This document shows positions 1 through 40,517 of a stretch of 40,517 bases of DNA, one piece after another. The notes beneath the pieces were generated by a model. It was not told where the DNA came from. It did not search any database and worked only from the letters and a program-made list of their open reading frames with translations. Origin of the DNA: Candidatus Latescibacterota bacterium (lineage in GTDB: Bacteria; Latescibacterota; UBA2968). Positions within the stretch are counted from its first letter, which is position 1, and the number at the start of each line of letters is the position of its first letter. The stretch is taken from positions 1-40,517 of the forward strand of contig JAYODI010000055.1 of the NCBI GenBank assembly GCA_038279365.1, in the 5' to 3' direction. The position numbers and the translations under genes are program-made.

Positions 1-200
1 GCAAGAAGTAAGAAAAAGGCAACATTTTTTACTTACTCTTTCTTCAAATGCTCAAATTACTCGCATTCTCTTGTAAAAAAAAGTAAGTCGCCGAAGGCAA
101 GAAGTAAGAAAAAGGCAACATTTTTTGCTTACTCTTTCTTCAAATGCTCAAATTACTCGCACTCTCTTGTAGAAAAAAAGTAAGTCGCCGAAGGCAAGAA
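1..200. repeat. Tandem repeat, 96-97 bp unit, two near-identical copies plus the start of a third (REP-like)
   Basis: GCAAGAAGTAAGAAAAAGGCAACA...AAGTAAGTCGCCGAAG occurs at 1-96 and 97-193 and restarts (GCAAGAA) at 194. May continue beyond the window edge. Confidence 0.9.
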
Positions 201-216
201 TACGTGATTTATTCCG

Positions 217-1161
217 TTATTTCAACCCCTGCGCCAACCGAGCCGCTCCCAAAATCCCCGCATCATCCCCCAACGTTGCCAACACAATCGAAACGTGCTC
301 CTTCACCCCCGTTGCCCCCCGTTCCAAATACGTCCGTCGTGCCGGCTCCAAAATGCGATCTCCCGCCAACGCCAACCCACCCGCCAATGCAATGCGGTTC
401 ACATTCAACACACTCACCAAATTCACCAACCCCATCCCCAAGAAAAAACCCGTCTCCTCAAACATCCCCTGTGCAAAAACATCCCCTGCTTCTGCCGCAT
501 CAAAAATCCCCCGCGTCGTCAAATCATCCCCTACCAAAACCGTATCTGGCTTTTCAGCGACCATCTTCTCGCGTGTCCTACGCACCATCGCCGTAGCCGA
601 CGCATACAGTTCCAAACACCCTCTGTTCCCACACAAACACACCGGCCCATCATAATCCAAACTCATATGTCCCACTTCAGCGGCATTGCCATTAAACCCG
701 TGCATCAACTTCCCATCACTCACCCACCCACCCCCAACACCCGTACCCAAAGTCACACACAAAAAATGATCCACCCCCTTGCCCGCCCCCAACCACTGTT
801 CCCCCAACGCCGCCAAATTGGCATCGTTATCCACCCTTACCGCACGCCCCAACAACCCTTCCAAATCATCTTTCAAATGTACCCCGTGCAAACACGGCAA
901 ATTCTCAGGCGAAATAATCACCCCCGAAAATGGATCAAGGGGGCCGGGTGAACCCACCCCAACCCCCTCAACATCTTCCAAAGACACACCACCGACTTGG
1001 GCCGCCTCACGCGCACAATCGGCAATCCCTTTTACCACTGCCTCAGCACCTTGATCCAAAACCGTGGGCCGGCGTGCACGCCCCACCACCTCACCCGTAT
1101 CAGTCACCAACCCAGCACGCGTATTCGTGCCACCCAAATCAACGCCAATCGTCAAACTCAC
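217..1161 (-). CDS. ROK family sugar kinase (glucokinase-like)
   Basis: Motifs GVDLGGT, NDAN, LGTGVGGG and EVGH...CLCGNRGCLE. GTG start at 1161 overlaps the eda stop (GTGA). Confidence 0.92.
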   Translation of the reverse strand: MSLTIGVDLGGTNTRAGLVTDTGEVVGRARRPTVLDQGAEAVVKGIADCAREAAQVGGVSLEDVEGVGVGSPGPLDPFSGVIISPENLPCLHGVHLKDDLEGLLGRAVRVDNDANLAALGEQWLGAGKGVDHFLCVTLGTGVGGGWVSDGKLMHGFNGNAAEVGHMSLDYDGPVCLCGNRGCLELYASATAMVRRTREKMVAEKPDTVLVGDDLTTRGIFDAAEAGDVFAQGMFEETGFFLGMGLVNLVSVLNVNRIALAGGLALAGDRILEPARRTYLERGATGVKEHVSIVLATLGDDAGILGAARLAQGLK

Positions 1162-1799
1162 TTGCCAGCCCTTGCTTGTGCAACAGCATCGACAAATGCT
1201 CTGGCGGTTGCGGTCAACTTGGCCCAATCTTTATCGGCAACGGCTTTTTTATCGACCAAAGCACTGCCTGCCCCCACAGCCACCGCGCCATTTTTAATAA
1301 ACTCAGGCGTGGTCTTGGCATCGACACCCCCAGTGGGCATCATCTTCACCTGCGGCAAAGGCCCCAACACATCTTTAAAATAAGAAGGCCCACCCACACC
1401 CGCAGGAAACACCTTCACCACATCGGCACCGGCTTGCCACGCATTCAAAATCTCTGTGGGCGTAAACCCTGCAGGCATCACAGCCTTGCCATATCGCTTG
1501 GTCATCTCAATCACCGACACATTCAAAATAGGGCTCACCACATACTCAGCACCCGCCAAAATAGCCGCACGCGCGGTTTCAGGATCCAACACAGACCCCA
1601 CACCCACAATCACATCGGGCATCTTTGCGGAAGCTTCTTCAATCACCTTCAACGCACCCGGTACCGTCATTGTCACCTCAATGGCCACCACACCCCCATC
1701 GCGCAACGCCTTCGACACATCCATCAACTGAGATGGATTATCGGCCCGTAAAACCGCCACCACACCACATTCGATAATACGATCCACTGTACTTGCCAT
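1158..1799 (-). CDS. eda: KDPG/KHG aldolase
   Basis: VAVLR, IEVT, GVGSVL, TPTE, VKVFPA and MPTGGV motifs; GGGAGG SD before ATG 1799. Confidence 0.93.
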   Translation of the reverse strand: MASTVDRIIECGVVAVLRADNPSQLMDVSKALRDGGVVAIEVTMTVPGALKVIEEASAKMPDVIVGVGSVLDPETARAAILAGAEYVVSPILNVSVIEMTKRYGKAVMPAGFTPTEILNAWQAGADVVKVFPAGVGGPSYFKDVLGPLPQVKMMPTGGVDAKTTPEFIKNGAVAVGAGSALVDKKAVADKDWAKLTATARAFVDAVAQARAGK

Positions 1800-1813
1800 A
1801 ACAACCTCCCATA

Positions 1814-1862
1814 AAAGAGCAAAGCGCAAAGCGTGCAACCCACGCCCTGCGCTGCTCACGCT
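1814..1862 (-). repeat. Heptamer-repeat hairpin between kdgK and eda
   Basis: AAAGAGC-AAAGCGC-AAAGCGT (1814-1834) is partly complementary to ACGCCCT-GCGCTGC-TCACGCT (1842-1862). Confidence 0.6.
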
Positions 1863-1867
1863 GTCTT

Positions 1868-2911
1868 TTATCGTTTAATACGCGCGCTTTCGCCACGCAT
1901 AGCGCTTTCGGCTTCAGAGCGTGTGGCCCAGTTGACATCACCCGGAAACGTGTGTGCAAGTGCCGAATATGCACCCGCAAAATCCACCACACCTTGTGGG
2001 TCTTTGCCTTCAATTAATCCCGTAATCACACCTGCCGAAAAATTATCACCACCACCCACACGGTCTACAAGCTCCAAGTTTTCATAAATGCGCGACAAAT
2101 AAAAATCACTGCCATCATACAACAACGTGCGCCAGTCATTCAACAAACCCGTTTTCGCAACACGCAACGTTGTCCCCACATGTGTCACATTGGGATACGC
2201 TTCAACAGCACGTGTGGCCACACTCTTATAGCTTTCGGGATCGAGCGCATCATAATCATGCGACGTACCTTCGGCCTTTAAACCCAACACCTTTTCAAAA
2301 TCTTCTTCATTTCCAATCAAAACCTTCACAAAAGGCATAAACTGCTTTGTGGTGGCTTGTGCCTTTTCAGAACTCCACAACTTAGACCGAAAATTCAAGT
2401 CAAAGCTCGTGGTCACCCCCGCTTCATTGGCCGCCTTTAATGCTTCCAAAGTTGTTGCCGCAGAACCATCGGACAAAGCCGGTGTAATGCCACTGACATG
2501 AAACCACTTGCTGCCTTTAAAAATCGACTTCCAATCAATAACACCTGGCTGAATATTCATTATGGCCGTGTGACCACGGTCATAGGTCACCGCACTGGCA
2601 CGTGGGCCCACACCCACTTCCATATGATAAAAACCATTGCGTTCCAAACCCACACCATCAAACTTGGCCCACTGAATATGTGACATATCCACACCGTGCT
2701 CACGGCCCTTGTTGCGAATAATCCAACCCGTCCAGTTATCGACCAAACGCGACACCCAAGCACATTTTAAACCCAAGTGCGCGCATCCCACAGCCACATT
2801 ATACTCCCCACCACCAATTTCCATATCGAGCTTTGTGGCCTGTTCCAATCGACGATACTCTGGCGCTGACAAACGAATCATTGCTTCACCAAAAGTCACC
2901 ACGTCGTACAT
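1868..2911 (-). CDS. kdgK: 2-dehydro-3-deoxygluconokinase (PfkB family)
   Basis: TFGEAMIRL, GGGEYNVA, SGITPALS, FDLNFRSKLW and DRVGGGDNF motifs; adjacent to eda. Confidence 0.88.
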   Translation of the reverse strand: MYDVVTFGEAMIRLSAPEYRRLEQATKLDMEIGGGEYNVAVGCAHLGLKCAWVSRLVDNWTGWIIRNKGREHGVDMSHIQWAKFDGVGLERNGFYHMEVGVGPRASAVTYDRGHTAIMNIQPGVIDWKSIFKGSKWFHVSGITPALSDGSAATTLEALKAANEAGVTTSFDLNFRSKLWSSEKAQATTKQFMPFVKVLIGNEEDFEKVLGLKAEGTSHDYDALDPESYKSVATRAVEAYPNVTHVGTTLRVAKTGLLNDWRTLLYDGSDFYLSRIYENLELVDRVGGGDNFSAGVITGLIEGKDPQGVVDFAGAYSALAHTFPGDVNWATRSEAESAMRGESARIKR

Positions 2912-2991
2912 ACAACCCTCCTCGTGAAAAACACATCTTATTTAACTTGAAACGAAGCGTAAGGAACTAATATACAATTTCTGTACATAAA

Positions 2992-3021
2992 ATAAACCCT
3001 CTTCTTCCGAAGAGGGTTTAT
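2992..3021 (-). terminator. Probable intrinsic terminator after the YugP-like gene
   Basis: ATAAACCCTCTTC-TTCC-GAAGAGGGTTTAT inverted repeat a few nt past the stop. Confidence 0.7.
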
Positions 3022-3026
3022 GAAAA

Positions 3027-3716
3027 TTATTCTTCCGAACGCCCACCCAATAACCCCGACATCCACAAAAGACGTAACAATTCTAAAACGGCCACTGCAG
3101 CCGAAGCCACATACGTCATCGCCGCTGCATTGAGCACTTTGCGAGAGGCAGGAATTTCATCTTGTGTCAAATACCCCCCATCGGCCAAAAGACGAATGGC
3201 GCGCGTACTGGCATTAAACTCAACGGGCAATGTCACAAGGCTAAACAGCACCGCAAAAGAGAAGAAAATGATGCCCAGCATAAACAACCCCGTCATCTGC
3301 ATAAAAATGCCCGCCATAATCAAAATCCACGACAGTGTGGAACCCAAATTGGCCACGGGCACCAGCGTGGTTCGCAAAGACAATGGCACATACCCTTCGG
3401 CATGTTGAAATGCGTGCCCCGCTTCGTGCGCCGCCACACCAATGGCCGCCAAAGACGAGTTGCCATATGTGCTATCCGACAACCGAAGCATTTTATCGCG
3501 CGGATCATAGTGATCACTTAACTCACCCCGCACATGCTCCACACCCACATCCAAGCCACCCCGTCGCAAAATGTCACGGGCAACTTGATCGGCCGTAGCA
3601 CCTGAGCGAGACGTGAATTCATCGTATTTTTTAAACGTACTTTTCACCTTAAACTGTGCCCAAAGTGTAATGGCCATGCCCACAAACATAACCAACAAAC
3701 CGCTCATATCAAACAC
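3027..3716 (-). CDS. Membrane zinc metallopeptidase, YugP family
   Basis: LSDHYDP, AAHEAGHAFQH, TLPVEFNAS and AAAMTYVA motifs; AGGAGG 8 nt before GTG 3716. Confidence 0.9.
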   Translation of the reverse strand: MFDMSGLLVMFVGMAITLWAQFKVKSTFKKYDEFTSRSGATADQVARDILRRGGLDVGVEHVRGELSDHYDPRDKMLRLSDSTYGNSSLAAIGVAAHEAGHAFQHAEGYVPLSLRTTLVPVANLGSTLSWILIMAGIFMQMTGLFMLGIIFFSFAVLFSLVTLPVEFNASTRAIRLLADGGYLTQDEIPASRKVLNAAAMTYVASAAVAVLELLRLLWMSGLLGGRSEE

Positions 3717-3884
3717 AGCAACCACCTCCTGTTAAACTTATATATTCCGCATAACTGCAGATGCGTCGTGATTTGGATATTCTGAACTTCCGTAGAAACG
3801 AATCAGAATCTTCTTACTGCTTTAAAGTATACCCAATAACAACCAAATCGTCAGGGAGTACGACGCAAAATTCTTTCAAAAGTT

Positions 3885-4826
3885 TCATAAATCAACACAG
3901 CCCAAAACCTCACCCTCCTGCACCGGATAACCCCGCACAAAATCCGAACCCGACATACGCTTTTTTCCTGCCGGTTGCACCTCATCCAACAAGAGCAATC
4001 CTTGCCCAGTAGCCACGCAAAGCCCCCTTTTGCCATCTACACCCACCACCACACCCGGTTTTCCCACACCGTCTACCACAAAGGCCCGATGCACCTTCAA
4101 CATCTGTCCTTGCCACAGTGTAAACGCCCCCGGAAACGGGTTCACACCCCGAATCAAATTGCGAATATCTTCCGCACCATTTGTCCACACAATTTGACCG
4201 TCGTCTTTTTCCAACTTGGGCGCACGTGTCACCCCTTCATCCGACTGTGGAATGGGCATCACTGTGCCGTTTTTAACCCCCTGGATGGCCCGCACCAACA
4301 ACTCAGCACCCATACCCTTCAACCGCTCATAGAGTTCACCTGCTGTTTCATCTGCACCAATGGTCACGCGTTCTTGAATAAGCACATCGCCTGCATCCAC
4401 CCGAGGTGACAACCGAAAAATGGTCACGCCCGTTTCCGTCTCCCCCTTAATAATCGCCCACTGAATAGGTGCAGCGCCTCGATATTTGGGCAACAATGAA
4501 GGGTGTACATTCACCGACCCCAATGGCGGAATGGCCAACACATTGCGCGGCAAAATCAAAAACGCCACCACCGCAAAAAGATCTGCCTCCAACGCCTTCA
4601 AATCGGCCAAAAAGCCCGTGTCTTTGAGCGATTCGGGTTGTAAAATGGGCACATCCAAACCCAAATCTTGCGCAGCGGCCTTCACCTCTGTCGGTTGCAA
4701 TTTTTGCCCACGTCCACGCGGTTTGTCGGGGCGTGTCACAACCCCCACCACGTCCAAACCACTTTCAACCACTTTTTGCAACGACGGCACCGCAAAATCG
4801 GGCGTGCCCATAAATACAACCTTCAT
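3885..4826 (-). CDS. fmt: Methionyl-tRNA formyltransferase
   Basis: MKVVFMGTPDFA, NVHPSLLPKYRGAAPIQ and DAGD motifs. Confidence 0.97.
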   Translation of the reverse strand: MKVVFMGTPDFAVPSLQKVVESGLDVVGVVTRPDKPRGRGQKLQPTEVKAAAQDLGLDVPILQPESLKDTGFLADLKALEADLFAVVAFLILPRNVLAIPPLGSVNVHPSLLPKYRGAAPIQWAIIKGETETGVTIFRLSPRVDAGDVLIQERVTIGADETAGELYERLKGMGAELLVRAIQGVKNGTVMPIPQSDEGVTRAPKLEKDDGQIVWTNGAEDIRNLIRGVNPFPGAFTLWQGQMLKVHRAFVVDGVGKPGVVVGVDGKRGLCVATGQGLLLLDEVQPAGKKRMSGSDFVRGYPVQEGEVLGCVDL

Positions 4827-4843
4827 TACAACTCCTTAAAAAC

Positions 4844-4912
4844 GGTCACAGGTCTACTGGTCGCAGGTCAAAATCTAAAAAACTTGCGACTTTCAGACTT
4901 GTGACTTGCGAC
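4844..4912 (-). repeat. Heptamer-repeat hairpin between yajC and fmt
   Basis: GGTCACA/GGTCGCA-type units face ACTTGCG/ACTTGTG-type units across an A-rich spacer. Confidence 0.7.
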
Positions 4913-4922
4913 AATTGTTTCC

Positions 4923-5303
4923 TTACTTCTTCTCTTCTTTGGCCTGTGCCACCTTTGTAATCGAACCCCGCGAAACCTCAATCTGCACATCTTTGGCCAC
5001 CTGAATAATCAAAATACCTTCTTTTTCTTTGACACCCGTAATCGTACCGTGCACCCCACCCGACGTCACCACTTTGTCACCCTTTTTCAAAGCATCAATC
5101 ATTGCTTGTTGCTCTTTTTGCTTTTTGTGTTGGGGCCGAATAATCAAAAAATACATCACCACAAACATCAACACAAAAGGCAACATCGTCACCAACATAT
5201 TGGGTTGTTCGGCTCCTGTTGGTGCAGGTGCACCACCCATTGCCGCAACCTCACGCACCTGACTGGCAAAACTCAAAACAAAAAAAAGAACACCCGCACC
5301 CAT
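4923..5303 (-). CDS. yajC: Preprotein translocase subunit YajC
   Basis: YFLIIRPQ.KKQK and LKKGDKVVTSGGVHGTI motifs; downstream of tgt as usual. Start uncertain (5303 or 5342). Confidence 0.93.
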   Translation of the reverse strand: MGAGVLFFVLSFASQVREVAAMGGAPAPTGAEQPNMLVTMLPFVLMFVVMYFLIIRPQHKKQKEQQAMIDALKKGDKVVTSGGVHGTITGVKEKEGILIIQVAKDVQIEVSRGSITKVAQAKEEKK

Positions 5304-5322
5304 CTTTTTAAATTCTAAATTC

Positions 5323-6522
<1,200 letters not shown>

Positions 6523-6536
6523 TTAAAATGGCAAAA

Positions 6537-6565
6537 AAGATACCACTTACTGACAAATCAGTCAA
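6537..6565 (-). promoter_or_regulatory. Sigma70-type promoter for tgt-yajC-fmt
   Basis: TTGACT-17 bp-TATCTT on the minus strand. Confidence 0.6.
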
Positions 6566-6585
6566 GAAATCCTCACCCCACAACC

Positions 6586-7791
6586 CTATCGAACGGCCTC
6601 TTCGGCCAAAATAAACTCAAACCCCTCTTTTTGCAATTCGGGCAAAACATCTTGTAATGCCTTAAGCGTTCCTTCTTTGGCATGGCCAATACCCACAACA
6701 GTGCCTTCAACCCGAGCAAGATCAGCCAAAGCATACAAACGTTTCACAACCGCATCCGTATCTTCAACCGTATCCAAAAACATCGTATTGCGCGCGCTGC
6801 GAATGCCTGCTCGCTGTGCCACCTGATAAGCCACCGACTGTCGTGACGTAACACTATCAATAAAAAAGAACCCCATTTTTTGCACCACTGCCATCACGGC
6901 CTTCATCGTCGCTTCATCTTCAGTGGCACGAGAACCCATATGATTGTTCACACCACGTGCACCAGGCACTGCTTTTAATGCATCTTGAGCCAGTTTCTGA
7001 ATGCGTTCAGGAGCATAGTCTGTGAAAATGGCATTGGGCCCAGGATCCCTGGATGGATAATCGATCGGCTCCATGGGCAAATGCACCATTACCCCATGTC
7101 CACATTTTCGCGCTTGTTCAGACGTCCAAGTCGTTTGTTCTTCTTGCGGAAATATAGAAAATGTAATGGGTTGCAAAATCGCACAAAAACTGGCAATCAA
7201 CCCTCTGTCTTGATAGCCAAAATCATCTATCACTATCGCCACACGCCCCGTGCGTCGGCGCAAATTATTCCTCTTTTTGAGCGTAATCAAATTGGTGCCT
7301 TCTTCGCCCAACCCCACACGCAAAGACACCATCTCACCCCGTTGATCTTCACGCCCTTCAAGCACCCGCCCACCCAAACGCTGTGCCAAACGTGTCAACG
7401 CCAAATTACACATTTCCAAAGGCAAATCACCAGGCACATCCGACCGAATTTCCCAGCGCATATAACTGCCCCGGTTTTCGGGCAACTCCGAGATCTCAAT
7501 CACCTCACTCGGAATACCTAAGCCAATAAGCGTATGCCTGGCCTGCAAAACCAATGTGTCGGCATAAGCAACAAAATCTTGGGGACCAGCCGTCCAAGCA
7601 GGCTCTTCAACCACCTCGGGCGTCATCACATATGTTGGCACTGGCCGCCAAACCCACGCCGCCAAACCACCCGCCAACACCACCATCACACAAGCCACCA
7701 CCCAAATGGGCAATGCAAACTCACGCCGCTTGCGCGCCATACTTTTGGTCTTAGATTTCCGTGTTGTCTTTTTTGATTTTTGCTTGGCCAT
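6586..7791 (-). CDS. Divergent polysaccharide deacetylase family protein (YibQ-like) with N-terminal anchor
   Basis: AIVIDDFG, HLPMEP, GVNNHMGSRAT, FIDS.T and GIGH motifs; basic N-terminus followed by a TM helix. Confidence 0.88.
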   Translation of the reverse strand: MAKQKSKKTTRKSKTKSMARKRREFALPIWVVACVMVVLAGGLAAWVWRPVPTYVMTPEVVEEPAWTAGPQDFVAYADTLVLQARHTLIGLGIPSEVIEISELPENRGSYMRWEIRSDVPGDLPLEMCNLALTRLAQRLGGRVLEGREDQRGEMVSLRVGLGEEGTNLITLKKRNNLRRRTGRVAIVIDDFGYQDRGLIASFCAILQPITFSIFPQEEQTTWTSEQARKCGHGVMVHLPMEPIDYPSRDPGPNAIFTDYAPERIQKLAQDALKAVPGARGVNNHMGSRATEDEATMKAVMAVVQKMGFFFIDSVTSRQSVAYQVAQRAGIRSARNTMFLDTVEDTDAVVKRLYALADLARVEGTVVGIGHAKEGTLKALQDVLPELQKEGFEFILAEEAVR

Positions 7792-7841
7792 TTACATCAT
7801 CGGATAAAAATGAAGGAAGGAAATACCACCCACAAGATAAG

Positions 7842-7873
7842 AAAAAAGCAGGCGAAGAACAAACCGCCCGCTT
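7842..7873 (-). terminator. Possible intrinsic terminator
   Basis: Minus strand AAGCGGGCGG-loop-TTCGCCTGCTT followed by a T run. Confidence 0.5.
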
Positions 7874-7933
7874 ATCAAAATAACGCGATATAAAAACATC
7901 AAAAACCAACCCACTCGTGCTTCACCTTTTCAT

Positions 7934-7985
7934 ACTGACCGCTGATTGCTGATTGCTGATTGCTGATTGCTGATTGCTGATTGCT
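7934..7985. repeat. Heptamer tandem repeat (GCTGATT)x6
   Basis: Six perfect copies at 7941-7982, just past the M50 gene stop. Confidence 0.95.
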
Positions 7986-7989
7986 CAAC

Positions 7990-9006
7990 CTAATAAAACC
8001 GAATGGGGTTGGGAATAAAACACAACGCAAAAATCACCAAACACAAATACCCAATCCACCGCCGCGGTGGATCTAATTCAACAAATGGGTTTTCAGGAGA
8101 GGGGTGATTGCGGCCCATAATCAATGCCAAAAACATCCACACCAACCACCCAGGCCACCGCGAATCGAGCCACGCCGAAAACATATCAGAAGATTGCCAC
8201 CACGCATAAGGAGGGGTAAATGCCCACAAAAGCCCCAAAGCAACCAACGTTGCTCGAGAAATTTGGGTGTGCCAACGACCAAAAATAGCATACACAATAT
8301 GCCCCCCATCAAATTGCCCCATTGGCAACAAATTCAACACCGTCACAAACAACCCCAACCACCCTGCAAAAGCCACCGGATGCAACATCACATCATACCC
8401 CTCAGGCAAATCACCCACCACCCACTCACCAATCCATGCCGAAAGCAGTGAGTCTCCCAAAGACATTGCACCTTCGGGCACCTCACGCGCCACAACCACT
8501 TCCGACAAATGCAGCCCCACAGCCAAAGCAATCACCGCCACCACAAACCCCGCCAGTGGCCCAGCCGCACCAATATCAATAAGGGCACGCCGGTTGGGAA
8601 TGCGTGCCCGCAACTTAATCACCGCCCCCAATGTACCAATCATAGAAGGAAAAGGTATAAAATAGGGCAAAGACGCCTGCACCTTCCAAATGCGCGCCGC
8701 AACATAATGCCCCATCTCATGAATGCCCAATATGGCCAACAGCGTTATTGAAAAAGGCAAACCATAAACCAGATAACGAGGTGTAAAAAAGATCGTCCAA
8801 TCTTCTGGAATCACCTGTAAGGCCAACTCACCAGACATGAACATACCAGCAAGCGTGGTGGTATAAACCGTTAAAACGAACAAAAGGCCATGCAACCACA
8901 ATTTTTCGTTAGCTACCTGTGGTTCTTCATACGCATATCCAATACCGTTATTAGAAACAACCGTAACAGGCACTTCCAGTGCATCTTTATGTGTATCTTC
9001 AGACAA
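7990..9006 (-). CDS. Site-2 protease family (M50) membrane metalloprotease
   Basis: HEMGH, AGPLAG and NLLPMGQFDGGH motifs; multiple TM segments. Confidence 0.92.
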   Translation of the reverse strand: MSEDTHKDALEVPVTVVSNNGIGYAYEEPQVANEKLWLHGLLFVLTVYTTTLAGMFMSGELALQVIPEDWTIFFTPRYLVYGLPFSITLLAILGIHEMGHYVAARIWKVQASLPYFIPFPSMIGTLGAVIKLRARIPNRRALIDIGAAGPLAGFVVAVIALAVGLHLSEVVVAREVPEGAMSLGDSLLSAWIGEWVVGDLPEGYDVMLHPVAFAGWLGLFVTVLNLLPMGQFDGGHIVYAIFGRWHTQISRATLVALGLLWAFTPPYAWWQSSDMFSAWLDSRWPGWLVWMFLALIMGRNHPSPENPFVELDPPRRWIGYLCLVIFALCFIPNPIRFY

Positions 9007-9123
9007 ATGTAAAACCCTTAAAACCAGTGAAATGCCAAAAGTGAAACGCCAAATGGAAAATCTTTAGAACCCTGACAACAAAATACCAAGCCTACTACGT
9101 AATCAAACACGCGATGGATTTTT

Positions 9124-9158
9124 TTGCCGTTTGCCGTTTGCCGTTTGCCGTCTGCCGT
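9124..9158. repeat. Heptamer tandem repeat (TTGCCGT)x4 plus CTGCCGT
   Basis: Read directly; abuts the stop at 9160. Confidence 0.92.
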
Positions 9159-9159
9159 C

Positions 9160-10047
9160 TTATCGAATCCCCAAAGCCACCCGATGCCCACTGCCCAACC
9201 CCGCAGAGATGGGCAAAAACGCATAATCTACCCGCCAATTTTTGCGCATCACACCCAATCCCAACGACCACGAACGCGTATCGTGCCCCGTCACAAACCC
9301 ACCGCGCAAAAACAGCCGCTGCTTCACCACATACTCCACACCCACATTGGCACCCAAATCGCCTCTATCAGGCATACGAAAGTCGGCACTCACCGTCAGC
9401 ACATCACGCACATAGGAAGCACCCAAACGAATTGTTCGTGGCAAAGGCGTGCGTTCCTGATCCAATTGCTCCATCCGCCCCAAATTGCGATACGTTGCCC
9501 CCACCATCAATCCAGGAATGCCCGGTTGATACATCAGCCCCAAATCCACGCCCACACCCCACGCACTTTCCGATGCAATATTTTCGTGCAAAGCCTTCAC
9601 CCCCACCCCCAAATAGGTGCGTTGTCCAAATCGCTGGGCATAAGACACACCCGCATTGAGATCATACACGCCAAATGTACCCAATGGCTCAAGCGTTGGA
9701 GCCGTACGTGCTTCAAAACCGCCTATCGAATATACCCCCAAACTCAAGGCCAACCCACGTTTTTGGTTGCCATAAGCCCATCCACCATAAGCCTGATTGA
9801 TGCCCTGAATCGATTTTTGATGCATCAAAACAAAATCTTTGCCCTGCAAAGCCGCCACACCTGCGGGGTTCCAATACGCCGCCGTCTGATCACCCACCAC
9901 TGCCGTGTAGGCCTCCCCCATAGCCGCTGCCCGTGCCCCAATGCCCTCACGCAACAACACAAATCCTGTTTGACGAGAAGCCACATCGGCCTCAACCCTG
10001 CCAGCACAACACCATACAATCACCACAAAAAACAAATACCGTTTCAA
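9160..10047 (-). CDS. PorV/PorQ-like (UPF0164-type) outer-membrane beta-barrel
   Basis: Signal peptide, GARAAAMGEA...A.YWNPAG motif, alternating beta-strands and C-terminal DYA...LG..H. GAGGAGG before TTG 10047. Confidence 0.8.
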   Translation of the reverse strand: MKRYLFFVVIVWCCAGRVEADVASRQTGFVLLREGIGARAAAMGEAYTAVVGDQTAAYWNPAGVAALQGKDFVLMHQKSIQGINQAYGGWAYGNQKRGLALSLGVYSIGGFEARTAPTLEPLGTFGVYDLNAGVSYAQRFGQRTYLGVGVKALHENIASESAWGVGVDLGLMYQPGIPGLMVGATYRNLGRMEQLDQERTPLPRTIRLGASYVRDVLTVSADFRMPDRGDLGANVGVEYVVKQRLFLRGGFVTGHDTRSWSLGLGVMRKNWRVDYAFLPISAGLGSGHRVALGIR

Positions 10048-10095
10048 ATAAACCTCCTCACCCCATAAACATGCAACAATACAGTTGGTTCTCAA

Positions 10096-10124
10096 AGAGT
10101 AAGCAATACCCTATGTCGTGTCAA
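10096..10124 (-). promoter_or_regulatory. Sigma70-type promoter for the PorV-like gene
   Basis: TTGACA-17 bp-TACTCT on the minus strand. Confidence 0.6.
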
Positions 10125-10142
10125 TGCCAATTAGATTTCACA

Positions 10143-10171
10143 TTGACAAGACACAAACCATATTTTACATT
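10143..10171 (+). promoter_or_regulatory. Sigma70-type promoter for the tdh leader
   Basis: TTGACA-17 bp-TACATT. Confidence 0.7.
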
Positions 10172-10190
10172 CCTAAATATACAATGACAC

Positions 10191-10243
10191 ACGTGGTGAG
10201 TTGAGACCTATTGCAGCCACGTAAAACAACTGCTAAAAAGTCG
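10191..10243 (+). ncRNA. SAM-II (SAM_alpha-type) riboswitch aptamer
   Basis: ACGTGGTGAGTTGAGACCTATTGCAGCCACGTAAAACAACTGCTAAAAAGTC matches the recalled SAM-II pattern GTGGTGA.TTG...TTGCAGCCACGT.AAACAA..GCTAAA. Pairings: ACGTGG/CCACGT, AGTTG/CAACT, GAC/GTC. Confidence 0.82.
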
Positions 10244-10247
10244 CGAC

Positions 10248-10273
10248 CCCGGGCTTTTTGCTCGGGTTTTTTT
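10248..10273 (+). terminator. Intrinsic terminator in the tdh leader (probable expression platform)
   Basis: CCCGGGC-TTTTT-GCTCGGG followed by T7, 60 nt upstream of the tdh ATG. Confidence 0.8.
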
Positions 10274-10333
10274 GTTGGTCATCACAACAACCAACCAAAT
10301 AGCGGCCAATAGCTTATCCGCAAAGGAGAGCCC

Positions 10334-11464
10334 ATGTCCACCACAATGAAAGCCATCCGCAAACCCAAGGCCGAACCCGGCTTGGTTGTTGAAGATGTGC
10401 CCATTCCATCACCCGGCCCACACGATGTGCTTGTACGGGTAGAAGCCACCAGCATATGTGGCACCGACCTGCACATCTACAAATGGGACGACTGGAGCCG
10501 CAACCGCATCAAACCACCCATTACCCTCGGCCATGAATTTGCAGGCACCGTGGTCGAAGTGGGCAAATTGGTCGAACAAGTCCACATTGGCGATTATGTC
10601 TCTGCCGAGAGCCACATCACCTGCGGACACTGCTTCCAATGTCGCACAGGCCAGGCCCACATGTGCCCCCAAACGCAAATTTTGGGCGTAGACCGCGATG
10701 GCGCTTTTGCCGAATATGTCGTCATTCCCGAAACTGTCGTCTGGCAAAACAACCGCACCAAACTGCCACCTGAAATTGCCACCTTACAAGAACCCTTTGG
10801 CAACGCCGTTTTTGCCTCTCACTCCCACGACCTTACTGGCCAAACCGTGGCCGTTTTTGGGTGTGGTCCCATTGGGCTTTTTAGCATTGGCATTGCCCGT
10901 GCTGCCGGTGCTGCCGCCGTTTTTGCCATTGACCCCGTCGAATTTCGCCTTGGGCTGGCTTGGGCTATGGGTGCTTCTCAAACCTTTGCCCCCAAAAAGG
11001 GCGAAAGCACCCTCGATTGGCTCTTAGAAGCCAACGAAGGTTTTGGGGTCGATATTGTGCTCGAAATGAGCGGTGCGCCTCCAGCCATTAACGATGCCTT
11101 TTCTGCCGTGCGAAACGGCGGTCGCATGACCCTATTTGGCATCCCTGCCGATCCTGTCGAAATCGACGTGGCCGAAAAAATGATCTTCAAAAACCTCACG
11201 GTTTGCGCCCTCAATGGCCGCCGCATTTGGGATACGTGGTACAAAACGCGCTGGTTGCTCGAAAGTGGTGTGGTTGATCTCAACCCACTCATCACCCGAA
11301 AAATGAAATTTGAGCAAATCGACGATGCCATTGCCTTGCTTAGCCAAGGGCAAGCCTGTAAAATCGTCTTGTGTCCAGACCACGCAAAAGAAGCACCACT
11401 TCCCCAAACAGACACACAGCGAGCCGTTGATGCCAATGTTACAGGGCAGATTGTCCATCCCTAA
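10334..11464 (+). CDS. tdh: L-threonine 3-dehydrogenase
   Basis: SICGTDLHIY.WD.W, GHEFAG, VSAESHITCGHC..C..G..H.C, EPFGNAV, G.GPIG and LEMSG motifs; AAGGAG SD. Confidence 0.9.
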   Translation: MSTTMKAIRKPKAEPGLVVEDVPIPSPGPHDVLVRVEATSICGTDLHIYKWDDWSRNRIKPPITLGHEFAGTVVEVGKLVEQVHIGDYVSAESHITCGHCFQCRTGQAHMCPQTQILGVDRDGAFAEYVVIPETVVWQNNRTKLPPEIATLQEPFGNAVFASHSHDLTGQTVAVFGCGPIGLFSIGIARAAGAAAVFAIDPVEFRLGLAWAMGASQTFAPKKGESTLDWLLEANEGFGVDIVLEMSGAPPAINDAFSAVRNGGRMTLFGIPADPVEIDVAEKMIFKNLTVCALNGRRIWDTWYKTRWLLESGVVDLNPLITRKMKFEQIDDAIALLSQGQACKIVLCPDHAKEAPLPQTDTQRAVDANVTGQIVHP

Positions 11465-11485
11465 TACATACCATCACAAAAATTT

Positions 11486-11521
11486 AAAAGCCGATGCGTA
11501 TTAAACGTGTCGGCTTTTTTT
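11486..11521 (+). terminator. Intrinsic terminator after tdh
   Basis: AAAAGCCGATGCGT-loop-ACGTGTCGGC followed by a T run. Confidence 0.8.
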
Positions 11522-11582
11522 ATAAAAAAACTTTTAAACCTTCCCAACCATCCCATCATCTAATCCAAAAGTAAAACCGCTC

Positions 11583-11640
11583 CGGGTGTGTCTGGAAAGC
11601 TTTCGGCTCAGTTTCATTTCCTGCTTTTCAGTCACACCCG
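11583..11640. repeat. Long stem-loop element, copy 1
   Basis: 18-bp arms with 2 mismatches; 22-nt loop starting TTTCGGCTC. Confidence 0.7.
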
Positions 11641-11740
11641 TCTAAAAAAACACGATGCATTTAAACCTTTCCCCCCCCACCATCATCTCATACGTCAGAT
11701 AACACTTAAAATAAACGCAATGTGTCATCTGCTCCTCTGT

Positions 11741-11797
11741 AAATGTGCCAGGAAAGTTTTCGGCTCCGAGTTACGCACTCACTTTCCTGGCACATTT
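11741..11797. repeat. Long stem-loop element, copy 2
   Basis: Perfect 17-bp arms; 23-nt loop starting TTTCGGCTC. Confidence 0.75.
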
Positions 11798-11802
11798 TAT
11801 GT

Positions 11803-13047
11803 CTATTTGGTAAGAAAAATCTCCGTTTTCAACGCACTCTTGTTATCCCCGCCAATACCACCGGCATTCAACCCCCGTGTATACATCAAAAAATGCCCCT
11901 CCTCATATGTTTGATGGGGGCGTGTCCAATCCCATTGCTCAAGGGCAGGCAACCAATTGGCCGCTTCATTGTCCACCTCTGTCACCTGTGTCAAAGACAC
12001 CCGATTGCCTTCCGCATCCAAAACCAAATGAAACACCTCCAAGCAAGGCGCAAACCACTGGCATCTTTTGCCTGTTGGATCTGTAGCAAAAGCAAAATGG
12101 ACATTGCCCGCACCATCGCGTGACAAAGATGTGGAACGCCCACCTTCCATATTTAACCCATCCAAACGATCTGCCAAATCAATCATTTGCCAACCCGATT
12201 CTTTTCTCCGCCAAATCACACCACTTTCATGCCCCACAAAAGAACAAAAAAACCACGGTTGATTGTGGGCATCCACCACCAAATTACCCACACGCACACT
12301 GTGTCGTCCATCGCCTCCATCGGGTGCATAACACACAGCTTGCATCGTATCTAACGCAATTGGATCATCCACCCGTTTTCCCTCATTTTCCCATGTATCG
12401 CCCCCATCAGATGACTTCACATACACCGCCGCACGCCCTCGACAATCTGCCGCATTGCCCGACTCGGCAAAATGAAACTGAAACACCAAGTGGATATCAC
12501 CCGTAGGCCCCACCGCAAGCGACTGCATAAAATGATTATATCCCGCCGTTGGGCTAATCGCCAGCATACGCGGTGTTTCCCAAGCTTGCCCTGTCTTTTT
12601 GCGCCGATATAACAAATGCCACCGATCCCCTCGCTCGCGATGTGCCAAATGTAAGGTTCCCTCGCCATCTACCACCAAGCTTGGATAGGTACCCAAATGG
12701 CCCAAAAGCTCAGGCTCAGACCAAGCCTCCTCCCGCTCAGGATTATCTGAATACCGATAAATAAAGGGTCCGTGATGCGCACCCACCACTGCGTGCACAC
12801 GCCCTTTAGCATCTTGGGCCAAAGCCGACCCACAATGATTGTCTATGCCCCCACCCAATGGAAACGCATGACGCAATGTGCCCGTTTCCAAATCGCAAAC
12901 CCCCAACATCGCCTGCACAGGTTCACCCTTGGTCGGCGGTGCATCCAACCAACCAATCAACAATTTCCCGTCGCGTCGAATCATGCGATTGCTCACATTA
13001 TAACCCGTACCACGATCAGATCCCACGGTCGAAATAAGATGACGCAT
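11803..13047 (-). CDS. BNR-repeat / beta-propeller protein (BNR-4-like)
   Basis: DNHC.....D..G..H...G.H, TYPSL and Asp-box SSDGGDTW motifs. Confidence 0.65.
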
Positions 13048-13129
13048 AGACCACCCCTTGCGTTTTAACGGTTGCCTGATTATTCTTTACCCATCACTTA
13101 AAAACAGACCACTCAAAAAAGGAACACAC

Positions 13130-14068
13130 ATGCCCAAAATTTACGACGACATCACCCAAACCGTTGGCAACACCCCACTCGTGCGCGTAAACAAACTGCT
13201 CAACAACCCCAAAGCCGATGTATTGGCCAAATTGGAGTATTTCAATCCCCTCGGCAGTGTCAAAGACCGCATTGGCGTGGCCATGATCGAAGCCGCTGAA
13301 CGCGAAGGTAAAATCACCCCCGACACACACATCGTTGAACCCACATCCGGCAACACAGGCATTGGTTTGGCATTTGTCTGTGCCGCAAGGGGTTACCGTC
13401 TCACCCTCACCATGCCCGAAAGCATGAGCCAAGAACGACGTTTGTTGCTCAAATCATTGGGTGCCACATTGGTGCTTACACCTGCCGACAAAGGCATGAA
13501 CGGCGCCATCGCCGAAGCCGAACGCATTGTCTCTGAAGACAAAAATGCATTTATGCCCCAGCAATTCAAAAATCCGGCCAATCCAGAAATCCATCGCAAC
13601 ACCACAGCCGAAGAAATCTGGCGCGATACCGATGGCCAAGTAGACATCCTCGTTTCTGGCATTGGTACAGGGGGCACCATCACAGGCGTTTCCGAAATAC
13701 TAAAAAAACGCAATCCCCAATTTAAAACCATTGCCGTCGAACCCGATGCCTCACCCATCTTATCGGGTGGCAAACCTGGTCCACACAAAATTCAGGGCAT
13801 TGGCGCGGGGTTTGTGCCCGATATTCTCAACACCAAAACCATCGACGACATCATACGCGTCACCAACGATGAAGCCTTTGCCATGGCCCGTATGGCCGCA
13901 ACAAATGCAGGTTTGCTCGTAGGCATTTCTTCAGGTGCCGCCCTCCACGCTGCAAAAGTGGTCGCCCATCGCCCCGAAAGCGAAGGCAAAACCATTGTGG
14001 TCATCATTCCAAGCTGTGGTGAACGTTATCTGTCCACCGACTTGTTTGCCCACTTGCGCGACCAATAA
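13130..14068 (+). CDS. cysK: Cysteine synthase A
   Basis: [36 protein letters not shown] and GERYLST motifs. Confidence 0.96.
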
Positions 14069-14117
14069 ACATCAACAGCCAAAGCATCTCAAAAGGTGTT
14101 TATTAAGCGCCATATTG

Positions 14118-14190
14118 AGCGGTCAGCAATCAGCCGTCAGTTAAACAACCCTACAGTGAATGGGTTCGCTGACTGCTGACTGCTGACTGC
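14118..14190. repeat. Heptamer-repeat hairpin between convergent cysK and lyase genes
   Basis: AGCGGTC-AGCAATC-AGCCGTC (from 14118) opposes (GCTGACT)x3 (14168-14188). Confidence 0.8.
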
Positions 14191-16575
14191 TTACATTGCC
14201 TCCATCCCCGAAACAAAAGACGCCACAACCGACCCACCTTCATCCACACGCACCGCGCCCACTGGGCTGTTGCACTCCAACCCTTTCATCTTCATCACAC
14301 CCCCACCATCACTTTGCAACAAAACCCGCAACTCACCATCCACCACAGGCACGCGCACGGCATACCCCTCACCCATAGTCTCACATATCACTTTCCCAAC
14401 CAATGTTTCTCCCACCCGATGGGGCTGACATACCGTAATAAAGTTCTGCGTCTTAACCTTTTCCGATGGCTCTGCCGTTACATGGTATTCTTTAAGTTGA
14501 ATGCGTTCTCTGGGTGGGGGATCAAATTGATCGGTCTGCCGAATGGTCAAGCCTTGTGGATACAACAAACTTACCCGACACGCAGCATCGTTTACCCCAA
14601 TTTGAAGCGTTTGTCCATCAATGCCCATCTCCTTTTCGGCATGTAAATGATATTGAAAAGTCGAAGGCTCTGGCGCAACCACCGTATCAAAAATGATAAT
14701 CACATCGGGCTTGGCAAACAAAATGCGGCGTGTAAAACGCGTCAGCAAATCACCATATGCTTTGCCTGCCTCGCCACACACATAATCAAATGACCGTGCC
14801 GAGCGAAAGTCCCGAATCTCTCCCACAGCCGCCCCACTGTTGCGCAACTGACTTTCGCCATTTACCGTAATACAGTTGGTCGACTTGGTATGATGCATCC
14901 AATTTTTGTGGTGATCACTGCCATGAATGTCGCGCTGACCCGTATGAATCAGCAAACGCTCGCCAAAAGCAAACACCGAAAATGAATTTTGCGCATCAAA
15001 TCCATGGCTTTGTGAACCCAGTGGGCTGCTCTTAAAAATCACTTCCACATTGTCTTTGGCATTCAAAAGATTGCTGTTCATCACCGCCAAACCCGTTCCT
15101 CGAAACACCTTTGATGTTGGCAAATCCACAGGTGCTTTGGCTTCTACGCTGGGCAATGATCCACGCACAAAATCAATATATTGCGACTGCCCACTGTGCA
15201 CCGCACCCAATCGACGTTTTTTGGCATCTTCATCCGTTTCAGATTGTGGTACTTTAGAATGTTCATCCACATACCATTTCCAATACGGGTTTTGCGCCAA
15301 AGATGCCAATATTGTTACCAATCCCACATTCTGATCAGATGTGCGCTGTGTGGTCAAATCACCCACACCCCCACCCCGTGTTCCGGGCGGTTGCAAATAC
15401 ATAGGCAAATCACCTGCGCGTGCAAAATAAGGCATATCAAATGCATCCACACCCATTGCCGCACGCATAATATCGGCCCACCATGTAAATCGCTGAATAT
15501 AACTGGCCCAATATTGCAAGCCTTGATGCCATCCGCCATCTTCATCACACCAAGCCGGATATACGGCCCCAAACACATTCATCGCAAACCACACCCATTC
15601 CTCAGCCTCGGGAATCTCGTCAAAAAATGTCACGCCAATCTCACCCAAAAAATGCCATGCGCGCCCTGCATGACTGCCATAAGGGTGCCACAAATATTGC
15701 ATCTCCACAGCCAAATGGTCATACATCTCTTGACCACGAATACGCATTAAGTCGCAACACTTTTTGCGCTCTGCATCCGTTAACAAATCATTCACAAACG
15801 AATACGTACGACAAAAATAATAATTATAAGGCATGCCCGCTTCGTCATTATACCGATAGCCCGTAGCACCCTTCGGGTCCCAATCGGCACAAGCCAAAAG
15901 CAATTCCTTCGCCTTTTCGCCATAGTGTTCTTGCCCACCCAACAACCGCGTAAACGCCAATGTAGCCGCACTGTTTAAGGTGCGAATGGTATACACCCGA
16001 TTGCCCCACCAAATCTCCCGCCATGGTTCACTCAAACGCACCGTGCCCTCTGGATATGTGGGAGGTTCTGATGTAGGTGGCACATCGGCCAAAATCGCTT
16101 CACACGTGGCCACCAACTCGTCATACATCGGTTTCAAATCACCTTGTGCGCGGCGTCTTAAATCATCCAACTGTTCCGGTCGCAAAAACAAACGCGGGTG
16201 GCCTTTGGGAATGCGCCCCATCAATTCATCGCGCTCAGGCATAGGCAACGGTTTGGCATCGTTCGCGATTTCAAATTCGCGCACAGAACTCCAATTCGAT
16301 GCCACCCCATCCCCATTCACAAACCGAAACCGCCAAAACCACGCCCCCACATCAAATGTCTCAGCAGGGCGATGCGCCGTATACGTCAATCCCACTTTTT
16401 CATACGCCACATGTGCAAAGTCAGCCGTGCGCGCACATTGCACCTCATATGTCACCGCATCGTCTTGAGGCCGCCACACAAAGGCAGGCGGTGTTTCTTC
16501 AGTGGTTACCCCATCGGGCCGAAAACCCCATTCACCCGGTTGTGCAGGTGCTTCATTTAAAACAATATTGGCCAT
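14191..16575 (-). CDS. DUF4962 / heparinase II/III-like polysaccharide lyase
   Basis: N-terminal PP.F.W beta domain, HPRLF, PYGSH, DGGWHQG..YW and SHG...QNSF...GERL motifs. Confidence 0.75.
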   Translation of the reverse strand: MANIVLNEAPAQPGEWGFRPDGVTTEETPPAFVWRPQDDAVTYEVQCARTADFAHVAYEKVGLTYTAHRPAETFDVGAWFWRFRFVNGDGVASNWSSVREFEIANDAKPLPMPERDELMGRIPKGHPRLFLRPEQLDDLRRRAQGDLKPMYDELVATCEAILADVPPTSEPPTYPEGTVRLSEPWREIWWGNRVYTIRTLNSAATLAFTRLLGGQEHYGEKAKELLLACADWDPKGATGYRYNDEAGMPYNYYFCRTYSFVNDLLTDAERKKCCDLMRIRGQEMYDHLAVEMQYLWHPYGSHAGRAWHFLGEIGVTFFDEIPEAEEWVWFAMNVFGAVYPAWCDEDGGWHQGLQYWASYIQRFTWWADIMRAAMGVDAFDMPYFARAGDLPMYLQPPGTRGGGVGDLTTQRTSDQNVGLVTILASLAQNPYWKWYVDEHSKVPQSETDEDAKKRRLGAVHSGQSQYIDFVRGSLPSVEAKAPVDLPTSKVFRGTGLAVMNSNLLNAKDNVEVIFKSSPLGSQSHGFDAQNSFSVFAFGERLLIHTGQRDIHGSDHHKNWMHHTKSTNCITVNGESQLRNSGAAVGEIRDFRSARSFDYVCGEAGKAYGDLLTRFTRRILFAKPDVIIIFDTVVAPEPSTFQYHLHAEKEMGIDGQTLQIGVNDAACRVSLLYPQGLTIRQTDQFDPPPRERIQLKEYHVTAEPSEKVKTQNFITVCQPHRVGETLVGKVICETMGEGYAVRVPVVDGELRVLLQSDGGGVMKMKGLECNSPVGAVRVDEGGSVVASFVSGMEAM

Positions 16576-16645
16576 AAAATCTCCTCAGCTTATTCACAAG
16601 CTCACTCAGATATAAACAGCAAACACTTCTTAATTGACCGCTTAC

Positions 16646-17650
16646 CTAAAACCCAACTTCTCTCAAACCCTCATCTGCCGCCTGCTGAATCTTTAACACC
16701 GCACGCGACGATTGAATCACTTGCGCTGTATCTAAATCATCACTCGAAGAAGCGCCTTCAATATCTTTCAAAAAATAATCAAAGTAATTTGCCGTCACAT
16801 CGGGCAAATCGCAGTCGGTCATTTCACCCTTGGCATTTTTCAAAATAGACTTGGACGTGGTTGCCGTTTCCAAAACCCCCTCGCGCCCCCAAATGGTGAT
16901 TCGCCAATAATGAGGTGAGGCATACCCACCCTGATCGGGCATAAAATACGACACATCGCCCAACACCCCACACCCATTATTCATACTCAACATCATTTGC
17001 CCACCATCTTTAAAATGTGGGAACTCTGGCGCAAATGCATTCCAACATCTGGCCGCATGAATCGTTTCAAATTCCAAACCTGTCATCCAAGGCAACGCAT
17101 CAATCGCATGAATGCCAATATCTGTAATCGTTCCCCCATGTTTGCCCGGTTCAAAATACCAGCGTGCCCGCGAATCCAAGTTCAGGGGATGTTGTCCACC
17201 AAAAGAAATGGCATGCACCTCACCAATCATACCTGCACGAATAAAATTGCGCAATCCGTTCATTTGCCGAGAACCACGCATCGTAAACATACACCCAACC
17301 TTCAATTTTTTTTCTTTGGCCAACCGTTCAATCTCATCAATCTCATCCAAATCCGTACACAATGGTTTATCCGATATCACATGTTTGCCCGCCTTCAATG
17401 CCGCAATCATCACCGACCCACGGTTGGCAAAATAATCACCCGTCGCAATCACGTCGCAATCGGCCTGAGCAATCAAATCATCAGCCGAGTCATGGGTGAT
17501 CTGCACACCTTTACTTATTGCCTCTTTTCGCGTCTCCTCATGCATTTCACAAGCCGCCACAACGTCAACCCCAGCAGTCTCATTCACTTTGTTAAAAAGG
17601 CTATAAATATGCCCATGTCGAAATCCAACAAATCCAAATCGAATTGCCAT
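16646..17650 (-). CDS. Gfo/Idh/MocA family oxidoreductase
   Basis: GFRHGH, GKHVISDKP and GG.I.DIGIH.ID motifs; AAAGGA SD before ATG 17650. Confidence 0.88.
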   Translation of the reverse strand: MAIRFGFVGFRHGHIYSLFNKVNETAGVDVVAACEMHEETRKEAISKGVQITHDSADDLIAQADCDVIATGDYFANRGSVMIAALKAGKHVISDKPLCTDLDEIDEIERLAKEKKLKVGCMFTMRGSRQMNGLRNFIRAGMIGEVHAISFGGQHPLNLDSRARWYFEPGKHGGTITDIGIHAIDALPWMTGLEFETIHAARCWNAFAPEFPHFKDGGQMMLSMNNGCGVLGDVSYFMPDQGGYASPHYWRITIWGREGVLETATTSKSILKNAKGEMTDCDLPDVTANYFDYFLKDIEGASSSDDLDTAQVIQSSRAVLKIQQAADEGLREVGF

Positions 17651-17834
17651 ATCAAATCCTTTCCCAAACCAATAGATATACCTTATCTCAGAAACACAAA
17701 GCATGATAACATCTGTATACAAATTTGCAACCGTGTGATACACTGCCACAGAAGCAAAAGTTTGATAAATTAGAAAAATTTGACAAAACAAAATCCCGCC
17801 ATTAAAAAAATTTCATATTTTTCCATTTACACCC

Positions 17835-17864
17835 TTGACATATTTTTCAAAATTCGGGTATATT
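17835..17864 (+). promoter_or_regulatory. Near-consensus sigma70-type promoter
   Basis: TTGACA-18 bp-TATATT with an AT-rich upstream tract. Confidence 0.7.
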
Positions 17865-17870
17865 TTGTGT

Positions 17871-18217
17871 GTAAGGAAAACAATATGATTTGGCGACAGT
17901 CCGCTCGAAATGGTTTTTGTCTGCCATTTGAAAATGGGTTTTCACCATCATTGCCGAACCGCTCCAGACTGAGTGCCTCGGCTCGGAAAGCAATTTCCAG
18001 AGAGTCCATTTAAAACAGGTAGGCACATCGCGCCACACTCACCAAACCGCGAGCGTGTGTAACAGGTCGCAAACCCTTAAACAGGAGGTTCCGTGCCACC
18101 TATCCAATATCTGCGATCGGGTTCTCGAGTCTCCACCCCGGTCGTCTAAAATAGGAGATCGCATGAGTTGTCATACATAACGGTCGCAGCCATTTCTCGC
18201 TGCGACCGTCTTTTTTT
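17871..18217 (+). ncRNA. Candidate structured RNA / micro-ORF transcript of unknown family
   Basis: Bounded by a promoter and a terminator; several nested helices; no ORF over 42 aa downstream of the promoter. Confidence 0.55.
18180..18217 (+). terminator. Intrinsic terminator
   Basis: ACGGTCGCAGC-8 nt-GCTGCGACCGT-C-T7. Confidence 0.85.
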
Positions 18218-18285
18218 ATATTAAAAAAAGGCCACAATCATAATCGATCGTGACCTTTCATTCTCAGCGTGAATAAATCTTAATT

Positions 18286-19317
18286 TTAAACCTGCACAGG
18301 CATATCAATACGGTCTCTTACCACTTGCGCATATTCCCCCGCAGCCTTAATCGCTTCTACCATCCCATGCGCATCTGCGATTCCTTTTCCTGCAATATCA
18401 AACGCGGTTCCATGATCAACAGAAGTACGCAAAAATTTTAATCCCATTGTAAAACTCACCGTACCGTGAAAATCCACAGTCTTGGTTGCGATATGTCCTT
18501 GATCATGATACAAACTCAGCACCCCATCATAACGCCCTTCAAGTGCCTGATGAAAAACAGAGTCTGCAGGCACTGGCCCACGTACCTTTAAGCCCAATTT
18601 CTGTGCTTTGGCAACAGCTGGCTGAATCACTTCCATTTCTTCACGCCCAAACAAACCCTGCTCACCGCCATGTGGGTTTAATGCCGCCACCGCCAAAAGC
18701 GGGTCATCAGCTCCCAACTGACGCAAATATAAATCACACAAGGGCAAGTATTCCAAAATGCCTTCTTGTGTAATGGCATCGGCAATTTCGCGAAATGAAA
18801 GATGGCGCGTTAAAAAGAAAACCTTCATCTTGCGAACCACAAACAAAGTCATGGGCAATCGGTGTGCCGAACGTGCATTTAAAACAGACGTATGATCAAT
18901 ATGTGGCACTTTGGCCGCTTGCAAAGATTCTTTGTTTAACGGTGCCGTAGCCAACCCCACCACATCCCCCGAGAGTGCATCGTCAATGGCGCGGTTCAAA
19001 TAACCATAGCCCGCACGTCCCCCATCTGCCGATATCTCACCATAAGCAATCGACCCGTCCAAAATCCCACAATCCACAAAATCCACACATCCTTTTTCAA
19101 ATCGCCCGTCCGTTGGATTTTCCACGGCATTAAGTTCCAGGTCCACACCCAACATCTCCAACGTCTGTTCCAAAATGGCCCGATCTGCATACACAACCGG
19201 TCGAATAGATGCATGCGTCGCATCATTTTGCAATGCCTTAATGACAATCTCTGGTCCAATGCCTGCCGGGTCACCCACCGTCAACCCAATAATCGGACGT
19301 TCCTTTTTATCGCTCAA
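18286..19317 (-). CDS. pdxA: 4-hydroxythreonine-4-phosphate dehydrogenase (PdxA/PdxA2 family)
   Basis: GDPAGIGPE, TAPLNKE, LNPHGGE.G.FG.EE, GPVPADSVF, YHDQGH and RTSVDHGTAFDIAG motifs; GGAGG before TTG 19317. Confidence 0.93.
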   Translation of the reverse strand: MSDKKERPIIGLTVGDPAGIGPEIVIKALQNDATHASIRPVVYADRAILEQTLEMLGVDLELNAVENPTDGRFEKGCVDFVDCGILDGSIAYGEISADGGRAGYGYLNRAIDDALSGDVVGLATAPLNKESLQAAKVPHIDHTSVLNARSAHRLPMTLFVVRKMKVFFLTRHLSFREIADAITQEGILEYLPLCDLYLRQLGADDPLLAVAALNPHGGEQGLFGREEMEVIQPAVAKAQKLGLKVRGPVPADSVFHQALEGRYDGVLSLYHDQGHIATKTVDFHGTVSFTMGLKFLRTSVDHGTAFDIAGKGIADAHGMVEAIKAAGEYAQVVRDRIDMPVQV

Positions 19318-19364
19318 ACGACCCACCTCCATAAATGCAATTGAAAAAATTCACAAGCCACTTT

Positions 19365-19390
19365 TGACCTGCGACCTGTGACCTGTGACC
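19365..19390. repeat. Heptamer tandem repeat (YGACCTG) x3.7
   Basis: TGACCTG-CGACCTG-TGACCTG-TGACC, just past the esterase stop. Confidence 0.8.
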
Positions 19391-19393
19391 GAT

Positions 19394-20233
19394 TTACCGC
19401 ACATCCCGCCACAACCACCGCAACGTATCTGGCAAAATGGTTCCCCCATGCAAACCACTGTGTTTGCCCTCACCTGCAACAAACTTATAATCGTAATCCA
19501 TCAACTCCAAAGAACTGTCCATTTGCAAATTGCTCAACCACCAATCGCCGTGCTCTTTATTCAAATCGTTGCAACCATCTTGCAAAAACACCCGAATCGG
19601 TTTGCGCTCACTCTTGCGAATCACAAATGGATACACATGCCCGCCCCGAATATTGACAAAACTACCAATATGGCTCACCACCTTGCGAAACGCATCGGGT
19701 CGCTCCCACGCCACCGTAAACGCACAAATACCGCCCGAACTGCTGCCACAAATGGCACGCCGTTCAGGATCGTCCGTCAAATTGTGTGTCTTGCCCACTT
19801 CGGGCAAAATCTCTTCCAACAAAAACCGCGCATATTGATCACTCAAGGTATCATATTCAAAACTGCGATTGTTTTTGGGCCCACTTTCGGGCAATGTATC
19901 CCCCCGATGCCCAGGGTTAATCATAATGGCCACAGTGACGGGCATGTCACCCCGGTGGATCAAATTGTCAAACACAATAGGCACACGAAAATGCCCCGTA
20001 TCACTCACACAGCCACCACCGTCTTGAAACACCATCACACACGCAGGTTTTGAAGCATCGTATTGTGCAGGGGTATATACCCAATATTCGCGAACAGTAG
20101 CTTCAAAAATTTGGCTGTGCCATACATGTTGGGTCACCTGACCTTGTGGCACACCTGCCTGTCGAAACGAATCGGGCCCGTGTGTAAACAATGCGCTGTC
20201 ATCGCGATCTTCATCACGCCGTCTTTTAGACAC
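19394..20233 (-). CDS. Alpha/beta hydrolase, Fes-like putative esterase
   Basis: VY.PAQY, VFQDG, NRSFEYD and the G-S-S-S-G-G nucleophile elbow. Confidence 0.85.
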   Translation of the reverse strand: MSKRRRDEDRDDSALFTHGPDSFRQAGVPQGQVTQHVWHSQIFEATVREYWVYTPAQYDASKPACVMVFQDGGGCVSDTGHFRVPIVFDNLIHRGDMPVTVAIMINPGHRGDTLPESGPKNNRSFEYDTLSDQYARFLLEEILPEVGKTHNLTDDPERRAICGSSSGGICAFTVAWERPDAFRKVVSHIGSFVNIRGGHVYPFVIRKSERKPIRVFLQDGCNDLNKEHGDWWLSNLQMDSSLELMDYDYKFVAGEGKHSGLHGGTILPDTLRWLWRDVR

Positions 20234-20244
20234 AACATCTCTCC

Positions 20245-21174
20245 TTATTGATCCCAGCGATCCAATACAAACAAACGCACCTCATTGGTACCATTTGGAC
20301 ATGCGACCTCGGCATAAACATATATTTTATCGTCTACAGAAAGCCAATGCGAATAACGCCAAGTGTGATAATCACCTGGTGTGGCACTTTTTAAAAGGGG
20401 TGCATCAGGTGTCAAATCGTAAAACGTTTTCAAATCTGGCGAATAGGCCAAACCCGTTGCAATATTATATACAGGATCGTGCCACAACACATGCGAACCT
20501 TCATACACCATCAAATAACCCACAGCCAAAGGCAACACACTGGCAGGTCGCGTAAAATAATTGTGCCAACCCATATTTTCCATCACGGGTCCATCTTGGG
20601 CCGCCGTCCACGCAAGGCCATCATCACTCACAAAATGGAACAACCGTTCAACCCGATCTGTGCCAATCACAAACATGTGCCACAAACCACCCGCATACAC
20701 AACCACAGGGTCTTTGTAACCCGTTACATGTACAAAACCATCTTCAGGATAATGCGCCCGCAAAACCACACGTGCTGTTTTGGGATCAATCTGACTGGGG
20801 TCGTCCACATCATCAAACATCAAAATGGACCACCCATGTTCCAAACCACTGCACCCATACAACCGAAACTTGCCCGTCTGTGGGTGACGCACCAAACACG
20901 GGCGCTCAAACACCGGAACACCCGCATCTTCCCTGCGGATATGATGGATGGGCGAAAATACACGCCCATCCTCACTCTTTAAAATGCGCACCTCATACCC
21001 GCGCTGCCCACGTGGCGAACGCCCTTCGCGCATACGTGCAGCCAAATAAAATCCACCATCATCTGCCCGAACAACCGAGGGCGCACCTGCCCACCACTCA
21101 GGCAAATTTTCATCGGGCTTCAAAATGGTCACATGCTTTTGGCACGCTGCAGCAATGTCATCCAAGTTCATCAT
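20245..21174 (-). CDS. Hypothetical protein, probable beta-propeller glycosidase-like fold
   Basis: WAGAPS, S.DG..F, KDP and SDDGL.W blade-like motifs. Confidence 0.6.
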   Translation of the reverse strand: MMNLDDIAAACQKHVTILKPDENLPEWWAGAPSVVRADDGGFYLAARMREGRSPRGQRGYEVRILKSEDGRVFSPIHHIRREDAGVPVFERPCLVRHPQTGKFRLYGCSGLEHGWSILMFDDVDDPSQIDPKTARVVLRAHYPEDGFVHVTGYKDPVVVYAGGLWHMFVIGTDRVERLFHFVSDDGLAWTAAQDGPVMENMGWHNYFTRPASVLPLAVGYLMVYEGSHVLWHDPVYNIATGLAYSPDLKTFYDLTPDAPLLKSATPGDYHTWRYSHWLSVDDKIYVYAEVACPNGTNEVRLFVLDRWDQ

Positions 21175-21656
21175 TAATGATGATGGCCTCCTGGCCCGTG
21201 AACATGACCATGATCCAATTCTTCAGCACTGGCATCACGCACTTCTATCACCTTCACATCAAAGTTTAGCGTTTCACCTGCCAATGGATGGTTGCCATCA
21301 ATGGTCACTTCATCGCCGTTTATATCGGCTATCCAAATCACTTGCACACCATCATCACTTTGGGCCTGAAATTGCATGCCCACTTGCAAATCATCCACGC
21401 CTTGAAACACACCGCGCTCAACCACCTGCACCAAGTCATCATTTTGCAAGCCATAGGCTTTTTCGGGTGGAATGGTTACTTGCACATCATCACCAACCAC
21501 TTTGCCTTCCAAAGCATCTTCCAACCCCGGAATCAGATTGCCAACACCCTGAATGTAGGCCATGGGCTCTCCACCTTCCGACGTATCCAACACTTCTCCA
21601 TCGTTGTTCTTCAAAGTGTATTCAATTACAGCCACTTTGTTTTTTGCAATTTGCAT
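21174..21656 (-). CDS. slyD: FKBP-type peptidyl-prolyl isomerase SlyD
   Basis: LIPGLEDALEG, PEKAYG and DGNHPLAG.TL.F motifs; His-rich C-terminal tail. Confidence 0.95.
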   Translation of the reverse strand: MQIAKNKVAVIEYTLKNNDGEVLDTSEGGEPMAYIQGVGNLIPGLEDALEGKVVGDDVQVTIPPEKAYGLQNDDLVQVVERGVFQGVDDLQVGMQFQAQSDDGVQVIWIADINGDEVTIDGNHPLAGETLNFDVKVIEVRDASAEELDHGHVHGPGGHHH

Positions 21657-21734
21657 GTAAATCCCTTCCTATCATGTTTTCGGTCACACAACCGATGGGG
21701 CAAAACGCCCAGCACTCCGACTGTCGAAGCACAT

Positions 21735-22706
21735 TTATTCTGGAAATTTATCAACACCATTTTTTACAGGCGGTATGGTTCGCAAATAATCATATATTGC
21801 ACCCAAATCAGATTCTGTCATGCCTGCATACATCGTCCACGGCATCACTGTATTTACCCCACCTTGGGTCGGAAGGGCTAAGGCCTCTGGTTTGTCAAAT
21901 CTTTTAAATTGAGCAATAAAGTAAGCCTTATTCCAATGCCCAATACCCGTTTCCATATCGGGTGTAATGTTGGCCGAACGCACCATCTTACCCGTTGGCA
22001 ATGGAAATTCAAAACCACCCGCCAATTCCATGCCCGGTAAAGGTGTGCCATGATCTTGCTGAGTATGGCATTCACCACAGGCGGCAATGGTAACCAAATA
22101 TTTGCCATATGCAGTTGAATCATTTCGATCAACGGGGGCAGGAGCCTGATAGGGTTTGGGAATCGTTCTCACAATCAGATTCATCGGAAAATTCAATTGA
22201 GATCGTGGTGGTGTGTGTGCTATGGGCTTCAAGGTGCGCAAATAGGCCACAATAGAATACGCATCTTCTTGTGTCATTTGTGCATAAGCAGGATAAGGCA
22301 TCAATGGAAATAGGGCATCACCCTTTTGATTGACACCGCTGGTAAAAGCACGCACCACTTCGCCATCTGTCCAAGTACCCAACGCGGCAGGTGTGATATT
22401 GGGCGCAATGAGTGTACCAGGCAGTCCCATTTCTTCGGGAAACACTTCCCCACCCTTTCCTTCAGAATCAACTTGAAGAGGTGCAGCAAAATAATCCCAA
22501 TTTCGTTCCGAATGACAGTCAATGCACATGCTTACGTGATAGGCCAAATATCGACCCCGCGCAATGCGTTCGGGCGTGGCTTCAATCTGAACATTTGGCG
22601 CATCTCCCACTTCTGGAAATGATGTCTTAAGCACATAAACGCCCCCACCAACAACCAAACAGACCAAAACACCCAAACCGAGAAGAATCTTCAATATTAA
22701 CCGCAT
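21735..22706 (-). CDS. Membrane-anchored diheme cytochrome c
   Basis: CIDCH and CGECH heme motifs, NITP repeats, RG.YL and an N-terminal TM helix. Confidence 0.9.
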   Translation of the reverse strand: MRLILKILLGLGVLVCLVVGGGVYVLKTSFPEVGDAPNVQIEATPERIARGRYLAYHVSMCIDCHSERNWDYFAAPLQVDSEGKGGEVFPEEMGLPGTLIAPNITPAALGTWTDGEVVRAFTSGVNQKGDALFPLMPYPAYAQMTQEDAYSIVAYLRTLKPIAHTPPRSQLNFPMNLIVRTIPKPYQAPAPVDRNDSTAYGKYLVTIAACGECHTQQDHGTPLPGMELAGGFEFPLPTGKMVRSANITPDMETGIGHWNKAYFIAQFKRFDKPEALALPTQGGVNTVMPWTMYAGMTESDLGAIYDYLRTIPPVKNGVDKFPE

Positions 22707-22900
22707 GTTCTATCTCCATCCTAATGATTGGTATTTTTTAAAGCAAAATGGACAGGCAAATATAGGCATAATCAAACATACCGCACGCAGAATGTCAAAC
22801 GACTTTCCATCCCTATTCCCCACATTTACAATTGACAATCTGCGCCAGGTATTAAATATTAAAATCATCTGCCCACCGCCATACCCATCGAGAGGATCAC

Positions 22901-25483
22901 ATGAAACGCATCTTTATGCTCTTACTGACCTTATTTTTGCACCAATCTGCTGTTGCAAACCCCATAGATCTCACCTACTATCTGCCTGAAGGTACAACCT
23001 ATAATCCCGATATTCCCACACCAGAAGCATTTTTTGGATTCCAAATTGGGCAATGGCATCTCAGACACGATCTCACAGTTGCTTACATGAAAGAATTGGC
23101 ATCGCGCTCTGATCGCATCCGCATCCAAACCTATGCCCGAAGCTATGAACAACGCGAACTGTTGTTGCTCACCATCACATCCCCTCAAAACCAAGAGAAC
23201 ATCGACACCATCCAGCAACAACACGCACAACTGAGCGACCCCAATCAGTCTAACACCCAAAACACAGACACCATGCCCCTTGTGGTTTATATGGGCTACA
23301 GCATTCACGGCAACGAACCCAGCGGTGGCAATGCCGCACCCATTGTGGCCTATCACTTGGCCGCCGCACAAAGTGCCACCATCGATTCACTCCTTCAAAA
23401 CACCATCATTTTGCTCGACCCGGCCTTCAACCCCGACGGGTTTAATCGGTTTGCCCATTGGGCCAACACACACAAAGGCAAACACGCCAATGCAGATCCT
23501 GCCCACAGAGAACACAATGAAGTCTGGCCAGGCGGGCGCACCAACCACTATTGGTTTGACTTAAACCGCGATTGGCTCCTTCTACAACACCCCGAAAGCC
23601 AAGGGCGCATGGCGCAATTTCACGCTTGGAAACCCAATATTTTAACCGACCATCATGAAATGGGCACCAACGAAACTTTCTTTTTTCAACCCGGTATCCC
23701 ATCGCGCAATTACCCCCTTACCCCCGAGCGCACCTATGAACTGACAGCCGCCATTGCCGAGCGCCATGCCGACGCATTAAATGCCATTCAATCTCTTTAT
23801 TACACCAAAGAATCTTATGACGATTTTTATATTGGCAAAGGATCAACCTACCCCGATCTCAATGGCAGTGTGGGTATTCTTTTTGAACAAGCCAGCTCAC
23901 GAGGCCACATTCAAGAAAGCATTCATGGCCCCTTGAGTTTCCCATTTACCATTCGCAACCAAGTACGCACCTCACTCTCTACGCTCAAAGCAGCAACCGA
24001 ACTGCGCAAAGAGTTGCTGGATCACCAACGCACCTTTTATATAGATGCCCTGCAAGAAGCCACAAAATCACGCATCAAGGCCTATGTCTTTGGCGATCTA
24101 TCAGACCCTGCACGCACCCATCACTTTATTCACTTGTTGCAACAACACCAAATTCAGGTGCACGAACTGGCACGTCCATTAACCGTAAGTGGGCAAACTT
24201 TTTCACCGGGTTCTGCTTTTGTCATTCCCACCCAACAACCCCAATATCGCCTTTTAACCGCCATGTTTGAACGACGCACCACATTTCAAGACAGCCTCTT
24301 CTACGATGTATCTGCCTGGACACTGCCCTTGGCATTTAATATGCCATTTGCCGAACTCACAGCCACCTCGCAAGAAGTAATAGGCAATCGCATTTTGCCC
24401 ATACAAAAACCCCAAGGAAGACGTATTGGCAATGCCAACGCATATGCATTTGCATTTGAGTGGAAAGGCTATTATGCGCCTCGGGCACTCTATCGTTTAC
24501 AAAAAGCGGGTGTCATGGCAAAAGTAGCCACACAACCCTTCCGCATCGAAACAACCGAAGGCACGCGTAACTTCGATTATGGCACCATCCTCATCCCCAT
24601 GGGCATTCAAAATATTTCACCACAAGATGTCCAAGCCCACATCAACACCATCACCCAAGAAGATGCCATTGATGTGTTTGCCATCGAAACAGGCCTTGCC
24701 ACAAGTGGCATTTCATTGGGCAGCCCCAATTTTGAACCTTTGCAAAAACCCGAAATTGCCATTCTCATAGGAGACGGCACCACATCCTATTATGCAGGGG
24801 AAGCCTGGCACTTGCTCGATCAGCAATACGATATAGATGTCAGCCTCATCGAAGCACAATCCATCAACAGCCACATCCTATCCCGTTATAACACCATTAT
24901 TATGACAGGTGGCTCTTATGGCACACTCGACTCCGTAAAAATCAGCGCGCTCAAACAATGGACACGCTCAGGCAACACCCTCATCGCATACAACAGTGCC
25001 GCGCAGTGGGCCGTTCAAAACAAGTTTGTCAATACCAAATTTGTGCCTGCTGACATACAAAAGTCCCAAGAACCCAAACCGTATGTCAATGCCTCGAGTG
25101 ATCAAGGTGCACAAGTCATTGGCGGTGCTATTTTCCAAGTACAAATAGATCGCACCCACCCTTTGGTCTATGGATATACCAACAACACATTGCCCGTTTT
25201 TAGACGCGGAACAACCTTTTTAGCACCCACACAAAACCCCTATGCCACCCCACTTATTTACACAGCCCGCCCCCTCTTATCAGGCTACATATCCGCTCCA
25301 AATTTAGCCCGTCTTAAAAACTCTGCCGCCACCATTGCAGGGCGTCAAGGCAATGGGCGTGTCATTGTCATGACCGACAACCCCACCTTTAGAGCCTATT
25401 GGTATGGCACACAAAAACTCTTGGCCAATGCACTCTTTTTTAGTCCCATCATCACACGCAATACCCTTCAAGCAGAAGAATAA
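22901..25483 (+). CDS. Secreted M14 family zinc carboxypeptidase
   Basis: Signal peptide; HGNE, NPDG, R.NHYWFDLNRDW and DHHEM motifs. Confidence 0.9.
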   Translation: MKRIFMLLLTLFLHQSAVANPIDLTYYLPEGTTYNPDIPTPEAFFGFQIGQWHLRHDLTVAYMKELASRSDRIRIQTYARSYEQRELLLLTITSPQNQENIDTIQQQHAQLSDPNQSNTQNTDTMPLVVYMGYSIHGNEPSGGNAAPIVAYHLAAAQSATIDSLLQNTIILLDPAFNPDGFNRFAHWANTHKGKHANADPAHREHNEVWPGGRTNHYWFDLNRDWLLLQHPESQGRMAQFHAWKPNILTDHHEMGTNETFFFQPGIPSRNYPLTPERTYELTAAIAERHADALNAIQSLYYTKESYDDFYIGKGSTYPDLNGSVGILFEQASSRGHIQESIHGPLSFPFTIRNQVRTSLSTLKAATELRKELLDHQRTFYIDALQEATKSRIKAYVFGDLSDPARTHHFIHLLQQHQIQVHELARPLTVSGQTFSPGSAFVIPTQQPQYRLLTAMFERRTTFQDSLFYDVSAWTLPLAFNMPFAELTATSQEVIGNRILPIQKPQGRRIGNANAYAFAFEWKGYYAPRALYRLQKAGVMAKVATQPFRIETTEGTRNFDYGTILIPMGIQNISPQDVQAHINTITQEDAIDVFAIETGLATSGISLGSPNFEPLQKPEIAILIGDGTTSYYAGEAWHLLDQQYDIDVSLIEAQSINSHILSRYNTIIMTGGSYGTLDSVKISALKQWTRSGNTLIAYNSAAQWAVQNKFVNTKFVPADIQKSQEPKPYVNASSDQGAQVIGGAIFQVQIDRTHPLVYGYTNNTLPVFRRGTTFLAPTQNPYATPLIYTARPLLSGYISAPNLARLKNSAATIAGRQGNGRVIVMTDNPTFRAYWYGTQKLLANALFFSPIITRNTLQAEE

Positions 25484-25511
25484 GACCACTTCTACGGTCA
25501 CAAAACAAATT

Positions 25512-25542
25512 AAAAGCCCCAGCCATCTGCTGGGGCTTTTTT
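25512..25542 (+). terminator. Intrinsic terminator
   Basis: AAAAGCCCCAGC-CATCT-GCTGGGGCTTTTTT. Confidence 0.85.
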
Positions 25543-25601
25543 AATGCAAGCTTCACAAAAAAGAAATCCAACAGAAATAAACCAAGTGTATTATCAACAC
25601 C

Positions 25602-26657
25602 ATGTCCGATTCTCTTAGGCGTATTCTACTTGGAGCAGCTGTCATCTTTGTCACAGTTGCCGCAGCAGTCATTGGATATTGGTTTGCTGGGTGGGATGTA
25701 CTGGATGCCTTTTACATGGTCATCATCACCATTTTTGGTGTTGGTTATGGCGAAGTTCATCCCATTAACACACCTGGCATGAAAATCTTTACCATTGGCG
25801 TCATTCTTGTTGGCACATCAGCAGGGTTATATGTCATTGGTGGTTTTATTCAAATGATCACCGAAGGAGAAATTCAACGGGCATTGGGAGTAAGACGTAT
25901 GACGCGAGAAATAGAAAAACTTAAAAACCACATTATCATGTGTGGTTTTGGTCGCATTGGCCAAATTTTGGCCTCAGAACTCCACGAAGCAAAAGCCCCA
26001 TTTGTTGTCATCGACACATCGCCAGAACGCATTGCCTCTGCACAAGAAAAAGGTTACTTGGCCATGCTCGGAAATGCCACCGAAGAATCTTGTCTGCTAT
26101 TGGCAAACATTCATACCGCATCGACATTGGCCACCGTATTACCCGATGATGCTGCCAATGTGTTTATTACCCTCTCTGCACGAAACTTGAACCCCAAGTT
26201 GGTCATCATTGCGCGTGGCGAACAAGTGTCTACAGAACCCAAACTCAAGCAGGCAGGTGCAAACCAAGTGGTGATGCCAGCCAGCATTGGAGCCCACCGC
26301 ATGGCCAATCTAATTGTAAGACCCACCACCGTAGACTTTCTCAAAAACAGCATCCATAACAACATATTTAATGAAGAATTGCACCAAATTGGCATGCATA
26401 TGCATGAAATTTTAATTGCCGAAGGCACTTCTTTAGACGGTAAAACTGTCAGAGATGCTGAAATTCAAGGCCAAGGTGCGTTTCTCATTGTTGCACTGCG
26501 TCAAACCAACGGCAACATCTTAGCCAACCCCAACCCCAAAAATATTTTAAAAGCCAATGACACCCTCATTGTCTTGGGCCACAGTGCCGACATCCCCACA
26601 TTCATCAACCGCCACGCCACCAAGCACAAAATCACCTATCGGGGGGTGCGTACATAA
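25602..26657 (+). CDS. Two-TM potassium channel with RCK (TrkA-N/C) domains
   Basis: Filter TIFGVGYGE, CGFGRIG Rossmann motif, two TM helices and a TrkA-C-like tail. Confidence 0.9.
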   Translation: MSDSLRRILLGAAVIFVTVAAAVIGYWFAGWDVLDAFYMVIITIFGVGYGEVHPINTPGMKIFTIGVILVGTSAGLYVIGGFIQMITEGEIQRALGVRRMTREIEKLKNHIIMCGFGRIGQILASELHEAKAPFVVIDTSPERIASAQEKGYLAMLGNATEESCLLLANIHTASTLATVLPDDAANVFITLSARNLNPKLVIIARGEQVSTEPKLKQAGANQVVMPASIGAHRMANLIVRPTTVDFLKNSIHNNIFNEELHQIGMHMHEILIAEGTSLDGKTVRDAEIQGQGAFLIVALRQTNGNILANPNPKNILKANDTLIVLGHSADIPTFINRHATKHKITYRGVRT

Positions 26658-26687
26658 AAAAACACGCCGATGAACGGCGTGTTTTTT
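26656..26687. terminator. Bidirectional terminator between the K+ channel gene and recJ
   Basis: A-run-CACGCCG-ATGAA-CGGCGTG-T-run. Confidence 0.85.
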
Positions 26688-26714
26688 ATGCCTTAAGACA
26701 AAATCTCTTCTTTT

Positions 26715-28391
26715 TTACGACTTTGATAAACGCATATCCTCCACCATCATCTGCACCTTTGTGCGTCCTTGCCACGTATTCGACGACAACCCAAATGCCA
26801 CATCCACCTGATCACCAACCGATAGTTCATACACCAACTCACCTTGCCGAAACCAAATCGCATCGCATAAATCTTCACCCGTATCCAACGTCAATTTGAG
26901 GTGTGCGCCGTGTCCAACAGCACGTGCATCGGCAACCCGACACCGTTTTGCCATAAAACGAGGCGCTTCATTGCCTGTGCCACAAGGGGATAATTTGTCA
27001 AGCATTTCAACCGTAGACAAGGAAATGGCCGAAGGCATCAATTCCACATCCACTTCCAATTGAGGGGTTAAATCATCATCTGACAAATGCGCATCGGCAT
27101 CGGCCACCAAACGATCGCGAAAAGCAGCAAAATTTTCGGCAGGCACAGAAAACCCAGCGGCCTCTGCATGCCCGCCATATTCGGTTAATAAATCGGCCAC
27201 GCGAAAAATAGCCTCCACAATATTGTATCCACCAGCCGTTCGTGCCGAACCGGTATAAATGCCATTTTTGCGATAATCGGTGCATACCAAAGCGGGTCGC
27301 CAAAATCGGTCTACCAAACGCCCCGCAATCAAACCCACCACACCCAAATGCCAATCAGAACCTTGCAACACCAAAATCTTGTTTTGATCCAACCCTTCGC
27401 TTTCTACCAACCTTTCAGCCTCGCCGATCCCGTTGCTTTGGAGCGTTTGTCGTTCGCTATTTAACCCATCCAACTCTTCAGCCAAACGAGAAGCCTCAGC
27501 AAAATCTTTGCTGCGCAACAAATTCAACGCCAACTCCGCAGATGCCAACCGCCCAGCACTGTTAATCCGTGGGCCCAAAAAGAATCCAATGGACGTGGTA
27601 TCTATCGGTTTGTTGGCTGCACCCGCAATGGCCTTAAGTGTTTTTAACCCCAACCGCTCGGTCTGCTCCAACACCTGCATACCTCGTCGGGTCAAAAGAC
27701 GGTTTTCTTCAATCATAGGCGCCATATCGGCCACAGTACCCAACGCCACCAAATCCAATAAAGAATTCAAATAACGTCGGCGCTCACCCGCATCAGAAAT
27801 AAGCTCTTGAGACAAAGCTTGTACCACCTTAAACGCCACACCAACAGCAGCCAACCCCTTAAACGGATAATCACAATCTACCCGATTGGGATTGACCAAT
27901 GCCAACGCATTTGGCAACCGATCTTGTGGGTGATGATGATCAATCACCACCACATCTACACCTGCCCGATTGGCCGCATCTACGGCCTCAAAAGACGAAA
28001 TCCCATTGTCTGAGGTCACAATCAAACGCGCACCTTTTTTAACAGCACGTGCCACCCCAGGTGGTTTCATGCCATATCCATCGCGAAAGCGATCGGGCAA
28101 CAAATATGTGGCATCGGCACCCACCGTGTCAAAAAAGTCGAGCAGCAAAGAAGTGCTTGTCACACCATCCACATCATAATCACCAAACACCACAATGCGC
28201 TCACCTTCACGAATGGCCTGTAAAATACGCGCCACAACCCGATCCATATCTTTCATCAAATATGGGTCATTTAAAACATCGGGCGCATCAGACAAACGAT
28301 CCAAAGTCAAAGACCGATTGGCCAAAATTACATCAATTAACGAGGTATAAGAGGCTGTGTGACGCACATGCCAAATGGGATACCTTTGCAT
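26715..28391 (-). CDS. recJ: Single-stranded-DNA exonuclease RecJ
   Basis: GDYDVDGVTS, DNG, DHH, LGTVAD, PRINSAGRL, GSAR and GGH..AAG motifs. Confidence 0.96.
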   Translation of the reverse strand: MQRYPIWHVRHTASYTSLIDVILANRSLTLDRLSDAPDVLNDPYLMKDMDRVVARILQAIREGERIVVFGDYDVDGVTSTSLLLDFFDTVGADATYLLPDRFRDGYGMKPPGVARAVKKGARLIVTSDNGISSFEAVDAANRAGVDVVVIDHHHPQDRLPNALALVNPNRVDCDYPFKGLAAVGVAFKVVQALSQELISDAGERRRYLNSLLDLVALGTVADMAPMIEENRLLTRRGMQVLEQTERLGLKTLKAIAGAANKPIDTTSIGFFLGPRINSAGRLASAELALNLLRSKDFAEASRLAEELDGLNSERQTLQSNGIGEAERLVESEGLDQNKILVLQGSDWHLGVVGLIAGRLVDRFWRPALVCTDYRKNGIYTGSARTAGGYNIVEAIFRVADLLTEYGGHAEAAGFSVPAENFAAFRDRLVADADAHLSDDDLTPQLEVDVELMPSAISLSTVEMLDKLSPCGTGNEAPRFMAKRCRVADARAVGHGAHLKLTLDTGEDLCDAIWFRQGELVYELSVGDQVDVAFGLSSNTWQGRTKVQMMVEDMRLSKS

Positions 28392-28613
28392 AAAAGCTCC
28401 GTAAATACAACTGTTTTAAAACCTGTTGAATAAAAAAGAATTGTTTTTTAAAAAAAAATGCAAAAATGAGTAAAGATCTCTCAAGTAAATGCCGATAATG
28501 ATGACAGTGGGTAGCCTATTAAAATTGCTCCCAGTCTCTTTCAAACATAAAAGCACCTACCCATTGGGTCGATTCGGAAACAAACGGAAGAATAATCAGC
28601 AAGAGGTAAAAAA

Positions 28614-28748
28614 GCCGACCTCATTCCCAACAGGCTTTCACGCGGAAGTTGCGAAAGTGCCCACGAAACAGTGAGTACGTTTGGTCAGCCCCTTTTCCGT
28701 TGCAGCGGAAAAGGGGTATTTTTATTGCGTTGGGAATGAGAGGTCGGC
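28614..28748 (+). other. Unassigned structured element with an internal terminator-like hairpin
   Basis: GCCGACCT-CATTCCCAAC pairs with GTTGGGAATG-(2 nt bulge)-AGGTCGGC, enclosing CCCCTTTTCCG/CGGAAAAGGGG followed by a T-rich tract. Confidence 0.55.
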
Positions 28749-28884
28749 ATCGGGTAGGGCATATTAACCTATCGGCAGGCACTTCTCAGAACTTTACCCG
28801 TAATTTCAAATTGACTTCGGAGGCATTGACCATATATTTCAAAGGTTTAACCTCATTTCCAACCCATTGCCTAAAGACAACACC

Positions 28885-29271
28885 ATGCCCAGAATCCTTT
28901 TTGCCGAAGATGGCCCAACCGTCATGCAATTATCTGGCGAACTATTAGGTGACGATACCCTCACCATAGATGTGGCCACCAATGGCAGACAAGCCCTCGA
29001 CTTGGTCAATGCAGAACCCTCGGGCTACCAACTGGTTATTCTTGGCGAACATCTACCCGATGTGTCTGGCACCGAATGTGCCACGTTTTTGCGCCAAATG
29101 TATCGCCGCTTACCCATTCTCATGCTTGTCGAATCACTCACCGATGATCGCCGTCAAAAATTGGGCCAAGTGGGCTTACGCCCCAAACACCTGCTTGAAA
29201 AACCCACCGATCCAATCACCTTCGCCCAATGGGTACAACAAGCCCTCCAAGAAGCCCCCCAACGCCCATAA
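28885..29271 (+). CDS. Single-domain receiver protein, atypical (no phosphoacceptor Asp)
   Basis: RILFAED...A.NG..AL...LVILG..LP..SG...PILML...KP receiver pattern. Confidence 0.8.
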   Translation: MPRILFAEDGPTVMQLSGELLGDDTLTIDVATNGRQALDLVNAEPSGYQLVILGEHLPDVSGTECATFLRQMYRRLPILMLVESLTDDRRQKLGQVGLRPKHLLEKPTDPITFAQWVQQALQEAPQRP

Positions 29272-29316
29272 CCCTCACGCCAAACGTATGGCACAAGTTG
29301 TTTTGCCTTTGACTCC

Positions 29317-29348
29317 CCGTTTGCCGTTTGCCATCTGCCTTTTGCTTT
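29317..29348. repeat. Degenerate heptamer array after the epimerase stop
   Basis: Minus strand AAAAGGC-AGATGGC-AAACGGC-AAACGG; same family as 9124-9158. Confidence 0.6.
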
Positions 29349-29349
29349 T

Positions 29350-30351
29350 TCACACCCCATAATATTCGCGATACCACTTCACAAACTTCTCAATACCCAC
29401 TTCAATAGAAGTTGCTGGCCGATAGCCAACCGCCTGCTCCAAATCATCAATATCCGCATAGGTAATAGGCACATCACCCGTACGCATGGGCAAATAATTC
29501 TTTTGGGCCTGCTTATCCAAAAGCCCTTCAATCACAGAAATAAAATATTCCAACACAACCGTTTGATCATTGCCGATATTGTACAAACGAAAAGGCGCAC
29601 TGCTTTGATCTGGGCGATCGGGTTTGATCGTTTCATCTGCTCGGGGCACATGCTTAAGCAAACGCACAATGCCTTCAACCACATCGTCAACATATGTAAA
29701 AGAGCGCTGTGATTTGCCCTGATTATAAACATCAATAGGGCGATCATTCAAAATGGCATCAACAAACAAAAACAAAGCCATATCAGGCCGCCCCCACGGA
29801 CCATATACCGTAAAAAAGCGAAGCCCAGTGGTAGGCAAACCAAAGGCACTGCTATAAGCATGTGCCATCAATTCATTGGCACGTTTGGTTGCCGCATATA
29901 AACTGACAGGATGATCTACTGGATGTTGTGTCGAAAAGGGCATTTCGGTGTTTTGCCCATAAACAGAACTCGAAGAGGCATAAATCAGGTGCTTTATGTG
30001 GTGATGACGACAACACTCCAATACATTTAAAAATCCCGATACATTGCTGTCTACATAGACCTTTGGGTTTTCAAGGCTATAGGGCACACCTGCTTGTGCC
30101 GCCAAATGAATCACCTGCTCAAACGTCTGAGCCTTAAACAACGCATTTAACCCATCCATATCGTTTAAATCCATCTCAACAAACAAAAAACCATCTTGTC
30201 CTTCGAGCAACTTCAAACGATCTCGTTTCAATTCAACATCATAATACGCATTAATATGATCAAGCCCCACCACCTCATAGCCCATATGAAGCAAACGTAG
30301 ACACGTGTGATAACCAATAAAACCTGCCGAACCAGTTACAAGAATGGGCAT
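29350..30351 (-). CDS. NAD-dependent epimerase (UDP-glucuronate 4-epimerase-like)
   Basis: GSAGFIG, HLAAQAGV, ASSSSVYG, YAATK and RFFTVYGPWGRPDMA motifs. Confidence 0.93.
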   Translation of the reverse strand: MPILVTGSAGFIGYHTCLRLLHMGYEVVGLDHINAYYDVELKRDRLKLLEGQDGFLFVEMDLNDMDGLNALFKAQTFEQVIHLAAQAGVPYSLENPKVYVDSNVSGFLNVLECCRHHHIKHLIYASSSSVYGQNTEMPFSTQHPVDHPVSLYAATKRANELMAHAYSSAFGLPTTGLRFFTVYGPWGRPDMALFLFVDAILNDRPIDVYNQGKSQRSFTYVDDVVEGIVRLLKHVPRADETIKPDRPDQSSAPFRLYNIGNDQTVVLEYFISVIEGLLDKQAQKNYLPMRTGDVPITYADIDDLEQAVGYRPATSIEVGIEKFVKWYREYYGV

Positions 30352-30408
30352 AAAAAAATCCAACCATCTATTGTTTAAAAGGAGAAAAGAGAAAAGTGAG
30401 AGGTGTAT

Positions 30409-30437
30409 AAATTAAGCGACCTCGAAGCGAATGTCAA
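30409..30437 (-). promoter_or_regulatory. Sigma70-type promoter for the epimerase
   Basis: TTGACA-17 bp-TAATTT on the minus strand. Confidence 0.55.
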
Positions 30438-30559
30438 CTCACCTCTTCTTTTTTGTGTTTGCTTGAAAAGCACTGTATTTTGTCAAACACCAAAATGATG
30501 CAAAAGCGTTTTGATCTTGTTTCACACAAACATCAAAAACCCCAACTTGGAGATAGCTT

Positions 30560-32098
30560 ATGAAACACGCCACATATTTTTTCTTGTATCTCTTAGCAAG
30601 TCTGCTTGTCACCCAAGCACACGCCGATGTTTCTCTACCAGCCCTATTTTCCGACCATATGGTACTGCAACGCAATAAAAACATTCCCATTTGGGGCCAT
30701 TCGGAAGCCAATGAAGTTGTTACTGTTGAATTAGACACACAAAAAGTCGTCACCACCGCAGATGCAACGGGTTCATGGTATGTTCATCTCAGCCCCATAA
30801 AAGCAGGCGGCCCTTATATCCTCACAGTAAGTGGCAACAATACCCTCACGTTCAAAAACGTACTCATTGGTGATGTGTGGATTTGCTCTGGTCAATCCAA
30901 CATGCAATGGGCCGTGCGTCAATCTCGCAATGCCCAAGAAGAAATTGCCTCTGCCCAGCATCCCAAAATTCGATTATTCACTGTCAAACGCGTTGCAGCA
31001 CAAACACCTCAGCAAGATGTAACAGGCACTTGGAGTGTTTGCGACTCACAAAGTGTGGCCAATTTTTCTGCCGTAGGGTATTTTTTTGGTCGCCAACTCA
31101 ACAAAACACTCAATGTACCCATTGGCCTTATCAACACCTCATGGGGCGGCACACCCGTTGAAGCCTGGACATCTTTACCGGCACTTCAGGCCACATCCGA
31201 TTATGAACCCTTACATCAACGCTGGACAAAAAACATTGCCGCCTACCCTCAGGCCCAAGAAAAATTTGAAATCAATTTAAAAAACTGGCAAATAACATCC
31301 GACAGTCTCAAAGCATTGGGTGAAAAAGTACCCGCTCGCCCACGCCCCCCCGTGGGACCCAATCACCCTCACCGCCCATCTGTGTTATACAATGGCATGA
31401 TTGCCCCTCTTACACCCTATGCCATACAAGGCGCCATCTGGTACCAGGGTGAATCCAATGCGGGACGTGCCTATCAATATCGCACCCTTTTTCCAACAAT
31501 GATTCGCAACTGGCGAGCAGATTGGGGGCAAGATGCATTTCCATTCCTATTTGTACAACTGGCCAACTTTCGCCAAGTGAAAGAACAACCCGCCGAAAGC
31601 GACTGGGCCGAATTGCGCGAAGCCCAACAAATGACACTGGCGTTACCCAACACTGGCATGGCCACCATTATCGATATTGGCGAAGCAGACGACATTCACC
31701 CTAAAAACAAACAAGATGTGGGGCTGAGATTGGCTTGGGCCGCAGAAGCCCAAGTTTATGGCAAAAACGTTCCCTATTCTGGCCCCCTGTATAAATCGAT
31801 GCAAATTGAAAAAGGCAAAATTCGCATCACCTTCGACCACACCAACGGTGGCCTTAAGAAAAAAGGCGATAAACTGACCGGTTTTGCCATTGCCGGTGCC
31901 GATAAAAAGTTTGTTTGGGCAGAGGCAAAAATTGATGGCAACAGCGTCATCATATCCAGCAAAGAAGTCATTGCGCCCGTGGCCGTACGATATGCTTGGG
32001 CAGACAATCCCGTTTGCAACCTCTACAACGGTGCCAATTTGCCAGCATCCCCATTTCGCACAGACAACTGGCCAGGCATCACAGCAAACAAGCAGTAA
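30560..32098 (+). CDS. Secreted sialate O-acetylesterase family (SGNH) protein
   Basis: Signal peptide; FSDHMVLQR, GDVWICSGQSNM, WGGT..EAW, WYQGESN and DIHP.NK motifs. Confidence 0.92.
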   Translation: MKHATYFFLYLLASLLVTQAHADVSLPALFSDHMVLQRNKNIPIWGHSEANEVVTVELDTQKVVTTADATGSWYVHLSPIKAGGPYILTVSGNNTLTFKNVLIGDVWICSGQSNMQWAVRQSRNAQEEIASAQHPKIRLFTVKRVAAQTPQQDVTGTWSVCDSQSVANFSAVGYFFGRQLNKTLNVPIGLINTSWGGTPVEAWTSLPALQATSDYEPLHQRWTKNIAAYPQAQEKFEINLKNWQITSDSLKALGEKVPARPRPPVGPNHPHRPSVLYNGMIAPLTPYAIQGAIWYQGESNAGRAYQYRTLFPTMIRNWRADWGQDAFPFLFVQLANFRQVKEQPAESDWAELREAQQMTLALPNTGMATIIDIGEADDIHPKNKQDVGLRLAWAAEAQVYGKNVPYSGPLYKSMQIEKGKIRITFDHTNGGLKKKGDKLTGFAIAGADKKFVWAEAKIDGNSVIISSKEVIAPVAVRYAWADNPVCNLYNGANLPASPFRTDNWPGITANKQ

Positions 32099-32110
32099 TG
32101 GAGATGTCGT

Positions 32111-33118
32111 TTGAACAAACCCATAGCAAAATACACAGCCCTTGAAAAGGTTGCTATTCTCCTCATCGCTTTAGGAGAAGATACCACCGCAGAAATCCTA
32201 AAGCATATGCATGATGATGAAACAACCCAAATTGCCACCACCATTGCCAAGCTACAACACGTAGACACGGCCACAATGGATCAGGTCCTTGAAGAGTTTG
32301 AAACCCTGCTTCGCCAAGGCAAATTTGTCTCACAAGGTGGTCGCGAATTTGCCCATGCCGCACTGGAATTGGCCATGGGGCCAGAACGGGCCCAACAAGT
32401 AATGGCACGCATTGGCCATACGGCTTCAGGTCTCACACTGTTAAAAAATGCCGAAGCCAGCCAAATTTTGCCCATTCTTCGCAAAGAACATCCACAAACC
32501 ATTGCGCTCATATTAACCCAAATTCCACCGGCATTGGCCGCAGAAATTCTGGTTGGGTTATCAGAGGAACAACAAGCCGAAGTTACCTATCGCATGGCCA
32601 CCATCAGCACCATAGACCCCAAAACATTACAAGAGTTAGAAGAAAACCTTGCCACCGAATTAAAAGATGTTCTCTCTGGCCATGTAACAAACTTTGATGG
32701 TCCCAAAGTCGTGGCCAACATTCTCAATCGTGCCCGACAAGATACCGAATACAATGTCTTGGATCACATTGCACACCAAGATCCAGAATTGGCAGAAAGC
32801 ATTCGGGAAGAAATGTTTGTCTTTGACGATCTCCAACACCTCTCAGACCAAAACATGCGTGCCTTACTCAAAGATTTAGATACCAATGATTTGGCCTTGG
32901 CCCTTAAAAATGCCAGCCCCACCATCAAAAATCGTTTTTTTGTGAACCTATCCAAAAACCGCGCGCAACTCCTTAAAGAAGAAATCGAATTTTTAGGCAA
33001 AGTTCGATTAAGCGAAGTACAACAAGCCCAACAAAAAATTGCGCAAACCGTGCGTATGCTTCAAGAAAGTGGGCAACTGCGCGTTGTGCGTGCCGATTCA
33101 AAAGACCAGCTCATTTAA
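32111..33118 (+). CDS. fliG: Flagellar motor switch protein FliG homolog
   Basis: KVAILLIALG, EHPQTIALIL, MFVFDDL and VRLSEV..AQ motifs; full length (335 aa). Confidence 0.92.
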   Translation: MNKPIAKYTALEKVAILLIALGEDTTAEILKHMHDDETTQIATTIAKLQHVDTATMDQVLEEFETLLRQGKFVSQGGREFAHAALELAMGPERAQQVMARIGHTASGLTLLKNAEASQILPILRKEHPQTIALILTQIPPALAAEILVGLSEEQQAEVTYRMATISTIDPKTLQELEENLATELKDVLSGHVTNFDGPKVVANILNRARQDTEYNVLDHIAHQDPELAESIREEMFVFDDLQHLSDQNMRALLKDLDTNDLALALKNASPTIKNRFFVNLSKNRAQLLKEEIEFLGKVRLSEVQQAQQKIAQTVRMLQESGQLRVVRADSKDQLI

Positions 33119-33127
33119 TCGAATCAC

Positions 33128-33168
33128 AAAAAAACAGGCGATGTTTTATTACATCGCCTGTTTTTTTT
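33128..33168. terminator. Bidirectional terminator
   Basis: A7-CAGGCGATGT-loop-ACATCGCCTG-T8. Confidence 0.88.
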
Positions 33169-33189
33169 ATGTCCGTTCCAAAAGAGTGC

Positions 33190-33564
33190 TTACGCCTGTT
33201 CTTCAATCAACTTTTTAACAGATTGCACCAATGTTTCAAGCTTAAATGGTTTTTGCAACATTTCACAAGCACCAAAAGCCTCTGCATGATGCAAAAAATC
33301 CAATTGCCCACGACTGCTCCCCCCCGACATGGCAATCATCGGAAGCCCTGGGCTCATTTGATGCAACTCCCGAATGACTTCCAACCCATCTTTATCGGGC
33401 ATCCAAATATCGGTAATCACCAAATCCACAGGCTGTTCGCGATAACTTGAAATGGCCTCTCTGCCATTCACCGCTTCAAAAACCTCATACCCTTCAAGAG
33501 TTAATAACCGACGAATAGCACCGCGAATGGCAGCATCATCATCAACAACAAGAATACGGGCCAC
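33190..33564 (-). CDS. Single-domain response regulator (CheY-like receiver)
   Basis: ILVVDDD, VITDIWMPDKDG, AMSG and KPF; canonical active site; GTG start after GAGG. Confidence 0.92.
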   Translation of the reverse strand: MARILVVDDDAAIRGAIRRLLTLEGYEVFEAVNGREAISSYREQPVDLVITDIWMPDKDGLEVIRELHQMSPGLPMIAMSGGSSRGQLDFLHHAEAFGACEMLQKPFKLETLVQSVKKLIEEQA

Positions 33565-33837
33565 AAAAACCTCTTTAAACAATAGAGAGATATCTCAACA
33601 AACATCCCAAACAGAGACAATCTATTCACAAAAAGATGGCTGAAAAATACCACAAAAATGTCTGATTTCAGCCTTTCGGATAAAAAGCACGACTTTTACA
33701 CCCATCTAAAACCAGTGTCATTTAAAGTAAAAACAATATTTTAAGAACGTTTTCTACTACAATGACCATCAACAAAAATTAATATAATTTATGAACACCA
33801 TCATTTTCATGCAACAATCAGACCATGTGTACAAAAA

Positions 33838-34851
33838 TTATCCCTCAACCCGCGCAGGTGTCACGGGTTGTCCATTGCCACGCGCCGACACATCGGCAGC
33901 CACACACGCCGCCAAAGATGCAAACGCATCGCGCCCATCCACCGCCACAGCACATCCCTCTACAACCGCATCTAAAAATGCATCTACACAACCTTTGCTC
34001 CCCACAGCGATCTCAGAAGCATCCTTGGGCAAAACTTCCCATCCAGCCAAACCATCACGCCCCACCTGATTTCCCACAATCAACCCACGTGTACCCACCA
34101 GCCGAAAATGATCGTCAATTTGAGGACCTTTGGGCCAATGTGCCTCATATGTCACAGTCACCTGCCCAATCACATTGCCTTCAAACTGGAAAATTGCCGA
34201 CGTCGTTTTGTCTTTTGGAAAATCAAGCGAACCCAAACGATTGCTAAATGCCGTCACCGCCTTGATCGGTTTGCCAATCAAAAAACGCAACAAATCCACC
34301 TCATGAATGCCCGAACCCACAAGTGCTGTTCGCCCTGCTTCTGCAGATGCATACCAAGGTGATTTGGCAAATTGGTTCCGCTTATCTTGAATGGCATCAA
34401 TGCGCAAATGCACAATATCACCCAAATCACCGCCATCCAAAATGTCTTTAATGGCCCGAACACGGGTGCGAAACCGTCGTTCGTGGGCCACCATAAACAC
34501 TTTACCCGAAGCATCGGCAGCCTTTACAATCGCACGTGCATCGTCCAAATGGGTTGCCAATGGTTTCGTTTGCAGCACATGACACCCGGCATCAAAACAC
34601 AAGGTTGCGTGCACCCGATGCAAGTGGTCTGGAGTTACAACACTCACCGCATCGGGTGATTCGGCCTTGAGCATACGCTCCAAATCGGTATGCACAGCAG
34701 CAATTTGAGGAAATTCTTGTTGCAATTGCGCAAGGCGTTTTTCATCGGGATCACACACCACCAAACGGCCAACATATTCAGAAGCTGCATAAGCCGCAAC
34801 ATGATGCCTTCCCAAACCCAAACCGACCACTGCCACTTTTAAATCGCCCAT
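33838..34851 (-). CDS. Gfo/Idh/MocA family oxidoreductase
   Basis: VVGLGLG, TPDHLH, HVLQTKP and GIHEVD motifs. Confidence 0.88.
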   Translation of the reverse strand: MGDLKVAVVGLGLGRHHVAAYAASEYVGRLVVCDPDEKRLAQLQQEFPQIAAVHTDLERMLKAESPDAVSVVTPDHLHRVHATLCFDAGCHVLQTKPLATHLDDARAIVKAADASGKVFMVAHERRFRTRVRAIKDILDGGDLGDIVHLRIDAIQDKRNQFAKSPWYASAEAGRTALVGSGIHEVDLLRFLIGKPIKAVTAFSNRLGSLDFPKDKTTSAIFQFEGNVIGQVTVTYEAHWPKGPQIDDHFRLVGTRGLIVGNQVGRDGLAGWEVLPKDASEIAVGSKGCVDAFLDAVVEGCAVAVDGRDAFASLAACVAADVSARGNGQPVTPARVEG

Positions 34852-34865
34852 AACCCAATCTCCTC

Positions 34866-34894
34866 TTGACGTTATGCATTCCGACAGCTAACTT
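34866..34894 (+). promoter_or_regulatory. Possible sigma70 promoter for the YbjN-pspA-DUF4178 operon
   Basis: TTGACG-17 bp-TAACTT. Confidence 0.4.
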
Positions 34895-35046
34895 TAGCCA
34901 TATCAGATAAGTCGTATGCACCATAATTTTTGAAACCAAATTTCATTTTTTGCATCTTATTAACGAAATAAAAAGCAAAAAGAAAGAAGGCCATCCTACA
35001 ATCATATGAGAATTGTGCCTTCTTTCCTTTTCTAAGGAGCCTTAAC

Positions 35047-35442
35047 ATGTCAGAATATTTCCAAACCGTCAAATCATATCTTCAAGACCTCGACTTATCC
35101 ATCGATGAAGAAATTGCTTCTGAAGAACTTGTGGTCGTCAACGACGAAGATCGGGGCATCAGCCGCCTCATCATCGACTGTGAAGCCCCCATTCTCATTC
35201 TCGAACAAGCCATTATGCCCTTGCCCAAAAATCCAGAAGGCCTCTTTAAACGCCTATTGGAACTCAATCGCACGCTTATTCACGGTGCATTTGCCATCGA
35301 CGACGAAACCGGCACCGTGCTTTTTCGCGACACCTTACGCTTAGATACATTAGACCGAAGTGAATTAGAAGGCTCCATCAATGCCTTAGAACTGGCCTTA
35401 GCCGAAAATGCCAGTGAACTATTAGAATACAGCAAGCAATAA
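35047..35442 (+). CDS. YbjN/CesT-like chaperone-fold protein
   Basis: Acidic 131-aa protein with LLELNR.LIHGAF..D...V.FRDTL...LD..EL pattern; directly upstream of pspA. Confidence 0.7.
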   Translation: MSEYFQTVKSYLQDLDLSIDEEIASEELVVVNDEDRGISRLIIDCEAPILILEQAIMPLPKNPEGLFKRLLELNRTLIHGAFAIDDETGTVLFRDTLRLDTLDRSELEGSINALELALAENASELLEYSKQ

Positions 35443-35448
35443 AAAACT

Positions 35449-35513
35449 GTCGCAAGTCTCAGGTCGGCAAGTCAAAAACACCTGCTGACCTGTGACCTGT
35501 GACCTACTGACCT
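35449..35513 (+). repeat. Heptamer-repeat hairpin between the YbjN-like gene and pspA
   Basis: GTCGCAA-GTCTCAG-GTCGGCAA-GTCA opposes TGACCTG-TGACCTG-TGACCTAC-TGACCT. Confidence 0.75.
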
Positions 35514-35545
35514 ATTTCATATCACCGCATTTAAAGGAGTTTTAA

Positions 35546-36250
35546 ATGAGCATCTTTCAACGCCTCTTCCGGGTGGGCAAATCGGAAGTGAACGCCGCCA
35601 TTGACAAATTTGAAGACCCCATCAAAATGACCGAACAAGGTATTCGCGACCTCAAAAGAGATCTCAATGCCGCCATGACCAGTTTGGCCGAAGTCAAAGG
35701 CCAAGCCATTCGTTTGCGCAAACAAGTCGAAGACAACAAAAAAGCATCTGCCGATTATGAACGCAAAGCCATGTTGCTATTACAAAAAGCACAAAATGGC
35801 GACATCGACCCTGCCGATGCCGACCGCTTGGCCACTGAAGCGTTGAGCCGAAAAGAGGAAGCCGACGGCCGCGTTGCCCAACTGGGGCAAGATGCCACCA
35901 GCCAAGAAAACATGGCCAACCAACTGCAAGCACAAGTTGAAAAACTCAAATCGACCGTGGCCAAACACGAAAACGAACTCATCACCTTACGCGCACGTGC
36001 AAAAACAGCCGCTGCCACAAAAAAAATCAACAAACAATTGGCCAAAGTCGATTCCTCAGGCACCATTTCAATGCTCGAACGCATGAAAGAACGCGTGGAA
36101 GAAGACGAATCGCTCTCACAAGCTTATGGCGAAATGGCAGGTGCGGCCAAAAGTGTCGATGAAGAAATTGACACCGCATTGGCGGGTTCCACAAAAGGCA
36201 CCGACGAACGCTTGGCCGCACTCAAAGCCAAAATGGGCATGACCTCTTAA
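35546..36250 (+). CDS. pspA: PspA/IM30 family protein (bacterial ESCRT-III-like)
   Basis: MSIFQRLFR amphipathic N-terminus, EDP.KM.EQ.IRD, long coiled coil and C-terminal LAALKAKMG. Confidence 0.92.
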   Translation: MSIFQRLFRVGKSEVNAAIDKFEDPIKMTEQGIRDLKRDLNAAMTSLAEVKGQAIRLRKQVEDNKKASADYERKAMLLLQKAQNGDIDPADADRLATEALSRKEEADGRVAQLGQDATSQENMANQLQAQVEKLKSTVAKHENELITLRARAKTAAATKKINKQLAKVDSSGTISMLERMKERVEEDESLSQAYGEMAGAAKSVDEEIDTALAGSTKGTDERLAALKAKMGMTS

Positions 36251-36273
36251 CCCACCCTCTTTCACAAAAATAA

Positions 36274-36312
36274 AAATTCGGATTTTAGACGCCGTGTCCA
36301 AAATCCGAATTT
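36274..36312 (+). other. Intercistronic hairpin after pspA
   Basis: AAATTCGGATTTT...AAAATCCGAATTT 13-bp inverted repeat. Confidence 0.65.
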
Positions 36313-36334
36313 CTGATTGTAGGTCTCTAAACTT

Positions 36335-36883
36335 ATGAACTGGAATCCGTTTCGCAAAAAAGAAGCCAAAGATGACGTTGTTGATCCACTCGATATTGCC
36401 CTACACAGTCTCAAACCAGGCTACGTACTCGACTACGATCTCAAAACCTGGCAAGTCAGTGCCCAACATCACTATGACTATGATGGCGATCACATAGACG
36501 AATGGGAACTCACCTGTTCCGATGAGGTGGTCTATCTCGAATGTGAAAAAGATGACGGCTTTACCTACACCCTGACACGCAAAATTCGCATCTCACAAAT
36601 AGACGCCGACATTCCCGCATACATCAATCAAAATGATGATCCTCCCGATGAAATCACCTACAATGACGTAACCTACGAAGCCGACTCTTCTTCCATTGGT
36701 CGCTACTTCAAAAATGGTCAGGGCACAGGTGAAGAATTCATTGTCTGGGACTATCTCGACGAATCCGAAACCCGCACCCTTAGCATTGAACAATGGAGCG
36801 AAGATCAATTTGAAGCCTCAGTAGGTGAAATTGTCGAAGACTATCAATTTTCCAATATCCTTCCTGGTGGTACAGCGCAATAA
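36335..36883 (+). CDS. DUF4178 / YjfK-like protein
   Basis: Acidic protein with L..G..LDYD..TW.V...YD, EW.L and LSIEQW...FEAS.G pattern; pspA context. Confidence 0.7.
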   Translation: MNWNPFRKKEAKDDVVDPLDIALHSLKPGYVLDYDLKTWQVSAQHHYDYDGDHIDEWELTCSDEVVYLECEKDDGFTYTLTRKIRISQIDADIPAYINQNDDPPDEITYNDVTYEADSSSIGRYFKNGQGTGEEFIVWDYLDESETRTLSIEQWSEDQFEASVGEIVEDYQFSNILPGGTAQ

Positions 36884-36902
36884 CAACCATAAAAACGCCT
36901 CA

Positions 36903-36940
36903 AAAGAAAACCCCACAGTTTTGCCTGTGGGGTTTTCTTT
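36903..36940. terminator. Bidirectional terminator between the two halves of the PspA/polyamine cluster
   Basis: AAAGAAAACCCCACAG-TTTTGC-CTGTGGGGTTTTCTTT, perfect 16-bp stem. Confidence 0.85.
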
Positions 36941-37027
36941 TGGGAAAATAAAAAGCCAATACATTGTCATCACTCGAATGATCATATCTGTATTTTTAAA
37001 TAAATGGTGTGGTCTCAATCTTCCAGA

Positions 37028-38560
37028 TTACCAACCCCATTCCGACTCACGATAATATTGATCCACTTTGGGTTCCAGTTCTGTGCTCACCTCAATATTT
37101 GCTACCCCGTCAAACATCCCTTTCCAAAAAGACAACATCCCGCTCATCGCCTCAGCATCTAAAAATTGTGTTTCCACATCTTTAAAATCCAACACATGCA
37201 TCCGTTTTTTTAGCCCATTATCAAATTCTTTTCGCACACCTATCACCCAGCCCCAATCACTCATCGTTGGCACATAGGCATGATAGGGCACCACCTCAAA
37301 CCCTGCCGATTGCATAGTTTGATACACACATAAAAATGCTCTTTGGGCCTGTAATGGGCTCGATGCTTGGGTCACCACCACGCCATCAGCAGACAAATGA
37401 GCCAAACAATCGCGGTAAAACTCACGTGAATACAACCGCGCCAAATCGGGCCCTTTGGGATCGGGCAAGTCAATAATAATGACGTCATACAAATCTGTCG
37501 AATCAGTCAAAAACTTTCCAGCATCACCCGTCACAATCTTCAAACGCGGATCCTCCAAAGATCCCTTATTTGCCGCACGAAGCGCAGGATACGTTTTGGA
37601 CAATGCAATGATCTCCGCATCCAAATCCACCAACGTCACACGCTTCACATCGGCATACTTGATCACTTCACGCACAGCCAACCCATCACCCCCACCCAAA
37701 ATGAGCACGTGTTCACGCGAGTCAGCCAACTGCATCGCCGGATGAACCAGTGGTTCATGATAACGCACCTCATCGTATGTACTAAACTGCACATGGTTAT
37801 TCAAATACAACCAATGGTGCCCCTTCCATTCCGTAATGACAATGCGCTGATAGGGTGTCTGTTTTTCAAACACCACACGATCGCGATACTGACTTTGCTC
37901 GCCAAACAACACAATGGGACGCATCCACACACCCAACAAAACCAACCCAACCGCCAGCCCCCAAAACGCCACCATCAATCGCAACCGATTTGTTAACAAA
38001 GACCGATAACGCCACAACAACACAGAAGCCACAACAAAATTAATCGCTCCCAAAGCAAGTGGTGTATAAGTAAGGCCCAAAGTGGGTAAGGCAAAAAATG
38101 CAAACAACAACCCGCCCAAAAGCGCACCGAAATAATCCTTCTCCATCACCGACGCAATATTTGTCTGAAGTTCCTCATATGACGCATTAAGCCGCGCCAC
38201 CAATGGAATCTCCATGCCAATGAGCACGCCAATAGCAAATGCGTAGCCATAAATAACCACCCCTGCCGAATGTATCATCGCCGACCCAAAATAAGCCGCC
38301 GCGCCACACGTGGCACATAAGGCCGAAAGCCAAAACTCAATGGCTATGAAACGATCCAACAACCGATCGGGCAACAACCGACTCCATCGACTACCCAACC
38401 CCATTGCAAACAGCATCAACGACATCGTCAACGTCCACTGCAACGTCGTATTGCCCAACAAATAACTTGCCAAGGTAGACAAAGTAAACTCGGCCACAAT
38501 GCCCGAACACCCTGTGGCAAACAAGCATATTTTCAACAAATTACTTTGACGTGTATCCAA
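37028..38560 (-). CDS. speE: Membrane-fused polyamine aminopropyltransferase (spermidine synthase-like)
   Basis: About 7 N-terminal TM helices, then QTPYQ.I, QFS..DE.RYHE.LVHP, LILGGGDG and DLPDP motifs; AGGAG before TTG. Confidence 0.9.
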   Translation of the reverse strand: MDTRQSNLLKICLFATGCSGIVAEFTLSTLASYLLGNTTLQWTLTMSLMLFAMGLGSRWSRLLPDRLLDRFIAIEFWLSALCATCGAAAYFGSAMIHSAGVVIYGYAFAIGVLIGMEIPLVARLNASYEELQTNIASVMEKDYFGALLGGLLFAFFALPTLGLTYTPLALGAINFVVASVLLWRYRSLLTNRLRLMVAFWGLAVGLVLLGVWMRPIVLFGEQSQYRDRVVFEKQTPYQRIVITEWKGHHWLYLNNHVQFSTYDEVRYHEPLVHPAMQLADSREHVLILGGGDGLAVREVIKYADVKRVTLVDLDAEIIALSKTYPALRAANKGSLEDPRLKIVTGDAGKFLTDSTDLYDVIIIDLPDPKGPDLARLYSREFYRDCLAHLSADGVVVTQASSPLQAQRAFLCVYQTMQSAGFEVVPYHAYVPTMSDWGWVIGVRKEFDNGLKKRMHVLDFKDVETQFLDAEAMSGMLSFWKGMFDGVANIEVSTELEPKVDQYYRESEWGW

Positions 38561-38778
38561 TTAAATCTCCTGCAAAGATAGGCGAATCTGCGCACAGCCA
38601 CAGGCTATAATGAGCGTTGCAAATCATCTGCGAATCAATATCCATCTGTCTATTCGGCCATACGATCTTTGCTCTACTTATACCAAGTGTGAAGGCCCTG
38701 CGCCATTTACACCCGAAGCACAATTTCAGGTCTTTGACACAGGGCCTTTTTAATTTTTAATTTGCATTCCTAACCGTT

Positions 38779-39624
38779 CTACAAACTCCAAACAATCAAA
38801 AACGAAGCGCCCACATATGAAAACGCCTCAATAAACCCAGCACCCATATTGGGATTATCTTGATGGGCAATTTCATCCGTCAGCTTTTGACCTGGCAACA
38901 ACACCACATCGGCCAAAAACCGCACAATGGGCAACAACACCAAACTTAAAATGATTTCCAAGGCAAACTCTTGTAAATTGACCGCCCACGAAATAAAATC
39001 ACCTGCCGCAGCATGGCGCACAATAATCCCCACGCCCATAAGCGCACCAGCAAAAGCGATTCCGGCGGCCACATTGTCCTTTTCAATTTCGCCATGCAAA
39101 TCAAAGCCAATGATGCGTTCATAAACCAACCCGGCCAACACAAGCGCCAACTGCCCCAACAACCAAAACACAATCGTTTCCGTCATGCCACCCAATACAC
39201 CCGAAATGGCACCATTAATCACCAACCCTGTGGCCACATAAGAAGCCCCCAACACCGCACCCGTGCCCGTATTTTGATCGCGCACAATTTCATCTACCGT
39301 TGAAAAAGCGTGTAAAATCAACCGATCGTTAATCACCCGTGCCAAATTCATCAACACAATAGACAAACCGCCATAAATACCAATATCGATCAAATCATTA
39401 TCCAGCCCATGTGATGGGCCTACCATCACACCACCAATGGCCAAAATCAATCCAAAACCATATCCCGAAAAAGCAATGGCCAACGCCGCATTGTCTTTTT
39501 CAACCAATTCTTCTTTAAAATTAAAACCTGGTGACGTTGCTCCATAAACCAATTTACCCACCCAAAACAGCACAAATGACGCAATCAAATACACACCCGA
39601 AACCATCACATCTTGCCAGATCAT
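38779..39624 (-). CDS. DUF350 family membrane protein with duplicated domain
   Basis: Repeated EL/EI...DN.A.G/A motif between TM helices; context next to speE. Confidence 0.8.
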   Translation of the reverse strand: MIWQDVMVSGVYLIASFVLFWVGKLVYGATSPGFNFKEELVEKDNAALAIAFSGYGFGLILAIGGVMVGPSHGLDNDLIDIGIYGGLSIVLMNLARVINDRLILHAFSTVDEIVRDQNTGTGAVLGASYVATGLVINGAISGVLGGMTETIVFWLLGQLALVLAGLVYERIIGFDLHGEIEKDNVAAGIAFAGALMGVGIIVRHAAAGDFISWAVNLQEFALEIILSLVLLPIVRFLADVVLLPGQKLTDEIAHQDNPNMGAGFIEAFSYVGASFLIVWSL

Positions 39625-40340
39625 TTACCAAACCCTCCTCCGCTGCGGCCGCCAAACCCACTGCGGCTCCGAGTGGTACTCCCAAAACTGGACCGTCCTT
39701 GACTTGCACGACTTTGTAATTTCTGAGCAAACGAACTTTTCTTTTGTGCAACAGCTTGTTTACGGCGCTCAAATGTTGAAGGCTTCTGCTGTTGTGTCAC
39801 AGTGCCTTGTGTGCCATATTCTTTTTTTGAGCCATAATAAGGCCGTTGTTCTCGCCGATAACTGCGATAATCATCATAATCGCGCCGACTCATACCATAC
39901 CCACTGCCCCACCCCAACATACTTTGCATAAATGCGTATTGACCATAAAATTCCCAAAAAGAGGAGCCTCCTCGATCGACCCATCGACCATATTGGGGGT
40001 TGCCCACACGGTCATACCCTGGCGGATGTGCCGTCGTGTTTACACCTTGATCGGTTTTCGAAACCAGTGCCATGCCCAAAAAGGGTTCATACTTTTGAAA
40101 AATAGGCTCAGATACTTCAATCCAATCGGTTTGCGCTTGTCGTTCACCCTGCGTAATCAAATACCGATGGTAATATTGAGGAAAGAGTGTGCCCTCTTCA
40201 CGCATGTCATCCAACACAATCATATAATCTGGTGCAGAAGCCAATGACCGCTGCATTTCAACCACAGGATCGCGCTCACCCCCACACCCTCCTAACCACA
40301 ACAGACCAATTAAAAATATTGGCCATCCTACACGTGCCAT
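39621..40340 (-). CDS. Lipoprotein with Gly/Ser/Arg-rich tail (YjfM-like context)
   Basis: Lipobox LGGC, PPGY..VGNPQYG.W...G.SFWEFYGQY and C-terminal RSGGGFGK; ATGA overlap with DUF350; GGAGG before ATG 40340. Confidence 0.75.
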   Translation of the reverse strand: MARVGWPIFLIGLLWLGGCGGERDPVVEMQRSLASAPDYMIVLDDMREEGTLFPQYYHRYLITQGERQAQTDWIEVSEPIFQKYEPFLGMALVSKTDQGVNTTAHPPGYDRVGNPQYGRWVDRGGSSFWEFYGQYAFMQSMLGWGSGYGMSRRDYDDYRSYRREQRPYYGSKKEYGTQGTVTQQQKPSTFERRKQAVAQKKSSFAQKLQSRASQGRSSFGSTTRSRSGFGGRSGGGFGK

Positions 40341-40517
40341 ATCCACCTCCAAGATCGGTGTCTGACAAAACCCTCACAAACCATAATAAGACCCACCATT
40401 CATCATTTAAGATTCCGTTTCCCACTCACATTTCATACCCCATAAACACATTGCCACAATTTACTGTAATGCCCCCCATATTTCAAGACAAAAAAGTAAG
40501 GGAGTTTTGATAGCGTA

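Follow-up and report, generated by a model that had tools for sequence, protein, structure and literature searches.

A SAM-II aptamer in the leader of a threonine dehydrogenase gene from an uncultured Latescibacterota bacterium

The tdh locus and its SAM-II aptamer

The window analysed here, the whole stretch of 40,517 nucleotides from a Candidatus Latescibacterota bacterium, contains a tdh gene whose leader holds a promoter, an aptamer of the SAM-II class and a GC-rich hairpin followed by a run of uridines (Table 1). In a comparison of the window with 4227 Rfam families, SAM_alpha (RF00521) was the sole match at gathering score within the 40.5 kb (E = 4.3e-5; E = 1.4e-6 for the whole genome). 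The margin over the gathering score is 1.6 bits, and the leaders of orthologous tdh genes score 36.8-48.4 bits with the same model. By this match above the gathering score the tdh leader carries a SAM-II aptamer, and its sequence predicts that this copy binds SAM. An earlier note, made from the sequence alone, had described a promoter, a SAM-II pseudoknot, a GC stem with T7 and tdh, and all of them lie where it had placed them: its pseudoknot, drawn at 10191-10243, agrees with the aligned elements within 1-2 bases, its assignment to SAM-II is borne out by the covariance model, and its intrinsic terminator corresponds to a 7-bp GC-rich hairpin followed by U7.

Table 1. Features of the tdh locus, numbered from the first letter of the window
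Feature	Position	Strand	Description
Sigma-70-like promoter (predicted)	10143-10171	+	TTGACA 10143-10148, 17 nt, TACATT 10166-10171; 10/12 matches
SAM-II (RF00521 SAM_alpha) aptamer	10183-10256	+	37.6 bits, gathering score 36, model 1-79 of 79
P1 stem	10192-10197 with 10216-10221	+	from aligned clade sequences
L1 loop	10198-10204	+	G at 10200, family U
Pseudoknot 5' strand, within the P1 loop	10205-10214	+	P2a GAC 10205-10207; P2b U10209 and UUGC 10211-10214
Pseudoknot 3' strand, GCUAAAAAGUC	10232-10242	+	unpaired U is U10234
Intrinsic terminator (predicted)	10248-10273	+	CCCGGGC / UUUUU / GCUCGGG, then U7
Shine-Dalgarno region, AAAGGAGAG	10322-10330	+	4 nt ahead of ATG
tdh, Zn-dependent (MDR family) L-threonine 3-dehydrogenase (predicted)	10334-11464	+	376 aa; AAGGAG upstream
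Strong terminator hairpin and U-run, 3' of tdh	11486-11518	+	-19.3 kcal/mol, z = -5.5, 0/200 shuffles as good

The aligned elements describe an H-type pseudoknot in which 10205-10214 pairs with 10232-10242. In 18 clade sequences 98.8% of the cells of P1 and the pseudoknot are paired, against 23-55% in a control with slid pairing partners, although the percentage favours the drawn structure because this was drawn from the same sequences and from the published architecture. P1 is paired in 100% of cells, its outer pair being variously A-U, C-G, G-C or G-U, and P2a/P2b in 97.9%. Two pairs of P1 and the pseudoknot covary, among them one of P2a, where columns 18/54 hold G-C, G-U or A-U. The motif GCUAAAAA of the pseudoknot 3' strand is unchanged in 18 of 18 sequences.

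This copy departs from the family in the L1 loop, which reads GAGUUG instead of GAUUUG, the first U being replaced by G10200. The Rfam consensus at this position is U, as are 17 of the 18 clade sequences (column 12 of the alignment), and G occurs solely in the tdh copy under study. According to PMC3303485, the L1 uridines of SAM-II form base triples around SAM and one of them contacts U44, which pairs with the SAM adenine; by alignment, G10200 would be that uridine, and SAM affinity could consequently be lower. The same G is found in two diverged metagenome relatives, L128 and L130, whose Tdh proteins are 98% and 92% identical to the one studied here and whose leaders differ at other sites, which argues against decay of the aptamer. 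Further L1 variants occur in other tdh leaders (CAUUUG, GAUUUUG, CAAUUUG, CCAUUUG and GUUUUG).

Promoter, terminator and a candidate antiterminator

Transcription is predicted to start some 15-20 nt ahead of P1. The arrangement TTGACA-N17-TAnnTT precedes P1 in all five tdh leaders that were examined by eye (this one and those of G005, G007, G036 and G026), and Corbino et al. 2005 described the same promoter placement for SAM-II (PMC1273637). On the other side of the aptamer, the hairpin 10248-10266 consists of 7 bp, 6 of them G-C, closed by a loop of 5, has an energy of -13.4 kcal/mol and is followed by T7 at 10267-10273. From the folding models, 10248-10273 would act as an intrinsic terminator whose formation is the alternative to pairing with the aptamer strand.

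When the whole leader is folded by plain minimum energy, the terminator is seen, with or without the aptamer, and no switch (folding z-score -1.8). Because whole-leader thermodynamic folding by itself shows no mechanism, cut transcripts were folded instead. For transcripts ending at 10258-10264, the minimum-energy fold consists of P1 and an antiterminator in which 10232-10245 pairs with 10250-10261, that is, the pseudoknot strand takes the apex and 5' arm of the terminator as its partner; once the pseudoknot strand is blocked, the terminator forms. In the full-length leader the terminator, at -13.4, outweighs the antiterminator, for which the cut transcript gave -9.2, so that any switch would need to act kinetically. 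Of 16 leaders folded, 5 (L034, L035, L001, L006 and L023) favour the antiterminator at minimum energy although their terminator is complete.

The complementarity behind this antiterminator recurs among related leaders. The terminator apex of the leader studied here has 7 contiguous nucleotides complementary to the pseudoknot strand, and among 30 distinct leaders 27 have at least 7 contiguous nucleotides complementary to GCUAAAAAG at the apex of their terminator (7/8 for tdh leaders alone), compared with 19 of the 717 predicted terminators of the same genome; in reading these counts it has to be considered that the leaders are related, not independent, and that their platforms (21-120 nt) are longer than the background hairpins. 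Complementarity was counted in place of a perfect-stem terminator criterion, which had overlooked the hairpins of L037, L124, L008 and L020. The stems flanking the complementary apex vary between lineages. As far as sequence comparison can tell, the complementarity between pseudoknot strand and apex fits an antiterminator/terminator switch that SAM would turn off.

Read-through of the terminator is suggested by a metatranscriptome contig, X16, which matches 10201-10352 over its 152 nt with no differences; it is a single assembled contig that carries no starts, ends, strand or levels and for which DNA carry-over is possible, and the stretches that the RNA libraries leave uncovered, including everything upstream of 10201, are uninformative. 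The terminator that follows tdh (Table 1) indicates a one-gene unit.

Conservation, the enzyme and its pathway

The earlier note had proposed to survey the tdh leaders of relatives, and this gave a positive result. SAM-II lies directly ahead of the tdh orthologue in 8 of the 11 phylum genomes that have this tdh with a readable upstream region, belonging to 3 families (the genome under study, G000, and G005, G007, G026, G036, G041, G090 and G091). It also precedes tdh in 5 of 80 metagenome loci (L128, L129, L130, L133 and L141), all at least 72% identical. Upstream of the same-family orthologues of G003, G004 and G008 no riboswitch was found. A scan of 80 tdh loci of other phyla with the clade model R1, which sees SAM-II only, gave no SAM-II (loci L064-L123 were searched with R1 instead of full Rfam), and the 20 nearest other-phylum tdh loci had 0 matches at gathering score with all Rfam families. 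The Tdh proteins of G090 and G091 form a separate lineage in the tree that is devoid of the C-terminal tail described below; since these tail-less enzymes also carry the switch, it appears to follow the function of the enzyme and not one gene lineage. Most genomes of the order are without such a tdh and the link is therefore dispensable, in a comparison phylum that is small (168 genomes). Taken over a dozen related uncultured bacteria, the pairing of SAM-II with tdh suggests that threonine breakdown is switched on when SAM is low.

The gene itself was read by the earlier note as a threonine dehydrogenase, and the protein comparisons agree. The product passes the L-threonine 3-dehydrogenase model NF003808 (423.3 bits, cut-off 380), contains both the ADH_N and the ADH_zinc_N domains of Pfam, and has as its top five PDB matches L-threonine 3-dehydrogenases throughout (2d8a, 2dfv, 3gfb, 2dq4 and 5kia; E = 7.7e-103 for 2d8a to 1.6e-81, the next match being at 3.6e-48). 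Its score against the stricter TIGR00692 is 422 bits, below the cut-off of 458.35. Residues C42, H67, E68, C97, C100, C103 and C111, which we take to be the catalytic (Cys, His, Glu) and the four-Cys structural zinc ligands of the MDR family, are unchanged in 28 of 28 aligned homologues. The protein ends in a tail of about 30 aa (...DANVTGQIVHP) that is common to homologues in Chloroflexota, Acidobacteriota, Actinomycetota and Planctomycetota MAGs having no riboswitch; in the AlphaFold2 model the core has a pLDDT of about 90, and residues 358-362 and 364-376 are below 50. L041, a genome of the same genus, has a canonical Tdh with which the protein shares only 40-42% identity. We regard the product as a Zn/MDR-type threonine dehydrogenase, with a predicted NAD+-dependent activity.

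Tdh works with the CoA ligase Kbl, and the two genes often share an operon. Here the kbl gene, as the earlier note had remarked, is not adjacent to tdh: it lies on another contig, C127 (617 bits, cut-off 493), where its neighbour, a conserved classical SDR, may serve Kbl as a dehydrogenase partner of its own. From the separation of the two genes the note had considered another substrate for the enzyme. This part of its reading is weakly supported, by the missed TIGR00692 cut-off and the tail of about 30 aa, against which stand a bona fide kbl elsewhere in the genome and best relatives that are threonine dehydrogenases. Among the order genomes with SAM-II before tdh, kbl is present in 5 of 6, the sixth, G005, being 82% complete. 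The other genes of the route are also encoded in the genome studied here (gcvT, 411 bits; metH, 1696; metF, 307; SHMT). This genome has 3 SAM-II copies in all and none of them belongs to kbl, gcvT, metF, metH or SHMT. Besides the tdh copy there are two paralogous ones, of which one precedes a Cys/Met-family PLP enzyme whose gene lies immediately 3' of thrC (threonine synthase). The genome gave no SAM-I (RF00162) at E <= 0.01; for SAM classes beyond SAM-I and SAM-II, coverage comprises the window and the loci scanned with all Rfam families. A role for Tdh as a non-orthologous homoserine dehydrogenase was rejected, a canonical Homoserine_dh gene being present (206 bits).

Proposed function, alternatives and relation to known systems

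Why would a SAM-sensing RNA be placed ahead of a catabolic gene? A genuine SAM-II element very probably controls tdh, and its action can be pictured as follows. Transcription would start just 3' of the -10 box at 10166-10171. With SAM bound, the P1 loop would hold the GCUAAAAAGUC strand in the H-type pseudoknot and triplex, and the hairpin 10248-10266, followed by U7, would form and stop RNA polymerase. When SAM is scarce, the strand 10232-10242 would be free on leaving the polymerase and could pair with 10250-10261, the apex and 5' arm of the terminator, to give an antiterminator that would delay the hairpin and let the polymerase read into tdh. SAM would thus be the OFF signal. Tdh would convert L-threonine to 2-amino-3-ketobutyrate, from which Kbl, encoded elsewhere, would produce glycine and acetyl-CoA, and the glycine cleavage system together with MetF and MetH would pass the glycine carbon to the methyl group of methionine and SAM. 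Low SAM would in this way open a threonine-fed supply of glycine and one-carbon units, beside the homocysteine-forming PLP enzyme that is itself under SAM-II. That SAM shortage induces threonine catabolism for methyl supply is plausible, the genes of the route being all encoded. The complete reading, in which a SAM-II OFF switch acts on a one-gene tdh unit for this one-carbon purpose, we hold tentatively, at slightly below an even chance; held just as tentatively is its evolutionary form, that SAM-II was recruited to gate threonine catabolism and that threonine is kept as a regulated reserve from which methyl homeostasis can draw glycine and one-carbon units.

Doubts about the RNA itself carry little weight. 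The near-threshold score and the modest folding z-score (-1.8) are what an A/U-rich leader with a hairpin might give by chance, but the genome E-value (1.4e-6) and the same element before orthologues in 7 other genomes and 5 metagenome contigs, at up to 48.4 bits, contradict such a resemblance, which is excluded mainly because relatives keep the same arrangement and which we consider barely conceivable. It is somewhat less remote, though still improbable, that this particular aptamer has ceased to respond to SAM through the U-to-G change in L1, being now a relic before a leaky constitutive terminator or having a shifted ligand preference. Its score barely passes (37.6 vs 36), and by alignment with what PMC3303485 reports, G10200 replaces a U of the SAM-binding triple. 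Every other conserved position is nevertheless intact, and so are P1, the two helices of the pseudoknot, the terminator and the complement that forms the antiterminator; L128 and L130 keep the same G despite leaders that differ elsewhere, and L1 is variable in other tdh leaders as well.

Accepting the switch, the enzyme or its purpose may differ from the proposed ones. The protein might not be mainly a threonine dehydrogenase: this MDR subfamily could act on another hydroxy-amino or keto-amino compound of methionine/SAM metabolism, or make aminoacetone or aminopropanol. Such an activity would be in keeping with a score under the TIGR00692 equivalog cut-off (422 vs 458), the 40-42% identity to the canonical Tdh of L041, the position apart from a kbl that has its own conserved SDR neighbour, and the conserved C-terminal tail ending His-X, which has no known role. 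We judge it unlikely in view of the score above the NF003808 cut-off, the five best solved relatives, all L-threonine 3-dehydrogenases with the next family far off (3.6e-48), the invariant catalytic and structural zinc ligands, the tail-less G090 and G091 enzymes with the same riboswitch, and the canonical homoserine dehydrogenase, which means that this slot is not empty. Only a little less unlikely is a different purpose for the same switch and enzyme, namely that at low SAM the threonine pool is lowered, feedback on the trunk from aspartate to homoserine is relieved and homoserine is pushed to methionine, one-carbon supply being incidental. Threonine inhibits aspartokinase and homoserine dehydrogenase. 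The other SAM-II target, the homocysteine-forming PLP enzyme 3' of thrC, would suit this purpose, as threonine synthase competes for the homoserine-derived precursor, and so would the lack of SAM-II on the one-carbon genes gcvT, metF, metH and SHMT; methionine regulators cross-wired to thrABC have also been predicted in Proteobacteria, in the regulon reconstruction (PMC4239095). Against it, the aspartokinase and homoserine dehydrogenase of this bacterium would have to be sensitive to threonine, and breaking down a finished amino acid is a costly route. Feedback relief is moreover compatible with the one-carbon reading, which we continue to prefer.

The closest described system is the SAM-II metA element of Agrobacterium tumefaciens (Corbino et al. 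2005, PMC1273637), which has in common with the tdh leader the covariance model, a single P1 stem with an H-type pseudoknot, a 3' strand with invariant GCUAAA, a promoter a few nt ahead of P1, a terminator between P2 and the ORF, and the predicted OFF logic. The coupling of SAM-II to a terminator is already known, many or most representatives carrying one (PMC1273637; PMC2258182, Barrick & Breaker 2007), and the 2007 survey noted that SAM-II termination mechanisms were not yet experimentally established at that time (PMC2258182). New here are tdh as a member of the regulon and the lineage. This element lies in the 5' leader of tdh, a catabolic gene, not of a methionine or SAM biosynthesis gene, and thus outside the metY, metA, metX, metC, hom and metW of the proteobacterial SAM_alpha regulon reconstruction, which makes no mention of tdh as far as its available text goes (supplementary Table S2 could hold rare neighbours; PMC4239095); in this sense the earlier note was right to call tdh an unusual member. 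A literature search at the level of titles and abstracts did not find a SAM riboswitch linked with tdh, and supplements could list rare SAM-II neighbours. The host is neither a proteobacterium nor Bacteroides, and one L1 uridine is G in this copy. The C20 paralogue of the same genome (G000 C20:88537-88612; L001), which does precede a methionine/SAM biosynthesis gene, shares with the tdh copy the aptamer core, the promoter layout and the type of terminator, whose apex reads GCUUUUU(A/G)G and is the complement of the pseudoknot strand. It scores higher (46.9 bits) with the canonical GAUUUG, and copies of its type, with a classical methionine-synthesis target, occur in 40 of 41 order genomes; the SAM-II copies of PLP enzymes often have a second, tandem terminator.

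As described so far, SAM riboswitch regulons comprise genes of methionine, cysteine and SAM synthesis and of transport, and SAM-II before tdh would extend their logic to methyl-carbon supply, or to the threonine/methionine balance in the aspartate family. If the one-carbon reading is true, a SAM riboswitch regulon would for the first time include a catabolic gene from outside the sulfur pathways. The locus further presents SAM-II with a clear predicted terminator/antiterminator design in a phylum outside those defining the class, and the complementarity between pseudoknot strand and apex offers a concrete model for SAM-II-driven termination, in a system made tractable by its short leader (160 nt), its single gene and its soluble enzyme. 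Compared with the solved threonine dehydrogenases of Pyrococcus horikoshii (2d8a/2dfv), Thermococcus kodakarensis (3gfb) and Thermus thermophilus (2dq4), the protein aligns over residues 1-346 (328-347 bits) and has the GroES-like and Rossmann domains and the catalytic and structural zinc ligands in common; unlike them it carries some 30 additional aa at the C-terminus, the tail ending His-X, and it has GCGPIG where the usual motif is GAGPxG.

A parallel for the proposed physiology comes from mouse embryonic stem cells, in which Tdh reportedly feeds SAM synthesis, as Shyh-Chang and colleagues are said to have found in 2013. The logic would be the same, from threonine to glycine, one-carbon units and SAM, as an analogy only: the mouse system is eukaryotic, its Tdh is of the SDR type and its regulation is not by a SAM-sensing RNA. 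If the one-carbon reading is true, the tdh leader described here would be a bacterial, RNA-level counterpart of that Tdh-SAM axis.

The tdh transcription unit and its aptamer

The earlier note had claimed a promoter, a SAM-II-like aptamer, a terminator and tdh in succession, and all of them were found in the sequence where it had placed them, with the promoter about 20 nt 5′ of the P1 stem. The Rfam covariance model confirmed the SAM-II identity: RF00521 (SAM_alpha) scores above its gathering score and is the sole Rfam family to do so within the 40.5-kb window. The unit consists of one gene, because a strong hairpin with a U-run closes it 3′ of tdh. Upstream it is flanked, on the opposite strand, by a PorV/PorQ-like gene and an M50 peptidase gene, and downstream lie a BNR_4 gene and then cysK. 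As had been remarked, kbl is indeed not beside tdh. The gene cysK is another sulfur-amino-acid gene close by; since the BNR_4 gene between them is on the reverse strand, tdh and cysK do not form one transcript. The motifs GTGTCAATGCCAA and CAAAGAGTA are conserved 5′ of the tdh promoter (window ~10090-10130), and on the minus strand they read TTGACA-N17-TACTCT, a promoter that serves the divergent PorV/PorQ-like gene (9160-10095). Motifs of this kind lie 5′ of tdh in 8/8 close orthologue loci compared, riboswitch-less ones included, but not at locus L041, and the PorV/PorQ-like–tdh pair is thus syntenic.

Features of the tdh unit and of related loci (window positions unless a contig or locus is named)
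Feature	Position	Strand	Detail
Sigma-70-like promoter	10143-10171	+	TTGACA, 17 nt, TACATT
SAM-II aptamer, RF00521	10183-10256	+	whole model; 37.6 bits, gathering score 36, E = 4.3e-5
Terminator hairpin	10248-10266	+	7 pairs (6 G-C), then seven T
tdh ORF	10334-11464	+	376 aa, preceded by AAGGAG; NF003808 and TIGR00692 scores
Hairpin + U-run 3′ of tdh	11486-11518	+	-19.3 kcal/mol, z = -5.5
cysK, cysteine synthase A	13058-14068	+	454.6 bits; 1.6 kb 3′ of tdh
Third SAM-II copy, own genome	C99:241-315 (locus L002:241-360)		38.1 bits
Tandem RF00521 matches, family f4	G163:C175:4777-4853 and 4942-5018		one strand
Tandem RF00521 matches, family f4	G131:C159:132-212 and 470-548		one strand
kbl, own genome	C127 (locus L042) 1498-2760	-	
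SDR, own genome	C127 (locus L042) 720-1475	-	
kbl + SDR, second genome	L208 2970-5017	+	
kbl + SDR, third genome	L209 1729-4092	-	

In an alignment of 18 distinct aptamers of the clade, 98.8% of the cells that belong to P1 and the pseudoknot are paired, a figure biased in favour because the structure was drawn from the same sequences and the published architecture. Two pairs of the structure show changes on both sides. Shifting the partners by 1-3 columns, as a control, lowers the paired share to 23-55% of cells. Position 10200 is a G, where U is the Rfam consensus and stands in 17 of the 18 clade sequences. It aligns with the first of the three L1 uridines, which, according to a crystal-structure-based description (part of PMC3303485), contacts U44, the partner of the SAM adenine. 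Two metagenome relatives, with proteins 98% and 92% identical, have the same G; because it is kept there in leaders that differ elsewhere, G10200 looks like a tolerated lineage variant rather than decay. As an RNA, the tdh leader element is a member of SAM-II, with the structural features of the class that were examined, save for this one L1 base.

Distribution of SAM-II and conservation of its link with tdh

Searched in the whole phylum (168 genomes), the protein matched at E <= 1e-140 in 11 genomes; in a twelfth, G043, the tdh gene is truncated at a contig end. The survey of tdh leaders in relatives, which the earlier note had proposed, upheld the link: SAM-II lies directly 5′ of tdh, on the same strand, in eight genomes of the phylum, namely the own genome (G000), G005 and G007 of family f1, G026, G036 and G041 of f2, from the same order, and G090 and G091 of f3, from another order of the same class. 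According to coordinate comparison and Rfam scan, these leaders score 36.8-48.4 bits and stand 40-130 nt from the start codon. In three further f1 genomes (G003, G004, G008) the tdh orthologue is present, but its locus matches no Rfam family at E <= 0.01, and the gene of the canonical Tdh of the same-genus genome G001 (42% identical) has no match either. On metagenome contigs, searched by protein and then with the covariance model built from the clade aptamers, SAM-II precedes 5/80 tdh loci, all five among the closest relatives (72-98% identity); by the same model it was found neither at the locus with 68% identity nor at the rest, at <= 66%, nor at any of the 80 nearest tdh loci of other phyla (Chloroflexota, Acidobacteriota, Actinomycetota, Planctomycetota and others), the closest 20 of which had no match at gathering score to any Rfam family. 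Maximum-likelihood analysis groups the nine tdh genes of the order in a single clade (support 97/92), within which the riboswitch-less three are a subclade; G090 and G091, with the riboswitch and without the C-terminal tail of the protein, branch as a separate, deeper clade. That two Tdh lineages in one bacterial class carry the switch points to selection on function, and we consider it very probable that a real SAM-II element controls tdh.

RF00521 is above its gathering score at three sites in the own genome (6.03 Mb, 199 contigs) and is present in 40/41 relatives searched and in 60/151 genomes sampled across the phylum (f1 29/29, f2 18/19, f3 2/2, f4 10/64, the other ten families 0/36). Among 31 loci inspected, 29 are followed by the N-terminus of the same PLP enzyme, recognised by eye and scanned against NCBIfam for the own one only; the remaining two are one tdh locus and the orphan on contig C99. 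The own C20 copy (46.9 bits) lies 5′ of this 395-aa Cys/Met-family enzyme, directly after thrC. At this locus (L001, C20:87037-90112) thrC, riboswitch and enzyme gene follow each other on the same strand, and the enzyme is the main SAM-II target. Its NCBIfam scores are under every equivalog cut-off, the best being those of the methionine gamma-lyase and cystathionine gamma-synthase family (~400 bits). Many leaders of the PLP enzyme have two tandem terminators, the second loop again with GCUUUU(U/G). Directly 3′ of the C99 copy are two successive hairpin + U-run terminators and then ~450 nt of AT-rich DNA; no ORF >= 100 aa begins within ~470 nt, and the next gene is SNF2-helicase-like. This copy could be an orphan riboswitch, a small RNA that senses SAM on its own or what is left of a rearrangement. 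In two f4 genomes, pairs of matches 90-260 nt apart are possible tandem SAM-II riboswitches.

The Tdh protein and the possible purpose of its control

Tdh passes the cut-off of NF003808, L-threonine 3-dehydrogenase (423 bits, cut-off 380), misses that of TIGR00692 (422 bits, cut-off 458) and has both Zn-ADH Pfam domains. Among proteins of solved structure, the five closest to it are without exception L-threonine 3-dehydrogenases (2d8a, E = 7.7e-103, and 2dfv, both from Pyrococcus; 3gfb from Thermococcus; 2dq4 from Thermus; 5kia), with the next-best family at 3.6e-48. Residues C42, H67, E68, C97, C100, C103 and C111, which we take to be the catalytic and structural zinc ligands of the family, are invariant in 28 aligned homologues. 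The AlphaFold2 core is confident (mean pLDDT 89.9), and the C-terminal tail of ~30 aa (residues ~348-376; window 11377-11461) is below 50 in the monomer. This tail ends in a conserved His-X (GQIVHP here; GQxVHP, HR, HL or HH across the subfamily); it is also found at loci L034-L040, L044-L054, L056, L058 and L059, in MAGs of at least five phyla, and is common to homologues from four other phyla without riboswitch. Since the tail-less enzymes of G090 and G091 have the same riboswitch, the tail is not tied to the switch.

What would such control be for? In the reading proposed by the earlier note, low SAM would open threonine catabolism and so supply glycine and one-carbon units. The encoded route fits this reading without proving it: the own genome has genes for the entire route that leads from threonine to the SAM methyl group (kbl, gcvT, SHMT, metF and metH; kbl at 617 bits, cut-off 493), and kbl is present in 5/6 genomes of the order with the SAM-II–tdh unit, the sixth being 82% complete. 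The reading is tempered by the search of the own genome, in which none of these five genes carries SAM-II, and by the gene that immediately follows kbl in 3/3 genomes examined, which represent both families of the order. This gene encodes a conserved classical SDR of 250 aa (FabG-like by NCBIfam) that could be the usual dehydrogenase partner of Kbl. In genus g7, kbl is present in 15/15 genomes and no Zn-type tdh was found at E <= 1e-60 in the 13 of them searched; there Kbl may normally work with the SDR as its threonine (or allo-threonine) dehydrogenase. Lowering threonine, which would relieve feedback and divert homoserine to methionine, suits the location of the other SAM-II target beside thrC equally well. 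A canonical homoserine dehydrogenase is encoded in the own genome, so Tdh is not needed for the homoserine dehydrogenase step. One-carbon supply is thus a tentative reading of the purpose, to which we give somewhat less than even weight.

Proposed switch mechanism and comparison with known SAM-II systems

The 3′ strand of the pseudoknot, GCUAAAAAG, is invariant and complementary to the apex of the terminator hairpin 3′ of the aptamer. Counting Watson-Crick and G-U pairs, at least seven contiguous bases can pair in 27/30 distinct leaders, including 7/8 tdh leaders, compared with only 19/717 predicted hairpin-plus-T6 terminators of the own genome, a contrast that is indicative rather than a probability because the leaders are related and their platforms exceed the background hairpins in length. 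The pairing segment (CUUUUUAG, CUUUUUGG and similar) forms the hairpin top, and the stems beneath vary by lineage. For own transcripts ending at 10258-10264, the minimum-energy fold consists of P1 and a hairpin in which 10232-10245 is paired with 10250-10261; when the 3′ arm is complete, the terminator is preferred (-13.4 kcal/mol), and when pairing of the pseudoknot strand and of the P1 loop is blocked, which mimics the SAM-bound state, the fold is P1 plus terminator. The antiterminator is the best fold despite a complete terminator in 5/16 leaders folded. Together, the cut-transcript, blocked-strand and full-leader folds suggest that the tdh leader is most likely a kinetic OFF switch. Upon SAM binding, the strand GCUAAAAAG would be locked in the pseudoknot and the terminator would form; without SAM, the same strand would capture the terminator apex and the polymerase would read on. 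An identical 152-nt contig from the metatranscriptome library X16 covers 10201-10352, through the terminator into the ORF, and ORF fragments occur in three other RNA libraries. These contigs are weakly compatible with read-through in nature, because they are assembled and DNA carry-over is possible. DNA runs that carry the labels estuary, marine and marsh metagenome contain the stretch.

The expression platform, a terminator, is of an already described kind. According to PMC1273637, terminators are frequent among SAM-II representatives, as is a promoter just 5′ of P1; the tdh leader has the same layout, and the proposed model agrees with it. The host lineage is outside the groups named in the founding SAM-II papers. 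As a SAM-II target tdh was not found in print, since in a full-text literature search no paper connected it with a SAM riboswitch, and the arrangement is a new, conserved wiring that is directly testable. The SAM_alpha regulons reconstructed in ~200 proteobacterial genomes comprise metY, hom, metA, metX, metC and metW, with tdh unmentioned in the part of that account consulted (PMC4239095).

Follow-up and report, generated by a model that had tools for sequence, protein, structure and literature searches.

Most bacterial RNAs of known function that are similar in size and complexity to the one described here have protein partners, as is the case for 6S RNA, CsrB, CrcZ, OLE and the RNA of the signal recognition particle (SRP). 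Among the closest described systems, the CsrB/RsmZ-type RNAs resemble the locus studied here in being encoded by stand-alone genes with their own promoter and intrinsic terminator and in being a few hundred nucleotides long; these families carry many GGA motifs, and in the present locus conserved motifs of Shine-Dalgarno-like type that contain GGA occur repeatedly (ACAGGAGGU and AUAGGAGAU). 6S RNA shares with it the stand-alone gene, the near-consensus promoter, the helical rod, the paired ends and the appearance of an abundant RNA, while raiA, OLE, ROOL, GOLLD and HEARO share a large size, a conserved multi-helix fold that includes a junction, a GNRA loop and possibly a pseudoknot, and a lineage-restricted occurrence; OLE, ROOL and GOLLD are larger than the RNA of this study. 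SreA/SreB of Listeria and the B12-controlled Rli55/EutX, which derive from riboswitches and either act in trans or control antisense RNAs, are similar in arrangement, a closed aptamer-like fold being followed by a terminator, with no codirectional downstream gene and with a convergent operon. The Latescibacterota are not known beyond metagenome-assembled genomes, and in the literature searched no non-coding RNA was described for this phylum.

The locus lies within a 40,517-nt stretch of DNA from a Candidatus Latescibacterota bacterium, the whole of which is referred to here as the window. A first-pass annotation of this DNA had proposed that a near-consensus promoter and an 11-bp terminator followed by seven T residues enclose a plus-strand unit of ~345 nt without a sizeable gene, between two neighbours on the minus strand, and all of these features were located. 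The promoter-like site (17835–17864, plus strand) consists of the −35 element TTGACA (17835–17840), an 18-nt spacer and the −10 element TATATT (17859–17864). The intrinsic terminator (18180–18217, plus strand) has an 11-bp stem at 18180–18209 with eight G-C pairs and an 8-nt loop, followed by CTTTTTTT, so that the predicted transcription unit would run from a start near 17871 to 18217 (~345–347 nt). The 5′ tail of the predicted transcript (17871–17890, plus strand) is poorly conserved and contains AAGGAA and the ATG (17885) of a non-conserved 42-aa open reading frame (ORF).

The genes beside the RNA are heparinase-like, oxidoreductase, PdxA-family and esterase genes. On the minus strand, the GFO/IDH/MocA oxidoreductase gene (16646–17650, likely start ATG at 17650) lies upstream of a DUF4962/heparinase II/III-like gene, and the PdxA-family gene (18286–19332) lies downstream of the esterase gene, so that the RNA unit, set between two operons of sugar metabolism, is divergent from the oxidoreductase/heparinase-like operon and converges on the PdxA-family operon. 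The terminator of the latter (18226–18259, minus strand), which is outside the RNA, stands back to back with that of the RNA. Past the RNA terminator the plus strand holds the reverse side of the PdxA terminator and then the minus-strand PdxA-family gene, hence no plus-strand gene follows that a cis-acting riboswitch or leader could serve. The 635-nt gap that holds the RNA is the largest non-coding gap of the window, small genes elsewhere having been accounted for.

Taken by itself, the window offers little to distinguish these signals from background. The promoter-like site matches the sigma-70 consensus at 11 of 12 positions and is the sole match of at least 11/12 in the window; first-order Markov sequences of 40.5 kb hold a mean of 0.5 such sites, with at least one in 41 of 100, and a looser threshold gave four sites in the window against 3.7 expected. 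A single 11/12 match per 40.5 kb is at chance level and is not rare. Likewise, single-sequence folding energies had z-scores of −3.3 on the plus and −3.6 on the minus strand, without strand preference. The window alone shows nothing above chance, but the comparative data do.

Regarding known RNA families, no Rfam 15 family reached its gathering threshold at the RNA locus, the sole match in the window being SAM_alpha at 10183–10256, and Rfam 15 gave no matches on the seven related loci described below (L001–L007). At E ≤ 10, seven weak matches were obtained across 17700–18300, mostly on the terminators, the best of which (21.9 bits against a threshold of 43) was also located on terminators; no riboswitch, ribozyme or sponge family was among the weak matches of the window copy or of its full-length relative in L002, and the CsrB, CsrC and RsmX/Y/Z models gave no match at E ≤ 10 in 17700–18300. 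The first-pass annotation had also stated that the hallmarks of tmRNA, RNase P and SRP RNA were lacking, which agrees with the covariance models: those for tmRNA, RNase P, SRP and 6S RNA were absent at E ≤ 10 from both the window copy and the L002 copy. A tRNA-like domain with a tag-peptide frame, as in tmRNA, was found neither by ARAGORN, which reported no tRNA or tmRNA genes in the whole window, nor by the Rfam models including the permuted forms; the conserved P4 core of bacterial RNase P was not detected in either copy with the type A and B covariance models, nor was the domain IV helix 8 motif of small or large bacterial SRP RNA with the respective models.

The described systems also differ from this locus in architecture. 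The consensus fold comprises two domains and a three-way junction and is not a rod with a single central bubble as in 6S RNA; furthermore, the rod here does not close the 5′ and 3′ ends, as a second domain of 111 nt lies between helices P2 and P1, and there is no Rfam 6S match. In contrast to raiA, OLE, ROOL, GOLLD and HEARO, with which no match in sequence or structure was found, no associated protein gene adjoins the RNA and two copies are known. Unlike the riboswitch-derived RNAs, the locus matches no known aptamer family, and no alternative antiterminator is evident.

Searches for further copies were made at several levels. In distant-mode blastn searches, 17800–18260 had no match among plasmids and phages, and the 8-kb neighbourhood, compared by blastn with plasmids, was matched solely in a conserved 137-nt segment of pdxA. 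A repeat search revealed no second copy within the window. A genome scan with the adjacent oxidoreductase as query yielded the seven loci L001–L007, among which L001 and L002 are syntenic contigs of Candidatus Latescibacterota metagenome-assembled genomes (oxidoreductase amino-acid identities of 85% and 86%, respectively), while L003–L007 have no synteny at the RNA locus. These two relatives make the Latescibacterota the most likely source of the window, and an alphaproteobacterial origin, at which the SAM_alpha match had hinted, was discarded. A covariance model (R1) built from the window and L002 copies and searched over 102,551 bases (the window and L001–L007) found only these two copies (335 and 332 bits), everything else scoring at most 8.3 bits; thus, there are no paralogues in the 102,551 bases searched.

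L002 carries a full-length copy of the RNA, nhmmer aligning the entire intergenic unit (E = 2.6e-55). Its promoter, TTGACG-18-TATATT, matches the consensus at 10 of 12 positions with an identical spacer and an unchanged position with respect to the RNA core, and its terminator is retained in unchanged arrangement, with 12 pairs counted. From the conserved promoter and terminator signals we infer that the RNA unit is transcribed. In L001 only the last 85 nt align (query 376–460, E = 7.8e-07), with the terminator present (12 pairs) and the promoter absent. The terminator loops differ among the window, L002 and L001, and the stems of the PdxA-operon terminator differ in sequence yet retain their pairing in L002 and L001. 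According to the three-way alignment (columns 107–535), the stretch absent in L001 corresponds to 17747–18173 (~427 nt), that is, the upstream A/T-rich DNA together with the promoter and the complete body of the RNA as far as the 3′ arm of helix P1, and it is bounded by a short repeat, TGCCA/TGTCA. Because the right-hand repeat belongs to P1 and an orphan terminator remains, we read this difference as a probable deletion in the L001 lineage; an insertion of a mobile element as its source is less likely on the same two grounds. The RNA gene is accessory, being dispensable in the L001 lineage.

In the two flanking genes, the window and L002 agree at 28.1% (n = 128) and 29.1% (n = 141) of four-fold degenerate sites, a level of saturation, and at 47.5% and 43.8% of third codon positions. 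Of the 289 alignment columns of the RNA core, 201 (~70%) show no difference; differences fall in 16 of the 124 paired and 72 of the 165 unpaired columns, and the two copies are separated by four indels, each of a single base. That the 283-nt core remains ~70% identical while neighbouring synonymous sites are saturated shows strong selection on the RNA. This conservation is not of a coding kind. In a gap-free 3′ block of 147 columns the mismatches are distributed 12/15/13 by phase (p = 0.84), without codon periodicity, and no excess of substitutions at third positions was found. The longest ORF in the region encodes 77 aa and is not shared with L002, and there is no ORF of at least 25 aa common to the two copies; the ATG at 17885 of the 42-aa ORF behind AAGGAA is lost in L002. 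None of seven candidate ORFs was found in a collection of 15 billion proteins, and two short ORFs searched against Pfam gave no match. The RNA region is non-coding.

Regarding secondary structure, RNAalifold on the two copies gave −85.15 kcal/mol compared with −42.8 ± 5.2 in 200 column shuffles that keep the identity pattern (z = −8.2, none of 200 as low), and −57.1 kcal/mol on the reverse complement. Separate single-sequence folds, a comparison which uses no joint information, had 32 pairs in common (of 84 and 85 pairs) on the plus strand and none on the reverse strand, against a null of 3.3 ± 4.5 (maximum 21; none of 200 shuffles reached 32), and the 5′ domain folded alone adopted the same topology in each species. 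A curated model of 62 pairs in 10 helices, chosen with knowledge of both sequences, pairs in 124 of 124 cells: 49 pairs are invariant, 10 have one-sided changes, three have two-sided changes and none is broken. The first-pass annotation had looked to homologues for compensatory changes, and the one full-length homologue, that of L002, shows the two-sided changes at 17903/18054 (G-C to A-U), 17913/18047 (G-C to A-U) and 17916/18044 (U-A to C-G). When the partners in the curated model were slid by one to three columns, pairing fell to 36–49% with no two-sided changes. Shuffle controls of the curated model have little power with two sequences, 57 of 500 shuffles reaching the observed values, and compensatory pairs in the alifold structure (five) did not exceed the shuffle mean of 6.0, a count that 147 of 200 shuffles equalled or surpassed being thus unremarkable. 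The minimum free energy structure of the window projected onto L002 had 24 of 44 changed pairs broken compared with 37 expected (P = 0.002); much of any single-sequence fold is thus not conserved. The window copy has 11 G.U pairs and the L002 copy nine; read from the opposite strand, these pairs would become A.C mismatches, which fits the plus orientation. Overall, the structure is conserved and strand-specific in the two copies known, comparative support being limited to P7 and the 5′ domain.

In this model, all on the plus strand, P1 closes a 283-nt core around two domains. Its 5′ arm UGGCGAC (17891–17897) would pair with the 3′ arm GUUGUCA (18167–18173) in seven pairs that are invariant in both copies, six nucleotides ahead of the terminator (18173 to 18180); an alternative 5-bp partner of the 5′ arm, GUCGC at 18067–18071, which was read from the sequence, is also invariant. 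The 5′ domain (17902–18055) is a 154-nt rod (P2-P2b-P2c-P3) that ends in a three-way junction. The rod is built from P2 (17902–17907/18050–18055), P2b (17911–17916/18044–18049), P2c (17918–17922/18021–18025) and P3 (17936–17943/18000–18007); all three of the two-sided compensatory changes lie within P2 and P2b, P3 has three G.U-to-Watson-Crick changes, and an A/U-rich stretch between P2c and P3 pairs differently in the two species. One arm of the junction is formed by P3a (17953–17957/17978–17982) together with P3b (17960–17964/17971–17975), the latter being retained in L002 via a register shift. The other is P3c (17985–17989/17994–17998), GGAAA-GCAA-UUUCC, which is invariant over 14 nt including its GCAA loop (17990–17993).

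The 3′ domain (18056–18166, 111 nt) contains the hairpins P6 and P7, a proposed pseudoknot and the invariant sequence GUCGCAA (18067–18073). In P6 (18084–18089/18095–18100), which is invariant, the GGAGGU of the motif ACAGGAGGUU (18081–18090), located inside this hairpin, would pair with GCCACC. P7 (18113–18121/18137–18145) has nine pairs, two of which show one-sided preserving changes, and a 15-nt loop. The UCUCCA of this loop is invariant and is predicted to be unpaired in nested folds of the two copies (0.86 and 0.93), which fits either tertiary pairing or an exposed functional site; the loop probably forms a pseudoknot between GUCUCC (18129–18134) and GGAGAU (18154–18159), with six pairs and a single one-sided change (G.U to A-U), the latter strand being contained in the motif AUAGGAGAU (18151–18159). 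P1, P3c and P6 are invariant, so that covariation neither supports nor refutes them.

The helices named in the first-pass annotation can all be formed in the window (6/6, 7/7, 5/5, 5/5, 5/5, 9/9, 9/9 and 7/7 pairs); as conserved structure, however, three stood in full and two in their cores, the others were kept in part or replaced, and the long-range helices had gone unseen. GCCGA/UCGGC (5/5), GGAAA/UUUCC (5/5) and GCGAUCGGG/CCCGGUCGU (9/9) are fully kept in L002. The proposed domain-closing helix AAAUGGG/UCCAUUU keeps five of seven pairs, the conserved helix being instead GGGUUUUC/GARARYCC, and AGGU-AGGCAC/GUGCC-ACCU persists in its core only (4/9). AAAUGG/CCAUUU retains three of six pairs and competes with P2b, which carries two compensatory changes, and CGCUC/GAGUG is replaced in L002 by a shifted GCUU/AAGC hairpin. 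The alternative helix UGCGAUC/GAUCGCA was rejected, with three of seven pairs kept in L002. The annotation did not include P1, P2, P2b and P2c, which are the long-range helices with the best support. Its main proposal, a structured RNA of an unrecognised class, is in agreement with the absence of the RNA from Rfam 15 and from the literature searched, and with the promoter, terminator and fold kept in L002. We therefore consider it highly probable that the locus is a genuine non-coding RNA gene, transcribed on its own, whose ~345-nt product contains a conserved core of 283 nt and falls into no described family.

Several readings of its function may be compared. A base-pairing small RNA (sRNA), in which the anti-Shine-Dalgarno-like UCUCCA of the P7 loop would pair with ribosome-binding sites of targets, possibly including the divergent oxidoreductase/heparinase-like operon, and repress their translation, is a possibility we regard as unlikely. 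The loop is pyrimidine-rich, invariant and predicted to be unpaired in both copies, C/U-rich loops being typical sRNA seeds in several phyla, and the gene and a carbohydrate-active operon are transcribed divergently, a placement common for sRNAs and their regulons; however, the closed two-domain 283-nt fold far exceeds the needs of a seed-bearing sRNA, the RNA itself contains the complementary GGAGAU, so that conservation of the loop may be structural, and target searches were uninformative. The best RNAduplex energy against 31 translation-start regions (−73.1, reached by 0.6% of shuffles) was artefactual, with very long loops, and an exact reverse-complement scan with nine conserved blocks over the window and the seven loci found no target, 7–8-mers matching many places, in keeping with the composition skew of the strand, and 9–10-mers matching the RNA itself only. 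A role as a ligand-sensing or catalytic RNA, either a trans-acting riboswitch or a large ornate RNA whose junction and pseudoknot would bind a metabolite or perform chemistry, has a still smaller chance of being correct. The three-way junction, the invariant GNRA loop, the candidate pseudoknot and the invariant blocks outside or partly in helices would suit such an RNA, as would the closure of the fold by P1 directly ahead of the terminator, but without a plus-strand gene after the RNA there is nothing to control in cis, no Rfam riboswitch or ribozyme was matched, the comparative support is confined as described above and the gene is dispensable in L001.

Two further readings place less weight on the RNA as a functional product. 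That one or both of two short frames are translated, making this a small-protein mRNA or a dual-function RNA, is improbable as an explanation of the locus. An 18-codon frame (GTG at 18093 to TAA at 18149) behind AGGAGG and a 5-codon frame (ATG at 18163 to TAA at 18180) behind AGGAGA, both on the plus strand, are preserved in L002 as regards Shine-Dalgarno-like motif, start codon, length and position of the stop, with the products VPPIQYLRSGSRVSTPVV (window) and VPPIESSRSGYQISIPIV (L002) for the former, whose first codon is GTG, and MSCHT (window) and MCCHI (L002) for the latter. Nevertheless, the mismatches in the 18-codon frame are distributed 4/6/3 by codon position, with third positions ~84% identical (16/19) as opposed to 44–48% in the neighbouring genes, the lack of periodicity in the 3′ block and the start lost from the 42-aa ORF in L002 argue in the same direction, and the conservation would be explained by the helices under the frames, since the 18-codon frame overlaps P7 and the 5-codon frame the 3′ arm of P1; translation of these frames is unlikely. 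Finally, the convergence of the unit on the PdxA-family operon with back-to-back terminators, and the state of L001, which lacks the body yet has the terminator, would be in line with a cis-acting element whose RNA product has no function of its own, for instance an insulator, a source of antisense transcripts against the PdxA-family operon or a decaying remnant. This is the least probable of the readings considered, as neither a remnant nor a mere promoter would retain 70% identity and a conserved fold at synonymous saturation, and the strong terminator argues against regular read-through.

As a whole, the locus is best explained, with moderate confidence, as an undescribed structured RNA gene with a trans-acting, protein-binding role. 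A protein-binding RNA is favoured because of the large, closed, multi-domain RNA, its strongly conserved invariant blocks, which lie outside helices or are just partly paired, and the two occurrences, both invariant, of the motif A-Y-AGGAG-R-U, which we take to resemble ribosome-binding or CsrA-type sites. The RNA would act in trans as a decoy or scaffold, the 5′ rod giving stability and a platform and the invariant blocks of the 3′ domain forming the active surface; the ribosome-binding-site-like blocks ACAGGAGGU and AUAGGAGAU could sequester a factor specific for GGA or Shine-Dalgarno-like sequences, for example a CsrA-type regulator. We put forward this specific function only tentatively. 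The CsrB/RsmZ-type RNAs differ from the present one, whose closed fold comprises two domains and a three-way junction, whose motifs are not clearly in hairpin loops and which has no match to these families in Rfam. Against a decoy, there are only three conserved GGA triplets, two of them within the A-Y-AGGAG-R-U motifs, and both AGGAG motifs can pair internally, in P6 and the pseudoknot, with predicted unpaired probabilities of 0.21–0.58. No gene for a CsrA-type or other candidate RNA-binding partner was found among the window ORFs scanned. The RNA may also be connected with the adjacent genes for polysaccharides and sugar acids. A more ambitious version, rather doubtful at present, is a stand-alone sensor or ribonucleoprotein (RNP) in which the core of three-way junction and pseudoknot would bind a ligand or protein, or catalyse a reaction, and so control the use of polysaccharides or sugar acids in trans.

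The RNA is a candidate for a new family of a well-known type, namely non-coding RNAs encoded by stand-alone bacterial genes. If it is confined to a small lineage, it would be one more lineage-specific regulatory RNA. Were the reading as a sensor or RNP correct, this RNA would stand as the first member of a new class of bacterial RNAs with complex folds, found in an uncultured phylum. Should metagenomes contain further copies, the RNA would represent a new family and a tractable target for probing and partner discovery.

An Rfam match to SAM_alpha at 10183-10256 on the plus strand spans the full length of the model and, at 37.6 bits, exceeds the family threshold of 36. SAM_alpha is a family of SAM riboswitch aptamers described for Alphaproteobacteria, so its taxonomic placement is odd in a window whose relatives are Latescibacterota. 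The gene lying 78 nt downstream (10334-11464) encodes a zinc-type alcohol dehydrogenase, also an odd neighbor for such an aptamer, and the match could be spurious, a false positive just at the limit, or else represent a family member from outside the usual taxonomic range.

Repeats are present elsewhere in the window. At its edge, an 82-nt unit occurs in two tandem copies (1-82 and 97-178; 96% identical, 96-nt spacing), the second of which extends into the beginning of the long ORF, with a TTG start, predicted for a minus-strand ROK-family gene (217-1227), so that the true start of this gene may lie further in. Heptanucleotide tandem repeat runs, with units CTGATTG, CCGTTTG/CCGTCTG and GACCTGT/GACCTGC, were detected at 7942-7984, 9127-9169, 29317-29345, 19348-19398, and 35469-35512. 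These runs lie near gene ends and are for the most part intergenic; the run at 9127-9169 is inside long predicted ORFs, that at 19348-19398 barely touches an ORF end, and the GACCTGT-type repeat occurs at two far-apart sites.

Regarding the surroundings of the RNA gene, a conserved block, TGCAACCGTGTGATACACTGCC (17726-17747), containing the inverted repeat GTGT-GAT-ACAC, overlaps the -35 element of a putative minus-strand promoter (17730-17703) and is probably an operator of the oxidoreductase/heparinase-like operon. In a three-way alignment with two syntenic Latescibacterota loci, the block has one mismatch in L002, which carries a full-length RNA copy, and is partially retained in L001. On the other side, the terminator of the PdxA-family operon (18226-18259, minus strand; 5423-5450 in L002 and about 5838-5862 in L001) stands back to back with that of the RNA gene, and its stem varies in sequence in all three genomes while pairing is retained.

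Comparison of L001 5832-6000 with window 17747-18173 revealed a clean loss of the RNA gene, with a deletion that begins immediately after TGCAACCGTGTGATACACTGCC and leaves the RNA terminator and both flanking operons in place. Both operons are thus evidently not dependent on the RNA in every lineage, the close relative carrying L001 having lost it.
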